Shown in pieces: positions 1 through 64,000 of a DNA stretch of 64,000 nucleotides. The translations under genes and the position numbers were made by a program. The notes beneath the pieces were generated by a model, which made no database searches, was not told where the DNA came from, and saw nothing but the letters and a program-made list of their open reading frames with translations. Numbering within the stretch: position 1 is the first letter of the stretch; each line of letters starts with the position of its first letter. Source of the stretch: a virus (Duplodnaviria; Caudoviricetes); the IMG/VR virus record IMGVR_UViG_3300033121_001564, positions 34,476 to 98,475 of that record; one strand, written 5' to 3'.

Positions 1-68
1 GAAGGTTCCTTCGGGTAGCATTGTCCATCCACCCCAGCGGGCGGGTGCAAGGCACCGGAGGGATCGTC

Positions 69-2084
69 GTGGCTCGACTGTTGCAGTCCAGGCGGATGCG
101 TCGGCGGCTCTGGATGGCCGCCGGGGGAAGGTGCCAGTCGTGTGGATGCGAACTGCTCGACGGTTGGCATGCGGACCATGTGGTTCCCTACCGCATCTTG
201 CAGAGGACGTCCGTGTTCGACATGCAGGCGCTGTGCCCGCAGTGCAATCTCAGGAAGGGGGCGTTCGTGGCGGACAATTACAGCGTACTGGATCAGTATT
301 TCAGGTTTTCCAGGGAGTTTCGTAAACAGGACGGGCAACTTCGCGCCTGGATGCACGCCCACAATGTCAACCCTATTCGGGGCAACACCGTCACCTGGCT
401 GTTCGAGTTGGTCACGGGCTACGGCAAGACGCTGACAGCCTACGGATGCTTCTGGATCCTCAGACAGCGTGGACTCGTCGAGAATATGCTCATTCTCGTG
501 CCGACGGACGACCAGCGGAGGCAGTTCGCGGCCGACGCCGAGATCGCCAATCAGCTGCTGGGAGCCAGGATACAAACCTGGATCATCACCGGAGACGAGA
601 AGGACATCCGGGCGCGAAAATCAGGTAGGTACAACGCCTTCGTCGGGACGTACCAGCACCTGTCCCAGGACACGTCGTGGTATCGGAGTCTGATGGACGA
701 CGGCAACCGCTGGCTCATCGTGCTGGACGAGGTGCATCACCTGGCGGAGGCTGGACGCTGGGCCGAGTGCGAGGGCTCGCTGCCGAACCGAAACTTCCGG
801 ATTGGCCTGACCGCGACGCCCCTCCGATCCGACCGCGCCCGCCTCTTCGGCATGCCAGAGAAGGCGACCGAGAGTGTGACGTACCAGGAGGCTTTCCGTG
901 AGGAAGTCGTCAAGAAGGTGGTCGCATACATCGACCACTACAACCTGAAGGTGGACGTGAACGGCGAGACCGTCGAGTTGACGACCGAGACCCTGAAGAA
1001 GGAGGGTGTCGTCGATTTCGAGAAGTACGAGGCCAAGAGGCAGTTGAGGTACAACCGCGACTACCTCAATCAGATGCTGCTCGAGCCCATCAACGACCTT
1101 GCCCAGAGACTTACACGGCACCCGGGCCAGCATCAGATGGTGGTCTTCTGCATGTCGTGCAAGCACGCGGACTACGTCTGCGGCCAGGTGAACTCCATCT
1201 GCCAACAACTCGAACTGCCGTACCGTGCCGAGTGGGTGGGCGTGGGTGAGGGCATGGACGGAACCATCAAGTCGGCGAAGGAGAACGCACAGATCCTCGA
1301 CGACTTCCGCGACAACAAGTTTCACGTTCTCGTCCAGGTGGGGAAGGCGGAGGAGGGCTTCAACGTCAAGCGAATCAGCGTGCTGGTCTTCCTGCACCTC
1401 ATCGGTGCCATCGGCAAGATCATCCAGCAGATCGGGCGCGGACTCAGGAGGAACAACGCCTTGCCGTTCAGCCAGGACACCGTCAGCGTGTACGCGAGCG
1501 CCGACACGCCGATCGCCAGCACCGTCCTGAAGATGCAGGCCGAGTCCAAAGGCCCGGAAGAGGTGGATCCGGAGAAGAAGGAGTGCGACCGGGAGTGCGA
1601 CATCCGCATGCAGGGCATCCCCAACCTCATCCTCGTCGAGTCCACCTACGACAGGACAGACGTCGTCTCTCCCAACGGCATACCCTGCCTGAGCCCGGAG
1701 GGTGAGAGTTTCTGCCAGAAATTCAACATCCCGCCGGGAGAGTACCTGAAACACATCGGGTCTGCCGCGACCACGACGCCAGCCCGCCCGGAGTTGCTCA
1801 CGGGAAAGATCGACAGGGACGCCAACTTCGAGCAGCAGGTCAAGAAAGCTGCGGGGACCTTCGCCAGCAACATCGTCAAGCTCATGGGGCGGAACGGCGT
1901 GCCGACCGACGGCAACTCCATCGGCATGGCCATTCGCGCCATCCACGCCGAGTGGAAGCGCACCAGCGGCCTGAACCACGGCGCCATGCTGCCGGAAGAC
2001 TTCCGCCGCAAGCACGCCTGGCTCAAGGCCGAGAACGACAAGATGGCCAGCAAGAGGGAGGTTCCGGCATGGGTGAAGTGGTGA
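69..2084 (+). CDS. HNH endonuclease fused to SF2 (ResIII/DEAD-like) helicase
   Basis: N-terminal CQSC...HADHVVP...LCPQCNLRKG (HNH); VTGYGKT, DEVHH, LTATP, QQIGRGLR helicase motifs; GTG start at 69 after GGAGG. Confidence 0.85.
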   Translation: MARLLQSRRMRRRLWMAAGGRCQSCGCELLDGWHADHVVPYRILQRTSVFDMQALCPQCNLRKGAFVADNYSVLDQYFRFSREFRKQDGQLRAWMHAHNVNPIRGNTVTWLFELVTGYGKTLTAYGCFWILRQRGLVENMLILVPTDDQRRQFAADAEIANQLLGARIQTWIITGDEKDIRARKSGRYNAFVGTYQHLSQDTSWYRSLMDDGNRWLIVLDEVHHLAEAGRWAECEGSLPNRNFRIGLTATPLRSDRARLFGMPEKATESVTYQEAFREEVVKKVVAYIDHYNLKVDVNGETVELTTETLKKEGVVDFEKYEAKRQLRYNRDYLNQMLLEPINDLAQRLTRHPGQHQMVVFCMSCKHADYVCGQVNSICQQLELPYRAEWVGVGEGMDGTIKSAKENAQILDDFRDNKFHVLVQVGKAEEGFNVKRISVLVFLHLIGAIGKIIQQIGRGLRRNNALPFSQDTVSVYASADTPIASTVLKMQAESKGPEEVDPEKKECDRECDIRMQGIPNLILVESTYDRTDVVSPNGIPCLSPEGESFCQKFNIPPGEYLKHIGSAATTTPARPELLTGKIDRDANFEQQVKKAAGTFASNIVKLMGRNGVPTDGNSIGMAIRAIHAEWKRTSGLNHGAMLPEDFRRKHAWLKAENDKMASKREVPAWVKW

Positions 2085-2761
2085 TCCCGATCGCGTGCGA
2101 CCCGACGACGGACGAGGCGCTGGATACCCTTATCCGACTGGCCCAGAACAGTGCCGTTAGTGAGGAATCGTCGGCACGCTACCTGATCAACAAACTCGAC
2201 CAACTGATCGAGGCAAACACATGGCCGAAGAGGCTGGAGGGGCAGCCCAAGACCTGGGCCAGGTTTTGCAAGGAGGTAATCGGCTACGACCTCGACTACA
2301 TCACAACCATTGAGAGTGGGATCAAACTTCTCGACTCGAAGGGTGTCGAGAACCCCACGATCCAGGAAGCCCACGCGGCGGGCTCGAGGCAGGAGCAGGC
2401 GGTCAAGGTGGCGAGGGAGAATCAGGAGCCGCTGAGAGAGAAGGCGGGAAGGCCATCCAAACCAGAAATGGTGCTGAATTCAAAAAACAGCACCATTTCC
2501 AAACCGAGTGGTAAACCCAAGAAAGGTAGCACTTCCGCCAAAACCCGCGTGAAGCAGCTTCGCCGCGACCACCCCGAGATCGCCGAACGCCTGGAGAAGG
2601 GCGAGTTCAAGTCCGTGGCTGCGGCGTGCAGGGCGGCAAAGGGCAAGGAGCCGGACCCGCCACGCAAGACACCCTCCCCCCTCGACCTCCTCCGCAAGGC
2701 GTGGTCCAGGGCCACACCCGAGGAACGCCGTGCCTTCCTCGCCGAAGTCGCCCCCCAGTGA
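2069..2761 (+). CDS. Hypothetical basic protein, possibly DNA-binding
   Basis: ATG after GGGAGG, overlapping the helicase end; Lys/Arg-rich C-terminal half. Confidence 0.7.
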   Translation: MGEVVIPIACDPTTDEALDTLIRLAQNSAVSEESSARYLINKLDQLIEANTWPKRLEGQPKTWARFCKEVIGYDLDYITTIESGIKLLDSKGVENPTIQEAHAAGSRQEQAVKVARENQEPLREKAGRPSKPEMVLNSKNSTISKPSGKPKKGSTSAKTRVKQLRRDHPEIAERLEKGEFKSVAAACRAAKGKEPDPPRKTPSPLDLLRKAWSRATPEERRAFLAEVAPQ

Positions 2762-2787
2762 CCCCTCACCGGAAAGGACTCCACCCC

Positions 2788-3219
2788 ATGACCCAACCCA
2801 CCGCACTCCCTGACACCGACCCGCTCTACCGCCTGTTCGAGGCCGTATACCGCCTCGACGACGGTTTCCGTGTCGGGCACTCGTATTGTCCCCGCGCGGA
2901 GGGCGAGGTTGAGGACCACTGGCTCTGGCTCATCGGTCGGGCCGTGGACTTCATCAGCGACCTCTTGGCTGCCAAGAGCCGTTGCGACATCGCCACGGCA
3001 ATGAGGCTGCGTCCGTTCTATGATCACGCTGTGAACCTGGCGGTCGCGGGATTCCAGCTGATGAACGTCCCCGACCTGATGTATCACTTCATCGACACCA
3101 ACTACCCCGACACCGAATTTCACACCCCGCCCGAACTCATCGACCCGGGAAAGGACTCCCCACCATGCACGCCACCGACACCGCCCTCCGGTCCATCGAC
3201 AGCGGCATCCAGCGACTGA
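2788..3219 (+). CDS. Hypothetical protein
   Basis: AAGGA RBS; protein-like composition from MTQPTALPD. Confidence 0.6.
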   Translation: MTQPTALPDTDPLYRLFEAVYRLDDGFRVGHSYCPRAEGEVEDHWLWLIGRAVDFISDLLAAKSRCDIATAMRLRPFYDHAVNLAVAGFQLMNVPDLMYHFIDTNYPDTEFHTPPELIDPGKDSPPCTPPTPPSGPSTAASSD

Positions 3220-3374
3220 TCCTCCTGCTCGACGACGACCCGTCGCTCCTCAGCCCAACCGTACTCAACCGCCTCTGGCGTCTGCGTGCCGACCTGGACA
3301 CCCTGGTCGAGCAGGCAGAGCGGTCGCCGGGGGCGATGGCGGGGACCGGCGGACCGCCGAGACTGCCGCGGTGA
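3165..3374 (+). CDS. Hypothetical protein
   Basis: AAGGA RBS; helical Leu-rich 69 aa. Confidence 0.55.
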   Translation: MHATDTALRSIDSGIQRLILLLDDDPSLLSPTVLNRLWRLRADLDTLVEQAERSPGAMAGTGGPPRLPR

Positions 3375-3453
3375 TTTGTTGACGTCGTTTTGCTCTCTGC
3401 ATTCCGTTTCGTGCAGAATGCGTATCCGTTATCCATCCGAACGCGAGGGGCTC

Positions 3454-3660
3454 ATGTCCACCACTGACGGTATGCCGCTGGCCGTTCTCGAGGAAGCCGC
3501 ACTCCGGCACCGGGTGAGCGTCCGCTACCTCTACCTGCTCCGCGAGCGGGGGGCACTGACGTTCCACAAACGGCCTGGCGACCGCCGCAGCTACGTCAAC
3601 CTGGACGAACTGGACAGGCACTTCGTCACCACCACGCCGATCGCCCGCCCACACCCCTGA
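3454..3660 (+). CDS. Small HTH/excisionase-like DNA-binding protein
   Basis: LEEAALRHRVSVRYLYLLRERGAL...RRSYVNLDELD fits an Xis/MerR-like winged helix; lies just upstream of the replication genes. Confidence 0.65.
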   Translation: MSTTDGMPLAVLEEAALRHRVSVRYLYLLRERGALTFHKRPGDRRSYVNLDELDRHFVTTTPIARPHP

Positions 3661-3886
3661 CGGAATCGGGGCACGGATGCACGTCAACGAAAAGAGCCGG
3701 CCGGGGTGGCACACCCGGCCGGCGAAGGTCGCTGCTTCCGGCGACGATCAAGAGTTACCACTATGGTATCACGCGCACGCCGCACGCCACGGCCACGGAG
3801 GGCAGGACTTCTCGACAGGCAACCGGCACGAGACCGCACCAACGCTACCGCTAGCAGACTCGACGGAGACGATGGGAGGGTGTGGC

Positions 3887-4939
3887 ATGGCCGGTGAGTG
3901 GATCCCATTCCTGAAGACGCTCCCGAAATCCCAGGAGGTGCTCTACATCTCCGAGGCTACCGGGATGAGCCGGCGGGAGGTCGTTTGTCTGCTCATGGAG
4001 TTCTGGTCATGGTGCGACGACCAGATCGTCAGCCCCGAGGAGAAGGATGCTGATGGCTTCCTTCCCGGACTGACTGTCCGCAGTTTGTCCGCATTCGATG
4101 CGGACATGAACGAGACATTTGTCCGCAGTCTGTCCGCTGTAAAATGGATACTTGTCCGGGACGACGGCATCGTCATTCCGCACTTCTCCCGGTGGATGGG
4201 TCAGTCCGCACGCCGCAGACTCCAGGAGAGTTTGCGCAAACGGAAGAGTCGAGCCAGGAGTGGGACAAAATGCGGACAAGTGTCCGCATCCGACCAGGGA
4301 CAAGTGTCCGCATCCGATGCGGACAAAAAGCGCCCTACAAAACAAAACAAAACAGTAATAGAAACACCCCCCTCCCCCTCTTCCGAGGGGGAAAAGAGTG
4401 TGAAAGAAATCACGACACCGGAATCGCAAATCCAGCGTCCGGTCGTCATCAGCGATTACCCGCACCTCGCCCCGATCGCGAAGAAGCTTTCCGACCAGTA
4501 CCTCCGCGAGGTCAGCGCCCACCACGGACCTGGCAAGGGCGCCCAGGCTATCCTGACCCTCCTGGTCCAGGGACACTCCGAGGCGGACCTGCGTCAGGCA
4601 CTGACCAACTTCGCGACGTGGTTCAAGCGCACGGGCAAGGAACGGCAGTACGCCCCGTCCGTCCCGAACTTCTTCGCCCCGGGCTACTGGTCCGAGTTCC
4701 TCGCGGGAGTTCCCCCGACCGGGGCCGAGCAGCAGAATCAGTACCTCCCGGACAACCCGCCCGCAGCCCGGGACCCCAACAAGAAACTTGCCACCAAGCC
4801 GTGGCGAGAACGTGCCGCCGAATTGCGTGGGAAGCCCCAGGACGCCACGGAAGGCGTCCAGACGGCTACCGGGTCGCCTCGAGACCTCGGAAGCCTTCCT
4901 GGGGCAAAATTCGAGGGTAGGAATGGAGTCCACGAATGA
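3887..4939 (+). CDS. Phage replication initiator protein (lambda O-analogous)
   Basis: MAGEWI...LMEFWSWCD N-terminus typical of phage initiators; internal iterons; ATGA-coupled to dnaB. Confidence 0.75.
   Translation: MAGEWIPFLKTLPKSQEVLYISEATGMSRREVVCLLMEFWSWCDDQIVSPEEKDADGFLPGLTVRSLSAFDADMNETFVRSLSAVKWILVRDDGIVIPHFSRWMGQSARRRLQESLRKRKSRARSGTKCGQVSASDQGQVSASDADKKRPTKQNKTVIETPPSPSSEGEKSVKEITTPESQIQRPVVISDYPHLAPIAKKLSDQYLREVSAHHGPGKGAQAILTLLVQGHSEADLRQALTNFATWFKRTGKERQYAPSVPNFFAPGYWSEFLAGVPPTGAEQQNQYLPDNPPAARDPNKKLATKPWRERAAELRGKPQDATEGVQTATGSPRDLGSLPGAKFEGRNGVHE
4075..4366. repeat. Putative replication origin: TGTCCGCA/TGCGGACA iterons plus A-rich tract
   Basis: About ten copies in both orientations; 20-bp direct repeat GGACAAGTGTCCGCATCCGA at 4274 and 4298; then ACAAAACAAAACAAAACAGTAATAGAAA. 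Confidence 0.75.
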
Positions 4940-6297
4940 GCGAAACCCCCCGCGACCCGGCCGAGAGCTGGCGGGTCGGCTGTGAACGAATCGACCGTAC
5001 CGATCGTGCCGAGCGTGCGCTCCTGGGAGCCATCCTCCGCGAGCCGGCCGTGATGGACGACGTGGCGCCGGTCATCGCCGTCGATCGGTTCCGGGTGGAT
5101 GCGCACCGGCTGGTTTATGAATCCATCCTGGAACTCTACGAGTCGGGCAGCCAGATCGACCTCGTCACCGTGGGCGATCGGTTGCGCGTGACCGGACGCA
5201 TGGGCGATGTGACCTGGGGTTACCTGGGAGAACTGCACGCCAGCGAATTCTCGGGCGCGGCCGCGGCTCAGTACGCCCAGATCGTCCGCGATGGCGCCAT
5301 GCTCCGCGACCTCACCCGTCTGGGACAGCAGATCGTCCACCTCGGAGAGCATCCGCACGGACCCGCGGACGAGATGGTCAACGCTGCCGAGCGCGGGATC
5401 TTCGCCCTGGCCGAGCGTGGCATCGCCGGGACCATCATGCCGTTCTCCCAGGTCGTCGGTCAGGCGCTCGACCACATCGACCGGCGCATCGCTGTCGCCG
5501 TCAGCACCGGCGAGCCCGTTACCGGCGAGCCTTCCGGGGTCGGTCAGCTCGACAACCTGACCGCCGGTTTCCACCCCGGCGAACTGGTCATCGTTGCCGC
5601 CCGGCCCTCGGTCGGCAAGACATCCGTCGCTGTCGCCATCGCCCGGACCATCGCCACGGCCAGGCCAGTTCTGTTCGCCTCGCTCGAGCAGTCGCGCCAC
5701 GAGTTGGCCCAGCGCATGCTCTGCGCCGAGTCCGGGGTGCTCGGGGACAACGTCCGGCGCGGCGAACTCTCCGATCGGGACCAGGGCGCCCTGATCGAGG
5801 CTGGCGCTCGCCTCTCGCCCCTGCACCTGCACATCGACGATGCGGGAGAGCAGAGCGTCCTTCGCCTCGCAGCAAACGCTCGCAGACTCAAACGCAGGCA
5901 GGGTCTGGGCGCGGTGATCGTGGACTACCTGCAGCTCGTTTCACCCGACGACCGCAGGGCGCCCCGCCACGAACAGGTCGGCGCCACCTCTCGCCGCCTC
6001 AAGGCTCTCGCGAGGGAACTCGAGGTGCCCCTGATCGCCCTGGCTCAGCTCAACCGTGAGGTCGAGGGTCGCGCCGGACAGAAGCCCCGCCTGTCCGATC
6101 TGCGCGAGTCCGGGTCGATCGAGGCGGATGCCGACACGGTTATCCTCCTGCACCCGCTGACCGAGTCTCCCGGTTGCCTCTGCCTCATCGTCGCCAAACA
6201 ACGAAACGGTCCCACTGGCGAGGTCGTCGTGCGCTTCGACCGGGCGCGAATGCGCTTCTCGGGACAGCAGCAGGAGTCTGTATCGAGCCCGTTTTGA
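4936..6297 (+). CDS. dnaB: Replicative DNA helicase
   Basis: AERALLGAIL, AARPSVGKT, IVDYLQL, AQLNR, LRESGSIE, KQRNGP motifs. Confidence 0.97.
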   Translation: MSETPRDPAESWRVGCERIDRTDRAERALLGAILREPAVMDDVAPVIAVDRFRVDAHRLVYESILELYESGSQIDLVTVGDRLRVTGRMGDVTWGYLGELHASEFSGAAAAQYAQIVRDGAMLRDLTRLGQQIVHLGEHPHGPADEMVNAAERGIFALAERGIAGTIMPFSQVVGQALDHIDRRIAVAVSTGEPVTGEPSGVGQLDNLTAGFHPGELVIVAARPSVGKTSVAVAIARTIATARPVLFASLEQSRHELAQRMLCAESGVLGDNVRRGELSDRDQGALIEAGARLSPLHLHIDDAGEQSVLRLAANARRLKRRQGLGAVIVDYLQLVSPDDRRAPRHEQVGATSRRLKALARELEVPLIALAQLNREVEGRAGQKPRLSDLRESGSIEADADTVILLHPLTESPGCLCLIVAKQRNGPTGEVVVRFDRARMRFSGQQQESVSSPF

Positions 6298-6492
6298 AGT
6301 GTCAGACCTAATAATACTTATGAATACCTCAATTGTCCACTATTAAGACCGTAAAACTGGGAGCCCTGGGAGTGTTGGGAGGCTCACACTGTGCCCCACA
6401 CAGCGTGAGCACCCGGAACGGTGTGGCATCCACTGTGTGTATGAGACGAAGATGTTACTGGGCTGACACTCGACACTCACACAGGGACTCAC

Positions 6493-6828
6493 ATGGGGCA
6501 CGAACTCAGGTACTACAATTCCTCGGGGGAGGAGATCACGGAAAGGGCCTGGCGGGAACTCATCCGGGTCCCTGGTTACGGCAGACCGAAGGTCCACCTG
6601 TCGCAGGACAGGTCCTGGATGGTTCGGCTGAGCTGGATCGGGGTTGCGAGCACGCGGGAGTGGGAGCCGCGGGTCTGGCTGGTCGAGACCGTGCGGTTCG
6701 GCAAGGCGGGGTCCAAGTCGAACACCGCTCGCTCGACGACGGAGGACGTGGCGGCGCCAGTGTGGTGCCGCACATACGCGGAGGCTGTCGGGGCATTCAA
6801 CCTGGCAGTGTTGGCGATGGAGGAGTGA
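6493..6828 (+). CDS. Hypothetical protein
   Basis: ATG after AGGGA; 111 aa. Confidence 0.6.
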   Translation: MGHELRYYNSSGEEITERAWRELIRVPGYGRPKVHLSQDRSWMVRLSWIGVASTREWEPRVWLVETVRFGKAGSKSNTARSTTEDVAAPVWCRTYAEAVGAFNLAVLAMEE

Positions 6829-6836
6829 GACGTTTT

Positions 6837-7040
6837 ATGAGTACACAGAAGCCACTGGTCCACGGCAGGCCGCACGATCGGCTGACCCAGTTTCGGGTGC
6901 AGGTCGCGCCGATCGAATACCACCAGCACCTCGGACAGTGCGTGCTGGCACACACCAAGAGCGAGGCGCGGTCGGTGATGGCTCGACACTTGAAGTTGCC
7001 CCGGTTGCCGCAGGGGCTGGTACTGGTGAAAGCGAGGTAG
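6837..7040 (+). CDS. Hypothetical protein
   Basis: ATG after GGAG; fills the gap in the operon. Confidence 0.55.
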   Translation: MSTQKPLVHGRPHDRLTQFRVQVAPIEYHQHLGQCVLAHTKSEARSVMARHLKLPRLPQGLVLVKAR

Positions 7041-7044
7041 AACG

Positions 7045-7563
7045 ATGCCCAGGACGATGATTCAGGCACCGGACGATGTGCTCGAACTCCTCCGCCAGAC
7101 GGTGGAGTTGTACCGGAACGAACTGCTCGAGGCGGGTGTCACCTGGAACGTCGTCATGGTCCATGCGGCGACCGACCAGAACGGCGAGCCGCGCGGGCCG
7201 GCTTTGAAGCACCACGGGCACGACGCCCTGGCGGTGGTCAAGATCAACAGTCTCGAGGACCGGGTCAAGGGACTCGCTGATGTGACGCTGAGGCTCGACG
7301 GCGACCGATGGCCCGAGCACTCCCGGGAGACTCAGGTCGCGATCCTGCACCATGAGGCTGAGCATCTCATCCTCGTGCGGGGTGACGATGGCGCGGTGCG
7401 CACCGACGACGCCAACCGGCCGAAGTTGCGGATCAGGCAACACGATCTGGAGATCGGCGGATTCGAGTGTGTGGTCGAGTGTCACAAGATGGCGGCAATC
7501 GAGGCGCAGCAGTACCGCGATCTGAACCGACGATTGAGTCAGAAGACCTTGCCCTGGGGGTGA
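7045..7563 (+). CDS. Putative phage metallopeptidase-like protein
   Basis: ILHHEAEH (HExxH) and IRQHDLE motifs. Confidence 0.7.
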   Translation: MPRTMIQAPDDVLELLRQTVELYRNELLEAGVTWNVVMVHAATDQNGEPRGPALKHHGHDALAVVKINSLEDRVKGLADVTLRLDGDRWPEHSRETQVAILHHEAEHLILVRGDDGAVRTDDANRPKLRIRQHDLEIGGFECVVECHKMAAIEAQQYRDLNRRLSQKTLPWG

Positions 7564-7566
7564 TCC

Positions 7567-7764
7567 ATGACACTGAAGGACCTGGCTGACATGGTCTGGC
7601 GGATGCGCCAGGCGCAGAAGCGATACTTCGCCACGCGCGAGCGCCTGGACCTCGAGGAGTCGAAGCGCCTCGAGCAGGAGCTGGACCTGACCGTCACGCG
7701 CATCCGCAACGGTGCGGATGGTGAGGGGGACGCGCAGGGCAGGCAGGGGAGTTTGTTTCAGTAA
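7567..7764 (+). CDS. Hypothetical protein
   Basis: MRQAQKRYF...SKRLEQELD, a small-phage-protein pattern. Confidence 0.65.
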   Translation: MTLKDLADMVWRMRQAQKRYFATRERLDLEESKRLEQELDLTVTRIRNGADGEGDAQGRQGSLFQ

Positions 7765-7782
7765 CAGGGAGGAGTGCGCGAG

Positions 7783-8007
7783 ATGCTGAACTCATGGATC
7801 CAGGGTGTGCTCATCATCATCCGCTGGTGCGAGCAGAACGGCGGCACGTTTCGCCTTGTTCGCCTCGCAACCGTCGAGGGTAATCCCTGGCGCGCGGAGG
7901 TGTATTCGGAAGTCGTGGTCGTCCAGAGTGAGAACATGCCCACCATCCGCAAGGCGCTCGTGAGTCTGGGGCAGAAGTTGGAAACCGCCACGACGAGGTG
8001 TAACTGA
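7783..8007 (+). CDS. Hypothetical protein
   Basis: GGAGG RBS; operon continuity. Confidence 0.55.
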   Translation: MLNSWIQGVLIIIRWCEQNGGTFRLVRLATVEGNPWRAEVYSEVVVVQSENMPTIRKALVSLGQKLETATTRCN

Positions 8008-8008
8008 C

Positions 8009-8353
8009 ATGGCCATCCCGGCGCCCCTCGAGAAGGACATCCTGAAAGCCTGCCTGGACCTGCTGGCTCTGCGGCGGATCCCGGCCTGGCGGAGCAACTC
8101 CGGCCGGCTCCGGGTGGAGCGAGGCGGCAAGACGCACCTGTACGCCTTCAGCGGGGCGAAGGGACTGTCCGACATCCTGGGGCTCCTGCCGCCTTCTGGG
8201 AGGTTTCTGGCGGTCGAGACGAAGCGCCCGGGCAACAAGCCCACTGCGGATCAGGAGCACTTTCTGGGGATGGTCCGGGATGCGGGCGGGCTGGCGCTCG
8301 TGGTGACGGGCGTGGCAGAGCTGGAGGAAGCGTTGCGCGAGGCAGGGTACTGA
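8009..8353 (+). CDS. VRR-NUC domain nuclease/resolvase
   Basis: EKDI...GLSDIL...LAVETKRPGNKPTADQ PD-(D/E)xK motif. Confidence 0.9.
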   Translation: MAIPAPLEKDILKACLDLLALRRIPAWRSNSGRLRVERGGKTHLYAFSGAKGLSDILGLLPPSGRFLAVETKRPGNKPTADQEHFLGMVRDAGGLALVVTGVAELEEALREAGY

Positions 8354-8427
8354 GGGGAGGGTGGTGTGGCACGAGATCACGGCAAGCCGAGCCCGCCTGG
8401 ACCGACTGGATCGACGAGTGGGATGAG

Positions 8428-8622
8428 GTGTGGATCGGCGGGAGAGCCATCGAACCGGAGCGGGAGTTTCCGCCGTTTCATGTCTGCGTTGCCACGGTGG
8501 ACCGTGAGAGTGGCCACCTGAAGGTGTGGCCAATGGATGAGGGCGCCGTGGGTGCGGGTAAGGTGTGGTTTCGCTTCGACGGCGTGGTGACGTGTTTGTC
8601 GCTGTACTACCCAGAGAATTGA
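8428..8622 (+). CDS. Hypothetical protein (start uncertain)
   Basis: Protein-like frame also extends upstream of the GTG. Confidence 0.4.
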   Translation: MWIGGRAIEPEREFPPFHVCVATVDRESGHLKVWPMDEGAVGAGKVWFRFDGVVTCLSLYYPEN

Positions 8623-8631
8623 GGAGCCTTC

Positions 8632-9105
8632 ATGAACGCGACTACAAAGCCGCTGGTATCCGAATGTGGGAAATATCGCGCCACACGCCTGGGGCATTTG
8701 GAGTACCGCATTACGGATGCCTCCGGAGTTGTTGTTTGCGACAGGACCACTTTCTGGTCCAACAGGTCCACGAAGAGGAGAATTCGCTTCGTGACGGGGA
8801 GTGGGCCATTCGAGGCGACGTTCAGTTATCCGCGATACCCGAAAGGCTTCTACCGCAGATGGATCGAGTGCTGGGAGGTGAATGATAGCAGCAAACTGCT
8901 GCGTGCAATCGAGCGGGTTGGCGTGCGTGTGACGACGTTCGGGAAGCTCGGGATGACCTGTCACTACCTCCTGGGGTTCGTCGGCACGCCGGCACAACGG
9001 CAGGAAGTTGATGGTTTACTGGCGAAAAAGGGTCTGAGGTTCTCGACCAGGCAGAAGCCGGGGATGTGGGACATCGAGTATTGCACGGAAGGTATGAGGC
9101 AATGA
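8632..9105 (+). CDS. Hypothetical protein
   Basis: GAGGAG RBS; ATGA-coupled to the next gene. Confidence 0.65.
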   Translation: MNATTKPLVSECGKYRATRLGHLEYRITDASGVVVCDRTTFWSNRSTKRRIRFVTGSGPFEATFSYPRYPKGFYRRWIECWEVNDSSKLLRAIERVGVRVTTFGKLGMTCHYLLGFVGTPAQRQEVDGLLAKKGLRFSTRQKPGMWDIEYCTEGMRQ

Positions 9106-9752
9106 ACGCGACCGAGTTATTCCTGCCTGACGGCAAATCGGCAAAGGTCTGGATGTGCGGCAAGTGCGGGCGGCTATTCACCCGCCAATACCAGCCGGTT
9201 GGTGATGGCAAGGGGAAGACCTACACCCCCGACGAACGCGACCAGTTTGCCGCGCGACAAGCCGAGAGGTGCTGCAACCACGTCTGCAAGGTCTGCAGCG
9301 ACAAGGCGTTCTCGGACTGGCAGGTCTACTGCCGGAAGTGTTTCGACGCGAAACAGGGAGAGGAGTCCCGCAAGCGCGAGCAGGAGAGGTTCGAGAAGGC
9401 GACGAAGGTCCCGTTCGACCAGTGGGACGGCGACGGTTGGCTGTGCTGTCCGGACTCGGATCGATGGTTCCGCGACTACGGCCAGTTCGAGGAGTGGCTG
9501 CACGAAGACAAGGAGAACGAGGCGCCGGAATACCTGTGGCTGTCGAAGAAGATCGCGGCGCGCCCGGATATCGCCAGTTACGTCGGCGAATGGATCGGCG
9601 AGCGCTGGTACGAGGATGCCTGCGACCACATCTCCGACGAGGACTGGAAGCGACTGGAGGCGACGCTCGAGGAGTGGTGGGCATGCGTGCCGGAGAGTTG
9701 GGAACCAGACGGGCGGGTGTTGTTGCTGCCGAAGGAGGTGAAGGGTGAATGA
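9102..9752 (+). CDS. Cys-rich (Zn-binding) hypothetical protein
   Basis: CGKC, CKVC and CRKC pairs; coupled start. Confidence 0.7.
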   Translation: MNATELFLPDGKSAKVWMCGKCGRLFTRQYQPVGDGKGKTYTPDERDQFAARQAERCCNHVCKVCSDKAFSDWQVYCRKCFDAKQGEESRKREQERFEKATKVPFDQWDGDGWLCCPDSDRWFRDYGQFEEWLHEDKENEAPEYLWLSKKIAARPDIASYVGEWIGERWYEDACDHISDEDWKRLEATLEEWWACVPESWEPDGRVLLLPKEVKGE

Positions 9753-9876
9753 CCTGCTGTGTCACCTGTGCGGCCTGCCGGCCGATGGAGCGTTCGAGGA
9801 ACGCGACGGTGAGTGGTGGGTCTACTGCCCGTCGTGCGACACCTGGACCTGCCACCCGATTCCGAAGGAGAAGTGA
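9745..9876 (+). CDS. 43-aa zinc-ribbon protein (below the ORF-track cutoff)
   Basis: GTG after GGAGG; MNDLLCHLC...YCPSCDTW; TGATG overlap with the next gene. Confidence 0.6.
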   Translation: MNDLLCHLCGLPADGAFEERDGEWWVYCPSCDTWTCHPIPKEK

Positions 9877-10184
9877 TGGCTGACGTGATATCCGGGACCT
9901 GGACCGTCCAGGAGTACACCTGTGACTGGGAGCCCATCGGCGAACCGTTCGAGATGAGATTCCTGCACCTCGAGATGAGATTCCTGCACCCTGTTGTTGT
10001 CGAGGACGCCGCCGAATCGGCCGCCGCGAGGATGGCCGGTCGGGAGGGTATCGCCACCGACTGGGGCGCTGTGGACGGCGACGTGCGGTACATGGAGCTG
10101 TGGCCCAGGGCTGGTGCGCCCGTTCGGGTTATGACGCGAGCCCAGGTGCGGGTGGCGTATGCGGTGACCGTGATGGGGGCGTGA
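9876..10184 (+). CDS. Hypothetical protein with internal 7-aa duplication
   Basis: AAGGAG RBS; coupled start. Confidence 0.6.
   Translation: MADVISGTWTVQEYTCDWEPIGEPFEMRFLHLEMRFLHPVVVEDAAESAAARMAGREGIATDWGAVDGDVRYMELWPRAGAPVRVMTRAQVRVAYAVTVMGA
9949..9990 (+). repeat. Perfect 21-bp tandem duplication
   Basis: TCGAGATGAGATTCCTGCACC twice, in frame. Confidence 0.9.
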
Positions 10185-10227
10185 TGTCGAACATCCAGTA
10201 CTACCTCGAACCCTTAGAGGACATCTG

Positions 10228-10464
10228 ATGGAGTCTCAACACAACCTTGCCCGCGTGGCCATGGCGCTGGCAGTCCTCGCCGGAGACGGGCTGCCAGACC
10301 TGACATCCAGGGGCACCGGCAATTGCAACCGCCGCAACCACTACTGCGGCGCGGACGACAACGGGGGCAGGCCGATCGAGGCGCCGGCTCGCCCGGGGCG
10401 GAACGCGCCGTGCCCGTGCGGGAGTAGGAGGAAGTTCAAGGCGTGTTGCCTGGGGAGGGATTGA
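10228..10464 (+). CDS. SEC-C metal-binding motif protein
   Basis: GRNAPCPCGSRRKFKACC. Confidence 0.85.
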   Translation: MESQHNLARVAMALAVLAGDGLPDLTSRGTGNCNRRNHYCGADDNGGRPIEAPARPGRNAPCPCGSRRKFKACCLGRD

Positions 10465-10685
10465 TGAGCAAGTCGAGGTTTCACGTTCCGATTCCCGGCG
10501 AGATGGGCAACCCCAGCATGGCGCGTGGTGCCGACATGGTGCGGGAGTTGGAGCAGTTCCTGGGGCAAGGGAAGCTGTTCTTCGTGGTGAGCAGGCAAGA
10601 GGTGGGCGACATTGTCTCCTACGTCGATTACCTGCTGGAGCAGATGTCGGGGGCTGTTCGGAGTGCTGGACACGAAGGGGGCTGA
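10464..10685 (+). CDS. Hypothetical protein
   Basis: TGATG coupling; GGAGG RBS. Confidence 0.6.
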   Translation: MSKSRFHVPIPGEMGNPSMARGADMVRELEQFLGQGKLFFVVSRQEVGDIVSYVDYLLEQMSGAVRSAGHEGG

Positions 10686-10688
10686 CTG

Positions 10689-10886
10689 ATGCTCGATCTG
10701 GACGCGACATTGAGGATACTGCAGGAGGTTGCCGCCGACACCTCGCAAGGTGCGATGGCGGTACTCGACTCCGAGGAGTGCCGGGTGATCCTCGACGAGA
10801 TCGAGAGGCTGAAAATCGTCTCGGGGCGTGGCGTGGCGCTCCCGAAAAGTCTCCCGTTCCGGGGCGACTGCTGCGAGTTCGGATGA
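10689..10886 (+). CDS. Hypothetical protein
   Basis: RBS and operon continuity. Confidence 0.55.
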   Translation: MLDLDATLRILQEVAADTSQGAMAVLDSEECRVILDEIERLKIVSGRGVALPKSLPFRGDCCEFG

Positions 10887-10935
10887 GAAATGGAGGTGCG
10901 TGGTGGGTGAAGTAAAAGGCGGAGAGCGAAAGACT

Positions 10936-11154
10936 ATGCACAAGACGGTGGAAGAACTTCGGGAACTGCTCTCCCGCGAGCCCCTGGGCGGAACCTGGAG
11001 ACACAAGAAGACCGGGAGGATCTACTCGATCCTCCAGAAGGTTATCATCGAGGCGACACTGGAACCCGGCGTGGTCTACTGGTGTCGTGGAGAGTGGATA
11101 CCGTTCGTTCGGCCGGTGACTGAGTTCCTGGTCAAGTTCGAGAGGGTGGACTGA
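10936..11154 (+). CDS. DUF1653-like protein
   Basis: GTWRHKKTGRIY...VVY...FVRPVTEF pattern. Confidence 0.7.
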   Translation: MHKTVEELRELLSREPLGGTWRHKKTGRIYSILQKVIIEATLEPGVVYWCRGEWIPFVRPVTEFLVKFERVD

Positions 11155-11420
11155 TGCTCGAGGATCTACCTGTCACCTACGTCCAGGAATGCGGTGATGC
11201 CTGGCTGCCCCTGGACGGTGCGCCGGTTCACGAGGTTCTGGGCCAGTCCGGGCACGAAGAGGCGGCGCGGACGGTGGCAGCTCAACTGGATGACGGTGTC
11301 CACGACATGGAGATGGTCGAGAAGGTGCGGCGATTCCGCGTCTGGAATGTGGGTGGAAAGCCAATGCTTGTCACTGTTGTGCGTGTCAATTACTGTGGCT
11401 ATCCAATGGCAATCGAGTAA
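11154..11420 (+). CDS. Hypothetical protein
   Basis: TGATG coupling. Confidence 0.6.
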   Translation: MLEDLPVTYVQECGDAWLPLDGAPVHEVLGQSGHEEAARTVAAQLDDGVHDMEMVEKVRRFRVWNVGGKPMLVTVVRVNYCGYPMAIE

Positions 11421-11425
11421 CAGTT

Positions 11426-11692
11426 ATGAGCGAGAAACTCTACGCGCGGTGTCCGATGTGTAAGGGCTCCCTGCGCTTCCCAGACCCTGCAGGCGGCGAT
11501 TGCTTCTGCACCCGGGGCAAGACGCCGGGGTGGGCGCTGATCGGCGTCACGATGGCCCAGCTCGAGCGAATGACCGATCTGGAGCGAGCCCTGGCCGGCG
11601 ACCCCGGACTGCCGACCGACCGGCGGGAGGCGGCACTCAGGCGGGTGAGGGCGGAATTGAAACTGCTCGATTACGGCGCCACTTCCTCCTGA
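11426..11692 (+). CDS. Hypothetical protein with Cys cluster
   Basis: CPMC...CFC; operon continuity. Confidence 0.6.
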   Translation: MSEKLYARCPMCKGSLRFPDPAGGDCFCTRGKTPGWALIGVTMAQLERMTDLERALAGDPGLPTDRREAALRRVRAELKLLDYGATSS

Positions 11693-11707
11693 CGTTACAC
11701 TTGCCCT

Positions 11708-12097
11708 ATGGCACTCGCCGATATCCTCCGCTCCCTGTTCCCGCGTGGCCCGCGCAAGCCCCGACGCCTCTCCGAGGTCCCCCGGGAGTTCCGCGCCCGC
11801 TGTGTCGCCTACTTCGACGACCCGTCGCACTGGCAGGGGTGCGTTTCCAGTAACGTCCACTCGTTCGCCCTGTTCATCGACCTGACGCGGGCGAAGGACA
11901 CCAACACGCTGGGCGTCAGGTTCAGCCCGGGGCACGAGATCACGGAATACTGGTACTTCGGGGTGCCGCTGAGGATCTACAGCGACATGATTTCGGCCGC
12001 GAGCAAAGGTCGATTTGTGTGGGAACAACTCCGTCTGGCCAACTATTTTGACTATTACAAGAGAGGTGTAGTCGGGTATGACGGCGTCGTGAGTTGA
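11708..12097 (+). CDS. KTSC domain protein
   Basis: VSSNVHS...TLGVRF...YWYFGVP..IY..MISAASKGRF. Confidence 0.8.
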   Translation: MALADILRSLFPRGPRKPRRLSEVPREFRARCVAYFDDPSHWQGCVSSNVHSFALFIDLTRAKDTNTLGVRFSPGHEITEYWYFGVPLRIYSDMISAASKGRFVWEQLRLANYFDYYKRGVVGYDGVVS

Positions 12098-12122
12098 CTG
12101 TCAACTCACTGTCGGGTACAGT
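12089..12122 (+). promoter_or_regulatory. Sigma70-type promoter with overlapping palindrome (possible operator)
   Basis: TTGACT (12094)-17 bp-TACAGT (12117); perfect inverted repeat GTGAGTTGAC-T-GTCAACTCAC (12089-12109) covers the -35. Confidence 0.7.
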
Positions 12123-12143
12123 GTGGGTGTCATAAGACTTCAC

Positions 12144-12209
12144 GCGGGGCGGTCCAGGACCAGTCGGTGCTCGACACCGAACAGCCAGGTGCGACACCGG
12201 GGCCCTGCT
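12144..12209 (+). ncRNA. tRNA-like (non-canonical cloverleaf) RNA
   Basis: 7-bp stem GCGGGGC/GCCCTGC; GGTC-CAG-GACC mini D-arm; TCGGT-GCTCGAC-ACCGA arm; CCAGG-TGCGACA-CCGGG T-like arm. Confidence 0.55.
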
Positions 12210-12355
12210 CTCCCGATTCTCATACTCAACCCGTAGCAGCAGGGGCCGAGCGCTGGCAGAGTGTGCAGGGGGCGACAGACCACGGTGTCAGTCCCCATCC
12301 CAGTCGGGCCGGGTAGCTCCCCGTGGCAGCCAGAACGCCCCACACCCCACTTTAT

Positions 12356-12391
12356 CCGCTCTCCTGCCCGACAGGGGAGCGGTTTCTCTTT
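12356..12391 (+). terminator. Rho-independent terminator
   Basis: CCGCTCTCCTG/CAGGGGAGCGG stem followed by TTTCTCTTT. Confidence 0.75.
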
Positions 12392-12407
12392 CCGGAGCAG
12401 CACAAGG

Positions 12408-12686
12408 ATGAAGCACAAGAATCCGGTTACACAACGGGCGATCGTCTCCTGCTGTGCGATCGTGTCCCAGTCGGCAACGCCTACCGAGATCAACAACGCC
12501 ATCGGCGATGCGGTCAAGACCGCGACAGATCAGGTGACGAGCCAGATGCCGGTGTTCATCGTCGAGACCACGAACGTCACGCCGGTGCCCAGCGGCAGCT
12601 GGATCGTGTTCAACGTCACACTGATCGCCCGGGCGGCGAAGGGCGGGCAACCGCACTGCCCGAAGCACGGCTACTCGGCGAACTGA
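12408..12686 (+). CDS. Hypothetical protein
   Basis: GGAG upstream; protein-like composition. Confidence 0.55.
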   Translation: MKHKNPVTQRAIVSCCAIVSQSATPTEINNAIGDAVKTATDQVTSQMPVFIVETTNVTPVPSGSWIVFNVTLIARAAKGGQPHCPKHGYSAN

Positions 12687-12720
12687 TTTGCCCCGTTGGG
12701 GTGCGATGGTGTAAGGGGCT

Positions 12721-12834
12721 ATGTTGATGCCAAAGGGCTGGGATCTCTTCTGTGCCGTCAGCCTGGTGGTGGTGGTGCTCTGGCGGATCCTCGACTGGGT
12801 GTGGGATGACGACTGGCACGACTTTCGGGTGTGA
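12721..12834 (+). CDS. 37-aa single-pass membrane peptide
   Basis: AAGGGG RBS; LFCAVSLVVVVLW hydrophobic core, acidic tail. Confidence 0.45.
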   Translation: MLMPKGWDLFCAVSLVVVVLWRILDWVWDDDWHDFRV

Positions 12835-12838
12835 TGGA

Positions 12839-13534
12839 ATGAGTGAAGACAGGTTGCCTTCCGAGTCCTCTGAACCCCTGCCGTCCGCTCCGAAGAAGCG
12901 TCGGGCGATGAAGGCGCTCAAGCCGAAGGAGCAGGCGTTCGTCCGTTACTTCGTGGGCGGTTGCTCGGGCGCGGAGGCGGTAAGGCGGGCTGGCTGGAAG
13001 CACAAGAACCCCAAGTTCTACGCTTACTACCTGCTGAAGAAGCCCGCAGTCGCCCTGGCGGTCGAGGAGGAAAAGGAAGCTGCAGCTGCCACGATCCAGG
13101 TGGAGACGTTCCAGATCCTCGAGGAAATCAAGCGGATCGCTCACGCTGACGAGACGGACTTCGACATCGACGCGAAGGGCAGACTCTACTGCGTGAGCGG
13201 CGACCCGCTGGCCACGCGCGCCGTGCAGACCTTCAAGCGCACGGAGCGGCACCTTCCCGGCGGCGTCGTCAAGGTCGAGTACAGCATCACCATGCACTCG
13301 AAGATCAAGGCGCTGGACATGCTGGGCAGGCTCAAGGGCATGTTCAAGGAGGACGGCGAGGGCTCGGACGCTCCCAGTGTGCTCGTGATCTCGGGTATCG
13401 ACCCCCAGGTCGCACTGGGGCTGGCCCAGCCGTCCGCCCAGCCCTCGGAGAAGGCGCATGCGAGCCCAGACCCGGCGAGTCTCCCGCAACCTGGAGTTCC
13501 GGGGGGCGGCCCGGGACCTGTGGGGCACTCGTGA
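12839..13534 (+). CDS. terS: Terminase small subunit
   Basis: LKPKEQAFVRYF...AEAVRRAGW...LLKKPAV and SKIKALDMLGR..GMF; directly upstream of terL. Confidence 0.88.
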   Translation: MSEDRLPSESSEPLPSAPKKRRAMKALKPKEQAFVRYFVGGCSGAEAVRRAGWKHKNPKFYAYYLLKKPAVALAVEEEKEAAAATIQVETFQILEEIKRIAHADETDFDIDAKGRLYCVSGDPLATRAVQTFKRTERHLPGGVVKVEYSITMHSKIKALDMLGRLKGMFKEDGEGSDAPSVLVISGIDPQVALGLAQPSAQPSEKAHASPDPASLPQPGVPGGGPGPVGHS

Positions 13535-15278
13535 CACCGAGGTCGTCATCTCGGGCCCGGCGGGAACCGGCAAGAGCGTGTCCTGCCTGGCCCGGCTGCA
13601 CTACCTCGCCGACGCCGTGCCCGGGTTCCGCGGGCTGATCTGTCGCAAGACGCGCGAATCCCTGACGGAGTCCGCGCTGGCCACATTCGAGGCGCACATC
13701 GTCCAGCCTGACCACGCCATCCTGAAGGCCGGCGGACAGAGGCGGATGCGTCAGGCATACAACTACCCCAACGGTTCGAGTATCGTCGTCGGCGGGCTGG
13801 ACAAGCCGGGGAAGATATTCTCCACCGAGTGGGACATGGTCTATGTCCAGGAAGCCATCGAATTCCGTGAGGATGCCTGGGAGGCCATCATCACACGGTT
13901 GCGCAACAACAAGTTGCCCTACCAGCAGATCATGGCGGACACCAACCCCGACGCCCCGACGCACTGGATCAAACGTCGGCAGGCGTCGGGTTCACTCGTG
14001 ATGCTCGAGAGCCGACATGAGGACAACCCGGCATACTATGACCCCCGGACAGGCTGGACACCCAAGGGGTCTGACTACTTAGCCAGGCTGGAAAAGATCA
14101 CGGGAGTGCGGTATCTTCGCCTGCGCAGGGGGTTGTGGGTTCAGGCCGAGGGTGTGGTCTACAGTGAGTATGACCCTCACAAACACCTGATCCACAGATT
14201 CGAGATTCCTTTCGACTGGGACAGGTACTGGACGGTGGACTTCGGGTTCACCAATGCGTTCGTCTGTCAGTTCTGGGCAAGGGATCACGACGGCAGGCTC
14301 TACCGATACCGTGAGGTCTATCACACGAAGCGCATCGTTGCCGATCACGCAAAGAGAATGTTGCACTTGCTCGATGAAGAATGTGGATATTGGGCGAGGA
14401 AGCTGGGGCTGCCGGTCGATAATGTGAAGGCAAGGCTGCGACCGAAGGCCGTCATCTGTGACCATGACCGCGAGGACCGCGAGACGTTGACGCGGGAGTT
14501 GGGGATGCCCACGACGAGCGCGAAGAAGGTGGTCAAGCGGGGCATCGACGCGGTGCAGGCACGGTTCCGGGACGCGCCCGATGGCAAGCCCAGGCTGTTC
14601 CTGCTCGAGGACTCGCTGGACGAGCGGGACCCGGACCTGGTGGAGGCGAAACTGCCGATCGGGTTCGAGGAGGAGGTGGGCGCGTACGTCTGGGACGGGG
14701 AGAAGGACGAGCCGGTGAAGGAGGGAGATCATGCCTGTCTCGTTGCCGGGACGATGGTCACGACGCTGGAGGGTCTGGTCCCGATCGAACAGGTGAAGGT
14801 GGGGTGCAGGGTTCTCACGCGGAAGGGGTATCGCAGGGTGCTGGCGTCGGGGATGACGAGCGATTCTGCTGAGGTCATCACGGTCTACTTCGACAACAAC
14901 AGGACTTTGACGGGAACCGCGAACCACCCTGTTTATGTTCCCGGTTATGGCTTCAGGCCGATCGAGAGTTTGAGGCACGCCGACCGCGTCTCGTGCGACA
15001 ACTCGTACGCCCGGGGGGGCCGGCTCGTCGTGATGACCCAGTACAGGGACAAGCCCGTTCCCGTCTACAACCTCACGGTGGAGGACGAGCCGGAGTTCTA
15101 CGCGAACGGCGTGCTGGTTCACAATTGCGACGCGCTGCGCTACATGGTCGCCCATCTGGATCTGGACGGCCCGCCCGAGGTGGCGAGCGTGGCAGGCCCG
15201 GGACCGAAGGCGGAGCGGACGCCCTCGATACGGTTTGGGGACGCGGGGGGTAGGAAATCGAGGTTGCTGGGGAGGTAA
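13458..15278 (+). CDS. terL: Terminase large subunit with mini-intein
   Basis: SGPAGTGKS Walker A, YVQEA, DTNP, VDFGF, DHA/CDALRY nuclease motif. Confidence 0.93.
   Translation: MRAQTRRVSRNLEFRGAARDLWGTRDTEVVISGPAGTGKSVSCLARLHYLADAVPGFRGLICRKTRESLTESALATFEAHIVQPDHAILKAGGQRRMRQAYNYPNGSSIVVGGLDKPGKIFSTEWDMVYVQEAIEFREDAWEAIITRLRNNKLPYQQIMADTNPDAPTHWIKRRQASGSLVMLESRHEDNPAYYDPRTGWTPKGSDYLARLEKITGVRYLRLRRGLWVQAEGVVYSEYDPHKHLIHRFEIPFDWDRYWTVDFGFTNAFVCQFWARDHDGRLYRYREVYHTKRIVADHAKRMLHLLDEECGYWARKLGLPVDNVKARLRPKAVICDHDREDRETLTRELGMPTTSAKKVVKRGIDAVQARFRDAPDGKPRLFLLEDSLDERDPDLVEAKLPIGFEEEVGAYVWDGEKDEPVKEGDHACLVAGTMVTTLEGLVPIEQVKVGCRVLTRKGYRRVLASGMTSDSAEVITVYFDNNRTLTGTANHPVYVPGYGFRPIESLRHADRVSCDNSYARGGRLVVMTQYRDKPVPVYNLTVEDEPEFYANGVLVHNCDALRYMVAHLDLDGPPEVASVAGPGPKAERTPSIRFGDAGGRKSRLLGR
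14736..15125 (+). mobile_element. Class 1 mini-intein (130 aa, no endonuclease) in TerL
   Basis: CLVAGT start, TANH block B, VYNLTV...ANGVLVHN end, +1 Cys. Confidence 0.92.
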
Positions 15279-15281
15279 GGT

Positions 15282-16367
15282 ATGCGGAACTTCTACGACC
15301 CCAAACCTAACGATCTAGAAAAACTCTCCAGCGGGTCATGGTGTGCCGCGTACTCCGGCGGGAAGGATTCGACGTCGCTCGTTACCTGGGTCGAGTGGCT
15401 GAGGCGTTCCGGCTGGATCACGGCCGACAATCCCATGCTGGTTCGATCCGATACCGGGGTGGAAGATCCCGCGCTGATCGCCCTGGCTGAGGGTATGACA
15501 CGACTGCTCGAGGACTGTGGCTGGCACTGCTACACGGTACGCCCGGAGGTTCACGAGAGACTCTACCCGCAGATCCTGGGGCGTGGGCTGCCACCCGTCC
15601 ACCCCGGCGTGCGTCACCTCAGATGGTGTACACGGTCCACGAAGATCGATCCAATGGGACGCGAGAAGGACCGATTCGGGATCGGACTCACACTCACCGG
15701 GCTGAGACTGGGCGAGTCGGCGATGCGTGACGGGAAACTCTTGAAGTCTTCCTGCGCGGCCGGCGGGGAATGCGGGATACCGGACCCCGGCGAGGGAAGG
15801 TACTCGCCGCTCCTCCAGTGGAAGACCTGTCAGGTGATCGACTGGCTGAACGGGCATGTTGGATCCAAGGTCCGGGACGTCATGGAGAACGTGTTCGCGC
15901 TGACCCGGCAACTGGTGGACCTGTACGGGATCCGGACGGCAACAAACCTGTTCGAGGAGACGGAGGTACTGAGCCAGGCCAGGTTCGGCTGCGTGGGCTG
16001 CCCAGCGATCGGCAAAGAGTCCCATGCGCCGGCATCCGTGATGCGGCGGAACGGCGCCGGGAGCCCACTCAATGAACTCTACGACGTTTGGTTCGAGGCG
16101 CGGAAGGCTGAGAATCGACTCATCGGGTGGAGAAAGGGAAAGGCGATCAAGGGACCAATCCGCATGGAGGCGCGGAAGCGACTGTTCGATCGCGTGATCG
16201 GCATACAGGAGAGGTCCGGGGTGACGCTGGTTACGCCCGAGGACGAGGCGTTCATTCGGGGATGCTGGGAGAGGAACGTCTATCCGCGTGGGTGGAGCGA
16301 ATCGGATGAGGTTTACGAGTGGCCAGAGGGTCCGCTGCTTGGTGACGGGAACCAGGGTGGGAGGTGA
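15282..16367 (+). CDS. PAPS reductase-family (DndC-like) PP-loop protein
   Basis: AYSGGKDS, SDTGVE, RWCT..KIDP, TGLRLGES..R, RFGCVGC. Confidence 0.85.
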   Translation: MRNFYDPKPNDLEKLSSGSWCAAYSGGKDSTSLVTWVEWLRRSGWITADNPMLVRSDTGVEDPALIALAEGMTRLLEDCGWHCYTVRPEVHERLYPQILGRGLPPVHPGVRHLRWCTRSTKIDPMGREKDRFGIGLTLTGLRLGESAMRDGKLLKSSCAAGGECGIPDPGEGRYSPLLQWKTCQVIDWLNGHVGSKVRDVMENVFALTRQLVDLYGIRTATNLFEETEVLSQARFGCVGCPAIGKESHAPASVMRRNGAGSPLNELYDVWFEARKAENRLIGWRKGKAIKGPIRMEARKRLFDRVIGIQERSGVTLVTPEDEAFIRGCWERNVYPRGWSESDEVYEWPEGPLLGDGNQGGR

Positions 16368-16588
16368 CAGAGGGCATGGACACGGAAGCCGAGATCGGAC
16401 GAATGCTCGACGAGGGTTGTCCGCACCACGACCCTGACGAGGTCCGCCGCGAGGTGGACTGCCAGGGGTGGGTGGAGCTGGACGACGGCTCGTGCGTGGA
16501 ACTGCCTGTGGTCGAGACGATCGACCTGGCGGACGCACGGCGGGACCCGAAACTGGCGGCGTTCGTCGATGCGCTGTGGGGGAACTGA
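16364..16588 (+). CDS. Acidic hypothetical protein
   Basis: GTGA overlap (alternative ATG at 16376). Confidence 0.55.
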   Translation: MTEGMDTEAEIGRMLDEGCPHHDPDEVRREVDCQGWVELDDGSCVELPVVETIDLADARRDPKLAAFVDALWGN

Positions 16589-16911
16589 TGCTCACCGATG
16601 CCGAAATCGCTCACGTTCGCTCGCAGATCGAGCCCGTCGTTGGCCCGACGTATGCGGGCTGGTACGAGGAGGCGTGCAAGATCCAGCCCGGGGAGACAGA
16701 CGCCCCGCACGATGTGGTTCTGTGGGCCTGTCGTGCCCGCGAGGCCATCTTCACGAAGGCTCGCGACATGGGCGAGGTTGCCAGCGCCCTGCGGGAACTG
16801 ATCGACACCTGCAAGAAGGGGATTAAATTCGGCGTCCTCACGTCAGCCTGTATGAGTCCTCTGGATAAGGCTCTGGAAAACGCGGAGAAAGCTTTATGGT
16901 GGCAGAAGTAG
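16588..16911 (+). CDS. Hypothetical protein
   Basis: TGATG coupling. Confidence 0.6.
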   Translation: MLTDAEIAHVRSQIEPVVGPTYAGWYEEACKIQPGETDAPHDVVLWACRAREAIFTKARDMGEVASALRELIDTCKKGIKFGVLTSACMSPLDKALENAEKALWWQK

Positions 16912-16925
16912 CGACTGGCGCTGTC

Positions 16926-17465
16926 ATGCACGAAACCCAGGCGACCATCACGGCGTGGGCCAACGAGACGTTCGGCGAGATCCCGACCAGCGCCACCCTC
17001 GTCGCACGCGCGAACGAGGAGATGGCGGAGTTGCTCCGGGCCGTCACGCAGGACGACCACCACCCGAAGTTGTCCGAGGAGTTGGCGGACGTGGTCATCG
17101 TCCTGTGCCGACTGGGCGACCGGTTTGGCGTGGATGTGTTGGGGCAGGAAAAGCCGTTCACGCGGGAGAACTGGGGGCCGTACTGGCTCGTGTTCAATGC
17201 GACCCAATCGTACTACAAGTCCAACGCTGGCCGGGTTGCCGATGTCGGTGTCCGACTGATGGAACTCCTGGGCGACGTGGCTCTTGGATGGAGCCACTAC
17301 ACCCAGAGCTACAGTCTGGTCCGCGTCTGCATTCTCCTGCACTGGTTGGCGCGGGAGTTCGGGTGCGACCTGCAAGCCGAGGTCGAGAAGAAGATGGCAG
17401 TCAACCGCACTCGGGTGTGGGCGAAGACTGGCGACGGGCATGGGTATCACGTTCGGCAGAAGTGA
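16926..17465 (+). CDS. MazG-like all-alpha dNTP pyrophosphohydrolase
   Basis: WANETFG...EEMAEL...EELADVVIVL...KKMAVNRTRVW. Confidence 0.8.
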   Translation: MHETQATITAWANETFGEIPTSATLVARANEEMAELLRAVTQDDHHPKLSEELADVVIVLCRLGDRFGVDVLGQEKPFTRENWGPYWLVFNATQSYYKSNAGRVADVGVRLMELLGDVALGWSHYTQSYSLVRVCILLHWLAREFGCDLQAEVEKKMAVNRTRVWAKTGDGHGYHVRQK

Positions 17466-17474
17466 GGGTCTGCG

Positions 17475-17849
17475 ATGGCATGCAGTGAGTGCCAGAAGCG
17501 GTTGGATGCTGCGAATGAGCTGATCCGGTTCATTGCCTCGTGCGGGCGGCGGTTCTTCGAGCACAAGGGCACGGTCGCCCACATGGAGATGGACGCCAGG
17601 GGCCGGTTGTGGTGGCACGACGAGTACACGAAGAAGCGGGTGTACATGCACCAGCGATGGCTCAGAAAGAATTTCAGCCACGGCGGCACGCTGAACGGGT
17701 TTGCTCGTGCGTTGCGGGACTTCGTGAAGGGCGGGGGCAGGCTGAACTCCTACCACCGCGACCACTGGGGCTATGGCGAGGACATGCCCAGGGTTATCGC
17801 CAGGGCGGTCGAGTTGGGAATCATGGAGGCCGGATGTCCGGAGACGTGA
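17475..17849 (+). CDS. Hypothetical protein
   Basis: GAGGG RBS; FSHGGTL...WGYGE pattern. Confidence 0.7.
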   Translation: MACSECQKRLDAANELIRFIASCGRRFFEHKGTVAHMEMDARGRLWWHDEYTKKRVYMHQRWLRKNFSHGGTLNGFARALRDFVKGGGRLNSYHRDHWGYGEDMPRVIARAVELGIMEAGCPET

Positions 17850-18040
17850 TGTCGGACGCAAAGGCTGAGCACGACCTGGCAACCCTGATGCGTCTCGCGG
17901 ACCCGCCTCCGAGGCGCATCATCGGGCTCGCCAACGATGGCTCCTGGCTGTGGGCCGTCCGCTGCTCGTGCGGGCGGTACGTCCCGGAGACGGATGGGTT
18001 CTGTGCCAGCTGTGGCAAACCGACGGAGGTTCGACCATGA
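17849..18040 (+). CDS. Small Zn-ribbon protein
   Basis: CSCG...CASCG; coupled on both sides. Confidence 0.6.
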   Translation: MSDAKAEHDLATLMRLADPPPRRIIGLANDGSWLWAVRCSCGRYVPETDGFCASCGKPTEVRP

Positions 18041-18615
18041 AAACGAGTACGCTGTTCTACGTCTTCGCGATGCTGCTGTTCCTGGCGTGCGACGGGCTCT
18101 TTTTCTTCGTGCTGGCGCCCTACCGTGCCGAGATGGGTGACCCCTTGGCGTTCTCCGTCGGGGCGATCATCATGTTCGGCTATGGGGTGACCACGGCGCT
18201 GTACGTCGGTGGGCAGGCGGTGCGGAAGTTGGAAGGCGACGTGAGTATCTGGCGGCAAGGCTACCGTGACGCGAATGAGGTAGCTGCCACGAACCGCGAC
18301 CACGCGGAAGCCGAGGCGAGAGTCGCGGAACGGTACATGGACGCCATCCGCCGGCATCGCGACGAGCCAGGCCCCGAACGCTGCTGGCTCGACGACGAAC
18401 GCCTGTACGCTGTCCTCCCCGAGGGGTACACCCCGCCCGAACGTGCCGTGGGACTCTGCCTGTCCGACTGCGAGCGATTCCTGGCGTGCAGACTCAACCC
18501 GGACACGGAGTACGTCTCACCCCAGCGGCGCATCGAGGAGCTGGAGGGTGAGGTCGCCCGACTGCGGAAGATGGTGCGGGCGGAAGAGATTTACGTTCGG
18601 AAGGGGCAGGCATGA
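18037..18615 (+). CDS. Membrane protein (two N-terminal TM segments)
   Basis: Two hydrophobic stretches, then a soluble domain. Confidence 0.65.
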   Translation: MKTSTLFYVFAMLLFLACDGLFFFVLAPYRAEMGDPLAFSVGAIIMFGYGVTTALYVGGQAVRKLEGDVSIWRQGYRDANEVAATNRDHAEAEARVAERYMDAIRRHRDEPGPERCWLDDERLYAVLPEGYTPPERAVGLCLSDCERFLACRLNPDTEYVSPQRRIEELEGEVARLRKMVRAEEIYVRKGQA

Positions 18616-18695
18616 CTCGCAGTTACCCTGCCACCTCCACGCCGTGTCGTCATGTCAACCTGGCACCCTTCACCCCGCCACTAAAGGGGGCAAGC

Positions 18696-19145
18696 ATGAT
18701 CGACAAGTGGGACCTGCGGTTCCTGGGGCTGGCCAAGCACGTCGCCTCGTGGTCCAAGGACCCGAGCACGAAGGTCGGCGCCGTGATCGTGGACCAGGAC
18801 CGTCGCGTCGTCTCGCTGGGCTTCAACGGTTTTCCGCGTGGAGTGGAGGATGACCACGAACGCTATGCGGACCGCGAGACGAAACTGCGGATGGTCGTCC
18901 ATGCGGAGAAGAACGCCATCCTGTTTGCCCTGCAGCCACTCGCTGGTTGCGTGCTCTACACCTGGCCGTTCGCCCCGTGCGCCCAGTGTGCCGCGATGGT
19001 GATCCAGGTCGGGATTATCGGGGTGGTGGCGCCCGAGGCGAGTGGCGAGTTGCTACGTCGGTGGGGCGCGGACCTGACGACCGCCACGATGATGTACCGC
19101 GAGGCTGGCGTGAGGTTGGAGTTGGCACCAGGATCGGAGGAGTGA
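18696..19145 (+). CDS. dCMP deaminase family protein
   Basis: SKDPSTKVGAV, GFNGFP, HAEKNA, PCAQC. Confidence 0.95.
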   Translation: MIDKWDLRFLGLAKHVASWSKDPSTKVGAVIVDQDRRVVSLGFNGFPRGVEDDHERYADRETKLRMVVHAEKNAILFALQPLAGCVLYTWPFAPCAQCAAMVIQVGIIGVVAPEASGELLRRWGADLTTATMMYREAGVRLELAPGSEE

Positions 19146-19149
19146 GGCG

Positions 19150-19953
19150 ATGGCGAGGAACAGAAAGAAGCCGACAGGCGAGCCCGCGGCCGAGAAGACG
19201 ACCGTGACCTACCACGACGTCGAGATCACGGGCACGGCGACCGTGGAGGGGTCGAGCGTGACCCTGACCGATGTCGAGGTGAAGGCTCGTGCGGACCGTG
19301 AGGCTGCCGACATGATCGAGGCGCTCCGGATCCGGACCGAGACGGACCCTGGCGCGCCGCCTGTGATGCTCGACGTGGCGACGGCCGAAAGGCTTGCCAG
19401 GTGTGACTCTCCGGTCCCGGACGCCTACCCGCCCGTCGTGGCGGAGCGTCTGGAAGTGCCCCCGGACGCGGCCAGGACCGAGCGGCGGGAGGAGGGCACG
19501 GTGACGGTGGCGATTGGCAGCCACCGTCACGTTCTGTGGGTTGGAAGATGGGAGGAGTATTTCTTCGTCGGCAACGGCGGCATCTATTGCCCCGAACTGG
19601 CGGGGATGCACGCCGGTCAGCGGTTCGAGGCAACCGTGGTGAGGTCCGTACCGTCAGGCAGGGCGATTCGCCTTTTCGAGGTGAAGCCGCTGCCGCCGGC
19701 AGACAGCGAGTTTGGAGCGTCACACCCGCCCATCCCCAACCACATCGTTCGCGCTGTACCCCCCGCCCCTCTCCGCTGGGAGTATGCCGACGAATCCATC
19801 CTGCGATGCGACTTTGCCGCCCGGCAGGAAGCCCGCACCTCCGACGGCTGGGAGTTGTTCTCTGTCTCCGTCGAACGTCGGCACCAGGGGCTGGAATTCA
19901 TCACGATCTGGAAACGGCCCCGGCCCGTTACCGTGGAACCCACGAAGGAGTGA
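19150..19953 (+). CDS. Hypothetical protein
   Basis: GAGG RBS; 267 aa. Confidence 0.65.
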   Translation: MARNRKKPTGEPAAEKTTVTYHDVEITGTATVEGSSVTLTDVEVKARADREAADMIEALRIRTETDPGAPPVMLDVATAERLARCDSPVPDAYPPVVAERLEVPPDAARTERREEGTVTVAIGSHRHVLWVGRWEEYFFVGNGGIYCPELAGMHAGQRFEATVVRSVPSGRAIRLFEVKPLPPADSEFGASHPPIPNHIVRAVPPAPLRWEYADESILRCDFAARQEARTSDGWELFSVSVERRHQGLEFITIWKRPRPVTVEPTKE

Positions 19954-19955
19954 CC

Positions 19956-20189
19956 ATGCCTGAGACCTGCAAGACCTGCAAGCACTGGCACCAGGCGCCG
20001 ATCGACCCGATGAACCTGGGGGCGCCACGGTCGGGGACCTGCCGCGAGCAACCGCATCTGATGGCACTGCCCGTGCAGGGCCCCAGCGGGCAGATGGCGG
20101 TGCAGATGCAGGTGATCTACATTCAGACGCCGGAAGGGTTCCTGGCGTGCGGGCGGCACGCGCCGCGTGAGGAAGGGGTGGTGGAATGA
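19956..20189 (+). CDS. Small Cys-containing protein
   Basis: CKTCKHW...GTC...CGRH. Confidence 0.65.
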   Translation: MPETCKTCKHWHQAPIDPMNLGAPRSGTCREQPHLMALPVQGPSGQMAVQMQVIYIQTPEGFLACGRHAPREEGVVE

Positions 20190-20974
20190 GTCAGGTAAGG
20201 GATCTTGCCGACGTTCTGCCCGGAATGGGGAGGCGTCGCAAAACCTTTCGAGTGTCCCCGGCGGTGATCCTGACCCTCATGGGGTGCTGGCGCAAACACG
20301 ACATCATCCAACTGCCGGTCCTGGAGCTTCCAGCGGACGCCGTCCTGTCGGATGTGATCTACGAACCGCTCCTTCACGCGTTCACTTTTTTGGTCTACAG
20401 CGAGACCTTCCCGGAAGTTCCCGAGGGTGAATATGCTCCCGCCATAGAGGCTGACTGGCAGACCGTGGAGTTGCACGGCAGGTTCCTCGACTTGCTGTCG
20501 CGGTACGTCATGGAGAGGCATGCCGGGTTGGAGGTTACTCCCGACGAGGAGCTATTGCTGGAGGCGCGACGCATCGTCGAGGCCGGGGTGACACGCCCGC
20601 CACTGTCCAGGATCGGGCAGTTGGAGCGGGACCTGGACGGCGGCAGGTTTGCGACGCTGCACGCGATCGGCGACGTCCTCGAGGAGCAGGGCGATGGGGT
20701 GCTGGCGTCGGGGTATCATTGGCTGGCAGTCAACAAGAGGTGGCCGGCCCACCACAGCGGGCTCTACGAATGGTATTGTGATGGGACCTACGCAGCGTCG
20801 GACTTTCCCACATGGGGAGACCGCAGTCGGCTCCCCGCAGAAGTCTACGACGGACTGCCGGACGCTGCAGAGGACCAGGCCAGGATCAAGGTCGCGACCG
20901 TCACGGAATCCGGATCGCTGCGGTTGGCCGCACAGGCGGCTGGCGCGTGGTTGCTGGAACAGGAGACCGCATGA
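20186..20974 (+). CDS. Hypothetical protein with internal TIGR02996-like motif
   Basis: LHAIGDVLEEQGD resembles the ADWLEEQG core. Confidence 0.65.
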   Translation: MSQVRDLADVLPGMGRRRKTFRVSPAVILTLMGCWRKHDIIQLPVLELPADAVLSDVIYEPLLHAFTFLVYSETFPEVPEGEYAPAIEADWQTVELHGRFLDLLSRYVMERHAGLEVTPDEELLLEARRIVEAGVTRPPLSRIGQLERDLDGGRFATLHAIGDVLEEQGDGVLASGYHWLAVNKRWPAHHSGLYEWYCDGTYAASDFPTWGDRSRLPAEVYDGLPDAAEDQARIKVATVTESGSLRLAAQAAGAWLLEQETA

Positions 20975-21432
20975 GCAGCGGCATCATCATCGGCTTCACC
21001 GGCACGCGGACTGGTCTGACATCATCCCAGGATGCGGCCCTTCGCAACGTCCTTTTTGCCCTGCACGACGAGCACCTGTCGCCACTGGAGTTGCACCACG
21101 GGGACTGTGTGGGGGCGGATGCGCGTGTTCGCGCGATGTTCCTGGAGCTGTTCCCCGGCGAGCGTGTGGTCATTCACCCGCCCGTGGATGCAAGGTTCCG
21201 GGCGAACTGCGGCGGGGAGGGCAGCAGCATCACCTGGCGCAAACCCAGGACCTACCAGGCCCGCAACCGGGACATCGTCCTCGAGTGCGACCTCCTCCTC
21301 GGTTGCCCCCGGGAGATGGTGCGCCAGACGTTCGGCGGAACGTGGTACACGCTCGACTACGCGAAGAAAATGTTTCGCAAGACGAAGATCCTCTGGCCCG
21401 ACGGGAGTGTTAGCGATGGAGTCTCGAACTAA
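20971..21432 (+). CDS. SLOG/YspA-like nucleotide-binding protein
   Basis: IGFTGTR, HHGDCVGAD, ARNRDIV, GGTWYT. Confidence 0.8.
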   Translation: MSSGIIIGFTGTRTGLTSSQDAALRNVLFALHDEHLSPLELHHGDCVGADARVRAMFLELFPGERVVIHPPVDARFRANCGGEGSSITWRKPRTYQARNRDIVLECDLLLGCPREMVRQTFGGTWYTLDYAKKMFRKTKILWPDGSVSDGVSN

Positions 21433-21460
21433 TACTCCGTGCTAACATGGAGTTCACGCC

Positions 21461-22153
21461 ATGATACGACGACAGCCCACCGACGCCATGCCACCACCCT
21501 GGCACGACCCCACGGGCTGGGCGTGGATGGTCTACTGTCGGGACGTCCTGGGCGAGCAACTGGCGCGCCGCAAGCGGGAGTACCTGCAGGCCGTTCGGCG
21601 TGCCCTGGGGCTTCTGCGACAACCGAAGAAGGTGTTGATCGAGGACGTGGGCAGCACCCATCAGATCCCCTATGTGGAAGCCGAGCGGTGGCGATCGGGC
21701 GGTGCGACGGTCAGCATGTCCGGCGCCGTGATGACGGCGACGGTAGCGAAACCCTGGTATGTGTGGCCGGGCGACAAGAGTTTCGGCGTCAGGAAGAACC
21801 TCCGCTGGTGGACTCTTACCGCTGCCGCGTCCCAGTTCCATGACAGTCGGCTGGACCGTCGTTCGGAGTGGCCGCTAGCCGACAAGGTACTCTCGTCGCC
21901 TCTCGACTTCGTCGGTATGACGGACCCCCAGAGCAACTTCTTCTGTCTCTGTGCGTCGTTCATCACCAGCGTTTCCGGTGCCGTCGGGACGTTGCGATTG
22001 CCACACGCTGCCGGGGAAATCTCCGAGTGGGTAAAAGCGGGGCGCGGCACGGAGGTTCTCGTCCCCGTGGACTGGGACGAGGAGGTTGCGCATTCGGGCA
22101 AGGAACTGTGGGGCGGATGGCGTCACAGGCTGATCCGGAGGGGCGTGCAATGA
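21461..22153 (+). CDS. Hypothetical protein
   Basis: GGAG RBS; 230 aa. Confidence 0.65.
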   Translation: MIRRQPTDAMPPPWHDPTGWAWMVYCRDVLGEQLARRKREYLQAVRRALGLLRQPKKVLIEDVGSTHQIPYVEAERWRSGGATVSMSGAVMTATVAKPWYVWPGDKSFGVRKNLRWWTLTAAASQFHDSRLDRRSEWPLADKVLSSPLDFVGMTDPQSNFFCLCASFITSVSGAVGTLRLPHAAGEISEWVKAGRGTEVLVPVDWDEEVAHSGKELWGGWRHRLIRRGVQ

Positions 22154-22860
22154 CCGCCGACGAGGAAAAGGCCGCACTGCTGCGTGCCGTGTGTGAGAGT
22201 CCGGGGGATGACCTGCCCCGGTTGGCGTACGCGGATCACTGCGAGGAGGCGGGGGAGTCCGTCGTCTCGAACTACATTCGTGCGTCGATCGAGGTGCACC
22301 ACTTTCCCGACGCGCCCGACTCCCTATCGCGATACGAACACGCATGGGAGTCGCTGCGTGCGTCCATCGACGTCAGACTTACCGATCACGTTCCGCACTG
22401 GATCAACGACGCGACTCGCACGAACGGGGTTGCCTGGGTTATGCGTCGCGGGTTTCTGGACACGATACTCTGTCCCCTCAGTTGGTTCTGGGGTCAGGGC
22501 GACGATCAGTTTTCGCGACTGTTTCGGACGTGCCCAGTCGTAGCGGTGAGAGTCCGCGACAAGGAGCCAGCCAGAAGGATGATCGCCACGACTCGCGGGG
22601 TTAGCGTCACCACCTTCCACCATTTCTGGAATGCGGAGGTGCCAGCGATAGTCCAGTTTTTCCAGGAGAGAGGGATAGGTCGCGAGGACTCGTCGCGTGC
22701 AAGATATATTCCTGAGGAACTCTTCCTCGATCCAGGCTGCGGGTTGAGTGACGGATCGGGGTCGCCGACCCTGTTCGACTCCAGAGAGGATGCCTTTGCC
22801 GGGCTCTCCCTCTGCCTCGTGAACCGTGGCCGCATGCTCGCCGGTCTGCCTCCGCTTTGA
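22150..22860 (+). CDS. TIGR02996 domain-containing protein
   Basis: EKAALLRAVCESPGDDLPRLAYADHCEEAGE...YIR, then RRGF. Confidence 0.88.
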   Translation: MTADEEKAALLRAVCESPGDDLPRLAYADHCEEAGESVVSNYIRASIEVHHFPDAPDSLSRYEHAWESLRASIDVRLTDHVPHWINDATRTNGVAWVMRRGFLDTILCPLSWFWGQGDDQFSRLFRTCPVVAVRVRDKEPARRMIATTRGVSVTTFHHFWNAEVPAIVQFFQERGIGREDSSRARYIPEELFLDPGCGLSDGSGSPTLFDSREDAFAGLSLCLVNRGRMLAGLPPL

Positions 22861-22906
22861 TCTCCCCCCTCCCCGCATGCGAAGATCCCCCGCTGGGGAG
22901 AGACGC

Positions 22907-24700
22907 ATGCATGCCCGAAACGGCCAACCTGTCCTGCTCGACCAGTACGGCAACCCCTACCGGAGGGACGGGAGTGCCCGCCCGGGGGGGATCGCCCTGC
23001 CGCACGGGCTGATGTTCGTCTCGAAGTACCAGGGGGGAGGGAACACCTATCTCCACCAGCTCTGGGACGAGGCGCTGAAGGCGGGCCGCGAGGAGGCCAT
23101 CGCCATGCGCCGCGACCTGCACCTGCGCGGGCTGCTGCAGGAGCGCATGCTGGCGGTTGCCTCGCTCCCCTGGCACCTCGAGGTCCCCGACGAGAAGGAC
23201 CCCTACCAGACGCGAGTCCGAGACGGCATGACCCGCCTGATGAAAGGCGTGCGGTCGTTCCGCCGGATGGTCTGGTGGTGGCTCGAGGCGATCTGGTACG
23301 GACGCTATGGCGTCCAGGTGGAATGGGAGTGGTGCGACTTCCACGACCACCCCAACGAGGCGCCAAAGGCCGAGACCAGCCTGCCGACCGGCCCCGCGTC
23401 GGCCGGGTCGTCCGCGGGCAAATTGCGGCGGGGCATCACGATCGCCCAGAGCTGGGGCATCAACGGCGACAAGATCGGGCACCAGTACGACCACACGCCC
23501 TATGTGCTGATGAACTCAGCCGATGTGAAGAACATCCCCGGTGCCGAGACGATCGTCACCTCCGTCGGCGGGCACGGGCTTTTACTCACGGGGGACTGGC
23601 TCGAGCGGATCCTGATCCACAAACACTGGCAGGAGGACGCGGACTTCTTCGACTCTTCGTCCGCGGAGGCGATCCACGGCGTCGGGTTGCGGTCGATTGC
23701 CTACTGGTTCTACTGGCTGAAGATGCAGTGGCTGGGGGACGTGACCGACTTCTTCGACCGCGTGGGCTTGGGTGTGACCATCTGGAAGTACCCCCGGGGA
23801 TCGGCGGAGGGGCTCGCGCAGGTCAAGGCCGCCGCGAACGCACAGAGCGAGCGGGCGCACATCTTCGTGCCCGTGGACCCCGACGATGTGAACAAGGCGG
23901 GCACGGGGATCGACCGCATGGAGGTCCCCACGAGTGGTGCGGATGCGCTGGTCCGACTGATCGAGTACGCGGACAAGATCATCGAGCGCTACTTCGTGGG
24001 CCAGGAAGCCAGTTCGTCGGGGAGCAGCTCGGGGCTCGGCAACGAGGCCAACGCCGCCTTCCAGATGGACACGAAGGCCAAGATCACGATGAGCGATGCC
24101 GCGCTGCTGGCGGAGACACTGACGGGCAGCGCGCGGGAGCCGGGGTTGCTCTCGATCGCCCAGAAGTATTCCTTCCCCGAGGCAGACTTCCCCGTCAGGT
24201 GGGTATTCGACGTCGAGCGCGCGGAGAGCGAGAAGAAGGTCCAGTCCGGCAAGACGATGGTGGAACTGGGCGTGGACATCAAGGCCGACGAGTTGCGCGC
24301 TGCTGCCGGGTTCAGCAAACCCGCGCAGGGCGACGAGCTGGTCAAGCCGCCGCAGCAACCAGGGGCGCCGGGCGCGCCGGGCGGGATGCCGGGAGCGCCG
24401 GGTGCCGACGGTGCGGATGTGGGACAGGACCCGCTGGCGGCACTCATGGGTGGAGGCGCGGGTCCCGGTGCCGAGGATGCCGGGCAACCCGGGGAGGAGC
24501 AGGCTCAGCCCGGTGCGGAGGAAGGGGCACCCGGGGAATCTGCGGAGCCCGTGCAGGCGGGGAACTTCCTGGAGGCGCTGCGACACTCTCGGGATCGGCT
24601 GGCTCGTGCTGTTCGGCACCTGCGGCAGCGTGGGCGCAGCGACCTTGCCGCGCAACTGGTGGCCGCGCACGGCCGGAAAGTCGGGAGGAAGGCACCGTGA
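22907..24700 (+). CDS. Portal protein (DUF935/Mu gp29-like)
   Basis: LLDQYGNP N-terminus, EAIWYG, GVGLR..AYW, Pro/Gly/acidic tail; position in head module. Confidence 0.8.
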   Translation: MHARNGQPVLLDQYGNPYRRDGSARPGGIALPHGLMFVSKYQGGGNTYLHQLWDEALKAGREEAIAMRRDLHLRGLLQERMLAVASLPWHLEVPDEKDPYQTRVRDGMTRLMKGVRSFRRMVWWWLEAIWYGRYGVQVEWEWCDFHDHPNEAPKAETSLPTGPASAGSSAGKLRRGITIAQSWGINGDKIGHQYDHTPYVLMNSADVKNIPGAETIVTSVGGHGLLLTGDWLERILIHKHWQEDADFFDSSSAEAIHGVGLRSIAYWFYWLKMQWLGDVTDFFDRVGLGVTIWKYPRGSAEGLAQVKAAANAQSERAHIFVPVDPDDVNKAGTGIDRMEVPTSGADALVRLIEYADKIIERYFVGQEASSSGSSSGLGNEANAAFQMDTKAKITMSDAALLAETLTGSAREPGLLSIAQKYSFPEADFPVRWVFDVERAESEKKVQSGKTMVELGVDIKADELRAAAGFSKPAQGDELVKPPQQPGAPGAPGGMPGAPGADGADVGQDPLAALMGGGAGPGAEDAGQPGEEQAQPGAEEGAPGESAEPVQAGNFLEALRHSRDRLARAVRHLRQRGRSDLAAQLVAAHGRKVGRKAP

Positions 24701-27501
24701 ACGATCACCTCGCCGACGCCGTCCTGGACATGATCCTGGGCGCCGACCACGACGACCAGGCACTGTCCGCTCTCGACGACTTCGAGGCGATGGTTCCCCT
24801 GACGCCCGCGCCGGCACCGGCACCCGTGGCTCCGCCGCCGGTCGCCTCCCCGCCGCATCTGGAGACCGTCGAGCGTTTCGCCCGACGACTCGAACGCACC
24901 TCCCGCCGGCTCGACCGTGCCCTCCGTTATGCCTGGGAGAACAAGGGTAACGCTGGCACCTCCAAGCGGGGATTGCCCCTCTACAAGTGGCACTGGGACG
25001 GCTCGGACGGCAAACGTCAGCGGGACCGGATCCAGAGTGTCGAGCCCGGCAAGGGTCGGCAGCCCGCCGCAGAGGGGCAGAAGCCCGCACCAGCAAAGCC
25101 CGCGAAGCCCCCGAAGCAGACCATCGACGCGGTTCACGATGAGCTGTCCCAACTGAACCGCGAGGACGTCACCGAGGAGCACGTCGCCAGGCTCACGGCG
25201 GGGATGCTCACCCTGACGAAGCAGCAGTTGCACGAACTGCGTGGGCGCCTCGGGCTTCCCGAGCGTGGGACGAAGTCTCTGGCCAAGAGCCCGCTGGCGC
25301 AGCGGATCCTCGAGCATGTGCGGGGCGGGGGCAAACAGGAGCCAGCCGGGAAGCCCGAGGCGAAGCCGGCGACTGGGCGTACGCCGAAGGGCCCCGACGT
25401 GGACACTCTGGGCAAGATCGACCGTGTTCTGGAAGGATACGCCAAAGGCGAGGGCGACCCGGAGTATTTCGGGAAGTTGCTCGAACGGTTAGGCGTCGCC
25501 GATCTTCGCACGGTGGCGAAGAAGGTCGAGGCGCTGGCGTCGCGGACGAAGGAGGGTCTGCGGAAGGGGATCACGGAGAAGGTGGCGGCACTGGCGCCAG
25601 CGGGACAGGCGGAGGCAACCACTCCGGTAACCACCCCGGCAACCGAAACGGGGACGCCGACCAGTGGGGCAGGCACGCGACCCGCGACGGCGCAGGGCGG
25701 CACCCCCAGGACTTCCGGGAAACCCACGACGCACTACGACGAGCAGTCTGCACTGTCTCGCATGTTTGCCGCCGAGCCCAGGCTCGAGCGGATGCCGACG
25801 ACCCCCGTGACCATCATGGACATGATGCACGGGCTGCCACCGCAGCAGAAGGAGAGCCTGTCGAAGGCGCTCTTCGACCTGGCGGATCGCGGAATCGTCG
25901 CCCTGCATCGGCAGGATAACCTCAACCTCCTGCGCCCCGAAGAACGGGCGAACCTGCTCCACGACCCAGAGTCGGGGATGTACTTCACCGCCGTCGCCTT
26001 TCGCGACCCGGACTCGGCCCCGAAGCCCGATGCCAGGGCGGTGGCACGCGAAAAGGGGACGATCGTCGAAAGGCCCGCGCCGCCCGCGCCGCCAGCGCCG
26101 ACGACGGCTGAAATGACCCCCAGGGAGCCGCCCGCACCGCCCAGGATGCTCCAGCGCAGCGAGGCTGCGGCGATCGAAAAGCAGTTCGGGATGGGGGCAA
26201 GGGATTCCGGGGTGGATCACGCGCTAGCGGCAAGGATCGGCTTCGTGGCCGACGCCGTCGCCGCAGGGAAGCAACCGGACGCCGGGCTCGTCAATCAGTT
26301 GCAGGCGTGGGTCAAGGGTGCCGACACCGACCCCTACGGCTACGGACAGTTTGGCTCGAAGGAAGCCTACGAGGCCGCGACGAGTCTCCTCCATACGGCA
26401 AGGAACCTGGCGCAATCGCAGCCATCCCCAGGGGCCGGCGCATTGTCCGGAAGCGAAGCGACTGCGTCCGCAAGTCCTCCACCTACTCCAGCCCCCGCCG
26501 GCCGCAAGGGCACCATCTACGGTCTGCCCAACGCCGTCTACGACCAGCTCTACGAGCAACTCCAGAAGGGCGACCGTGCGGGCGCTGAGAATGCGCTGCG
26601 CGAGGCTGCATCACGGTACGGGATACACGACGCCAACACCAAGCAGGTTGCACGGGCGTTGATGCAGCAACTGAAGGAGGAGCAGGCAGGCCCCGCGAAA
26701 CCGACGGTTCCCGCCTCCACCCCGAAGTCCGCCCCATCCGTCTCCGGGCTGGCCACGGCCTTTCGCGACCTGGACAGCAAGGGATTCAACCAGGTCTCTC
26801 TGGACAAACTCGCCGAGAAGACTGGCTACACCCCGGAGCAACTCCACGGCGTGGTCCGGGACCTGATCAAGAAGGGTGTACTCTCCGGGCAGGGTCCGGA
26901 GGGACGCCACGGGCTCTCTGATCGCGAGCGGCGGGCGATGATCCCGTCCCAGGGACCGCACGATCCGGGTGTGCTGTACGTCAGCGTGCGGCCGGGGATG
27001 GAGCGGGAGTTCGAGAGGCTGACAGGTCAGGGGGCAGGTACTGTTGCGACCCCAACTCCAGTCACGCCAGCACCTTCGAGCCCGCAACGTAAGCCAACTG
27101 CGCAGCCCAGGAAGCCCGAGTCGCCCACAACTGGTGCCACGCCGCCCACATTCGGCATCCCGGATCTGGACAACGGGTTACGGTCCGCTCGCGGACCAGC
27201 AGAGGTGATCCCTCTGTTGTACCGCTCTGCTGGAACGATTGGTCTGGTCCAGAGCGCCACGGACCGGAAGACGTCGCGGGAGGTGCTCGAATACGTCGAT
27301 CGGGTGTTGCCGACGTTGCGAGCGCCCGAGGTCGCTGCCGTGGGCAAGGCGATGGGGTTCCCGAAGGCCAATGCGGCATTCGTCCGCGAGGCGATCGAGG
27401 CCCGCATCGGAGGCACGATTCGATCACGCATGACCGAGGGTGGCGCTGCCGAGAAGGCTGCCGCCCGCAGGGATCTCGAAAAGCTCGGATGGAAGGGGTA
27501 A
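24697..27501 (+). CDS. Large (~934 aa) modular protein, probable virion internal protein
   Basis: GTG start overlapping the portal stop after GGAGG; acidic leader; small domains joined by Pro/Ala/Thr linkers. Confidence 0.75.
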   Translation: MNDHLADAVLDMILGADHDDQALSALDDFEAMVPLTPAPAPAPVAPPPVASPPHLETVERFARRLERTSRRLDRALRYAWENKGNAGTSKRGLPLYKWHWDGSDGKRQRDRIQSVEPGKGRQPAAEGQKPAPAKPAKPPKQTIDAVHDELSQLNREDVTEEHVARLTAGMLTLTKQQLHELRGRLGLPERGTKSLAKSPLAQRILEHVRGGGKQEPAGKPEAKPATGRTPKGPDVDTLGKIDRVLEGYAKGEGDPEYFGKLLERLGVADLRTVAKKVEALASRTKEGLRKGITEKVAALAPAGQAEATTPVTTPATETGTPTSGAGTRPATAQGGTPRTSGKPTTHYDEQSALSRMFAAEPRLERMPTTPVTIMDMMHGLPPQQKESLSKALFDLADRGIVALHRQDNLNLLRPEERANLLHDPESGMYFTAVAFRDPDSAPKPDARAVAREKGTIVERPAPPAPPAPTTAEMTPREPPAPPRMLQRSEAAAIEKQFGMGARDSGVDHALAARIGFVADAVAAGKQPDAGLVNQLQAWVKGADTDPYGYGQFGSKEAYEAATSLLHTARNLAQSQPSPGAGALSGSEATASASPPPTPAPAGRKGTIYGLPNAVYDQLYEQLQKGDRAGAENALREAASRYGIHDANTKQVARALMQQLKEEQAGPAKPTVPASTPKSAPSVSGLATAFRDLDSKGFNQVSLDKLAEKTGYTPEQLHGVVRDLIKKGVLSGQGPEGRHGLSDRERRAMIPSQGPHDPGVLYVSVRPGMEREFERLTGQGAGTVATPTPVTPAPSSPQRKPTAQPRKPESPTTGATPPTFGIPDLDNGLRSARGPAEVIPLLYRSAGTIGLVQSATDRKTSREVLEYVDRVLPTLRAPEVAAVGKAMGFPKANAAFVREAIEARIGGTIRSRMTEGGAAEKAAARRDLEKLGWKG

Positions 27502-27503
27502 CG

Positions 27504-30500
27504 ATGCCTGCACATGCAACCGACAACTTCGCCGCCGCCAAGCTCGAGGCGATGCTCGCCACGATCATGGACGCCGCCGGCGGCACCGACGAGGAACTGG
27601 ACGCGGCACGGCACCAGGCCGTGTCGATCGCCAGGCTCCGCGAGGACGACCTGGCTGGCGAGCCCGACAGCGAGCCCGACAGCGGTCCCGCCGGGTCCGT
27701 CGTCCGGCACCTCCGCACCGGCTGGGCGGACAGGTACGAGGCGCCACGGGTGCCCGCCGGGCAGAAGGTTTCGGGACAATCCGGTGGGCAGTGGATCCAG
27801 GTCCAGGCGCTGGCGGAGTTCTATGCTGGGCTGTTCAACGACATGGTCGAGGCTGGGTCCCCGCCCGAGGAACAGCAGGTGGACGACGCCTGCGCCGACC
27901 TCGAGCCCTACGGCTGGACGCTGGAGGAAGAAGACGACGAGTGGTCCGCCGTGGAACTGGAGGGAGACGAGGACGACGAGGAGGTCGGTGACGAGACTGG
28001 CGAGGAAGGGAACTCCTGGCACTGGCACTACAAGCGGGTCAAGCGGGGCACGCCGGGCGCGATCGAGCGCACCGACAAGCGTGGGCGGTCGTACTGGGTG
28101 GACAAGCTGCCCGACCCGAAGGCGACCAGCGAGGAGGCTCGCAAGCGGCGGGAGGATCGCGGCCCGGTCGATCGGGAGAAACTCCAGGAGCGGTTGAACG
28201 CCTACCGGGACAAGCACAAGGTGCTCCGCTCCAACGAGCGCGCGGCCCGTGCCTCGGTGGGGCTCCTGCACCGTCACCACGGCGAGCAGGCGCTGCACCG
28301 GGTAGAGGAGCTTGCCGACGCGGCGGAGCGGGCGTACAACGCCATCCCGGAGGGCAGGGCACACGAGGGGTTGCGAAACCGGTTGGGCAAGAAACTGGCG
28401 ATCCTGCACCGGATGGCGGAGCTGGCGGGGACCAAGTTCGGCTCGATGCGGAAGGGGGCTGGCGATGGACTGGAAGGCAAGGGCAAACGCGGCAAAAGCG
28501 GACGGGTACTACCCGAACAACCCCTGGGAGAGGGCGCTCCGTCGGCACCTGACGGCGGAACAACCGGCGATGGTGCGGGAACTGGAGCAGACGAAGGACC
28601 TGGAAGCGTACCTGGCGGTGCGGGTCTGGGGGGCGATGGAACTGGCGGACCGGCTGGAGGAGCAGGGGACGCCGCCGGACGTGGCGAGGGCGCTGGCGAT
28701 GGACGACCTGTACCGGACGGAGCCGCCGGCGCCGGAGCCCTGGGAGAAGGAGGAGGCGAGGGAAGCGGCGATGGGAGCGGCGGAGCAACTCCTCACGAGC
28801 GGTCTCTTGCGGAACCGCCGAGCGTAGAAAACCCGACGGATTGCGCCGCCGGGAACTGGCGGTATGACGACGCGGCCTTCGCCTTTGGCGGTGCGAAGAC
28901 CAAGTTCAAGAACAACATCGAGGCGATCAAGACGCTCCGGAACATCGAGGCGGAGGGGCGGACCGCCGCCACGCCCGAGGAGCAGGCCATCCTGTCGAAG
29001 TTCGTCGGCTGGGGGCAGTTCAAGAATCTGTTCGAGTACCGCTACGGCGACGACTGGCAGAAGGAGCGAGAGCTGCTGCGGAGCGTACTGTCGGGAGACG
29101 AGTACGCGCAGGCGGAGAGCAGCACCCGGTCGAAGCCTGGCAGTCAGGACTACGCTTCCGCGGCCGGGTCGATCCTCAACGCTCACTACACCCACCCCGA
29201 CGTGGTCAAGGCGCACTGGGAAATGGCCCAGCGCCTGGGCTTCAAGGGTGGGCGGTTCCTGGAGACGTCGGCCGGAATCGGCTACTATCTGGGCATGATG
29301 CCTGCGGACGTCGCCGGGCACACCCGCGCCACCGCGGTGGAACTGGACAGCCTCACGGGCAAGATGCTCAAACTCCTCTACCCGTCGGCGAACGTCAACG
29401 TCACCGGGTTCGAGAAGTTCCAGGTGCCGGACAACTTCTACGACCTCGTGGCGTCCAATGTGCCGTTCGGCGACTACCGCGTACATGACTCGACGTCGGA
29501 CGGCGCCAGGTACAACAAGCACAAGGCCAACATCCACGACTACTTCTTCCTGAAGTCCCTGGATAAGGTGCGGCCCGGCGGGCTGGTGATGCACATCACC
29601 AGCGCCGGGACGATGGACAAACTCGACCCGCGCATCCGCAAGGAGTTGGAGAGCAAGGGAGAACTGGTATCCGCGATCCGGTTCCCGGGGGGCGCGCATA
29701 AGGAGAACGCGGGCACGGAAGTCGTCACCGACATGCTCATCTTCCGGAAGAAGCATCCGGGGGAGCAGGCGGTCGATGCCAACGTGACGCCGAAGGAGGC
29801 GGAGCCGGAGCAGCCCGGCTTCACCGGCACGACCGTGGACGCGCTGGGCCGGCTCTACCACTGGGTGAACGGCAAGCGCGTGCCCGGCCCGAAGTGGGAC
29901 GACGTGGTCACCATCCCCGACCCGGCGGGCGGGGACCCCATCCCGGTCAACCGCTACTTCGCCGAGCACCCCGAGCAGGTGCTGGGCACGCACGACCGCA
30001 CGGGCAAGATGTACCACGGCGAGTCCAAGAACGTGACCAGGGGCGAGGATTACGAGGAAAGGCTGAAGGCGTGCATCGGCCGGCTGCCCGAGGGGTTACT
30101 GGGCCGTTCGGCGCCCACGAATGAGCGGTTCACCCCCGAGGCTGCGCCGGCGCCTGGGGATGTCAAGGAGGGCGGCTACCAGGTCAAGGGCGGCAAGTTG
30201 TACGTCCGCGAAAAGGGGGTCATGATCCCCCAGGATGTCAACGCCAAGGACTTGGCCCGCATCCAGGGGCAACTCGGGGTTCGCGACGCACTGCGCGCCT
30301 GCCTCAACAAGCAGCTGAAGGGCGAGGACGCCTCGGCCGAGCGCAAGGCGCTGAATGATGCCTATGACGCCTTCGTTGCCAAACACGGGTTCCTCAACGA
30401 CCGTGCGAACAAGCGCGCGTTCCGCTTCGACCCGGACTCCCCGGTGCTCCTGGCGCTCGAAAAGTACGATCCCGCCACGAAGGCCGCGGAGAAGGCTGAC

Positions 30501-33500
30501 GTCTTCCGCAAGGACACCGTGCGTCCGGCAGCCAAGGTCGAGAAGGCCGACGACGTCGGGCAGGCGCTGAGCCTCTCCCTGCACGAGTTTGGCAGGCTCG
30601 ATATCGACCACATGGCAAAACTGCTGGGCACCACGCCCGACGAGGTGGGCAAACTCCTGTCGGCTCGCGGGCTGGCGTACTTCGACCCGTCGGCGGGGTG
30701 GCAACCGGCCGACCAGTACCTGTCTGGCAATGTTCGGAGGAAGCTCGTGATGGCGCGGGCAGCCGCCGCGACCGATCCCAAGTTCCAGGCCAACGTCGAG
30801 GCACTGGAAAAAGTCCAGCCAGAAGATATCGCCTACCAGGACATCAGCGTGAAGATGGGCACCCACTGGGTCCCGGCGTCCGACCACGCGGCGTTCGCGG
30901 CAGCCCTCCTGGGCGGGAGTCCGGAAGATTTTGCTATCCACTACATCCCCGAGTCCGCCGAGTGGGTGGCGGACTTCGCGAGAACCAGTAACGCCAAGTG
31001 GATTTCGCAGAACCAGCAGGCCAAGACTGTCTGGGCCGTCCACGACAAGAAGTTCATGGACATCTTCGACGCGGCCATGAACAACACCCGGTTGGTGGTC
31101 TGGCAGAAGGACGAGAAGGGCAAGACGATCAGGGACGCCAACGACAAGCCGATCCTCGACAGCAAGAAGACCGAGGACGTCATGGCCAAGGTCAAGGACA
31201 TGCAGGACTTCTTCAAGGAGTGGGTCTGGGAAGACGATGAGCGTCGCGACCGACTGCACCGGCACTACAACGACAACTTCAACAACATCCGCAACATCGC
31301 CTATAACGGGTCGCACCTGACGTTCCCGGGCATGAACCCCGCCATCCAACTCAGGGACTACCAGAAGAACTTCGTCTGGCAGGTGGTGACCACCGGGACC
31401 GGGCTGGCTGCACACGAGGTCGGGACCGGCAAGGCGCAGCCCCTCGACGCTCAGATCCTGACGCCGGCCGGCTACGTCCGGATGGGCGATCTTTCCGTGG
31501 GGGACGCGGTGATCGGCGTCGATGGCAAACCGACCATGGTCGAGGCGATCTTCCCGCAGGGCGAGAAGGAAGTGTTCCGTGTCGTGTTCAGTGACGGTGC
31601 GGTCACGGAATGTTGCGACGAACATCTGTGGTTGACCCAGACCTACCACGAGCGGAACTACGCCATTGCGGCCCGAAAGGCTGGCAAGTCGCACTGGACG
31701 TGCGACAAGCCCAAAGTCCGCAGCCTGGCAGAGATCCGCAAGACGCTGATCGATTCGAGGCTGGGCGGTGTCAAGAACCACTCGATCCCGATGGTGCGGG
31801 CGGTCCAGTTCGACGCCCAACCGGTCCCGATCGACCCTTACACCCTGGGTGTGCTCCTGGGGGACGGGTGCATGACGGCCAACTGTGCCAGGATCACGGC
31901 GTCACGCGAGGATGGCGCGTTCCTCGTGGGGCAGGTGGCCGCAGCGCTGCCCGGAGGCATGGAGGTTCGCGAGCAACCCAGCAGTTCTCGCCGGTGCCCG
32001 TCGTTCGCCATCGTTCGACGCAAGCAGTCGGGGTTTGGGGCCGATCGCAAGCCCAACCCGGTCGTACATTCCCTGGCCAGTATGGGACTCCAGGGCTGCA
32101 AGTCGCACCAGAAGTTCGTGCCAGAATGCTACAAGATCAACACGCCCGAGGTGCGTCTCGCGGTACTCCAGGGACTGCTCGACACGGACGGGTCGATCAG
32201 TTCGCGCAAGGAACGCTCGGTCACGTTCTACACCACGTCGGATCGTCTGGCAGACGATGTGGTCTTTCTGACTCGCTCGCTCGGTGGCGTGGCGCGGCGA
32301 AGACTGAAGAAGGCTCCCACCTACACCCACAAAGGCGAGATCCGCACGGGGCGTCCCTGTCACGTTTTGTGCCTCAGTCTGCCGCCTGACGTACAACCGT
32401 TCCGGTTGGAACGAAAGGCGTCACTGATCGTTCCCAGGACCAAGTACCAGCCGACCCGCTACATCGTCGCGGTCGAGCCTGTGGGCAAGAAGCCCTGCCA
32501 GTGCATCCGCGTGAGTAGCCCCGATCATCTCTACGTCACCGATGACTTCGTGGTGACGCACAACACCTTCTCTATGATTGCTTCAGCTATGGAGTTACGT
32601 CGTATGGGGCTGGCGAAGAAGCCGGCCATTGCCTGCCTCAAGGCGAACATCGAAGCCATCACCAACGACACCCTGAAGCTCTACCCGGGGGCGAAGATCC
32701 TGTCCACCGTGGATATGTTCGACGCCAAGAAGCGCAAGGAGACGATTGCCAGGATCGCCACCGGCGACTACGACCTCGTGCTCCTGACGCACGACCACCT
32801 GGACCTGTTGCAGATGCGTCCGGACGTGGTCAAGAAGTTCATCGGCGAGGAACTGGCCGAGGTCGAAGCCGCCATCGAGGCTAGCAACGAGGGCAACACC
32901 ACCAAGAAGAAGAGTGGGGTTGCCAGTCAGCTCGAGAAGGCCAAGAAGCGGCTCGAGGCAGCCCTCGAGGACGCCCTGGACCCGACCGAGAAGGACGACG
33001 CCGTCTTCTTCGACGAGTTGGGCATCGACCAACTGTTCGTGGACGAGGCCCACAACTACAAGAGTTTGCCGTGCTACACCCGACAGGGCCGTGTCAAGGG
33101 TGTGCCCCAGGGTCGCAGCGAGAAGGCAACGGCCATGCAGATGCGGGCCCGCTGGCTGCAGGAGCAGAACGGGGGGCGAGGGGTGGTGTTCGCCACGGGC
33201 ACGCCGGTTGCGAACACGATGGGCGAACTGTTCAACATGCAACGCTACCTCCAGCCCGCCGACATGAAGGAGCGCGGGGTGGACAAGTTCGACGCCTGGG
33301 CGCAGACTTTTGGCGAAACCGAGACTCGCAACGAGTTCACGGTCACCGGCGAGTACAAGCCGGTTGCGCGCTTCCGCAACTTCGTCAACCTTCCCGAACT
33401 CAAGGCGCTCGCCGCTCAGATCATGGACGTCCGCAGGGCCGACGACCTGAAGAACCCTGACGGCACCCCGGCCGTCGTTCGTCCCAAGCGCAAGGACGAT

Positions 33501-36500
33501 GTGGTCGTCGCCCCGCGAACGGAGTCGATGGATGCGCTCATGGCCGACCTGCAGGAGCGGGCCAAGAGGATCAAGGGCAAGGCCGAGAAGGGCGCCGACA
33601 ACATGCTCAAGATCTGCACCGAGGGCCGCAAGGGTTCCATCGATATGCGTCTGCTGGACGCGAACGCGCCGGACGACCCGCACTCGAAGGCCAACCAGAT
33701 GGTCCAGAGGGTGACGGCCACGTTCCGGGACAACCCCGGCAAGTCGCAACTGATCTTCTGCGACACCGGGGTCAACCCGATGGAGAACGGGTTCCACCTG
33801 TACCCGGACATCATCAACAAGCTGGTGGCCGGCGGCATCCCCCGGGAGAAGATCGCCGACTTCTCGAAGCTGGAGGGCGCTAAGAAAGAGGCCGCGATGG
33901 AGTCCATGCGCAACGGCGAGATCCTCGTCGGCATCGGCTCCACGGACAAACTGGGGACCGGAGTCAACGTGCAGGATCACCTCCTGGCCCTGCACCATCT
34001 CGACGTGCCCTGGGTGCCGGCAGACGTCGAGCAGCGTGACGGCCGCGGGTGGCGGCACGGTAACACCAACGAAGGCGTGGGCATCGTCCGCTACGTCTCC
34101 GAGGGATCGCTGGACCAGACGTTCTGGCAGATCATCGCCAACAAGACGAAGTTTATTCGCCAGGTGATCGACCGCGACTACAAGGACCGGGCCGCCCGGG
34201 AGGAGGACACCGAGGAGTTGAGCCCGGAGCAACTCATGGCCGCGGCGAGCGGCGACCCCCGGATCATGCGCAAGGTCGATCTCGACGACGAGGTGCGGCA
34301 ACTCACCCGGGCTCGTGACCGACACGAAAGGGAGCAGACGAGCTTCAAGGACAAGATCAAAGCCTTCGAGCGCAACCTGAAACGGTTTGAGGATTCGGTC
34401 GAGGGTCTACACAAGGACGTCGCGACCCTCGAGGCCAACCCCGAGTTCACTTTCACTGTCGGGGGTAAGAGTTTTTCCGACCGGAAGGAGGCGAAGGAGT
34501 CGTTCGACCAGTGGAAGAAGGACAATGCCGAGTTCATCTCCACCGGGCAGGGCGGCTACGAGTACGGCTACAACTACGGTCCCAAGAAGGTCGGCGCCTA
34601 CCGCGGGCTGGACGTGCTCGTGGACAAGAGCAAATTCTACCTGAAGGGTCCCGGTGGGGACATGCACGCCACCGGCGATAGTCTGCAGTCGATCGAGACG
34701 ATCGCCCGGAACCTTGAGGGGAATGCCAAGAAGCGTGAGGCAGAGATCCAGGCCGGTAAGGCGGATGTCGAGCGTCTGCGAGGATTGATCGGCAAGTCGT
34801 TCGCCAAGGCCGACGAGTTGGCCCGCAAGAGCCAGGAGGCGAAGGAACTCGATGAGGAACTTGCCAAGAAGGACGGGAAGACAGCACCAGCGGCAGCCCC
34901 GGCGAAGGCCGGCAAGTCGTCCATCCCGGGCGACGACCTCGACCGCGTCTACGACGTCCTGAAGTCGGGCAAGGTGAAGGAGGCGAGCGCCCAGTTGCGG
35001 GAGTTGGGCGAGAAGCACGGGCTTGACGAGGCGGAACTGAAGCGTGTCGCCAGCACGGTGCAGGAGATGTACCACAGCGAGCGTCGGCACGAGGCGGAGT
35101 CCACTGCGACCACCCGGCCGACGTCCTCCCAGGCTCCCCGGGCCCCAGTCGCCCCCAACCCCCCCGTCGAGGGCATGACCCCCGCCCGCAAGGAGGCGAT
35201 CCACGAGGCCCTGCAACAGCTCCACGCAGCCAACGCCGACGGCGCCCGGGAGATCAACGGCGTCGGGTTCAACCAGTACGATTCCTCGTTCGGTAAGCAA
35301 CTGGCGGAACAGTCCTCGCTGACCGACCGTCAGGCGGAAGCGGCGGCGCGGATGCTGGGGAAGTACAAGAGGCAACTGGGGGAGGATCTGCACAAGCGAG
35401 TGGTGACGCCGGAGAAGGGGGAGAAGGAGCCGGCAGTGGAGGCGCCAGTTTCGTCTTCTCAGGACCCGATGACTGCTCATGGCGAAGCCGGAACTGGAAC
35501 CGTTGAGGAGATCAAAAGGCGATTGAACGCACGCGGCGAGGTGCTCAACGGGCTCCGTGGGTCGGCGGAGGCGAAGGGGACCGAGAACAGGATGTCGCTC
35601 GTGGAGCGCCGTGAGCAACTCATTCGCGACAACCGAAAAGATTTGCAGGCTCTGGAGTTGGCGGAGCGGACAGAACGGGCGTCTCCTGCAACACCGACGC
35701 AGGCCAGGCCGGACGTTGTGGAGAAGGCTCCTGCGTCAGTCGCTCCGGCGAAGGCGTCGGCGAAAGTCGGAGGCGTCCCGGCGCACGAGATGACGAGAGA
35801 CGCCTACAGCGACGCCATGTCGGAGCGGTCGGGCGAGTACGAGGACACCGACGTCGGGATTCGGCACCCCGACGGGGAGTTGACATACGACCCGTCCAAA
35901 CTTCCTGGGCCTTCCGATGACGTCCGCCGCATGCACCGGCCACTGGTGGCCGGTGACGCTTCCGGGCGCAAGCGGCTCGAGGCAATGACCCGGGTGACGG
36001 ACGCCAGGACTGAGCTTTCTGACCAGATTCAGAAGGCGATCGAGTCTGGACGCGATGGGGGCGGGTCTCTCGCGCCGGGGTCGCGGGCGCACGCGGCGAT
36101 GGAGAAGTATCTGGACGCCGTCCGGAAGTTCTCTGGCGCGTCGTCATCAGCGGCCGAGTGGGCAGTCCCCGCCGAAGACGCCATCCGCAAGCACTACGAC
36201 GGCGTCGCCAAGGAGTTCGACTCCGGCCGCCTCGTCAGCGACCCACACCGTGAGGCCGTGAGGTCAGCCCTGACCGCCGGCAAGAAAGTCCCGCCCGAGG
36301 TTCTAAAAGACTACCCGGACCTTGCGGGCAAGGCTACGCAACCTCCCACCCCGTCGCCATCAGTCCCCGCCTCTCCCCCCAACGTCTCCACGAAGTCCGT
36401 CTCGACCTCGCGCGGACAGCGGCACGTTCACGGCTTCGAGCCGTCGCAGGAGTTCTGGAAGGCACGCGACGCGGGCAAACTCCCGTCCAACGTGACCGTT

Positions 36501-36752
36501 CGCAGAAACAACAGCACGGGTCGGTGGGAGGCGTCCATCTGGGGCGCCGACCCCGACGAGGTGCGACAGACCGCCGCGAAACTCCAGGAGATCGGCGCCG
36601 CGAAGTTCTCCCGATCCTCGTTCGTGATCCGTGCCGTGTCAGCGCGAGACTCCCGACCCGTCCAGTACGCCCGGCTTGCCGATCGCGCTCGACTGGCGGG
36701 CGACATGCACTCCGCGAGGATCTACGCCAGGCAGGCGCGCGGCGAGTTCTAG
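27504..36752 (+). CDS. Giant DarB-like N6-adenine methyltransferase-SNF2 helicase with intein
   Basis: ETSAGIG and NVPF methyltransferase motifs; HEVGTGK/T, DEAH, ATGTP, QRDGRGWR helicase motifs. Confidence 0.9.
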   Translation: MPAHATDNFAAAKLEAMLATIMDAAGGTDEELDAARHQAVSIARLREDDLAGEPDSEPDSGPAGSVVRHLRTGWADRYEAPRVPAGQKVSGQSGGQWIQVQALAEFYAGLFNDMVEAGSPPEEQQVDDACADLEPYGWTLEEEDDEWSAVELEGDEDDEEVGDETGEEGNSWHWHYKRVKRGTPGAIERTDKRGRSYWVDKLPDPKATSEEARKRREDRGPVDREKLQERLNAYRDKHKVLRSNERAARASVGLLHRHHGEQALHRVEELADAAERAYNAIPEGRAHEGLRNRLGKKLAILHRMAELAGTKFGSMRKGAGDGLEGKGKRGKSGRVLPEQPLGEGAPSAPDGGTTGDGAGTGADEGPGSVPGGAGLGGDGTGGPAGGAGDAAGRGEGAGDGRPVPDGAAGAGALGEGGGEGSGDGSGGATPHERSLAEPPSVENPTDCAAGNWRYDDAAFAFGGAKTKFKNNIEAIKTLRNIEAEGRTAATPEEQAILSKFVGWGQFKNLFEYRYGDDWQKERELLRSVLSGDEYAQAESSTRSKPGSQDYASAAGSILNAHYTHPDVVKAHWEMAQRLGFKGGRFLETSAGIGYYLGMMPADVAGHTRATAVELDSLTGKMLKLLYPSANVNVTGFEKFQVPDNFYDLVASNVPFGDYRVHDSTSDGARYNKHKANIHDYFFLKSLDKVRPGGLVMHITSAGTMDKLDPRIRKELESKGELVSAIRFPGGAHKENAGTEVVTDMLIFRKKHPGEQAVDANVTPKEAEPEQPGFTGTTVDALGRLYHWVNGKRVPGPKWDDVVTIPDPAGGDPIPVNRYFAEHPEQVLGTHDRTGKMYHGESKNVTRGEDYEERLKACIGRLPEGLLGRSAPTNERFTPEAAPAPGDVKEGGYQVKGGKLYVREKGVMIPQDVNAKDLARIQGQLGVRDALRACLNKQLKGEDASAERKALNDAYDAFVAKHGFLNDRANKRAFRFDPDSPVLLALEKYDPATKAAEKADVFRKDTVRPAAKVEKADDVGQALSLSLHEFGRLDIDHMAKLLGTTPDEVGKLLSARGLAYFDPSAGWQPADQYLSGNVRRKLVMARAAAATDPKFQANVEALEKVQPEDIAYQDISVKMGTHWVPASDHAAFAAALLGGSPEDFAIHYIPESAEWVADFARTSNAKWISQNQQAKTVWAVHDKKFMDIFDAAMNNTRLVVWQKDEKGKTIRDANDKPILDSKKTEDVMAKVKDMQDFFKEWVWEDDERRDRLHRHYNDNFNNIRNIAYNGSHLTFPGMNPAIQLRDYQKNFVWQVVTTGTGLAAHEVGTGKAQPLDAQILTPAGYVRMGDLSVGDAVIGVDGKPTMVEAIFPQGEKEVFRVVFSDGAVTECCDEHLWLTQTYHERNYAIAARKAGKSHWTCDKPKVRSLAEIRKTLIDSRLGGVKNHSIPMVRAVQFDAQPVPIDPYTLGVLLGDGCMTANCARITASREDGAFLVGQVAAALPGGMEVREQPSSSRRCPSFAIVRRKQSGFGADRKPNPVVHSLASMGLQGCKSHQKFVPECYKINTPEVRLAVLQGLLDTDGSISSRKERSVTFYTTSDRLADDVVFLTRSLGGVARRRLKKAPTYTHKGEIRTGRPCHVLCLSLPPDVQPFRLERKASLIVPRTKYQPTRYIVAVEPVGKKPCQCIRVSSPDHLYVTDDFVVTHNTFSMIASAMELRRMGLAKKPAIACLKANIEAITNDTLKLYPGAKILSTVDMFDAKKRKETIARIATGDYDLVLLTHDHLDLLQMRPDVVKKFIGEELAEVEAAIEASNEGNTTKKKSGVASQLEKAKKRLEAALEDALDPTEKDDAVFFDELGIDQLFVDEAHNYKSLPCYTRQGRVKGVPQGRSEKATAMQMRARWLQEQNGGRGVVFATGTPVANTMGELFNMQRYLQPADMKERGVDKFDAWAQTFGETETRNEFTVTGEYKPVARFRNFVNLPELKALAAQIMDVRRADDLKNPDGTPAVVRPKRKDDVVVAPRTESMDALMADLQERAKRIKGKAEKGADNMLKICTEGRKGSIDMRLLDANAPDDPHSKANQMVQRVTATFRDNPGKSQLIFCDTGVNPMENGFHLYPDIINKLVAGGIPREKIADFSKLEGAKKEAAMESMRNGEILVGIGSTDKLGTGVNVQDHLLALHHLDVPWVPADVEQRDGRGWRHGNTNEGVGIVRYVSEGSLDQTFWQIIANKTKFIRQVIDRDYKDRAAREEDTEELSPEQLMAAASGDPRIMRKVDLDDEVRQLTRARDRHEREQTSFKDKIKAFERNLKRFEDSVEGLHKDVATLEANPEFTFTVGGKSFSDRKEAKESFDQWKKDNAEFISTGQGGYEYGYNYGPKKVGAYRGLDVLVDKSKFYLKGPGGDMHATGDSLQSIETIARNLEGNAKKREAEIQAGKADVERLRGLIGKSFAKADELARKSQEAKELDEELAKKDGKTAPAAAPAKAGKSSIPGDDLDRVYDVLKSGKVKEASAQLRELGEKHGLDEAELKRVASTVQEMYHSERRHEAESTATTRPTSSQAPRAPVAPNPPVEGMTPARKEAIHEALQQLHAANADGAREINGVGFNQYDSSFGKQLAEQSSLTDRQAEAAARMLGKYKRQLGEDLHKRVVTPEKGEKEPAVEAPVSSSQDPMTAHGEAGTGTVEEIKRRLNARGEVLNGLRGSAEAKGTENRMSLVERREQLIRDNRKDLQALELAERTERASPATPTQARPDVVEKAPASVAPAKASAKVGGVPAHEMTRDAYSDAMSERSGEYEDTDVGIRHPDGELTYDPSKLPGPSDDVRRMHRPLVAGDASGRKRLEAMTRVTDARTELSDQIQKAIESGRDGGGSLAPGSRAHAAMEKYLDAVRKFSGASSSAAEWAVPAEDAIRKHYDGVAKEFDSGRLVSDPHREAVRSALTAGKKVPPEVLKDYPDLAGKATQPPTPSPSVPASPPNVSTKSVSTSRGQRHVHGFEPSQEFWKARDAGKLPSNVTVRRNNSTGRWEASIWGADPDEVRQTAAKLQEIGAAKFSRSSFVIRAVSARDSRPVQYARLADRARLAGDMHSARIYARQARGEF
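28465..28827 (+). CDS. Probable nested out-of-frame gene (120 aa, TnpV-like helical protein)
   Basis: ATG after GAAGGGGG; globular-looking translation while the host frame is Gly-rich low complexity over the same span. Confidence 0.6.
   Translation: MDWKARANAAKADGYYPNNPWERALRRHLTAEQPAMVRELEQTKDLEAYLAVRVWGAMELADRLEEQGTPPDVARALAMDDLYRTEPPAPEPWEKEEAREAAMGAAEQLLTSGLLRNRRA
31434..32564 (+). mobile_element. Class 3 intein with LAGLIDADG homing endonuclease (377 aa)
   Basis: Ala1 start AQPLDA, EHLW, CQCI, VVTHN/T; LGVLLGDG and LQGLLDTDG; splits Walker A GK/T. Confidence 0.9.
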
Positions 36753-37375
36753 GGCAGATCCGCCACCTCCGGCAGTGCAGCCGCTGCCGGCTTCTGGACC
36801 CACAGCAGGTACTCGCCGACCCAGGGGTCTCTCGCCCTGCGGACGGGGCATCCCAACACGTTGATCGTGAGAGCCGTGGCGCCGGACCGATCCACGTCCA
36901 TGCGGTACGAGTGTTCGTGGATCCGCACGTTCGACGACGCCACCGGCCCGTACCGATCGACCAGGCGTTTGCCGGTGTACTCGCTGGGACGGCGTGGCGA
37001 GCGGTAGGGCCCCAGCCAGACCGGCTCGTCGCCAACCCTGACGAGGACGACGCGTGTCTGCCAGTACGACACCATCGGGACGCGACCGAGGTTTCTCTCC
37101 ACCTCTCCTAACTCTCGCTGGATCAGTCGCACGTCGGGGCGATTGTTCCGGGCGAAGGCTGCGAGAACAGCCCAGGGCAGGCGCGGCTGATTCGGGTGCC
37201 CCCAGATCGTAACGTCGGTCCCGCCGTTCATCCTGGGTTCGCCGACCCACAGCCCCAGTACATCCGCCAGCGTGCAGCCGTGGTCGAGCAGCCAGTCGGC
37301 GACGATCTCGGGTGGCTCGTCGGCTTCGAGAGCGCCGAACAGTTCCGGGTGGTTCAGGGTGACGGGGCAGGTCAT
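36749..37375 (-). CDS. Hypothetical protein with TIGR02996-like motif
   Basis: PEIVADWLLDHG; ATGA-coupled. Confidence 0.65.
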   Translation of the reverse strand: MTCPVTLNHPELFGALEADEPPEIVADWLLDHGCTLADVLGLWVGEPRMNGGTDVTIWGHPNQPRLPWAVLAAFARNNRPDVRLIQRELGEVERNLGRVPMVSYWQTRVVLVRVGDEPVWLGPYRSPRRPSEYTGKRLVDRYGPVASSNVRIHEHSYRMDVDRSGATALTINVLGCPVRRARDPWVGEYLLWVQKPAAAALPEVADLP

Positions 37376-37797
37376 CGCCTCACCATCTCCATGCCCGCGG
37401 GCGGCGGGAAATTCTCGGGGTGCTCGCCGTCGTAGTCTTTCGGCTCGACATTCCGCACCTCCGCTGGTAGCGCCATCAACTCGCGCAGGGAGCGGCGGAC
37501 GACGTCCAGGATAGCAGGTGGCCAGTCGGAGAACCCTGGAGCGCCGCAGTCCTTCATGCAGGACCGGGCGCACCCCCAGTTCTCGTCTTCCCAGACGACG
37601 TGGGCAGGTCCAAACTTCAGCGCGTGCTCGCCACACTCGGCAGTTCTGATCGCGGACAGGTACTCGGGAGACAACCCATCCCCTTCCCCGGCAAGCCAGA
37701 GATCATCGAGGATCGCGTCGATCTCGGATTCCGCCCGGTCGTAGATTTCCCGAACGGGTTTCGGCCAGCCCCAGTGACAGTACCAGCAGATCATCAT
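37372..37797 (-). CDS. Hypothetical protein
   Basis: CWYCHWGW...FGPAHVVWEDEN; coupled. Confidence 0.7.
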   Translation of the reverse strand: MMICWYCHWGWPKPVREIYDRAESEIDAILDDLWLAGEGDGLSPEYLSAIRTAECGEHALKFGPAHVVWEDENWGCARSCMKDCGAPGFSDWPPAILDVVRRSLRELMALPAEVRNVEPKDYDGEHPENFPPPAGMEMVRR

Positions 37798-38006
37798 TCA
37801 CCTTTTGCCTTCCTATTCGCTTCCGCTCCCGAGTCTTTACACTCTTCGGGGTGCTCCTTCTCGCATTCGGTTCCGTCCACCTCTCGCGGACAGCAACTGG
37901 CACAATAGACAACGTAGAACCCCCACCCGGCGAAGGCGTGGGATTCTCGATTGCTCAGGCTGATTCGACATTTCTCGCAATACATTTCCACCTCACTCTT
38001 TTTCAT
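37794..38006 (-). CDS. Small Zn-finger protein
   Basis: CEKC...CASC. Confidence 0.55.
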   Translation of the reverse strand: MKKSEVEMYCEKCRISLSNRESHAFAGWGFYVVYCASCCPREVDGTECEKEHPEECKDSGAEANRKAKGE

Positions 38007-38065
38007 CGACGAATCTTACCTTGTCGATTTGCTCAGGTCCATCGCGATTCGCGAAACTGGCGAGC

Positions 38066-39370
38066 ATGAATCCTGAAGTTCCGTCGCATCTGGCCGAACT
38101 GAACGACCCCGCGCACTACGCGAGGTTTCGTCAGGTCGCCATCTTCGACGAGCACACGGACACCTACTGGGTCGATAGCAAGGGCCGAAGTGTTCCACGG
38201 GGAACCAAGGGCGCCATCAAGCGGACGCGCAAGTTCTCCCGACAGGATCTCCAGAGGCTCGCCGCGACACAGAACCAGCGGACGGGGCGGGGCGACCTCT
38301 GCCCCCTGGTGATCGGGCACACGGACCCCGAGGAGCCGGACGAGCGCAAGCAACCGCCGATCGTCGGCTACGCGGCCAACTACCGCGTGGGCTTCGACCC
38401 GAGGCGCGGCAAGCACATGCTCTACGCGGACTACTACATCCGCAAGGACCGGGTCCGGGAGGCCAGGGAGTTCCCCCGGACCAGCGTCGAACTCTGGCCC
38501 GCCGGGGACGAGGGCGAGGAAGGCGAGGAGTTCATCGACCCGATCTCGCTCTTGCGCAGGACACCGAGGCTCGACCTCTCGCAATGGTGTTACCGCCGGA
38601 ACGTCAACGGAAGAACCGTACTGCGATACTCGATGGAGCAAAAGCCAGCCATGAACGATGATCTGCTGAACGACGACGCGGGCGGCGCTCCGGTCGAACC
38701 GAGCGATGACGAAAAGATCGAACAGTACGAGAGGCACTGCTACTCGCACCCGTACGCTGCCGACTACCACTCGGCCAAGGCGCGGAAGTATGCGATGGCA
38801 GCCGAGCCCGCACCGGAACCGCCCCCGGGCGACCCGACGGCGATGCCCGAGGCCGACCAGCCCGACCAGTTCGCCGCGTTCCCGAGTGCGACCAACGCCT
38901 TCCCCGCCGCTGGGGAGGATGAACCGAAGCAGCACAACCGCAACGGCAAGGCCGCTCAGTACCGCAAGGACCAGGACGCGATCCGCTACGCGCGCATGCA
39001 GGCGGAGATCGACCAGCTCAAGCACGCGCGGGCCGAGGCCGAGTCCCGGCAGATCGTGACCCAACTCACGGCTGAGGGTTACATGCTCGACGCGGGGGTC
39101 GAGGTTCCGGAGTTCGCCAAACTGGACGAGGCTGGCCGCTCTCGGCGCGCCGCGCACGTCCGCAAGTACTACCGATGTGCCCCGGTGCGACGCACGGGCC
39201 CGCTGCCGGTCGCTGACTCGTCCCCAGCGGGCGAGATCGACCTGGACGACCCCGAGAACAGCCTGAGCCCGGCCGACCAGGAGAAGGTGCTCCAGTACAG
39301 CAAGAAGCACAACGAGTGGGACTTCGCCAAGGCTGCACGCGCGGTCTTCCCCCAGCGGTTCAAGAAGTGA
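38066..39370 (+). CDS. Prohead protease/scaffold (Mu gpI-like)
   Basis: PLVIGH, VGY, LYAD, FPRTSVEL, ISLL..TP; acidic/coiled C-terminal half; upstream of capsid. Confidence 0.75.
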   Translation: MNPEVPSHLAELNDPAHYARFRQVAIFDEHTDTYWVDSKGRSVPRGTKGAIKRTRKFSRQDLQRLAATQNQRTGRGDLCPLVIGHTDPEEPDERKQPPIVGYAANYRVGFDPRRGKHMLYADYYIRKDRVREAREFPRTSVELWPAGDEGEEGEEFIDPISLLRRTPRLDLSQWCYRRNVNGRTVLRYSMEQKPAMNDDLLNDDAGGAPVEPSDDEKIEQYERHCYSHPYAADYHSAKARKYAMAAEPAPEPPPGDPTAMPEADQPDQFAAFPSATNAFPAAGEDEPKQHNRNGKAAQYRKDQDAIRYARMQAEIDQLKHARAEAESRQIVTQLTAEGYMLDAGVEVPEFAKLDEAGRSRRAAHVRKYYRCAPVRRTGPLPVADSSPAGEIDLDDPENSLSPADQEKVLQYSKKHNEWDFAKAARAVFPQRFKK

Positions 39371-39425
39371 GCAAGGCGTCGCGCGTCGCGACGGGTTCCC
39401 CTGACGAGGCCAAAGAGGACGGACG

Positions 39426-40133
39426 ATGCCTTCCCCACTGATCCACAGCTATGGCGGCTTCTCCTACGGGAAGAAGACGCAGACCGCGGGCACGGTGATC
39501 GTCCGCGGCATCTGGCCCTACTTCCAGGGCGGAGCGCCCGCCGCCGGCGTGAAGGGGATTGGCGTGGCGCACGTCACCACGCTCGTCTACCAGATCGGCA
39601 CGACGGGGCACACGATCACCTGGATGCGGCCGTTCAACTACACGACGTTCTCGGCCGACGCCGCCGCGTCCCAGGCCGTTGTGAACCTGACGGCTGACCC
39701 CGGCTCGTACTCGACTGCCTACAAGTACCCGCTGCCCAACGGGCAGACGGCGCCGCGCACGGCCAACAACGGCATCGCAGGCAGCGACTACGTCTGCTAC
39801 CAGGCGGCGGACGGAACCTGGGTCATCGACACGGTGTCCAGCGTCTCGAGCCTGGCCGTCACGCTGACCACGAATCTGCCGACGGGCGGTGTCAAGGCCG
39901 GCGGGCTGCTGTACTTCTACGGCATCACGACGGATACCAACCCGCAGACCGCCGAGGCGCACCAGCAGCTCGAGGTGCTTGCCGCGGGCAGCGGTACGGT
40001 CCAGACGACCTACACCGACCCGGCCGGGCTGTTCACGGCGATCAACCCCGGCGATCCGCTCATCCTGCACTCGAGCAACGGCACGACTGCGGGGACGTTC
40101 GAGGTCGTGAGCGGATTCTTCGCCAAGCACTGA
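39426..40133 (+). CDS. Putative virion structural protein (beta-rich)
   Basis: Thr/Gly/Ala-rich; in head operon. Confidence 0.65.
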   Translation: MPSPLIHSYGGFSYGKKTQTAGTVIVRGIWPYFQGGAPAAGVKGIGVAHVTTLVYQIGTTGHTITWMRPFNYTTFSADAAASQAVVNLTADPGSYSTAYKYPLPNGQTAPRTANNGIAGSDYVCYQAADGTWVIDTVSSVSSLAVTLTTNLPTGGVKAGGLLYFYGITTDTNPQTAEAHQQLEVLAAGSGTVQTTYTDPAGLFTAINPGDPLILHSSNGTTAGTFEVVSGFFAKH

Positions 40134-40206
40134 GGTCACTCGGCGGGACCGAGCGTCGCGATCCGTCGCCAGACTCGGGGCGTTCGAGGCAAGGGAGGTA
40201 GCGGTT

Positions 40207-40608
40207 ATGTCTCGCAGCTTCATGTGCGGCGGAAACGTCTCGCCCGCGCGGTTCGTCAAGCCCGACACCTCGGAGACGGGCGGCGTTGTGCTCCAGTGCG
40301 GCGCTGGCGAGCGTCCCATCGGCATCAGCCAGCCGGGGACGCGCAACCCGCCGATCTCCGGGCTCGACGACGGCTACGCCGGCATCGACAACGTCAACAC
40401 GATCATCGTGTACACGGAGACGGACGAGGCGTGGCTCCAGTCGGGCGGGTCGTTCAGTTTCGGCGCGCTCCTGAAGTCGGACTCGTCCGGCAGGGGCGTC
40501 AACGCTGGCTCCGACGCCGATATCTACGGGGCGGTGGCGCTACAGTCCGCGACCGCCGCCGACCAGTTGGTCAGGGTCCGGGTGCGCATCGCCGACCGGG
40601 CATCCTGA
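40207..40608 (+). CDS. Putative capsid decoration/cement protein
   Basis: PARFVK, PIGIS, LKSDSSGRG, AVALQSA pattern; directly before MCP. Confidence 0.7.
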   Translation: MSRSFMCGGNVSPARFVKPDTSETGGVVLQCGAGERPIGISQPGTRNPPISGLDDGYAGIDNVNTIIVYTETDEAWLQSGGSFSFGALLKSDSSGRGVNAGSDADIYGAVALQSATAADQLVRVRVRIADRAS

Positions 40609-40627
40609 CCCTGGTAGAACGCGACTG

Positions 40628-40757
40628 AAAAAGGTCGGCGCCCTTCGCGGGGCCGACCCGGAACAGGGCCGAAGGGGGAGTAGCTACCCCCGAGACAGCC
40701 ATCACCTGTCGCAGTGCTCCGTGATGGGGGGCCGCGCGAAAGGCGCACGACCTTTTT
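40628..40757 (+). ncRNA. Structured leader upstream of the major capsid gene
   Basis: Several stems; AAAAGGTCG/CGACCTTTT closing pair; GGGG-AGTAGCTA-CCCC hairpin. Confidence 0.4.
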
Positions 40758-40772
40758 CACGGGACGAGAACC

Positions 40773-41843
40773 ATGCCGCAGGCATTCAATTACCCCTCCA
40801 GTACGAACTACCACCCGCTCGCCACGCAGTATGTGATCTCGTACACGCGCGAGGTGGCGGACTTCCCGGTCAACCGCTACGTCCAGATCGTGCCGGCCCC
40901 AGGCCCGGTGTTCTACTATCACGAACTGGACCGCGACCAGGCGGTGCGACTGCGGAACATCAACGACCACGTCTGGGCGGACGGCGCGGACCGCCCCAAG
41001 GGCGGGGACAACCAGTTCGCCTTCCGCGAGCAGTCCGCGACGACGGTTCGCTACGACTGGTACGCGGAAATGGGCAACCAGGCCCTCGCCCAGCACCAGA
41101 AGCAGTGGCAGGCCAAGACTGTCTACCTGAAGGGTCTCGCCTCTCAGGCGATGACGGGCCGCACCTACAACGTCGTCACCCTGCTCGACACCGTGGGGAA
41201 CTGGCCGACGACGAACATCAGCGACGTCAACACGCTCAACGGCGGCGCTGGGCAGTGGCACACGGCCAGCGACGACCCGACCGACGCGAACTACAACGCC
41301 ATCAAGAAGGCGCTCATGGCGGCCGTCTCGAAGGTCTTCCTCCAGACGAATTCCAGGGTCAAGTTCCGCGACCTCCGGCTGCTCCTGCACCCGGACACCG
41401 CGACGGCGATGGCGAACACGGCCGAGATCCACAACTACCTCAAGTACGCGAACGCCCGGAAGGAGATCGAGGGCGACGAGGAGAACTACAACGAGCGATG
41501 GGGCCTGCCGAAGCGACTCTACGGCATCGAGATCGTGGTCGAGGACACGATGTACATCTCGACGCCTCCCAGTGCCGCCGCCACGTCCGCGAGCACGGAC
41601 CGCGCGTTCCTGAAGGACAAGACCAAGGCGCAGTTGATCTCGCGCCCGGGCGGCATCGACGCTGAGGTTGGTCCGAGCTTTTCGACCGTCCAGTTGTGGT
41701 GGTTCCAGAACAACATGACCACCTTTGAATATGCGGATCCCATCAACGAGAAGACTCGCTGGGACATCACGGATCAGCACGTTGCCGTCGCATCCGCTTT
41801 CGCGTCTGGGTACTGCATTTCCGGGGTTGTGCCTGCCATCTGA
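40773..41843 (+). CDS. Major capsid protein
   Basis: 356 aa; follows protease and decoration genes; LLLHPDTA and GLPKRLYGIEIVVED HK97-like segments. Confidence 0.8.
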   Translation: MPQAFNYPSSTNYHPLATQYVISYTREVADFPVNRYVQIVPAPGPVFYYHELDRDQAVRLRNINDHVWADGADRPKGGDNQFAFREQSATTVRYDWYAEMGNQALAQHQKQWQAKTVYLKGLASQAMTGRTYNVVTLLDTVGNWPTTNISDVNTLNGGAGQWHTASDDPTDANYNAIKKALMAAVSKVFLQTNSRVKFRDLRLLLHPDTATAMANTAEIHNYLKYANARKEIEGDEENYNERWGLPKRLYGIEIVVEDTMYISTPPSAAATSASTDRAFLKDKTKAQLISRPGGIDAEVGPSFSTVQLWWFQNNMTTFEYADPINEKTRWDITDQHVAVASAFASGYCISGVVPAI

Positions 41844-41861
41844 GATTGCTCTGGCAAGGTA

Positions 41862-41904
41862 AACACCGCGAGCCCGCAGAACAACTCTGCGGGCTCGCGG
41901 TGTT
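41862..41904. terminator. Perfect 19-bp hairpin between convergent genes
   Basis: AACACCGCGAGCCCGCAGA-ACAAC-TCTGCGGGCTCGCGGTGTT. Confidence 0.7.
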
Positions 41905-41918
41905 CCAGAGTCCTCTAC

Positions 41919-42701
41919 TCAAATCCCCTCACCGTCACCACGAACGATCCAGCGGTCCTGGCATCGGCACTTCTCGCCGTCGATACGCTTGGCGAAATTG
42001 CAGCAGTGGCAAAGCACCTGGATGCCCTTCGGGAGCACGCCGTATCTCACGATCTGCGAGTACATCTGGTTCGCCATAGCCTCGCCGTTCCTGCGTCTCT
42101 TGGCTCCGTCGTTATTGACGTGATCGAGACAGAGGAAGTCGAGAAAGTCCTGACCGCAGCAGGCACACCGCCCTCCGTAGGCTGCAAACGCACGACGTTT
42201 CAGATCCCGGTTCCTCTGCTTGATGCTTTGGCGGCACTCGTTACAGATGACGAGTCCGGGCGCTGAGGGGTTGCGCCGGCAGCGAGGGCACAACCCCTTA
42301 GCCTTGGCTTCGTCCTGTAGTCTCTTCTGTTGTTTGGCGATGTGTGCCAGCATGTTCTTTCGGTTGCAGTCGCTACAGAACTGGCGATGCTTCGTCAGAG
42401 GATTGGTCCCGCACTGGGGGCAAACGCGAGCGTCACGGATCACCTCGCGCCTTTCGGCGTTCAGGCGGACGCACCGTTCGCAAACCTTCTTCTGCTCCCG
42501 CCCCTCGCCCCTGGGCCTGCCGCAGGTGATGCAACGGTTTTCGGCCACACGCTTCGCCCTCTCCTCTTTCGCCTGCTTCCGTCCCTCGATCCGGCAGGAA
42601 ATACAGGTACGAAATCCCGGCTCCAGGTCCGGCGACTTGCAAAGGCGACAGACGGCGTCTTGCCTGAAGTGACGGGGTGGTCTAGACTTCTTTTCACCCA
42701 T
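41919..42701 (-). CDS. HNH endonuclease with tandem Cys-rich Zn-finger repeats
   Basis: Four CxxC..CxxC units, then YGGRCACCG...LDHVNNDG...LCHCCN. Confidence 0.85.
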   Translation of the reverse strand: MGEKKSRPPRHFRQDAVCRLCKSPDLEPGFRTCISCRIEGRKQAKEERAKRVAENRCITCGRPRGEGREQKKVCERCVRLNAERREVIRDARVCPQCGTNPLTKHRQFCSDCNRKNMLAHIAKQQKRLQDEAKAKGLCPRCRRNPSAPGLVICNECRQSIKQRNRDLKRRAFAAYGGRCACCGQDFLDFLCLDHVNNDGAKRRRNGEAMANQMYSQIVRYGVLPKGIQVLCHCCNFAKRIDGEKCRCQDRWIVRGDGEGI

Positions 42702-42709
42702 GACGTGAG

Positions 42710-42790
42710 TTCCTCCTTACGGAACCGTGCTGTGGTCAGGGTCCGGGGCGTGCTGAAGACACGCGCCGGACCCGCTCCATTCTACCCTCC
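42710..42790 (-). promoter_or_regulatory. Promoter and hairpin leader of the HNH gene
   Basis: On - strand: TAGAAT, GGGTCCGG..CCGGACCC hairpin, AAGGAGG RBS. Confidence 0.5.
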
Positions 42791-42909
42791 GATCTCGTCA
42801 GATTCCATGTCGGCAGTCATCAGTCATCGCCCACCACCAAACCCTCCGTTTTGCCCCACAACTCCACCTCCCCGATAATCGACGGACAAATTCGATGGAG
42901 GGGTCCGAG

Positions 42910-43089
42910 ATGGGATCTGTCATCAAGGGCGTCGTCGAAGGGACGGACGGCTCGCAATACTCCGAGGTCTCCACGACGTCGGAGGGGCAGGTGCGCGTCG
43001 AGGATGCCACCACCCGCGACCTGCTGACTGCGCTGCTCGAGGAGACGCGCAAAACGAACCTCCTCCTCCTCCAACTGATCCACTCCTGA
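42910..43089 (+). CDS. Small hypothetical protein
   Basis: GGAGG RBS. Confidence 0.6.
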   Translation: MGSVIKGVVEGTDGSQYSEVSTTSEGQVRVEDATTRDLLTALLEETRKTNLLLLQLIHS

Positions 43090-43097
43090 AAGGGACC

Positions 43098-43748
43098 GTG
43101 ATGCTTTCCACGATTGCAGGCTTCGTCCGGTCCCGAGCGGCCGGGCTGTACTCCGACGGCGAGCAGAAGATCCACATCAACCCGCGCGGGGACCAGTGCG
43201 TCGCGCAGTCCCTGCCCCAGCGGGCCGAACTGGTCCGACTGGGAGACAGCTGGGCCACGGCTCTCCTGAGCGCCAGCGCGTTTACCTACGTCAACGCCTG
43301 GCCGACGACCCGGAGCGAGTTCCAGCTCTACAACGGCGACCCCGAGAAGTGCTACATCATCGACGCCGCGTGGATGTGTGGCATCACCTCCATCGCCGCC
43401 GCGCAGCCGTCCACGCTCCTGGCGCAGGTCTGCCCGCCCGGCGAGCAGGCCGCACCGACCCCGCACGTCTCGATCCTGCGGAGCCTGTCGGGCAAGACGG
43501 CGTACTCCGGGCGCGCCATCCGCGGGGCAGCGGTGACGACGGCCCTGGCCAACGGCTGGATGGCGATTGGCTCCGTCCAGTCGCCCATGACGACCAACCT
43601 GGGGCACGCGGTCTACGTCGATCTCTACGGTACGTTCGTGATCCCGCCGGGCGGGAGCTTCAACCTCGCGGGGTTGTCGGGCACGGCCGCGGGAACGGCC
43701 ATCTGCGGGGTGGTGTGGCACGAGGTGGTGCTGCCGATCAATCGCTGA
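43098..43748 (+). CDS. Putative structural protein
   Basis: 216 aa, beta-rich, in head region. Confidence 0.65.
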   Translation: MMLSTIAGFVRSRAAGLYSDGEQKIHINPRGDQCVAQSLPQRAELVRLGDSWATALLSASAFTYVNAWPTTRSEFQLYNGDPEKCYIIDAAWMCGITSIAAAQPSTLLAQVCPPGEQAAPTPHVSILRSLSGKTAYSGRAIRGAAVTTALANGWMAIGSVQSPMTTNLGHAVYVDLYGTFVIPPGGSFNLAGLSGTAAGTAICGVVWHEVVLPINR

Positions 43749-43978
43749 GCATAAGGAGACAAGCCAGCCCGGCAACCGCGAGTCCTATCAGCCCTCCAGG
43801 TTGCAAGCCACATCCCTATCAGCGTGTCTCGTGGAACCCCGGCGTCGTTCATCTTTGCGATGGGCGACGCCTGTCCCGTCCTGGGCTCTGCCTCTTCCCC
43901 GTCGTTTTGCCCTCCCCCTCTCTGTCTGTCCATAATCGCATCGCAAGGTCCCCCTGCCCACCTCGACGGATGCGAGCC

Positions 43979-44221
43979 ATGTCCACGCCGACCCCCGCCA
44001 CTCCTGGCACCCTGTCTGCTCCCTGGCCTGGCGACTCCTTCCGGGATCGTCGGAACGAGGAGTACCGCGTGGTCTGCACGGGGCGGATGCCCAGTGGCAA
44101 GGGCGTGCAGGTGGTGTACCGGCGGGTGCGGGACGGGCTGATCCTCGTGTTGCCCCTGGTTACGTTTCGCGACGCCTACCGGCGGGTGCGAGCGGGACAG
44201 CGCAAGCGAAAGGTGGGCTGA
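43979..44221 (+). CDS. DUF1653-like protein
   Basis: PGDSFRDRRNEEYRV...VVYRRV.DG..LVLPL..F. Confidence 0.55.
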   Translation: MSTPTPATPGTLSAPWPGDSFRDRRNEEYRVVCTGRMPSGKGVQVVYRRVRDGLILVLPLVTFRDAYRRVRAGQRKRKVG

Positions 44222-44224
44222 CCG

Positions 44225-44752
44225 ATGGCTTCCACGCCCTCCAGTTCGACCGACGGCTACACGACCGTGGCGGAGTTCCTGAAGCGGTACGACAAGCGGA
44301 CCGTCGCCCAGCTTGCCAGCGACACGGGTGTGAAACTCCAGCCGGGACAGGTCGCCACGAACGAGCGGGTGCTGACCGCGCTCAAGGGCGCTTCGGGCAT
44401 GCTGGAGGCGAGTTGCACCTCGGGCGGGACGTACACGCCCGAGGACCTGGCGGCGCTGACCGGGGCGAGCGCGGCGTTCCGCGATGACATCATCTCCGAC
44501 CTGGCGATGGGCCGGCTGTTCCTGGCACGGCCAGACCGCGAGGGGCAACCGCCGAAGGCGTACGAGCTGGCGATGGAGATCCTGGACCAGTTGCGGGCGG
44601 GCACGAAGGTACTGGGGCTCGTGCAGCAGCGGCAGGCACAGACACTGACGCACACAGTCGAGACGCCCCAGGTGGTCGAGAATCGCGCGGGGATCGTCTA
44701 CACGGCCCGGCCTTTTTTCGGGACGCGAAGAGATCGGATGTATCGCACCTAA
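44225..44752 (+). CDS. Head-tail adaptor (Mu gp36/DUF1320-like)
   Basis: YTTVAEFLKRYD...ALKGASGMLE...DLAMGRL...YELAMEILDQLRAG. Confidence 0.75.
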   Translation: MASTPSSSTDGYTTVAEFLKRYDKRTVAQLASDTGVKLQPGQVATNERVLTALKGASGMLEASCTSGGTYTPEDLAALTGASAAFRDDIISDLAMGRLFLARPDREGQPPKAYELAMEILDQLRAGTKVLGLVQQRQAQTLTHTVETPQVVENRAGIVYTARPFFGTRRDRMYRT

Positions 44753-44773
44753 TCGGAGTGGGGAGGCGTCGCC

Positions 44774-45241
44774 ATGAACTACCTCGGCCCGCGCGAGATC
44801 CTCGATCCCGTCACCGACCTGCCCACGGGCAAGTACCGCTACACCCGGCGCAACAACGGACGGGTCTGGGCGATCGGCCACTGTTCCCCGACGGTTGCCT
44901 GTCCTGCCTGCAACGGTCGGGCGCTGTGGAACACCGAGGAGCCCTGGTGTCCCCGGTGCGAGCACAAGGGCTTTATCGAGGTTGCCTGCCCCTGTCCGGG
45001 TCACGACACGCCCGAAGGAGCCTGTGCGCATTACAAGGAGTATCTCCTGGACCACGCGAAGTTCCAGGGACCGAAGCAGGAGCGCTGGCCCAAGCACAAG
45101 TGCGCCGTCGCGGGGTGCGAATCCGAGGCGACACACCTGGCGACGGTGGACAGCTACCGGATGTACGAACTGTGTGCCGCGCACGCCAACCGCGAGGCGC
45201 TGGTGGGGCTGGTCCATGTGGGCGAGTCCATCGAGTCCTGA
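44774..45241 (+). CDS. Cys/His-rich hypothetical protein
   Basis: CPACNG, CPRC, C...GC; GGAGG RBS. Confidence 0.7.
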   Translation: MNYLGPREILDPVTDLPTGKYRYTRRNNGRVWAIGHCSPTVACPACNGRALWNTEEPWCPRCEHKGFIEVACPCPGHDTPEGACAHYKEYLLDHAKFQGPKQERWPKHKCAVAGCESEATHLATVDSYRMYELCAAHANREALVGLVHVGESIES

Positions 45242-45340
45242 GAAAGGATGAAGGATGAAGGATGAACAAGAGAAGACCCGGACTTCGCCTTCTGCCTTTC
45301 GCCTTTCCTTCATCCTTCATCCTTCATCCTTCATCCTTCT
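45241..45340. repeat. Heptamer hairpin element A
   Basis: (AAGGATG)3-spacer-(CTTCATC)4; intergenic. Confidence 0.9.
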
Positions 45341-45362
45341 GACTTACGAACGGAGTGAGTTC

Positions 45363-45860
45363 ATGCGTCATCGTTTCCCCGCCCGCCTCGCGCTGGGTTT
45401 CCTGCTGCTCGTCGCCATGTTCGCCGTCTCGGGCCTCTGGGCCGCCGTGGCGCCTCCGGACTGCGGCTGCGGCCCCCACTGCCGATGTGAGGGTTCCTGC
45501 TGCTGCGGCCCGAAGGAAGGCTACTACGCCGTCTCCGGCAACATGCCCAACGGCGACCCGTACGAACTGCTCGGCTCCGTTCGCAAATTGAACCGCGTCT
45601 ACCAGGTGTCGTGGTTCTCGGGCGATGCGATCCACGGCGTTGGCGTGTTCGAGTCCGGCCGGTTGTCCGTCGGCTACGCGGTCCCGCTGGCTCCGGGCAA
45701 GGTGCAGCTGGGCTCAGCAGTCTTCACCCCGACAACGAAGGGTCTGCGGGGCACCTGGGCCGTGCTGCCGGGCTCCGGGACCACGGGATCCGAACGGTGG
45801 GAGTGGCTGCGCGGGGTGCCGAAGCTGGAGCGAAGGCACGAGACGCGACTGAACGAGTGA
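45363..45860 (+). CDS. Secreted protein with short Cys cluster and beta domain
   Basis: Signal peptide; CGCGPHCRCEGSCCC; GYYAVSGNMPNGDPY. Confidence 0.7.
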   Translation: MRHRFPARLALGFLLLVAMFAVSGLWAAVAPPDCGCGPHCRCEGSCCCGPKEGYYAVSGNMPNGDPYELLGSVRKLNRVYQVSWFSGDAIHGVGVFESGRLSVGYAVPLAPGKVQLGSAVFTPTTKGLRGTWAVLPGSGTTGSERWEWLRGVPKLERRHETRLNE

Positions 45861-45892
45861 ATGCCGGAGTGGTGTGGGGTAGAATTGGGGCG

Positions 45893-46126
45893 ATGAGGTG
45901 TCGCCCGGACCAAAGAGATCCGAGAGTAATGTACAAGGAATTCCTGAACGCGATCAAGCGGCGGGTGGATACCTGCAAGACGAAGATCAACGCGGCCGAG
46001 ACCGATCGGGTCATCAGTCAGACGTTCATCGAGTTGTACGAGACGCTGAAGAACAGCCCGCTGAAGTTCCTGGCGCTGTTGCTGAAGGGACTGGAGCTGG
46101 CCGCGAAGAAGTGCGACAAGAAGTAA
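45893..46126 (+). CDS. Small helical protein
   Basis: TAGAAT 7 nt before ATG; alternative start 45929. Confidence 0.55.
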   Translation: MRCRPDQRDPRVMYKEFLNAIKRRVDTCKTKINAAETDRVISQTFIELYETLKNSPLKFLALLLKGLELAAKKCDKK

Positions 46127-46190
46127 GAGCAACCCTGTGGCAAGGGTTTACGGGGGCTCCCGCGATGGATGCGGAAGCCCCCGTGGCGTT

Positions 46191-46661
46191 TCACCTGATC
46201 GCGAACCGCAGGAGTGGTGTCCCGGAGCCGATGTTCCCGTTCCAGCCGAAGTGGACGCAGAAGGACAGTCCGGTGGCTCGCTCGAACCAGAACCGCGCCG
46301 GGTAGGCCGGCGACTGCTTGCCCAGATGGTAGGACTCCCAGAGGGTGCGGGTTGCCTGGGGCTGGCTCCATGCGTAGTACATGCGAAGCCCTTTGCTGAG
46401 GTTCGCGGCCTGGAGGTCCCAGTGCGGCATCGCCAGGGTCGGGAACAGGGTGACGTACCGGACGCTTTGCGGGAACCTACTTCCGGTCTTCACGTTGCAA
46501 CGCACATTTCCGACGAGCGCCGGCAGCATACGCACTCCGGACGCGGCCTGGTCGTCTCCCCCTTCCTCCAGCCAGTCGGCGAAGGCGAGGATGTCCGCGT
46601 CTTCTGCTTCCGTCGCGTTGTCAAAGGCGTCCGCCCAGTCAGCGGGTGTCATGGTTGTCAT
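46191..46661 (-). CDS. TIGR02996-like domain protein
   Basis: DADILAFADWLEEGGD. Confidence 0.7.
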   Translation of the reverse strand: MTTMTPADWADAFDNATEAEDADILAFADWLEEGGDDQAASGVRMLPALVGNVRCNVKTGSRFPQSVRYVTLFPTLAMPHWDLQAANLSKGLRMYYAWSQPQATRTLWESYHLGKQSPAYPARFWFERATGLSFCVHFGWNGNIGSGTPLLRFAIR

Positions 46662-46876
46662 GGCGCATCCTCCCCCACGAGGTGCTCCATCGTGACCCCC
46701 AGCGCCCTCGCCAGGCGCACGATGGTGCTGACCTGGGGATCGGCGCCGGGGCTGAGTTCCAATCGGGCGATGGTCGTCTGCGGCACGCCCGCGGAGTCCG
46801 CGAGGGCCCGCTGGGTCAGGCCGGCGGACTCGCGGAGGGTGCGGAGGCGGACGGAAAATGTGGTTGGTTGTGTCAT
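46658..46876 (-). CDS. XRE-family HTH transcriptional regulator
   Basis: RLRTLRESAGLTQRALADSAGVPQTTIARLE...TIVRLARALGV. Confidence 0.92.
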   Translation of the reverse strand: MTQPTTFSVRLRTLRESAGLTQRALADSAGVPQTTIARLELSPGADPQVSTIVRLARALGVTMEHLVGEDAP

Positions 46877-47415
46877 GCTTCTTCTCCTCGTTGATCTTCC
46901 CGTCTCAGAACCCATCGGAGCCGACCGACCGCGCCGACGCTGATGCCGAGTTCTTCCGCGATTCGTTGTCGTGGAAGGTCGGAGATCAGGAGCGACCTGG
47001 CAGGCTCCAGTCTCCACCAGCCCGGCTCGCGAACCCGGGCACCGAACATCGACCGGCCGACCTGTCCGACGCGGGTAGGGGTGATGCTGTGTCGTCGGGC
47101 GAACTCGGTGTAGGGGACGGACGCCAGCTCGTCGGCGTGCTCCTCCCACCACGACGCCCGGTCGTCGTAGATGTTGTGCCCGAGCAGTTTGCGGATGCGT
47201 CTGATCGCCGTGCCGCCAAGCGGCAGGTCGATGGCGCCACGCCTGTATCGCACCGATTCCAGGTAGTCCACCAGATCCCTCGTCAGGATGGTGGTCGTGC
47301 CTTGCCGGCGTCTCTCGCTCGCCGGGCGCCCCAGGTGGAGCACCCAGCCGTGGACCGTGTCCCTGGACTCGGACACGGTCCACTCGTCGCCCCATGCGTC
47401 CACAACGGGACTCAT
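46873..47415 (-). CDS. Hypothetical protein with C-terminal HTH
   Basis: LPRQRIAEELGISVGAVGRLR; coupled. Confidence 0.65.
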   Translation of the reverse strand: MSPVVDAWGDEWTVSESRDTVHGWVLHLGRPASERRRQGTTTILTRDLVDYLESVRYRRGAIDLPLGGTAIRRIRKLLGHNIYDDRASWWEEHADELASVPYTEFARRHSITPTRVGQVGRSMFGARVREPGWWRLEPARSLLISDLPRQRIAEELGISVGAVGRLRWVLRREDQRGEEA

Positions 47416-48047
47416 CGCGTCGCCTCGCAGCAGGGCGCCCCGGACATCGCGACCGCCACGGCTGCGGCGGCACGCTCGGACGCCGCCAGTTCGCGGAGTT
47501 TCCGGACGAGGTAGGAGTCCGTCGTCGCCTCGATCGCTTCGACGTGTTCCTCGATCGCGTCCGCCAGTGCGGCCCGGTTCGCGGGATCCTGCGGTTCCTC
47601 GCGAGCCGCGTTGGCGATCGCCTGGATCTGCTTCGGCAGTTCCTTGATCTCCTTCACGAGGAGCGGGAACCGCAGCGCCGGGTAGATCGCCACGGCCGGG
47701 TTGTCCGGCAGCAGGTCCGAGACGTGCCGCCCGCTGATCCTGGTGCGGTCGCCCACAACCCGAATGTGAATCGTCTTGCTCGGAGTGATCCAGCAGGCAA
47801 TCCCGAGCCGGCTGGACTCGGCGACGTAACCGTAGCTGTTCGCCACGCCGCCCCCGTCCTCCTCCCACACGCCGCCCTTGCGGACGATGTTCTTGACCGT
47901 TTCCTCGTCCCAACCGGTCGCGAGCCGGGCCTTCGCGCGCCCGTTGGCGAAGGCGATCGCCTCGGACTGCGCCAGGAGGATAAATTTTGCTGCCAGGGAC
48001 CTGGCGTTGCGACCGCTGAAAGCCGCCGTCTTGCTGTACTGGCTCAT
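47412..48047 (-). CDS. Hypothetical protein with C-terminal TIGR02996-like motif
   Basis: AREEPQDPANRAALADAIEEH; AAGGAG RBS. Confidence 0.65.
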   Translation of the reverse strand: MSQYSKTAAFSGRNARSLAAKFILLAQSEAIAFANGRAKARLATGWDEETVKNIVRKGGVWEEDGGGVANSYGYVAESSRLGIACWITPSKTIHIRVVGDRTRISGRHVSDLLPDNPAVAIYPALRFPLLVKEIKELPKQIQAIANAAREEPQDPANRAALADAIEEHVEAIEATTDSYLVRKLRELAASERAAAAVAVAMSGAPCCEATR

Positions 48048-48099
48048 CTCACATCTCCTTCGCTGCGGGAGCCGGGCGAGGGCTCCCTGGGGTGGTGGT

Positions 48100-48558
48100 T
48101 CAATTGATCTCGATGGTCTCGTCACAGCCGTGACTGCGGCCGTCGCCGTCCAGCGACAGCCGAACGGCAACAATCTGTCCGTCGCCGTCGTACTTTCGCT
48201 CGACCGTCACCAGGTCCAGATCGACCTCGTGGTGAATCGCGTAGGCGACGACCGCCTCGCGGATCTGCACTTCCGCGGTCGGTCCCTCGACCGGGTTGAC
48301 CACGATTGGGTTCGGGGCGAACTCGCAGCCGCAGTCCCAGTCGGGGAGCGTCTGGAACCACGCCACGACGTCCCGCACGACCGCCCGGGGATACTCGAAC
48401 ATGTCGTCGAGATCGGCGTCCCGAAGCTCTCGGGCCAGCTTCCGCGCCTCTTCACCCAGCGGGGAGGCGACGATTGCCTCTTCCGTCAGGGCGTCCCAGA
48501 AGAACTCCGCCGGGCATTCGGCGTCGATCGTCACGATGGTGTCGTTGGTTGCGTTCAT
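48100..48558 (-). CDS. Acidic hypothetical protein, first gene of the operon
   Basis: GAGGAG RBS; Asp/Glu-rich. Confidence 0.7.
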   Translation of the reverse strand: MNATNDTIVTIDAECPAEFFWDALTEEAIVASPLGEEARKLARELRDADLDDMFEYPRAVVRDVVAWFQTLPDWDCGCEFAPNPIVVNPVEGPTAEVQIREAVVAYAIHHEVDLDLVTVERKYDGDGQIVAVRLSLDGDGRSHGCDETIEIN

Positions 48559-48577
48559 CGTCTCGTTCTCCTCATCC

Positions 48578-48631
48578 TGACTCGTTTGCGAATCAACACC
48601 CTCATCCTACCATGACTCGCAAACGGGTCAA
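48578..48631 (-). promoter_or_regulatory. Sigma70 promoter with two 18-bp operators
   Basis: TTGACC-16-TAGGAT with extended TG; TGACTCGTTTGCGAATCA (48578) and TGACTCGCAAACGGGTCA (48613) are inverted near-copies. Confidence 0.8.
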
Positions 48632-48670
48632 GCCCAGCAGCAAGGATTTTCCAGATTTTTTTCGCCAACG

Positions 48671-48706
48671 AAAAAGGGCGGGTCGGGAAACGCTCCCGCC
48701 CGCCCC
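48671..48706 (-). terminator. Rho-independent terminator after parB-like gene
   Basis: GGGCGGG..CCCGCCC stem with T tract on the - strand. Confidence 0.6.
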
Positions 48707-48733
48707 TCACCCCGCCCACCCGTGGGGTGTTCT

Positions 48734-49483
48734 CTACGCTGCCGTGATCGGCTCCGGCTCGCACGGCTCCTCCTGTAACCGCTGGCGTGCCCGCAGTTCC
48801 CGGCGCTGCTTCGCCTCGTGGAACCGGCGGACCTCGTCCTCCATCTCGAGGAGTAACTCGCGGTAGGCGTCCTCGAGGGCGAGTCCCAGACTGGCGGCGA
48901 ACCGTGCCCACTTTCGCGACGCCCGGCGCAATCGTTCGCGGGTCCGCTCGACATCCTCCCGGGCATAGTCGGGCGCGGGCGGGCGAGCGGTGTCATCCTC
49001 GCCGAACAGTCCCGGGGGAGGTGTCCAGGGCGTGCTGACCCGCAGGGCCCGGACCAGTCGGAGACTCACCCGGCAGTGCTGGGCGATGTGCTCGTCGGTC
49101 CAGGTCGCGCCTTCGTCGTCGGCGAGAACGAGGTGAACCGCGCGATACTGATCGGCCGGCGTCCGTCGCAGCCCGTGCTCGCCGTTGGTGCTTGCCGCGA
49201 ACAGTCGAGCCTCGCGCAGGGAGCCTCTGCGCACGGTGCAATCGACGTGCGTCCGTCCCGCCAGGCGAGCCGCCGCGAGACGGTGGAAGCCACTGGCGAG
49301 CCAGTAAATGCCCTCGACGTCCTGGTAGACGACCAGTGGAGGCAGCGTGCCTCCGTCGCGCAGCACCTCCGCGTATTCCTCGACGACGCCCGGGTGCATC
49401 TCGACGCGAGGTTGCGTACCTCCGTCGGTGCGGATCCGCTCGATCTCGAGCAGCACCCGGCGATCCGTATGGGTCGTGGTCAT
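48734..49483 (-). CDS. ParB N-terminal-like domain protein
   Basis: IRTDGGTQPR, LPPLVVY, LASGFHRLAA, NGEHGLRR. Confidence 0.85.
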   Translation of the reverse strand: MTTTHTDRRVLLEIERIRTDGGTQPRVEMHPGVVEEYAEVLRDGGTLPPLVVYQDVEGIYWLASGFHRLAAARLAGRTHVDCTVRRGSLREARLFAASTNGEHGLRRTPADQYRAVHLVLADDEGATWTDEHIAQHCRVSLRLVRALRVSTPWTPPPGLFGEDDTARPPAPDYAREDVERTRERLRRASRKWARFAASLGLALEDAYRELLLEMEDEVRRFHEAKQRRELRARQRLQEEPCEPEPITAA

Positions 49484-49791
49484 ACCGGTCTCCGATCGAT
49501 CTTGCGGTCACGCTTGTGGAACAGTGCTCGCCCTTGCTCCGCTCTGCGGGTCATGATCTCGACCTTCGCCTCACTGCCCGGCGGCGCGTCGGTCGGGCCA
49601 TCGGGTGGAAGCGAGGGATCGTAGCCGTGGACGTGTCCGGGCAGCTTCATCCGCAGCCACTCGGCGAGACTGTCGATGTCCAGGTCGAAGGATTCGGGAT
49701 CCTTTTCGAGTGCCAGTTCCATCGCCTCGATTTCCGCGTCCTGTCGGGACGTCGGCTGTGCCTCGCGCAGGATACGGCTCTGTTTCCCCAT
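49480..49791 (-). CDS. Hypothetical protein
   Basis: PTDAPPGSEAKVEIM..R...G..LFH motif; coupled to parB-like gene. Confidence 0.7.
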   Translation of the reverse strand: MGKQSRILREAQPTSRQDAEIEAMELALEKDPESFDLDIDSLAEWLRMKLPGHVHGYDPSLPPDGPTDAPPGSEAKVEIMTRRAEQGRALFHKRDRKIDRRPV

Positions 49792-49927
49792 GAGTACATG
49801 GTGTATCTCGTGCGGGATGTGGGCAAGAGAGATGTCAGACTACGATAGGTGATAAATGGCGGAAGAGGCGGGAAAAGAGTCAGAAGTGTCAGAGACTTGC
49901 CAGGTTATCGGTGGTGCCAACACAATG

Positions 49928-50043
49928 CAGAAGTAATGCAAAATGCAAAGTGCAAAATGCAAAGTGCAAAATGGAAGACAGGGCGAGTCTGTTTCTTCAT
50001 TTTGCATTCTACATTTTGCATTTTGCATTTTGCATTACTGAGT
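49928..50043. repeat. Heptamer hairpin element B
   Basis: CAGAAGTAA-(TGCAAAA/G)n-spacer-(TTTTGCA)n-TTACTGAGT. Confidence 0.92.
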
Positions 50044-50069
50044 CTTCCTGCCGCCGTAAGGCGACCGGT

Positions 50070-50351
50070 TCAGGCGGCGGGCGTATTCGCCGTGATGGCG
50101 TCCGACAGCATCTGGGCACTGGCCTTCAACCGATCGGAAAGCGCCTGGATCTCCGCCGGGTCGTTCTTCAACGCCGCGATCTGGGCCGCGAGCCCCTGGA
50201 TCAGCGTGACGGCCGACTGCTGGAGCGAGGTCGTCTTCTCGACCTCGACCTTCAACTCTTCGAGTTTCGCGTTCATGAGTTCCACCTTTCTAGACAGTGA
50301 AGACAACAGGTCCTCGATCCGGTTCAGTTGATCCGACAGTGAGTCGCGCAT
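50070..50351 (-). CDS. Coiled-coil hypothetical protein
   Basis: Heptad-rich; GAGGTG RBS. Confidence 0.75.
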   Translation of the reverse strand: MRDSLSDQLNRIEDLLSSLSRKVELMNAKLEELKVEVEKTTSLQQSAVTLIQGLAAQIAALKNDPAEIQALSDRLKASAQMLSDAITANTPAA

Positions 50352-50352
50352 G

Positions 50353-50589
50353 TCACCTCTCCATGAATGCGACGTCCATGTCCAGAGTATCCACGAGCGG
50401 GTCGTCGTCGCCAACCACCTCTGCATCCAGGAGTCTTTGGTGAACGGCCGCACGAACGATGCTCGCCTCGTGCTGCACGGACTGGGACGCCACCATCAGG
50501 TTGAGGATGACCGTGTGGACCAGACTGTTGAAGTTCGTCTCGCCGATGAGTGTCTTGAACCGCTCCAGGTCTGCCAGTTGCTGTTCCAT
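50353..50589 (-). CDS. Hypothetical protein
   Basis: GGAGG RBS. Confidence 0.6.
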   Translation of the reverse strand: MEQQLADLERFKTLIGETNFNSLVHTVILNLMVASQSVQHEASIVRAAVHQRLLDAEVVGDDDPLVDTLDMDVAFMER

Positions 50590-50614
50590 CGATCGTCCTC
50601 CGTGTCCTTCCAGT

Positions 50615-51385
50615 TCAGGCCGCCACCAACCGCAGATCCTCGCGCAATCCCGCCAGGTCGAAACCGGACGGGCACTTGCCCGTATCCGTGATCCAGTCCT
50701 GCTCGTCGAGGCAGGCGTACGCCTCATCGACGTAGGCGTCGATCCACTGCCAGGATGCCTGCTGGAGCCGGCCCCAGGTGACGAGGTAGACCCAGCGCGG
50801 ATCGTAGTCTACCGCGTACATCGCGTGTCCGCCCCAGCTTCCCGGCGCAGTGTCCGGACGGCGACGGTCGGGTCTGCCTGTCCAGGGCTGGTCCCGGTCG
50901 ATCTGCCGATCGGACAGGGTTGGCAGCATGGCGCCTATCTGGACCCCGCCGAACATGTGGATCGCCGTTCGCAACAGGTCGCGTTTCTTCAGGTCGATGG
51001 CGACGAACGCCTCGATCTGGTGTCCGCCAATGCCGGTCGTCCTCCAGTATTTCACGACGTCCAGATAGACGGCGCCCCGGTCGGTCTCCGGGTGATCCGG
51101 GTCGTACCCGGAGACAGCGGAGTATGCCTTCTCGATGGCATCGTCGGGGATGCGGGCATCGCTCTTTCGTGCCGACGTGATCCACGTCTCCGAGGCGTGA
51201 GCGCCCGCCGCGACCGTGCAGCACCCCAACCGGTCGTTGGCGTGCATCGGCCAGCTGTCCTTGCGAGCGTTCCGCAGGGACGTCGAGGCGGGAGGGCGCG
51301 GCAGCTTCCCGGTCGCGAGGTAGGTCGCGAGTCGGAGCGTGCGCGGGTCGTGTTTGGGTGGCGCCTTGCCAAGGAGTCGTGCCAT
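50615..51385 (-). CDS. Putative papain-fold cysteine peptidase-like protein
   Basis: NDRLGCCT (Cys), GGHAM (His), VTWG. Confidence 0.65.
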   Translation of the reverse strand: MARLLGKAPPKHDPRTLRLATYLATGKLPRPPASTSLRNARKDSWPMHANDRLGCCTVAAGAHASETWITSARKSDARIPDDAIEKAYSAVSGYDPDHPETDRGAVYLDVVKYWRTTGIGGHQIEAFVAIDLKKRDLLRTAIHMFGGVQIGAMLPTLSDRQIDRDQPWTGRPDRRRPDTAPGSWGGHAMYAVDYDPRWVYLVTWGRLQQASWQWIDAYVDEAYACLDEQDWITDTGKCPSGFDLAGLREDLRLVAA

Positions 51386-51388
51386 CGC

Positions 51389-52255
51389 TCACCTCACTTC
51401 TTGTGCTCGTTCGGTTGACTCTTGTAAGCCGTCGAACAGGGTGACGGGCTCAGCCTCCAGCCGCCTGGCTGCGATCTCGCAATACTTCTCCATCTTCTCT
51501 ATGCCGACCCAACTACACCCTCGCCGGAGTGCGGTTATTCCTGTCGTCCCACTGCCTGCAAAGGGGTCGAGGATACGACCGGACGGAGGGCAGATGTAGC
51601 GTGTCCACCAGAGGGCTACGTTAATCGGTGTGGCTGCAGGGTGCCCCAGTTCGCCGCCTTGCGTCCCTCCGCCTCGTCCGCCGATCGGGACGCAATTGTG
51701 TGGGTGAGATCCGCCATTTCGATCCCTGGCCTCGTACATTCTCTTTCTGCTATGCACGCCCCTGGCATGCGAAAACGCTGGCGCGTCTTGTGTGGGGGTT
51801 TCGGTCATGCGAACCACACCTAGAGGGTATCGATAGCAACTTACACCCCCAATCCAGACGCAAGGCTTTATGGCTGGTGTCAATTGCCCACCAACCGGCT
51901 GCGGAAGTGCAGATGTGTTCCACCAGTAGGCGTCCTGTACGATCCCGAATTCCTTCCCGACCCACGCCATGAACTCCCACAGCCAGGTCCGCATCCTGCC
52001 AACCCGTTCACTGTTCGGCTGGAGAACATAGACCGCACTTCCCTTCTCCGTGTGGATCCGCCTGCACTCCGGAACCACCACCCGCATCATCGCGAACCAG
52101 TCCGCCTCGCTCATCCGCCCATACTCGCGGGAGATTTCGGGATATGGCGGGTCGGTAATCACGCAATCCACGGATGAGTCCTGCAACGTCGGCAGCACCT
52201 CCAGGCAGTCGCCGTGGTAGAGTGTGATCCCGTTGCGCTGGTAGTAGGGATTCAT
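51389..52255 (-). CDS. DNA N4-cytosine/N6-adenine methyltransferase (beta class)
   Basis: GDCLEVL, TDPPY, HPA, LDPFAGSGTT. Confidence 0.93.
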   Translation of the reverse strand: MNPYYQRNGITLYHGDCLEVLPTLQDSSVDCVITDPPYPEISREYGRMSEADWFAMMRVVVPECRRIHTEKGSAVYVLQPNSERVGRMRTWLWEFMAWVGKEFGIVQDAYWWNTSALPQPVGGQLTPAIKPCVWIGGVSCYRYPLGVVRMTETPTQDAPAFSHARGVHSRKRMYEARDRNGGSHPHNCVPIGGRGGGTQGGELGHPAATPINVALWWTRYICPPSGRILDPFAGSGTTGITALRRGCSWVGIEKMEKYCEIAARRLEAEPVTLFDGLQESTERAQEVR

Positions 52256-52704
52256 TTAGGACTCAGCCTCTCCCGTTTCACTTCTTTCCAACTGCCGTCC
52301 GCCTGGCGCTCCTCGTAGATGACGTCGTACTCCTGAGACTTCGGCACTCCGTTAGGTGCGGGTTCAGTCGTCGCCGGCTTTTCCTTCGGTTCCCTGACGA
52401 CCACCGGAGTCACTGTCGGTGTCGGCGGGACAGTCCAACACTTCGTGAGCCCAACGACACTCCCGGCTCCCGTCGCGGTCAACAGCGCCCCGAGTACCGC
52501 GCCGCGAACCCAGCCTGTGCCGACGTTGATCGTCGTCTTCGGGTTGTTGCTGTCGCTCACCGCTCCCGGATAGGGAATGTCCTGCTGATCCTCGATGCCC
52601 ATCTGCTTGCGCTGCACGGCCCGGTGGATGCGCTTCTGTTCGGCAAAGTGGTGCGCGTAGATGTCGAACATCCAGGCGCGAGCGCGTTCGAGTGCGTTGG
52701 CCAC
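52252..52704 (-). CDS. Membrane-associated hypothetical protein
   Basis: One hydrophobic segment; Pro/Thr linker. Confidence 0.65.
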
Positions 52705-52717
52705 GTCTGCACCGCCT

Positions 52718-52921
52718 TCACCCAGGCGCCGGCGGCACCGGGCTCGCCAGCGCCTTCATGGCCTCCAGTTTCCAGGCCCGCTGCCTCTCCTCCTGCTGGA
52801 ACAGGAGGTTTGCCAGTTCGGTCTGGGTCTTGTTCGTGGACTCGATCGAGGCGAGTATCTTCGTGATGATATCCGCCTCGATCGAGGTCATCGGCTCGGG
52901 GGGATTCGGCGTGTCGGCCAT
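52718..52921 (-). CDS. Small hypothetical protein
   Basis: 67 aa, helical. Confidence 0.6.
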
Positions 52922-52936
52922 CGCCCGCCCCCGGGG

Positions 52937-53185
52937 TTACTTGGCCGCCTGCGCCGCCGGCAGTGGCGCCGCCTGCGGTTCGACGGGCGTGTGGAACGCA
53001 CTCTTGGCCTGCACCAGCTGCGCGTTGAACAGTTGGCCAGCGAGGAAGCCGGACATCAGTCGGCCGTCCTCCTCCTCGTGCTTGCTGATCGCCATGCCGT
53101 GCTGCATGGTAAAGTCGGCCTGGACCTGGATCGACCGCGCGGCCGCGATCTCCAGCTGGCTCAGAACTGTGTCGGGAATCGCCAT
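52937..53185 (-). CDS. Small hypothetical protein
   Basis: GAGGTG RBS; starts MAIPDTVL. Confidence 0.65.
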
Positions 53186-53193
53186 CTCGCACC

Positions 53194-54546
53194 TCATTTG
53201 TCGGTTGCGGGCACCACGCGGATGCGCTGCGCCCGGTTCGCCTCCAGTAACTTTTCGAGTGCGAGGATCTTCGCCTCGAGAGCGCTGATCCTTGCCTCGT
53301 CTGCACTCGCGCCCGGCGGCCCCTGGGGTCCGATTGGACCAGCAGGGCCGGTCGCTCCACGCGGCCCGATGGGTCCCGCAGGTCCGGGCTTGCCCTCGCC
53401 AGGAGGTCCAGCAGGCCCAGCGGGTCCCTGGGGCCCAGCAGGTCCGGCTGGACCCGTCTCGCCGTTGGCTCCCGCGGGCCCGACGGGACCACGTTCGCCA
53501 CGGTCGCCCTTCGGCCCGGCAGGCATGGCGCGGATGAGCGTTTCCAGCGACTGCACCTGAGCCTGCAGCCGGGCAAGAGACTCGTCCGTCGCGTTCGGCG
53601 GGGTCGGTTGCGGCTGCGGCGCGGGCGGCGGCGCAGCCGTGGGTGGCGTCGGCTGTGGTGCCGGTTGCTGTCGCCTCAGTCCCAGCTTCGGCCAGCAGGT
53701 CTGGTAGAAGCCGTAGGTCGTTCGTGCCGGCACGGCGTTGCACCACTGCCTCGGGTCCCTGGCGTCGTGATTCACCGCAATGCCGACCAGTTGCCCCTTC
53801 GCGTCGAATACTCCGCCCCCGGAGTCCCCGGAGCGGATCAGCGCCGAACTGCACTGGAATTGCCGGACCCACTGGACGGTGCCGTCGCGGACGTCCAGCG
53901 GCGCCGTGCCGTCGCGGAGCCCGGGATAGCCGACCTTCCAGACCCGGGCGCCCACGGGCGGGTCGGCACTCGCGACCCCCACGGACGGGGGATCCTGTCC
54001 CGCGTAGCTGACATAGACCCCCGAGACGTCGGCGTTCGGGTGATGCTCCACCCCACCGACGGTGACGCGCTCCCCGGTCGGGATGCCAATCATCACGGTG
54101 CGCGAGTAGCCCGCTGCCTCGAAGATGTGCCGGGCGGTGAGGATGAGCCCCTTGCCCTGCTTCGCGTAGACGATGACAGCCGATCCTCCTGCCAGCCGGC
54201 GGGGGTTGTCCCCGACAGTGATCCGCACGACGGCGTCGGTGACGTTTCCAGAACGCGCCCGGGGCGAGGACTCCTCGGGGAACCGGGGCATCACCGGGGC
54301 GGGCTGACCGAAGGACGGAGGTGGCAGACCGCCACCCTCGGGAGGACAGAACCCTCCCGGACACGGGCCCCATTGTGCCCGCGTCGACGGCGGCAGGCAC
54401 AGCGCCAGCAGAACGAGCAGGAGCCCCAGCGGCGGGTTGCGCCGATCCCGGAGCCAGCCGATCAGGGCGCAGAGTGCGACCAGCCCGCCGTACCCCAGAC
54501 AGAGCAGGCCTACCCCCAGCGAGCAGTAATCCCCCGCGGTCATCAT
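53194..54546 (-). CDS. Exported trypsin-like serine protease with collagen-like repeat
   Basis: Two hydrophobic N-terminal segments; LTARH, GDSGGG; more than 20 Gly-X-Y triplets between coiled coils. Confidence 0.88.
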
Positions 54547-54551
54547 CGCGC

Positions 54552-54734
54552 TCACTTCAGGAGTGTTTGGACCTTTTCGGACTTCTGAATGTGCTCGAGC
54601 AGGTCGTCGATACCCGCGTTCAGCGCACCCTCGATCAGATGGATGCCGACGAGGAGTAGCGGACGGCCGGTGTAGCGTTTTTCCAGCCAGGAGACGACCT
54701 GGCGGACGAGTTCTTGCAGGAGCGCCTTGGACAT
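54552..54734 (-). CDS. Small hypothetical protein
   Basis: GGGAGG RBS. Confidence 0.6.
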
Positions 54735-54805
54735 GGTGTTTGCCTCCCGGTTCGTGGGGACGGGCCGAGAGTAACCTGGGGCGACGTTCGCGGACAAATC
54801 GACGC

Positions 54806-55114
54806 TCAGGGCGTCTTGGCCTTGCGACGGTCGAACTGGTCGATGCGATCGGCGAGCTTTTCGATCTGCTGCGAGAGGGTCGAGATCGCCTGTCCCTGGC
54901 GGTTGGAGGACTCCGAGAGCCGTTCGAGCGCGGTCCGGAAGATGGTCCGGTCTTCCTTGGCCAGTGCCAGGGATTCCCGACGATCCTGGTAGAACATGGC
55001 ACAGATGAGCAGAACGGCACCGACGTTCAAAACGGCAGCCCACAGTCGAGGCAACCCGAAGACGTAGTTGCCCGAGGAGTCTCCGGTTGTGTTGGCGGTC
55101 GTGTCGATGGACAT
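54806..55114 (-). CDS. Single-TM coiled-coil protein (holin/antiholin-like topology)
   Basis: [19 protein letters not shown] followed by a charged coil. Confidence 0.6.
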
Positions 55115-55176
55115 GGCATCCCCCGGCGCGTGTGATTTGCACGCCAGTCTACCCGCTCGGGGGTTGCGGCGTGAAA

Positions 55177-56376
55177 TCACCTGCCCCCGTCCACGATCCA
55201 GCAGTTTTCCCACCGCCGCCATCTTCCGCCGAGTAACTCATCCACGGCTTTCCGCACCCCGGGCAGATCGATGTCGTGCCCCGAGAGCGTACCCCCGTGG
55301 TGCCCCGACGACGGGCCGCGGACCTTCGGGCGCCAGGCCAGGATGTCCGCCCGCACCGCCTCGTAGGAGTGATCGGCGTCGATGTGGACCCAGTCCACGC
55401 TCCCGTCCGCGAATCGCGTCGCGGCCTCGAGGGAGGTCATCCGCATCGGCGTGACGTAGTTGATGACGCCGCACCGGCTCATATTCTGTTGCCACCAGTT
55501 GAACAGGTCCCCGTTGTGCCGGGCAAGTTCCGCTGCCATCTCCGGGGTGTTGGGCGTACCCTTCCAGGTGTCCACGGCGAAGAATGAAAGCCCCGTCGCC
55601 AGTCTCCACTTGATGCGATCGGCGATGTACGCTGTGCTCCGCCCCAGGTAGCTTCCCACCTCGACGAGGACGCCGCTCCGGAACTGCCGGTGATCGACCT
55701 GCTCGTCGGCGATCCTCTGCCAGTCGAACCAGCCGGGAATGTCCTGCCAGGTGTGAGCGTTGGCACTTCCCACGCCGAATTCATCGAGGAGCGGCGGTTG
55801 ATCCACGAGGGGCGGGATGAAGGCGTAGTGGTTGACGCGAGGGAGGACCACCTGGGCGAGGTAGATATCGAACTTCGTCGTGCAGGGTCCGCGAAACAAC
55901 TCGAGGAGCTTCAGCATCGCCTTTTTTCGGTAGAGCATGGCGTGCGTGCAGAGCGGGTAGCGCACGCGGGCGATGCGGTCGTTGACCCTCTCCGTCGGCT
56001 TGTCGTCGGCGCAGCAGTTCCCGACATGGACGACGTCCCAGTCGTTGGGCAGGGAACGGTAGGACCGCTCGAACTCTGCCCAGAAGTTGGGGCAGGGCAG
56101 GGTGTCATTCTCGAGGACCAGTACCGCCTCGTCGTCGCGCTCCCGGATGATGTGGAACAGCAGGATCATCGACAGGAAGATCCCGACGTGTCCCGACGTC
56201 TTGTAGAACGTCGGGGAGTCGAAGACGGCGTGCATGGGCTTCAGGGCGAGCGTCGGCCCGTGGACGCCGGCGAATTCCTCCGCCGTGATGCCGGCGGCGG
56301 CGAACCGCTGGCGCATGAGGGGCAGACGGAAGGGGATCTCGGGCGGGGCGAGGACGTAGGTCTTGATGTGGCTCAT
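55177..56376 (-). CDS. GT25-like glycosyltransferase fused to class I SAM methyltransferase
   Basis: GHVGIFLS, VLVLEND, CTHAM; VEVGSYLGRS, AVDTW, HIDADHSYEAV, GHD. Confidence 0.85.
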   Translation of the reverse strand: MSHIKTYVLAPPEIPFRLPLMRQRFAAAGITAEEFAGVHGPTLALKPMHAVFDSPTFYKTSGHVGIFLSMILLFHIIRERDDEAVLVLENDTLPCPNFWAEFERSYRSLPNDWDVVHVGNCCADDKPTERVNDRIARVRYPLCTHAMLYRKKAMLKLLELFRGPCTTKFDIYLAQVVLPRVNHYAFIPPLVDQPPLLDEFGVGSANAHTWQDIPGWFDWQRIADEQVDHRQFRSGVLVEVGSYLGRSTAYIADRIKWRLATGLSFFAVDTWKGTPNTPEMAAELARHNGDLFNWWQQNMSRCGVINYVTPMRMTSLEAATRFADGSVDWVHIDADHSYEAVRADILAWRPKVRGPSSGHHGGTLSGHDIDLPGVRKAVDELLGGRWRRWENCWIVDGGR

Positions 56377-56663
56377 TCGTCGTCTCGATCTCGAACGTCT
56401 TCCAGGTTCAATAGCTCGAATCCCTCAGCCAGTCGCTGCCCGAACGATCGCGCCTTTGGAGCCTCATCGTCAGGGTCCCGTCGCATCGACGCATCACGAG
56501 CCGTGGCGGATCGCTTCAGGTAGGATTCGTCACACTTGTGACAAATCGCTTCTTCGGGCCACTGCTTGGTGATGTCGTAAAGTATCTTCTGGTAGTCCTT
56601 GCAGACGAAGATTCCACACTCCGGGCAGTTATCAGTCTTTGCCTTGTTACGTCGGAATGACAT
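56373..56663 (-). CDS. Zn-finger hypothetical protein
   Basis: CPEC...CHKC. Confidence 0.55.
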   Translation of the reverse strand: MSFRRNKAKTDNCPECGIFVCKDYQKILYDITKQWPEEAICHKCDESYLKRSATARDASMRRDPDDEAPKARSFGQRLAEGFELLNLEDVRDRDDE

Positions 56664-56665
56664 GG

Positions 56666-57103
56666 TCAGCCACCCTCCCGGACCGCCCGGCGATTCTCTC
56701 GGATGCACCCCTTGATCTCATCAAGGTTGGCGAGGACGTAACCCCACGCGGCACCCAGGTCCCGCCTGGTCAGTTGTGGGTAGGCACCCAGAATCTCCGA
56801 GTCCTGGAGCCCTGACGCTCGCATCTCCCAGAGCGCCCAGACCGGAATTCGGGTGTCGCGAACGCAGGCGTTGCCGCCACAGACTCCGGGCGTCTTGTTG
56901 ATGGGTGTCGAGGACTCGGGGGCCAGTCTGGCAGCAAGCGAAGCCAGGATACCCGCCTCCACTTCCTCGTCATCAGTGAGGGGTGTCCCGATTATTTCGC
57001 GGTCGTTGCACGGTCCAGCTGGGAATAACACCTCGTTAGGGACGAACCGCAAAGGGCCATGCCTCGATCCGATGTAGTAGCCAAACCGCACCTCGTCGCT
57101 CAT
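56666..57103 (-). CDS. DUF433 domain protein
   Basis: TPGVCGGNACVRDTRIPVW...EILGAYPQLT..DL.AA..Y. Confidence 0.9.
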   Translation of the reverse strand: MSDEVRFGYYIGSRHGPLRFVPNEVLFPAGPCNDREIIGTPLTDDEEVEAGILASLAARLAPESSTPINKTPGVCGGNACVRDTRIPVWALWEMRASGLQDSEILGAYPQLTRRDLGAAWGYVLANLDEIKGCIRENRRAVREGG

Positions 57104-57651
57104 GTGCTCGATCCCTCGGTAATGATCTTGGGAATCTCCGGCTGCTGGTCCCTCGTGTACAGCCAGTCCCGGACGCGGGCGCAGGCGACCTCACACCACG
57201 AGACGTAGGCTTTCGGGTTCGGAATGCTCATCGGCGGGGCGGACTCCGTAGCGTTCCCGCGATAGACTGTGAACGTGACCCGGATGTTGCCGAGCCACAC
57301 CCCGCCGGGTGCTGGGAGTCTGACGACGGCCTGACGGCACCCCATCGCGAGCCGGACGTAGTACCCCGGCGGCGACACCTCGCCATCGTCCAGGGGGACC
57401 GCCCGATTGTTCCCGTCCACCGTTGGGCCGAAGTCCACGACGGGCAGGCCGAACGTCCTGACCGCGCAGTCGAGGAAGCGGAGCGCTTCTTGCTTGACCG
57501 CGTCAGGTATTGGCTCCCGCCGGGCTGGACGCGGACCTTCCGCATCCAACTCAACGTTGTGGCAACTCAGGATGACTCGCTCGCGAAGGTCGCGGAGCAC
57601 CTGTTCGTGGCACGGGCAGGAGATGATGGACTGCCCAACGTAATAACCCAT
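57100..57651 (-). CDS. Hypothetical protein
   Basis: Coupled; 183 aa. Confidence 0.6.
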   Translation of the reverse strand: MGYYVGQSIISCPCHEQVLRDLRERVILSCHNVELDAEGPRPARREPIPDAVKQEALRFLDCAVRTFGLPVVDFGPTVDGNNRAVPLDDGEVSPPGYYVRLAMGCRQAVVRLPAPGGVWLGNIRVTFTVYRGNATESAPPMSIPNPKAYVSWCEVACARVRDWLYTRDQQPEIPKIITEGSST

Positions 57652-57654
57652 AAC

Positions 57655-58452
57655 TCAATCCCTCTTCGCCCCGAAGAACCCCCACCCGCCATGCCGGGGC
57701 TCGTCGATGCGGATGTCGCCGAAACCCAGCTCCTTCAGCCGGCTCGCCAGCCAGGAGCGGTTGCAGCCGGACGGGGCGTAGTTCTCGTGGTACTCGCCGA
57801 TGATCTCCTGGACGTTGGAGAAGACCGTCGGACTGCCGTGTGCGAGGATGCCCCATTCGGCACCCTCGCAGTCCAGTTTCAGCAGGCGGATGCGATCCTC
57901 CATCCAGTAGGCGCAGATACCCCTCACAACCCGGTCGAAGGTCTCGACGGACACCACCACGCCTTCCCATCGACTGTCCGCCAGCAGAGAATGCGATCCC
58001 GTCTGGAATGCTCCGTGCGGGGAAACGAGCACAGAAGGCTCCGCTGCTGACACGGAGCCCAGGACGGCGAATCGCTTTGGCATCGGATCCATGCCCATGC
58101 GGTTCAGGACCGTCAGGTTGTCCACCAGTAACTGGTAATTCGCCGGATGGGGCTCGTGGCAGCCAATTCGTCGGCAGCCCCGGTCGAACGCCGCCAACGC
58201 GAACGACCCGGTGTGCGCGCCGATATCCAGCACCACGTCGGTGTTGGCAAACCACATCCCCCTCAGCCCGTACTCGTCCTGGGTCACGACTGCCGTGAAG
58301 ATGTCCCGGTCGCTCGTGTCCTCGCGCAATGTCCAGCCCGGTGGCGCCTCGATTCGTACCAGCGACTCTTCGAGGCTCACATGGTCGAACCGGTGCAGTT
58401 CCGTGTAGCGGTCGTGGATGCCGCAAGACAGAACCCACTCACGCGGGGGCAT
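57655..58452 (-). CDS. FkbM-family methyltransferase
   Basis: VLDIGAHTGSF, EP...NY, LKLDCEGAE, GEYH. Confidence 0.92.
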   Translation of the reverse strand: MPPREWVLSCGIHDRYTELHRFDHVSLEESLVRIEAPPGWTLREDTSDRDIFTAVVTQDEYGLRGMWFANTDVVLDIGAHTGSFALAAFDRGCRRIGCHEPHPANYQLLVDNLTVLNRMGMDPMPKRFAVLGSVSAAEPSVLVSPHGAFQTGSHSLLADSRWEGVVVSVETFDRVVRGICAYWMEDRIRLLKLDCEGAEWGILAHGSPTVFSNVQEIIGEYHENYAPSGCNRSWLASRLKELGFGDIRIDEPRHGGWGFFGAKRD

Positions 58453-58666
58453 CGGCGGACTCCGGGGGGCTCGTGGCAGCCAGCGCCCGCTCGACGAACA
58501 GGTTCAGCGCCTGCGCCACGACATCGTTGTCACTGAGCCGGACGCAGCGACAAACGCACCGTCCGACGGCGTCCACCACCTCCCGGTCACCGCCAGGGGC
58601 GAACGGGCAGACCCACACGCCGAGCAGCGTACGACCGGTGGCGGATTCATGATGAACAGAAGACAT
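58439..58666 (-). CDS. Small hypothetical protein
   Basis: GGAG RBS. Confidence 0.6.
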   Translation of the reverse strand: MSSVHHESATGRTLLGVWVCPFAPGGDREVVDAVGRCVCRCVRLSDNDVVAQALNLFVERALAATSPPESADAPA

Positions 58667-58705
58667 GGCGGTCTCCGGTAAGGTCAGGGTAATGCCAGGG
58701 AAAAG

Positions 58706-58960
58706 TCAGTCGTACCCCCATGATGCCGCGATCTCGCAAAACCTCTCGTACTCAGGACTGCCAGGGCGCCCGGACAGTTCCGACACGGGAGTTCCCAGCG
58801 CTTGCGGCCCTCCCGGGTTGCACCCGGGACAGTCCGCCCTTGCTGACGAGGATTCAGAAGCGAAGAAATATTTGTCGCCAGGGGGGAGTTCGGGGCCGAT
58901 TCCACAGGCAAACTTGCGCTTGCAATTCTTGGCCTCGTTATCGATACGGATGTGGATCAT
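58706..58960 (-). CDS. Small Cys-containing protein
   Basis: Coupled; CPGC. Confidence 0.6.
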   Translation of the reverse strand: MIHIRIDNEAKNCKRKFACGIGPELPPGDKYFFASESSSARADCPGCNPGGPQALGTPVSELSGRPGSPEYERFCEIAASWGYD

Positions 58961-59124
58961 GACTTTAGCCGCCTCTCACGAAACTTCAGGTAGAGGGATT
59001 CTCCCTTGGCCAACCACCACTCGTGAAAACATGCGGCGTCATCGTCACCGTTGAAGCTCAACAGCACCTCGTGCTCGTACACTTCACGGGTGAACTCACT
59101 TTTCACCTCCACAATATCACCCAT
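58957..59124 (-). CDS. Small hypothetical protein
   Basis: GGAG RBS; coupled. Confidence 0.55.
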   Translation of the reverse strand: MGDIVEVKSEFTREVYEHEVLLSFNGDDDAACFHEWWLAKGESLYLKFRERRLKS

Positions 59125-59323
59125 GCCTTGGCTCCACAGTTTCCGCATGGTCGGCAACCTTGTCCCTGGCCTGGATCAGAAGGTTGACGGCGTCAGTCAG
59201 GAGCGGATGGGCGCCGGCATCTTCCACGGCACGCATCGCGTCAGCGATCGCCTTTTCGGCAGGGGTCCACATGAGCGTGTCGTTACGAGAAGGGAAACCG
59301 AAAGCGTTCAGCTTGGGTCGCAT
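59117..59323 (-). CDS. Small hypothetical protein
   Basis: TPAEKAI..AM.AVE.AGAHPLLTDAV.LL..AR.KVAD. Confidence 0.65.
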   Translation of the reverse strand: MRPKLNAFGFPSRNDTLMWTPAEKAIADAMRAVEDAGAHPLLTDAVNLLIQARDKVADHAETVEPRHG

Positions 59324-59358
59324 ACCATCTCTCCGCTTGTCTCTGAAGGTTTGCACGA

Positions 59359-59415
59359 TCAGACCCACACGCCAAGCAGCGTACGACCGGTCGATTCTTC
59401 GCGGAACACGTTCAT
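59359..59415 (-). pseudogene. 18-codon truncated paralog of the 58439-58666 gene start
   Basis: MNVFREESTGRTLLGVWV* versus MSSVHHESATGRTLLGVWVCP. Confidence 0.55.
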
Positions 59416-60752
59416 TCGTCTCCTCCCAGGGGCATCGCCCCGCACGGAAACACCACCGAACACCACTGATCCGCCGGCCGGGTCGTCGGGTCTGCCTCGA
59501 GGATCGGTCGCAGGATCATCCTCTGCACCCGAAACGGAGCCCGCGCCTCAAATGTGTACAATCCGGCTCGATATACTCTTCGACCATTCCGCTCCACAGA
59601 GTCGTGGAAGAAGCACCAGTATTCCTCCCCCACGCGCACCGGGGACGCTCCACCCCGCAGTTCCCCACCAGTCCACGGGGCACGGGTCGGGGTCGTGTAC
59701 GCCAGCGTTGCCTTCTCGCCCTCGATGCGGAGGATCGTGTGCGGCGCCACGCGATAGACGGCGAACAGTTCCCCGTCGTGGGAGAAGAACTGCCAGTTCT
59801 TTTCCCAGTCGTTGCGCTTGTCATAGGCGGGATAGTAGACCTGCTCGACCGTGAGGTCTTCCGTGAGGCGAGCATACAGCACACTCGTGTGGTGGAGTGT
59901 GTTGAGTCGTGCCACCACACCGACGTAGCCGACGTGCATCCTCCCGGCGTGCCAGAACAGCCGGACATCCTCCCTGCCGTAGGGCGCCTCGCGGGCGTGG
60001 TACAACTCCAGCTTCCAGGGTTGACCCGTTGGGGCGAAGGTCTCGTCCAGCCAGCCCAGGTAGATTTCGCTGCCGCGCCAGCCAGTCCTGTAGGCGAACA
60101 GATAACCGGGCTTTCCGGGGACCTGCAGGATGGAGGAGTTGAAGCGCAGTCCAGGCGCCCCTGGCCAGGCGCTGCGTTCGTCGAGCCTGCGAAGGTAGCT
60201 CGGCGCCTCGGGCCCGGCGATGGGTCCGCGCTCGCGGGCGTGCAACCTCGCGGAAGCCTCGAGGCGAGCCTGCCCCAGAGGCACGAAGTCCGGGCACTTC
60301 TGGCAGAAGGTGATGCCCCGATCCTTGACGGCGCGGTTCTGCACGCACTTCTCGTGCTTGCCCTCGCCGCAGTGGTAGACAGGTTCCTCGAGGTGTCTCT
60401 GCCCGCACGCAGCGCATCCAGCCGTCTCGCCGGTCGGCTCGCCCCGGTGGGCGCAAACGCCACGCCACAGCCCCCGGGCGACCAGAGGTGCGAAGCGGTC
60501 GTGGTCGGTCAGTGTTGCCGCTGGCGTTGCCGTGGGAGGCACGACAGGAGGGCGCTCGGCTCCTGGCGTCAGGTCCCGGCGCCAGCGCTTGCGGTAGTGC
60601 TGGGACTTCGATTCGGAGCAGGGGAACTCCGCCGTGCAGTTGCCCGAGCAGACGCGCCAGGCGTAGTCGGTCTGGTTGCGGTTGTAGCGCTTGCAGTGCC
60701 CGGGGCCGGGACACTCGCAGGGAGGCTCGTCGGGTTGGGGGAGAGGAATCAC
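59412..60752 (-). CDS. Cys-rich N-terminus plus GH130/GT91-like beta-propeller glycan enzyme
   Basis: FNSSI..AYR..SEI, GREDVRL, EKNWQFF, LRGG, VVFPCGA. Confidence 0.72.
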   Translation of the reverse strand: MIPLPQPDEPPCECPGPGHCKRYNRNQTDYAWRVCSGNCTAEFPCSESKSQHYRKRWRRDLTPGAERPPVVPPTATPAATLTDHDRFAPLVARGLWRGVCAHRGEPTGETAGCAACGQRHLEEPVYHCGEGKHEKCVQNRAVKDRGITFCQKCPDFVPLGQARLEASARLHARERGPIAGPEAPSYLRRLDERSAWPGAPGLRFNSSILQVPGKPGYLFAYRTGWRGSEIYLGWLDETFAPTGQPWKLELYHAREAPYGREDVRLFWHAGRMHVGYVGVVARLNTLHHTSVLYARLTEDLTVEQVYYPAYDKRNDWEKNWQFFSHDGELFAVYRVAPHTILRIEGEKATLAYTTPTRAPWTGGELRGGASPVRVGEEYWCFFHDSVERNGRRVYRAGLYTFEARAPFRVQRMILRPILEADPTTRPADQWCSVVFPCGAMPLGGDE

Positions 60753-60792
60753 GACTTACCTCCCATTGCAAGGCGATGCAAAGTAGCAGTCC

Positions 60793-60885
60793 GAAGTAAT
60801 GCAAAATGCAAAATGTAGAATGCAAAATGCAAAATGGAATCCGGATTGTCTCTTTTCATCCTTCATCCTTCATCCTTCATCCTTT
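60793..60885. repeat. Heptamer element C (hybrid arms)
   Basis: (TGCAAAA)n left arm and (TTCATCC)4 right arm. Confidence 0.9.
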
Positions 60886-62188
60886 ATCGCATCACCCGAA
60901 CCGACACCCACCCGTTGCAGCACGCCGTATCCCCCATCGAACACGGCGTCGTGGTCGTCTGTCTGTCCACCGTGCCCGAGAAGTCCGGTGGGGCGCAACT
61001 GCAGCCTCCGTCGCAGAACGTCAACTGGCTCCAGCTCATCGGCATCTCGTTCCACTGCCAGGTACACTCGCCGCAGGGCGCGCTGGCGCTGCCCGAGACG
61101 TAGATCAAGAACTCCACGTCCAGGTTTTCCATGTCTCGCGCCCGCACGAAGGCGTAGCCCGTGCCAGTCGTGTCCGCGCCGCAGATGATGTCAAAAATCA
61201 GTGTGACCCAGCCCGTCCCCGGCCAGGAGCCCGAGCCCGCGCCGCCATCCTCGCAGCGCATTCGCAGCGTCAAGGGTTGGCCGCAACCGGTTCCCAGGTA
61301 GTACCACTGGGTCAGGACGTAGGGCAGAGCCACCGTACCGTTCAGGCAGGCACAGTCCGAGTCGATGGCCGTGATCGTCGCCACCAGCCCGCAGGTCATG
61401 ATGGAGCAGGTCTCGGGAACCTCACCCGAGTAGTAGCACTTGTTGCGCTTGGCCACGAGCGGTTTGCCGTCCAGGAAGCCGATGTGCCGTGCCCAGACGA
61501 CGTCGTAGCAGTTGGCGACGACCCAGATGTTGATCGTTCCCGTGGTGGTCGTCTGGGATTCGATGCAGTCGCAGCAACTGGGCAAGGTGATGTTGCCGAA
61601 GTTGATGATCAGCGGGTCGATGCACTGAGGCAGCACATCCACGCAGCCCTCGTCGCAACCGATCCACGACAGCCGGAATGTCGGGATGAAATCCGGCGGT
61701 CCGCCCGGCAGACAGGAAACCGCCAGGAGCAGATCCCCGCCGCGCAGGCTCAGGGTTCCGTACCACTGGTTCGTCGTGGACGGGTAGCCGTAGGGCTCAC
61801 AACCCGACCCGCCCGGGATTGCCTGGGAACCGCCGGGGAACCCGGCAAAACTGAACACGATCCGCCCGTGGTGCGCGGACAGACAGTTCTCCACGTCGAG
61901 AACGTGTCCGTACATCTCGTGCGGGATCCGCTTGCCGTTGGGCAGACAGGTCTCGTCTCCCGTGTCGTCCGTCGGAGGGTCAGCGTTGGCCCGAAAGGCG
62001 ATGTCGTTGCAGCAATCGAGAGCGGCAGCGACGATGGGTACGGACAGCGCGATGTACTCGATGTGCCGGGCCGCCTGGTTCGTGCTCAGCCCGTTCTCGA
62101 TGCAGATATCGAACGGCAACTCCTTCAGGAGCTTCAATCCTGCGGAGGTGTAGTCGATGTGCCGCGCCGGGACGACGAAATCCGACAT
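60884..62188 (-). CDS. Cys-rich putative tail/receptor-binding protein
   Basis: Very Cys/Gly/Thr-rich; GGAGG RBS; function inferred from context. Confidence 0.6.
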   Translation of the reverse strand: MSDFVVPARHIDYTSAGLKLLKELPFDICIENGLSTNQAARHIEYIALSVPIVAAALDCCNDIAFRANADPPTDDTGDETCLPNGKRIPHEMYGHVLDVENCLSAHHGRIVFSFAGFPGGSQAIPGGSGCEPYGYPSTTNQWYGTLSLRGGDLLLAVSCLPGGPPDFIPTFRLSWIGCDEGCVDVLPQCIDPLIINFGNITLPSCCDCIESQTTTTGTINIWVVANCYDVVWARHIGFLDGKPLVAKRNKCYYSGEVPETCSIMTCGLVATITAIDSDCACLNGTVALPYVLTQWYYLGTGCGQPLTLRMRCEDGGAGSGSWPGTGWVTLIFDIICGADTTGTGYAFVRARDMENLDVEFLIYVSGSASAPCGECTWQWNEMPMSWSQLTFCDGGCSCAPPDFSGTVDRQTTTTPCSMGDTACCNGWVSVRVMR

Positions 62189-62198
62189 GCCGCCTCCA

Positions 62199-63815
62199 TC
62201 AACTGGCCACGACGATCCGCACCTCGTCTCCGTCCTGCCAGATCCCCAGATCCTGGTCCCAGTAGCGGTGGAACGCCACGGCGTATCCGTCGCCGTCCAC
62301 CTCGCCCGTCAGTCGGAACAGATCTTCCCAGGCCATCTCCTCGAACAGGTAGAAGTTGCCGGAACCCTTACGCAGGCGGACGATGCTCTTGGGCTGGATG
62401 ACGTTGGCCAGGCTTCCCGAGCCCCAGTCGTTGTTGACCGGGACGTCCAGGTTCCGGGTCGAGTAGGCCGGGCCCGCGGGTCCCGACCAGCCGCCTCGCG
62501 TCGGCGTCGTCGAATAAGTGAGTCCGCCGAAGATCCCCGTGCTCGAATCGTTCATCCGCACCCAGTCGTAGGTAATCCACGGTGCCAGGCTGTGATCCTT
62601 CTCGATCAGCATGGCCAGGAAACTCGTGTCTCCCTCGTCGGGGCTCTCCTCGTGGTCGAGGAACGGTCCCCGGTAGACGCGCGTGCTCAGTATCTCCGCT
62701 CCGTGCTCGAACTCGACGACCTGCGTGTGTCCTTCCATGAGCCAGGGCAGGATACCCTCGTAGCGTGCCTCCGCGCGTGCCAGCCGCCAGAGATACCAGT
62801 CGCGGGCCAGCCGGCGGGCGTAGGCCGTGTGCGTGCTCGCGTCGGACGGCATGACCGGGTAGAGGAGCTTCTTGCCCTGCCAGCCGCCCACCATGCCGTA
62901 CTCGGCCAGCGACAGGCTCGACAGGGTAACAGTCTCGGTCGTCGATTCGGCGCCGCCCAGTCCCATCGCGGTCACGACGACGACCGAGGCGGGGACGAGA
63001 CTCTTGAGATCCTGTCCGGGCGGGCCCGCTGGGTTCGCGAAGTCGTACTCGTGTCCCGCCAGTCGCTTCTGCGGGTCGGATGCGGTGTTCTCGAGAGCGA
63101 GGTTCGTGGTCATCCGCGTCAGGGACTCGCTCGCCGACATGGCGTAGACCGTGCCGTCGAGCCTGCGAACGATCCGCTGCCCGCACGCGGCGGCCAGCGC
63201 GTCGAGGATCAACGGCGCCGGTCGGTACGAGGAAGCGAGCTGCGTACTCGGTGTGCTGTAATCGGCATGGATATCGTCGTACTGGATGCTCGCGGGTAAC
63301 TCCAGGAGCGTTCGCATCTGTGAGTAGGCTTCCGCGAACGTCGTGGAGCCGTTCAAAGAGAGAGTCCCGCCGCGATACCACCAGAAGAACCGCTCGTCCA
63401 CCAGCGTCAACAGATACAGGCCCGGCGTGTAACGATCGACCCGATCGAGGGCTCGGGGAGGCAGCATCCACATGGATGTGGTGACGGTGTGCTTGCCATC
63501 GGCGATGACCAGATCCGCGGGCCGGTAGGAGTAACTCCCCGAGGCGGAGTAGACGTAGTCCCGAATGTCCTTCAGTCCGGGCTCATCGACGAGGTAGTGA
63601 CCGTAACTGAACCGGCTCGCGCCACTCGGCCAGACGAGCGTGCCGAAGCGGAAAGGATGCGTTGGCCAGCGTCCTTTCCAGCCAAAAGCGGCGCCACGAT
63701 CCGGCCAGGTCCGCTCGGCCCACTGCGGGATCGTCCGCGGATCGAGCATGGCCGTGACGTGAGCCTGGAGATCGTCGGTCGGGTGGATGAGCGAGACGTT
63801 GGCGTAGGATAGCAT
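62199..63815 (-). CDS. Putative tail/baseplate-associated protein
   Basis: 538 aa; LLTLVDERFFW and LDALAAACGQRIV resemble hub-type proteins; function inferred. Confidence 0.55.
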   Translation of the reverse strand: MLSYANVSLIHPTDDLQAHVTAMLDPRTIPQWAERTWPDRGAAFGWKGRWPTHPFRFGTLVWPSGASRFSYGHYLVDEPGLKDIRDYVYSASGSYSYRPADLVIADGKHTVTTSMWMLPPRALDRVDRYTPGLYLLTLVDERFFWWYRGGTLSLNGSTTFAEAYSQMRTLLELPASIQYDDIHADYSTPSTQLASSYRPAPLILDALAAACGQRIVRRLDGTVYAMSASESLTRMTTNLALENTASDPQKRLAGHEYDFANPAGPPGQDLKSLVPASVVVVTAMGLGGAESTTETVTLSSLSLAEYGMVGGWQGKKLLYPVMPSDASTHTAYARRLARDWYLWRLARAEARYEGILPWLMEGHTQVVEFEHGAEILSTRVYRGPFLDHEESPDEGDTSFLAMLIEKDHSLAPWITYDWVRMNDSSTGIFGGLTYSTTPTRGGWSGPAGPAYSTRNLDVPVNNDWGSGSLANVIQPKSIVRLRKGSGNFYLFEEMAWEDLFRLTGEVDGDGYAVAFHRYWDQDLGIWQDGDEVRIVVAS

Positions 63816-63860
63816 ATCGCCAGAATGCTATCCTGGGAGGAGGAAATGCAAATCACCGAT

Positions 63861-63997
63861 CAGAAGTAATGCAAAATGCAAAATGCAAAGTGCAAAATGG
63901 AAATGCGGACTGATCCTGTCTTCCATTTTGCATTCTACATTTTGCATTCTACATTTTGCATTCTACATTTTGCATTTTGCATTTTGCATTACTGAGT
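63861..63997. repeat. Heptamer hairpin element D
   Basis: Same ends as element B: CAGAAGTAATGC...GCATTACTGAGT. Confidence 0.92.
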
Positions 63998-64000
63998 TTT

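Follow-up and report, generated by a model that had tools for sequence, protein, structure and literature searches.

The giant DarB-like open reading frame of this phage raises the question of whether a second, unannotated gene is read in another frame within its interdomain linker. The window analysed is a stretch of 64,000 nt from a complete 98-kb virus record (IMGVR_UViG_3300033121_001564, positions 34,476 to 98,475). The first-pass annotation proposed that a 120-aa helical protein, reminiscent of TnpV, is encoded out of frame in the region preceding the methyltransferase (MTase) domain. We confirmed the presence of this ORF, hereafter referred to as Y, and our analyses indicate that it is very probably a real gene within a gene (probability of about 0.8), although internal initiation is inferred from the sequence only and there is no direct evidence of translation of either product. 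The features of the locus are as follows.

27489..36752 (+), giant DarB-like polyvalent ORF (3087 aa), with an N-terminal helical domain, a predicted disordered linker, an N6-adenine MTase, an SF2 helicase split by an intein and a long C-terminal region
27489..28436 (+), N-terminal domain of the giant protein (frame 0)
28437..28838 (+), frame-0 Gly/Ala/Asp/Glu linker, predicted to be disordered, the inferred overprinted reading of the Y gene
28450..28458 (+), Shine-Dalgarno-like GGAAGGGGG, 6 nt upstream of the Y start
28464..28466 (+), frame-0 Asp codon GAT, which supplies the AT of the ATG of Y
28465..28827 (+), Y, nested +1-frame gene (120 aa plus stop) for a predicted six-helix, acidic, TnpV/DUF1896-like protein (P0001)
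28824..28826 (+), frame-0 Val codon GTA, which supplies the TA of the TAG stop of Y
28830..31433 (+), start of the conserved MTase module (NPTDCAAGNW motif at 28830) up to helicase motif I

Y extends from the ATG at 28465 to the TAG at 28825-28827, one frame ahead of the giant ORF. The giant frame is a DarB-like methylase-helicase: more than 6,400 homologues were identified, many of them named 'N12 class adenine-specific DNA methylase' and carrying PF28553/28554/28555, Helicase_C was detected, and the tblastn hits in GenBank phages fell on features annotated 'DarB-like antirestriction'. The N-terminal domain is colinear with the linker and the MTase in the giant homologues P0005 (57% identity), P0010 and P0008, and a homologous linker precedes the NPTDxxAGNW motif in about 50 of 120 relatives. 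In the AlphaFold2 (AF2) model of the segment encoded by 28200-30329, the helices of the N-terminal domain end at residue 82 (nt 28445), and residues 80-213 have a pLDDT of about 25 and no secondary structure.

The openness of the +1 frame did not exceed chance, because a G/A/D/E/P linker rarely has T at codon position 2: when the giant-frame codons were resampled, the +1 frame remained open in all four lineages compared (see below) in 32% of trials. However, the composition of the third codon positions did exceed chance. The GC3 of frame 0 is about 0.9 in the N-terminal domain, falls to 0.45-0.52 over the linker and returns to 0.93 in the MTase module, whereas that of the +1 frame rises to 0.83-0.93, with the switch located exactly over 28470-28740. 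The other low-GC3 stretches of the giant ORF (35379-35768) and of one related locus (L005) hold no conserved alternative ORF.

Three other independent phage loci (L002, L004 and L005; MTase about 50% identical) showed the same GC3 switch and carry a homologous +1 ORF with its own start codon. The four Y proteins are 35-44% identical, with invariant positions W3 K4 G14 Y15 P17 N19 W21 E22 L25 R26 H28 L29 P34 Y49 L50 G68 A74. Resampling of the synonymous codons of the giant frame could not reproduce this conservation: the identity of Y was 0.396, against an expected 0.255 +/- 0.017 (z 8.1), and in a test in which each trial was realigned the score was 1102, against 489 +/- 53 (z 11.5), whereas control blocks from the MTase gave z values of 1.1-3.0. 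Furthermore, the +1 frame was better conserved than the main frame (summed alignment score of 1102 against 760). Conversely, when the codons of Y were resampled, frame 0 remained open in all four lineages in only 3 of 2000 trials; the Gly content was 0.283 against 0.200, and the frame-0 identity gave a z of 4.3. The fourfold sites of Y are strongly biased to G (G:C of 51:8, 35:1, 40:18 and 58:13, against about 1:1 in the MTase region; p 2e-8, 2e-9, 9e-3 and 1e-10), yielding Gly/Ala/Asp/Glu codons in frame 0. Both frames are therefore constrained, although only four DNA lineages could be compared, these were treated as independent, and the codon usage of the null models was taken from the neighboring MTase region. 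Contigs from four riverine or viral runs, placed at 80% likeness, did not cover the Y region, and no population variants were obtained.

The start and stop of Y are built from infrequent frame-0 codons. GAT is the minority Asp codon (18 of 82), and GTA is a rare Val codon (4 of 80) that plays the same role in L002 (used 1 of 62) and L004 (1 of 73). In all four loci a start codon lies 1-6 codons before the conserved W-K, and an SD-like core is present in 3 of 4, against 18% of the internal ATG/GTG codons of the giant ORF; however, the SD preceding the L004 start is weak and L005 uses GTG. The nesting may also extend to further lineages, since the Y homologue P0242 is codon-compatible with the linker of the giant protein P0014 (100% of 83 codons) and P0211 with P0025 (98% of 125 codons), whereas the 99th percentile of the background is 59%.

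Single-sequence searches with P0001 yielded nothing in a word search of 5.8 billion proteins, in IMG/VR, in GenBank phages (tblastn) or in plasmids, and P0001 alone matched no Pfam (E<=0.1) or PHROG family. Degenerate DNA motif scans of viral and metagenome collections and a scan of genome contigs with the Y alignment were also negative, and the metagenome scan returned only a copy of L005. By contrast, a profile of the four Y proteins, searched against 1.84 billion proteins, retrieved 258 clusters (111 at E<=1e-10), mostly of 80-150 aa, most of which begin M-x(1-5)-W; one hit, P0244 (2252 aa, 7 stretches), is an ankyrin-repeat protein and a false positive. The family is under-annotated, since gene callers forbid such overlaps: none of the ten members tested matches a PHROG family, and only a few of the 104 scanned give weak Pfam matches. 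The Y domain also occurs in frame in other proteins, at the N-termini of P0167, P0243 and P0273 and at the C-terminus of orf33 of Sinorhizobium phage PBC5 (E 2.9e-6).

The resemblance to TnpV (PF14198), which the first-pass annotation had noted, holds at the profile level. The Y profile retrieved P0272 (E 5e-8), which scores 41.5 bits against Pfam TnpV (cut-off 27), and hhalign of the Y family against P0272 gave a probability of 97.3% (E 1.8e-11, 67 columns); a word search with P0272 returned only P0272 itself. Ten of the 104 family members gave sub-threshold TnpV hits (best E 1.5e-4). Like Y, TnpV of Tn4451/Tn4453 and Tn6104-6106 is a small helical protein of about 110-120 aa found only on mobile elements, and its function is only postulated to be Xis-like (PMC3158075). 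However, Y has an additional N-terminal W-K...GYxPxNxWE helix pair and, in long forms, a C-terminal acidic helix, and it is nested out of frame in a phage gene rather than being a separate transposon gene.

AF2 folded Y with high confidence from a 104-sequence alignment (pLDDT 95.5, pTM 0.74), predicting six helices. The only solved chain with Z>=5, of 48,161 compared, was the DUF1896 (PF08989) protein PG0816 of Porphyromonas gingivalis (PDB 2APL; Z 7.7, rmsd 3.0 A over 65 residues, model residues 12-85; next hit 4.9), a protein of unknown function, and Foldseek aligned 64 columns at an rmsd of 1.8 A. This Z is modest, within the range that helical models reach by chance, and 2APL is longer (149 aa). 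2APL was also the only non-repeat protein in a sequence-profile search of the PDB, but without significance (E 0.49); the hits to designer PPR proteins in that search were sums of tiny repeat matches and were rejected. P0001 had no hit to PF08989 (cut-off 25 bits), six of the 104 members gave sub-threshold hits, and a search of the whole phage genome with this family found nothing. The ESM Atlas gave only unnamed clusters scoring below 0.9.

We therefore favor a true same-strand dual-coding region from which two proteins are made. Ribosomes starting at 27489 would read through in frame 0 and produce the 3087-aa DarB-like virion protein, in which this DNA encodes only an unstructured tether between the N-terminal module and the methylase, whereas others would start at the internal SD and ATG at 28465 and produce Y. 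We infer that Y starts at its own ATG, that Y is the older frame, and that the linker arose when upstream modules were fused to the methylase-helicase by reading through the Y gene in the -1 frame, with PBC5 showing the uncoupled state. Y may act together with the methylase-helicase, for example as an accessory, assembly or regulatory subunit made from the same late mRNA. This is the weakest step. The functions of TnpV and DUF1896 are unknown, and the proposed role rests only on gene position and domain context.

The best-surviving alternative, although unlikely, is that Y is not started internally, but that a fraction of ribosomes translating the giant ORF shift +1 just before 28465, producing a truncated N-domain-Y fusion ending at the TAG, while unshifted ribosomes make the full protein. 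In PBC5 the Y-like domain is the in-frame C-terminus of the upstream 2185-aa protein, P0145 has an N-domain-like region and Y in one frame, and the Y frame is open for 10-53 codons upstream of the start in the four loci; an SD-like element might also stimulate +1 shifting, as probably occurs in prfB. However, no slippery or stop-codon shift motif is shared by the four loci in the 20-75 nt before the Y start, a start codon sits within 6 codons of the conserved W-K in all four loci, most family members begin M-x(1-5)-W, and in L004 the Y frame has a stop only 10 codons before the ATG.

It is much less likely that the giant ORF is an annotation artefact, with three separate genes (N-domain, Y and methylase-helicase) and a linker that is open by chance and never translated. 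The frame-0 GC3 is non-coding-like here (about 0.47), the frame one base upstream of a G/C-ending gene is often open, and stand-alone methylase-helicases do exist, since P0058 starts 12 aa before the NPTD motif. Nevertheless, the N-domain ORF has no stop, there is no ATG, GTG or TTG in frame 0 between the Y stop and the conserved domain, and the Y-only simulations, the G bias at the synonymous sites of Y and the excess frame-0 identity argue against this possibility. Similarly improbable is that Y is a silent relic or a compositional shadow of the linker. The openness of the +1 frame and its helical, E/L/R/A-rich appearance are indeed automatic consequences of a Gly-rich linker, but this reading is contradicted by the conservation of frame-0 third positions so as to keep the residues of Y, the better conservation of Y than of the linker, the size of the family with its in-frame domains in other proteins, the confident AF2 model and the homology to a bona fide TnpV. 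Finally, although the window comes from a metagenome assembly, it is very unlikely that indels created an apparent frame change, as the two-frame layout occurs in four independent assemblies and is implied by two further protein pairs from other sources, and Y has its own start and stop codons.

A broader reading, which is possible but which we consider slightly less likely than not, is that the Gly-rich linker preceding the methylase domain of many DarB-like polyvalent proteins is the overprinted reading of an older tnpV-like gene, that upstream effector modules became fused to the methylase-helicase by translation through tnpV in the -1 frame, and that selection has since kept both readings in phages. 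This would mean that the TnpV-like protein is an obligate, co-expressed partner of the injected methylase-helicase, and would make the long-unknown function of TnpV directly testable. The nesting ties these function-unknown proteins of mobile elements physically to DarB-like antirestriction methylase-helicases, and it may offer an example of how an interdomain linker can arise by overprinting during gene fusion.

Long, conserved, same-strand dual-coding regions are rare and often disputed in bacteria and their viruses, and in this one both single-frame explanations can be rejected from sequence alone. Complete small genes within a larger gene on the same strand, with their own start, appear to be represented by Rz1 in the lambda Rz gene and by comS in srfAB of Bacillus subtilis, the latter host also being a giant multidomain gene. 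Here, however, the host frame is a predicted disordered interdomain linker, the nested gene appears to be the older, folded one, and the arrangement is conserved across a wide family of methylase-helicase genes, although no product has been demonstrated. Literature searches found no description of a gene nested in DarB-like genes.

The giant ORF has the MTase-SF2 helicase dyad described for DarB-like polyvalent proteins (PMC5512222), of which DarB of phage P1 is a head-packaged antirestriction methylase-helicase, and it lies two genes after the portal gene. However, P1 DarB starts directly with the MTase module, and no Y-like ORF was found in any frame in the first 50 kb of P1, which include darB and ulx; Ulx was rejected as an analogue, as ulx lies downstream of darB. 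In PBC5 (AF448724; orf33/orf23) the Y-like domain lies immediately upstream of the DarB-like methylase-helicase gene and one frame ahead of it, but the coding signature switches frame at its stop, so there is no long dual-coding stretch. The top structural hit of Y in BFVD, Q8W6J4_2, is probably a PBC5 protein.

The 98,475-bp IMG/VR virus record, of which the window is the 3' 64 kb, is rated complete. A 3087-codon ORF in the window lies two genes after the portal gene, and its product has a helical N-terminal domain followed by a Gly/Ala/Asp/Glu stretch, an N6-adenine methylase and, last, an SF2 helicase interrupted by a LAGLIDADG intein. The features considered here are as follows.

22826-24700, portal gene (phrog_113, E 1.6e-25)
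23275-27501, plus strand, 1408-aa ORF overlapping the portal gene in another frame up to about 24700
27489-36752, plus strand, 3087-codon ORF (frame 0)
27489-28436, plus strand, N-terminal domain of the giant protein
28437-28838, plus strand, frame-0 Gly/Ala/Asp/Glu stretch, predicted to be disordered
28465-28827, plus strand, ORF of 120 residues in the +1 frame, here called Y (protein P0001)
28830, plus strand, beginning of the methylase at the motif NPTDCAAGNW
31434-32564, plus strand, intein of about 377 aa (residues about 1316-1692 of the giant protein)

The giant protein has thousands of relatives, which many sources name 'N12 class adenine-specific DNA methylase' and GenBank phage records name 'DarB-like antirestriction'. 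It therefore belongs to the DarB-like methylase-helicase polyvalent proteins (PMC5512222). The intein has a homing-endonuclease core (PF14528, E 1e-7; Hom_end) and interrupts helicase motif I, with GTGK followed by AQPLD at one junction and VVTHN followed by TFSMIASAMELRR at the other. Relatives read GTGKTxxMIASAMELRR without it, although several relatives also carry PF14528, and its first residue appears to be Ala rather than Cys or Ser. The 1408-aa ORF upstream has low GC3 (down to 0.33) in its own frame up to about 24700. Its real start is probably GTG 24697, preceded by GGGAGGAAGG, giving a 934-aa protein, and the long ORF call is a high-GC artefact.

The first-pass annotation proposed a probable gene nested out of frame in the giant ORF, and the observation is accurate: in the +1 frame, ATG 28465 to TAG 28827 encodes 120 residues, and GGAAGGGGG lies 6 nt upstream of the ATG. 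However, a linker rich in G/A/D/E/P almost never has T at codon position 2, so the +1 frame cannot acquire stops, and its codons (GNG, CNG, ANG) give an E/L/R/A/M-rich, helical-looking peptide. In our simulations the +1 frame stayed open in all four lineages in 32% of trials, and neither its openness nor the amphipathic appearance remarked on in the first-pass annotation has any value as evidence. The real anomaly is composition. Frame-0 GC3 is about 0.9 everywhere except at 28470-28740, where it falls to 0.45-0.52, whereas the +1 frame shows the normal 0.75/0.47/0.9 pattern of a gene.

Frame 0 is a real, conserved reading. The related giant proteins P0005, P0010 and P0008 share the N-terminal domain, the linker and the methylase colinearly, and a similar linker of about 110 aa precedes the NPTD motif in about 50 of the 120 best relatives, whatever lies upstream. 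No ATG, GTG or TTG exists in frame 0 between the Y stop and the conserved methylase start. AF2 predicted the frame-0 peptide (nt 28437-28838) to be fully disordered (pLDDT about 25), between well-predicted domains. The N-terminal domain (...HHGEQALHRVEEL...LRNRLGKKLAILHRM) has no Pfam match. It recurs in relatives (P0005, P0010, P0008, P0028, P0034 and P0023) both directly before the linker and more than 1000 residues away from the methylase, so it behaves as a mobile module.

The +1 frame is also conserved, and better than frame 0. An alignment-driven scan of IMG/VR gave four useful loci, of which L002 and L003 are near-identical and L004 and L005 are independent. Their methylase is about 50% identical to that of the window. 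In each locus, frame-0 GC3 collapses over the linker and the +1 frame encodes a clear homologue of Y, with an identity of 35-44% and invariant residues including W3 K4 G14 Y15 P17 N19 W21 E22 L25 R26 H28 L29 P34 Y49 L50 G68 A74. Each has a start codon 1-6 codons before the W-K (ATG three times, GTG once), and three have an SD-like core, against 18% of internal ATG/GTG in the giant ORF.

We first tested the null hypothesis that only frame 0 is selected, by resampling frame-0 synonymous codons from each locus's own usage. Y identity in the resampled sequences was 0.255 +/- 0.017 (maximum 0.308 of 2000 trials), against 0.396 observed (z 8.1). Because those alignment columns were optimised on Y, the test was repeated with free local alignment, and the summed score was 489 +/- 53 against 1102 observed (z 11.5), the +1 score exceeding the frame-0 score (760). 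Four methylase control blocks gave z values of 1.1-3.0, with the +1 score at about half that of frame 0. We then tested the converse null hypothesis, that only Y is selected, by resampling Y's synonymous codons. Frame 0 stayed open in all four lineages in 3 of 2000 trials, the expected Gly content was 0.200 against 0.283 observed, and frame-0 identity gave z 4.3. At Y's fourfold sites, G outnumbers C by 51:8, 35:1, 40:18 and 58:13, whereas in the adjoining methylase G is about equal to C (p 2e-8 to 9e-3), and this is what is needed to give G-initial (Gly/Ala/Asp/Glu) codons in frame 0. Furthermore, Y's ATG and stop are built from frame-0 codons that are otherwise avoided (GAT, 18 of 82; GTA, 4 of 80, 1 of 62 and 1 of 73; CGT, 1 of 66). 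Within the four DNA lineages compared, both frames therefore constrain each other.

Y is a member of a large protein family. A profile of the four Y sequences, run against 1.84 billion representatives, found 258 clusters (111 at E<=1e-10), nearly all of 80-150 aa and matched end to end, most of them beginning M-x(1-5)-W. The family is acidic (median pI 4.6), and with a 104-sequence alignment AF2 gave a six-helix model at pLDDT 95.5 and pTM 0.74. The PHROGs search yielded nothing, and neither did Pfam for P0001. Ten of 104 members gave sub-threshold TnpV hits and six gave DUF1896 hits. However, one profile hit, P0272, passes Pfam's TnpV cut-off at 41.5 bits and aligns to the family profile with 97.3% hhalign probability. 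Against 48,161 PDB representatives, the only chain with Z>=5 was the DUF1896 protein 2APL (Z 7.7, 65 residues), which was also picked geometrically by Foldseek and, weakly, by the PDB sequence profile; this Z is within the range that helical models reach by chance, and a relationship to DUF1896 remains tentative. The resemblance to TnpV that the first-pass annotation had put forward is thus borne out at superfamily level.

The same domain was found in other arrangements. In phage PBC5 (AF448724), the Y-like domain (E 2.9e-6) is the in-frame C-terminus of the 2185-aa orf33, the methylase-helicase follows in the -1 frame, and the coding signature switches at the orf33 stop; this is the uncoupled layout. 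In this locus (8400-9100), the annotated start of orf23, the DNA methylase (9091), lies downstream of the point at which homology to the window's methylase begins (9001), and GC3 indicates that this frame is coding from about 8430, right after the orf33 stop, which adds an N-terminal domain (FGPILHGYEGNW...). The orf23 gene is probably annotated too short. Among the proteins carrying Y, P0145 has an N-domain-like region and Y in one frame, and P0167, P0243 and P0273 carry Y at the N-terminus of proteins with zeta-toxin-like or Ntox46 domains, modules that related giant proteins carry upstream of the methylase. A codon-compatibility test on protein sequences alone showed that the Y homologues P0242 and P0211 can be read from the same DNA as the linkers of the giant proteins P0014 and P0025 (100% of 83 and 98% of 125 codons, against a background 99th percentile of 59%), which adds two further nested lineages. 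P1 DarB has neither linker nor Y.

Thus, two overlapping readings are both under selection, one of them predicted to be folded and assigned, at profile level, to the TnpV superfamily and, tentatively, related to DUF1896, and the other a predicted disordered tether. In the absence of expression data, we infer that Y starts at its own SD and ATG on the late mRNA that also encodes the giant protein. Y may be the older frame, since it has a normal codon pattern, a predicted fold and a wide family, and the linker would be the overprinted one, created when upstream modules were fused to the methylase-helicase by reading through Y. It is possible that Y works with the polyvalent protein as an accessory, assembly or regulatory factor, but this is a guess from position alone, and TnpV itself has only a postulated Xis-like role (PMC3158075). 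Embedded out-of-frame genes seem to have precedents in Rz1 within Rz and comS within srfAB, and TnpV is a known family, but we found no paper describing a gene nested in DarB-like genes, and the arrangement is apparently unpublished.

The alternative that survives best, although it is unlikely, is a +1 frameshift producing an N-domain-Y fusion. PBC5 and P0145 favour this possibility, whereas the lack of a shared shift motif and the start codon hugging the conserved N-terminus count against it. A layout of three genes with an untranslated linker is contradicted by the rejection of the Y-only null hypothesis and by the missing stop and start. The suggestion that Y is a compositional shadow or a relic is contradicted by the rejection of the frame-0-only null hypothesis, by the family and by the predicted fold. 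Assembly error is excluded by recurrence in independent assemblies.

In the multidomain relatives P0167, P0226, P0243 and P0273, the Y domain is followed by a conserved short motif, SLQPGTTKxxNGVxYxLNxxHRWxR, after which comes a zeta-toxin-like P-loop domain or Ntox46, and P0167 has two Y-like domains in tandem. Many long Y homologues (for example P0125, P0141, P0147, P0161 and P0164) end in tails such as ...PPRTTPRT or ...RKTPPI, which fit the +1 reading of the frame-0 motif EPPTPENPTD. This suggests that they too overlap the start of a methylase domain, with Y's stop often made by a rare NTA codon in frame 0.
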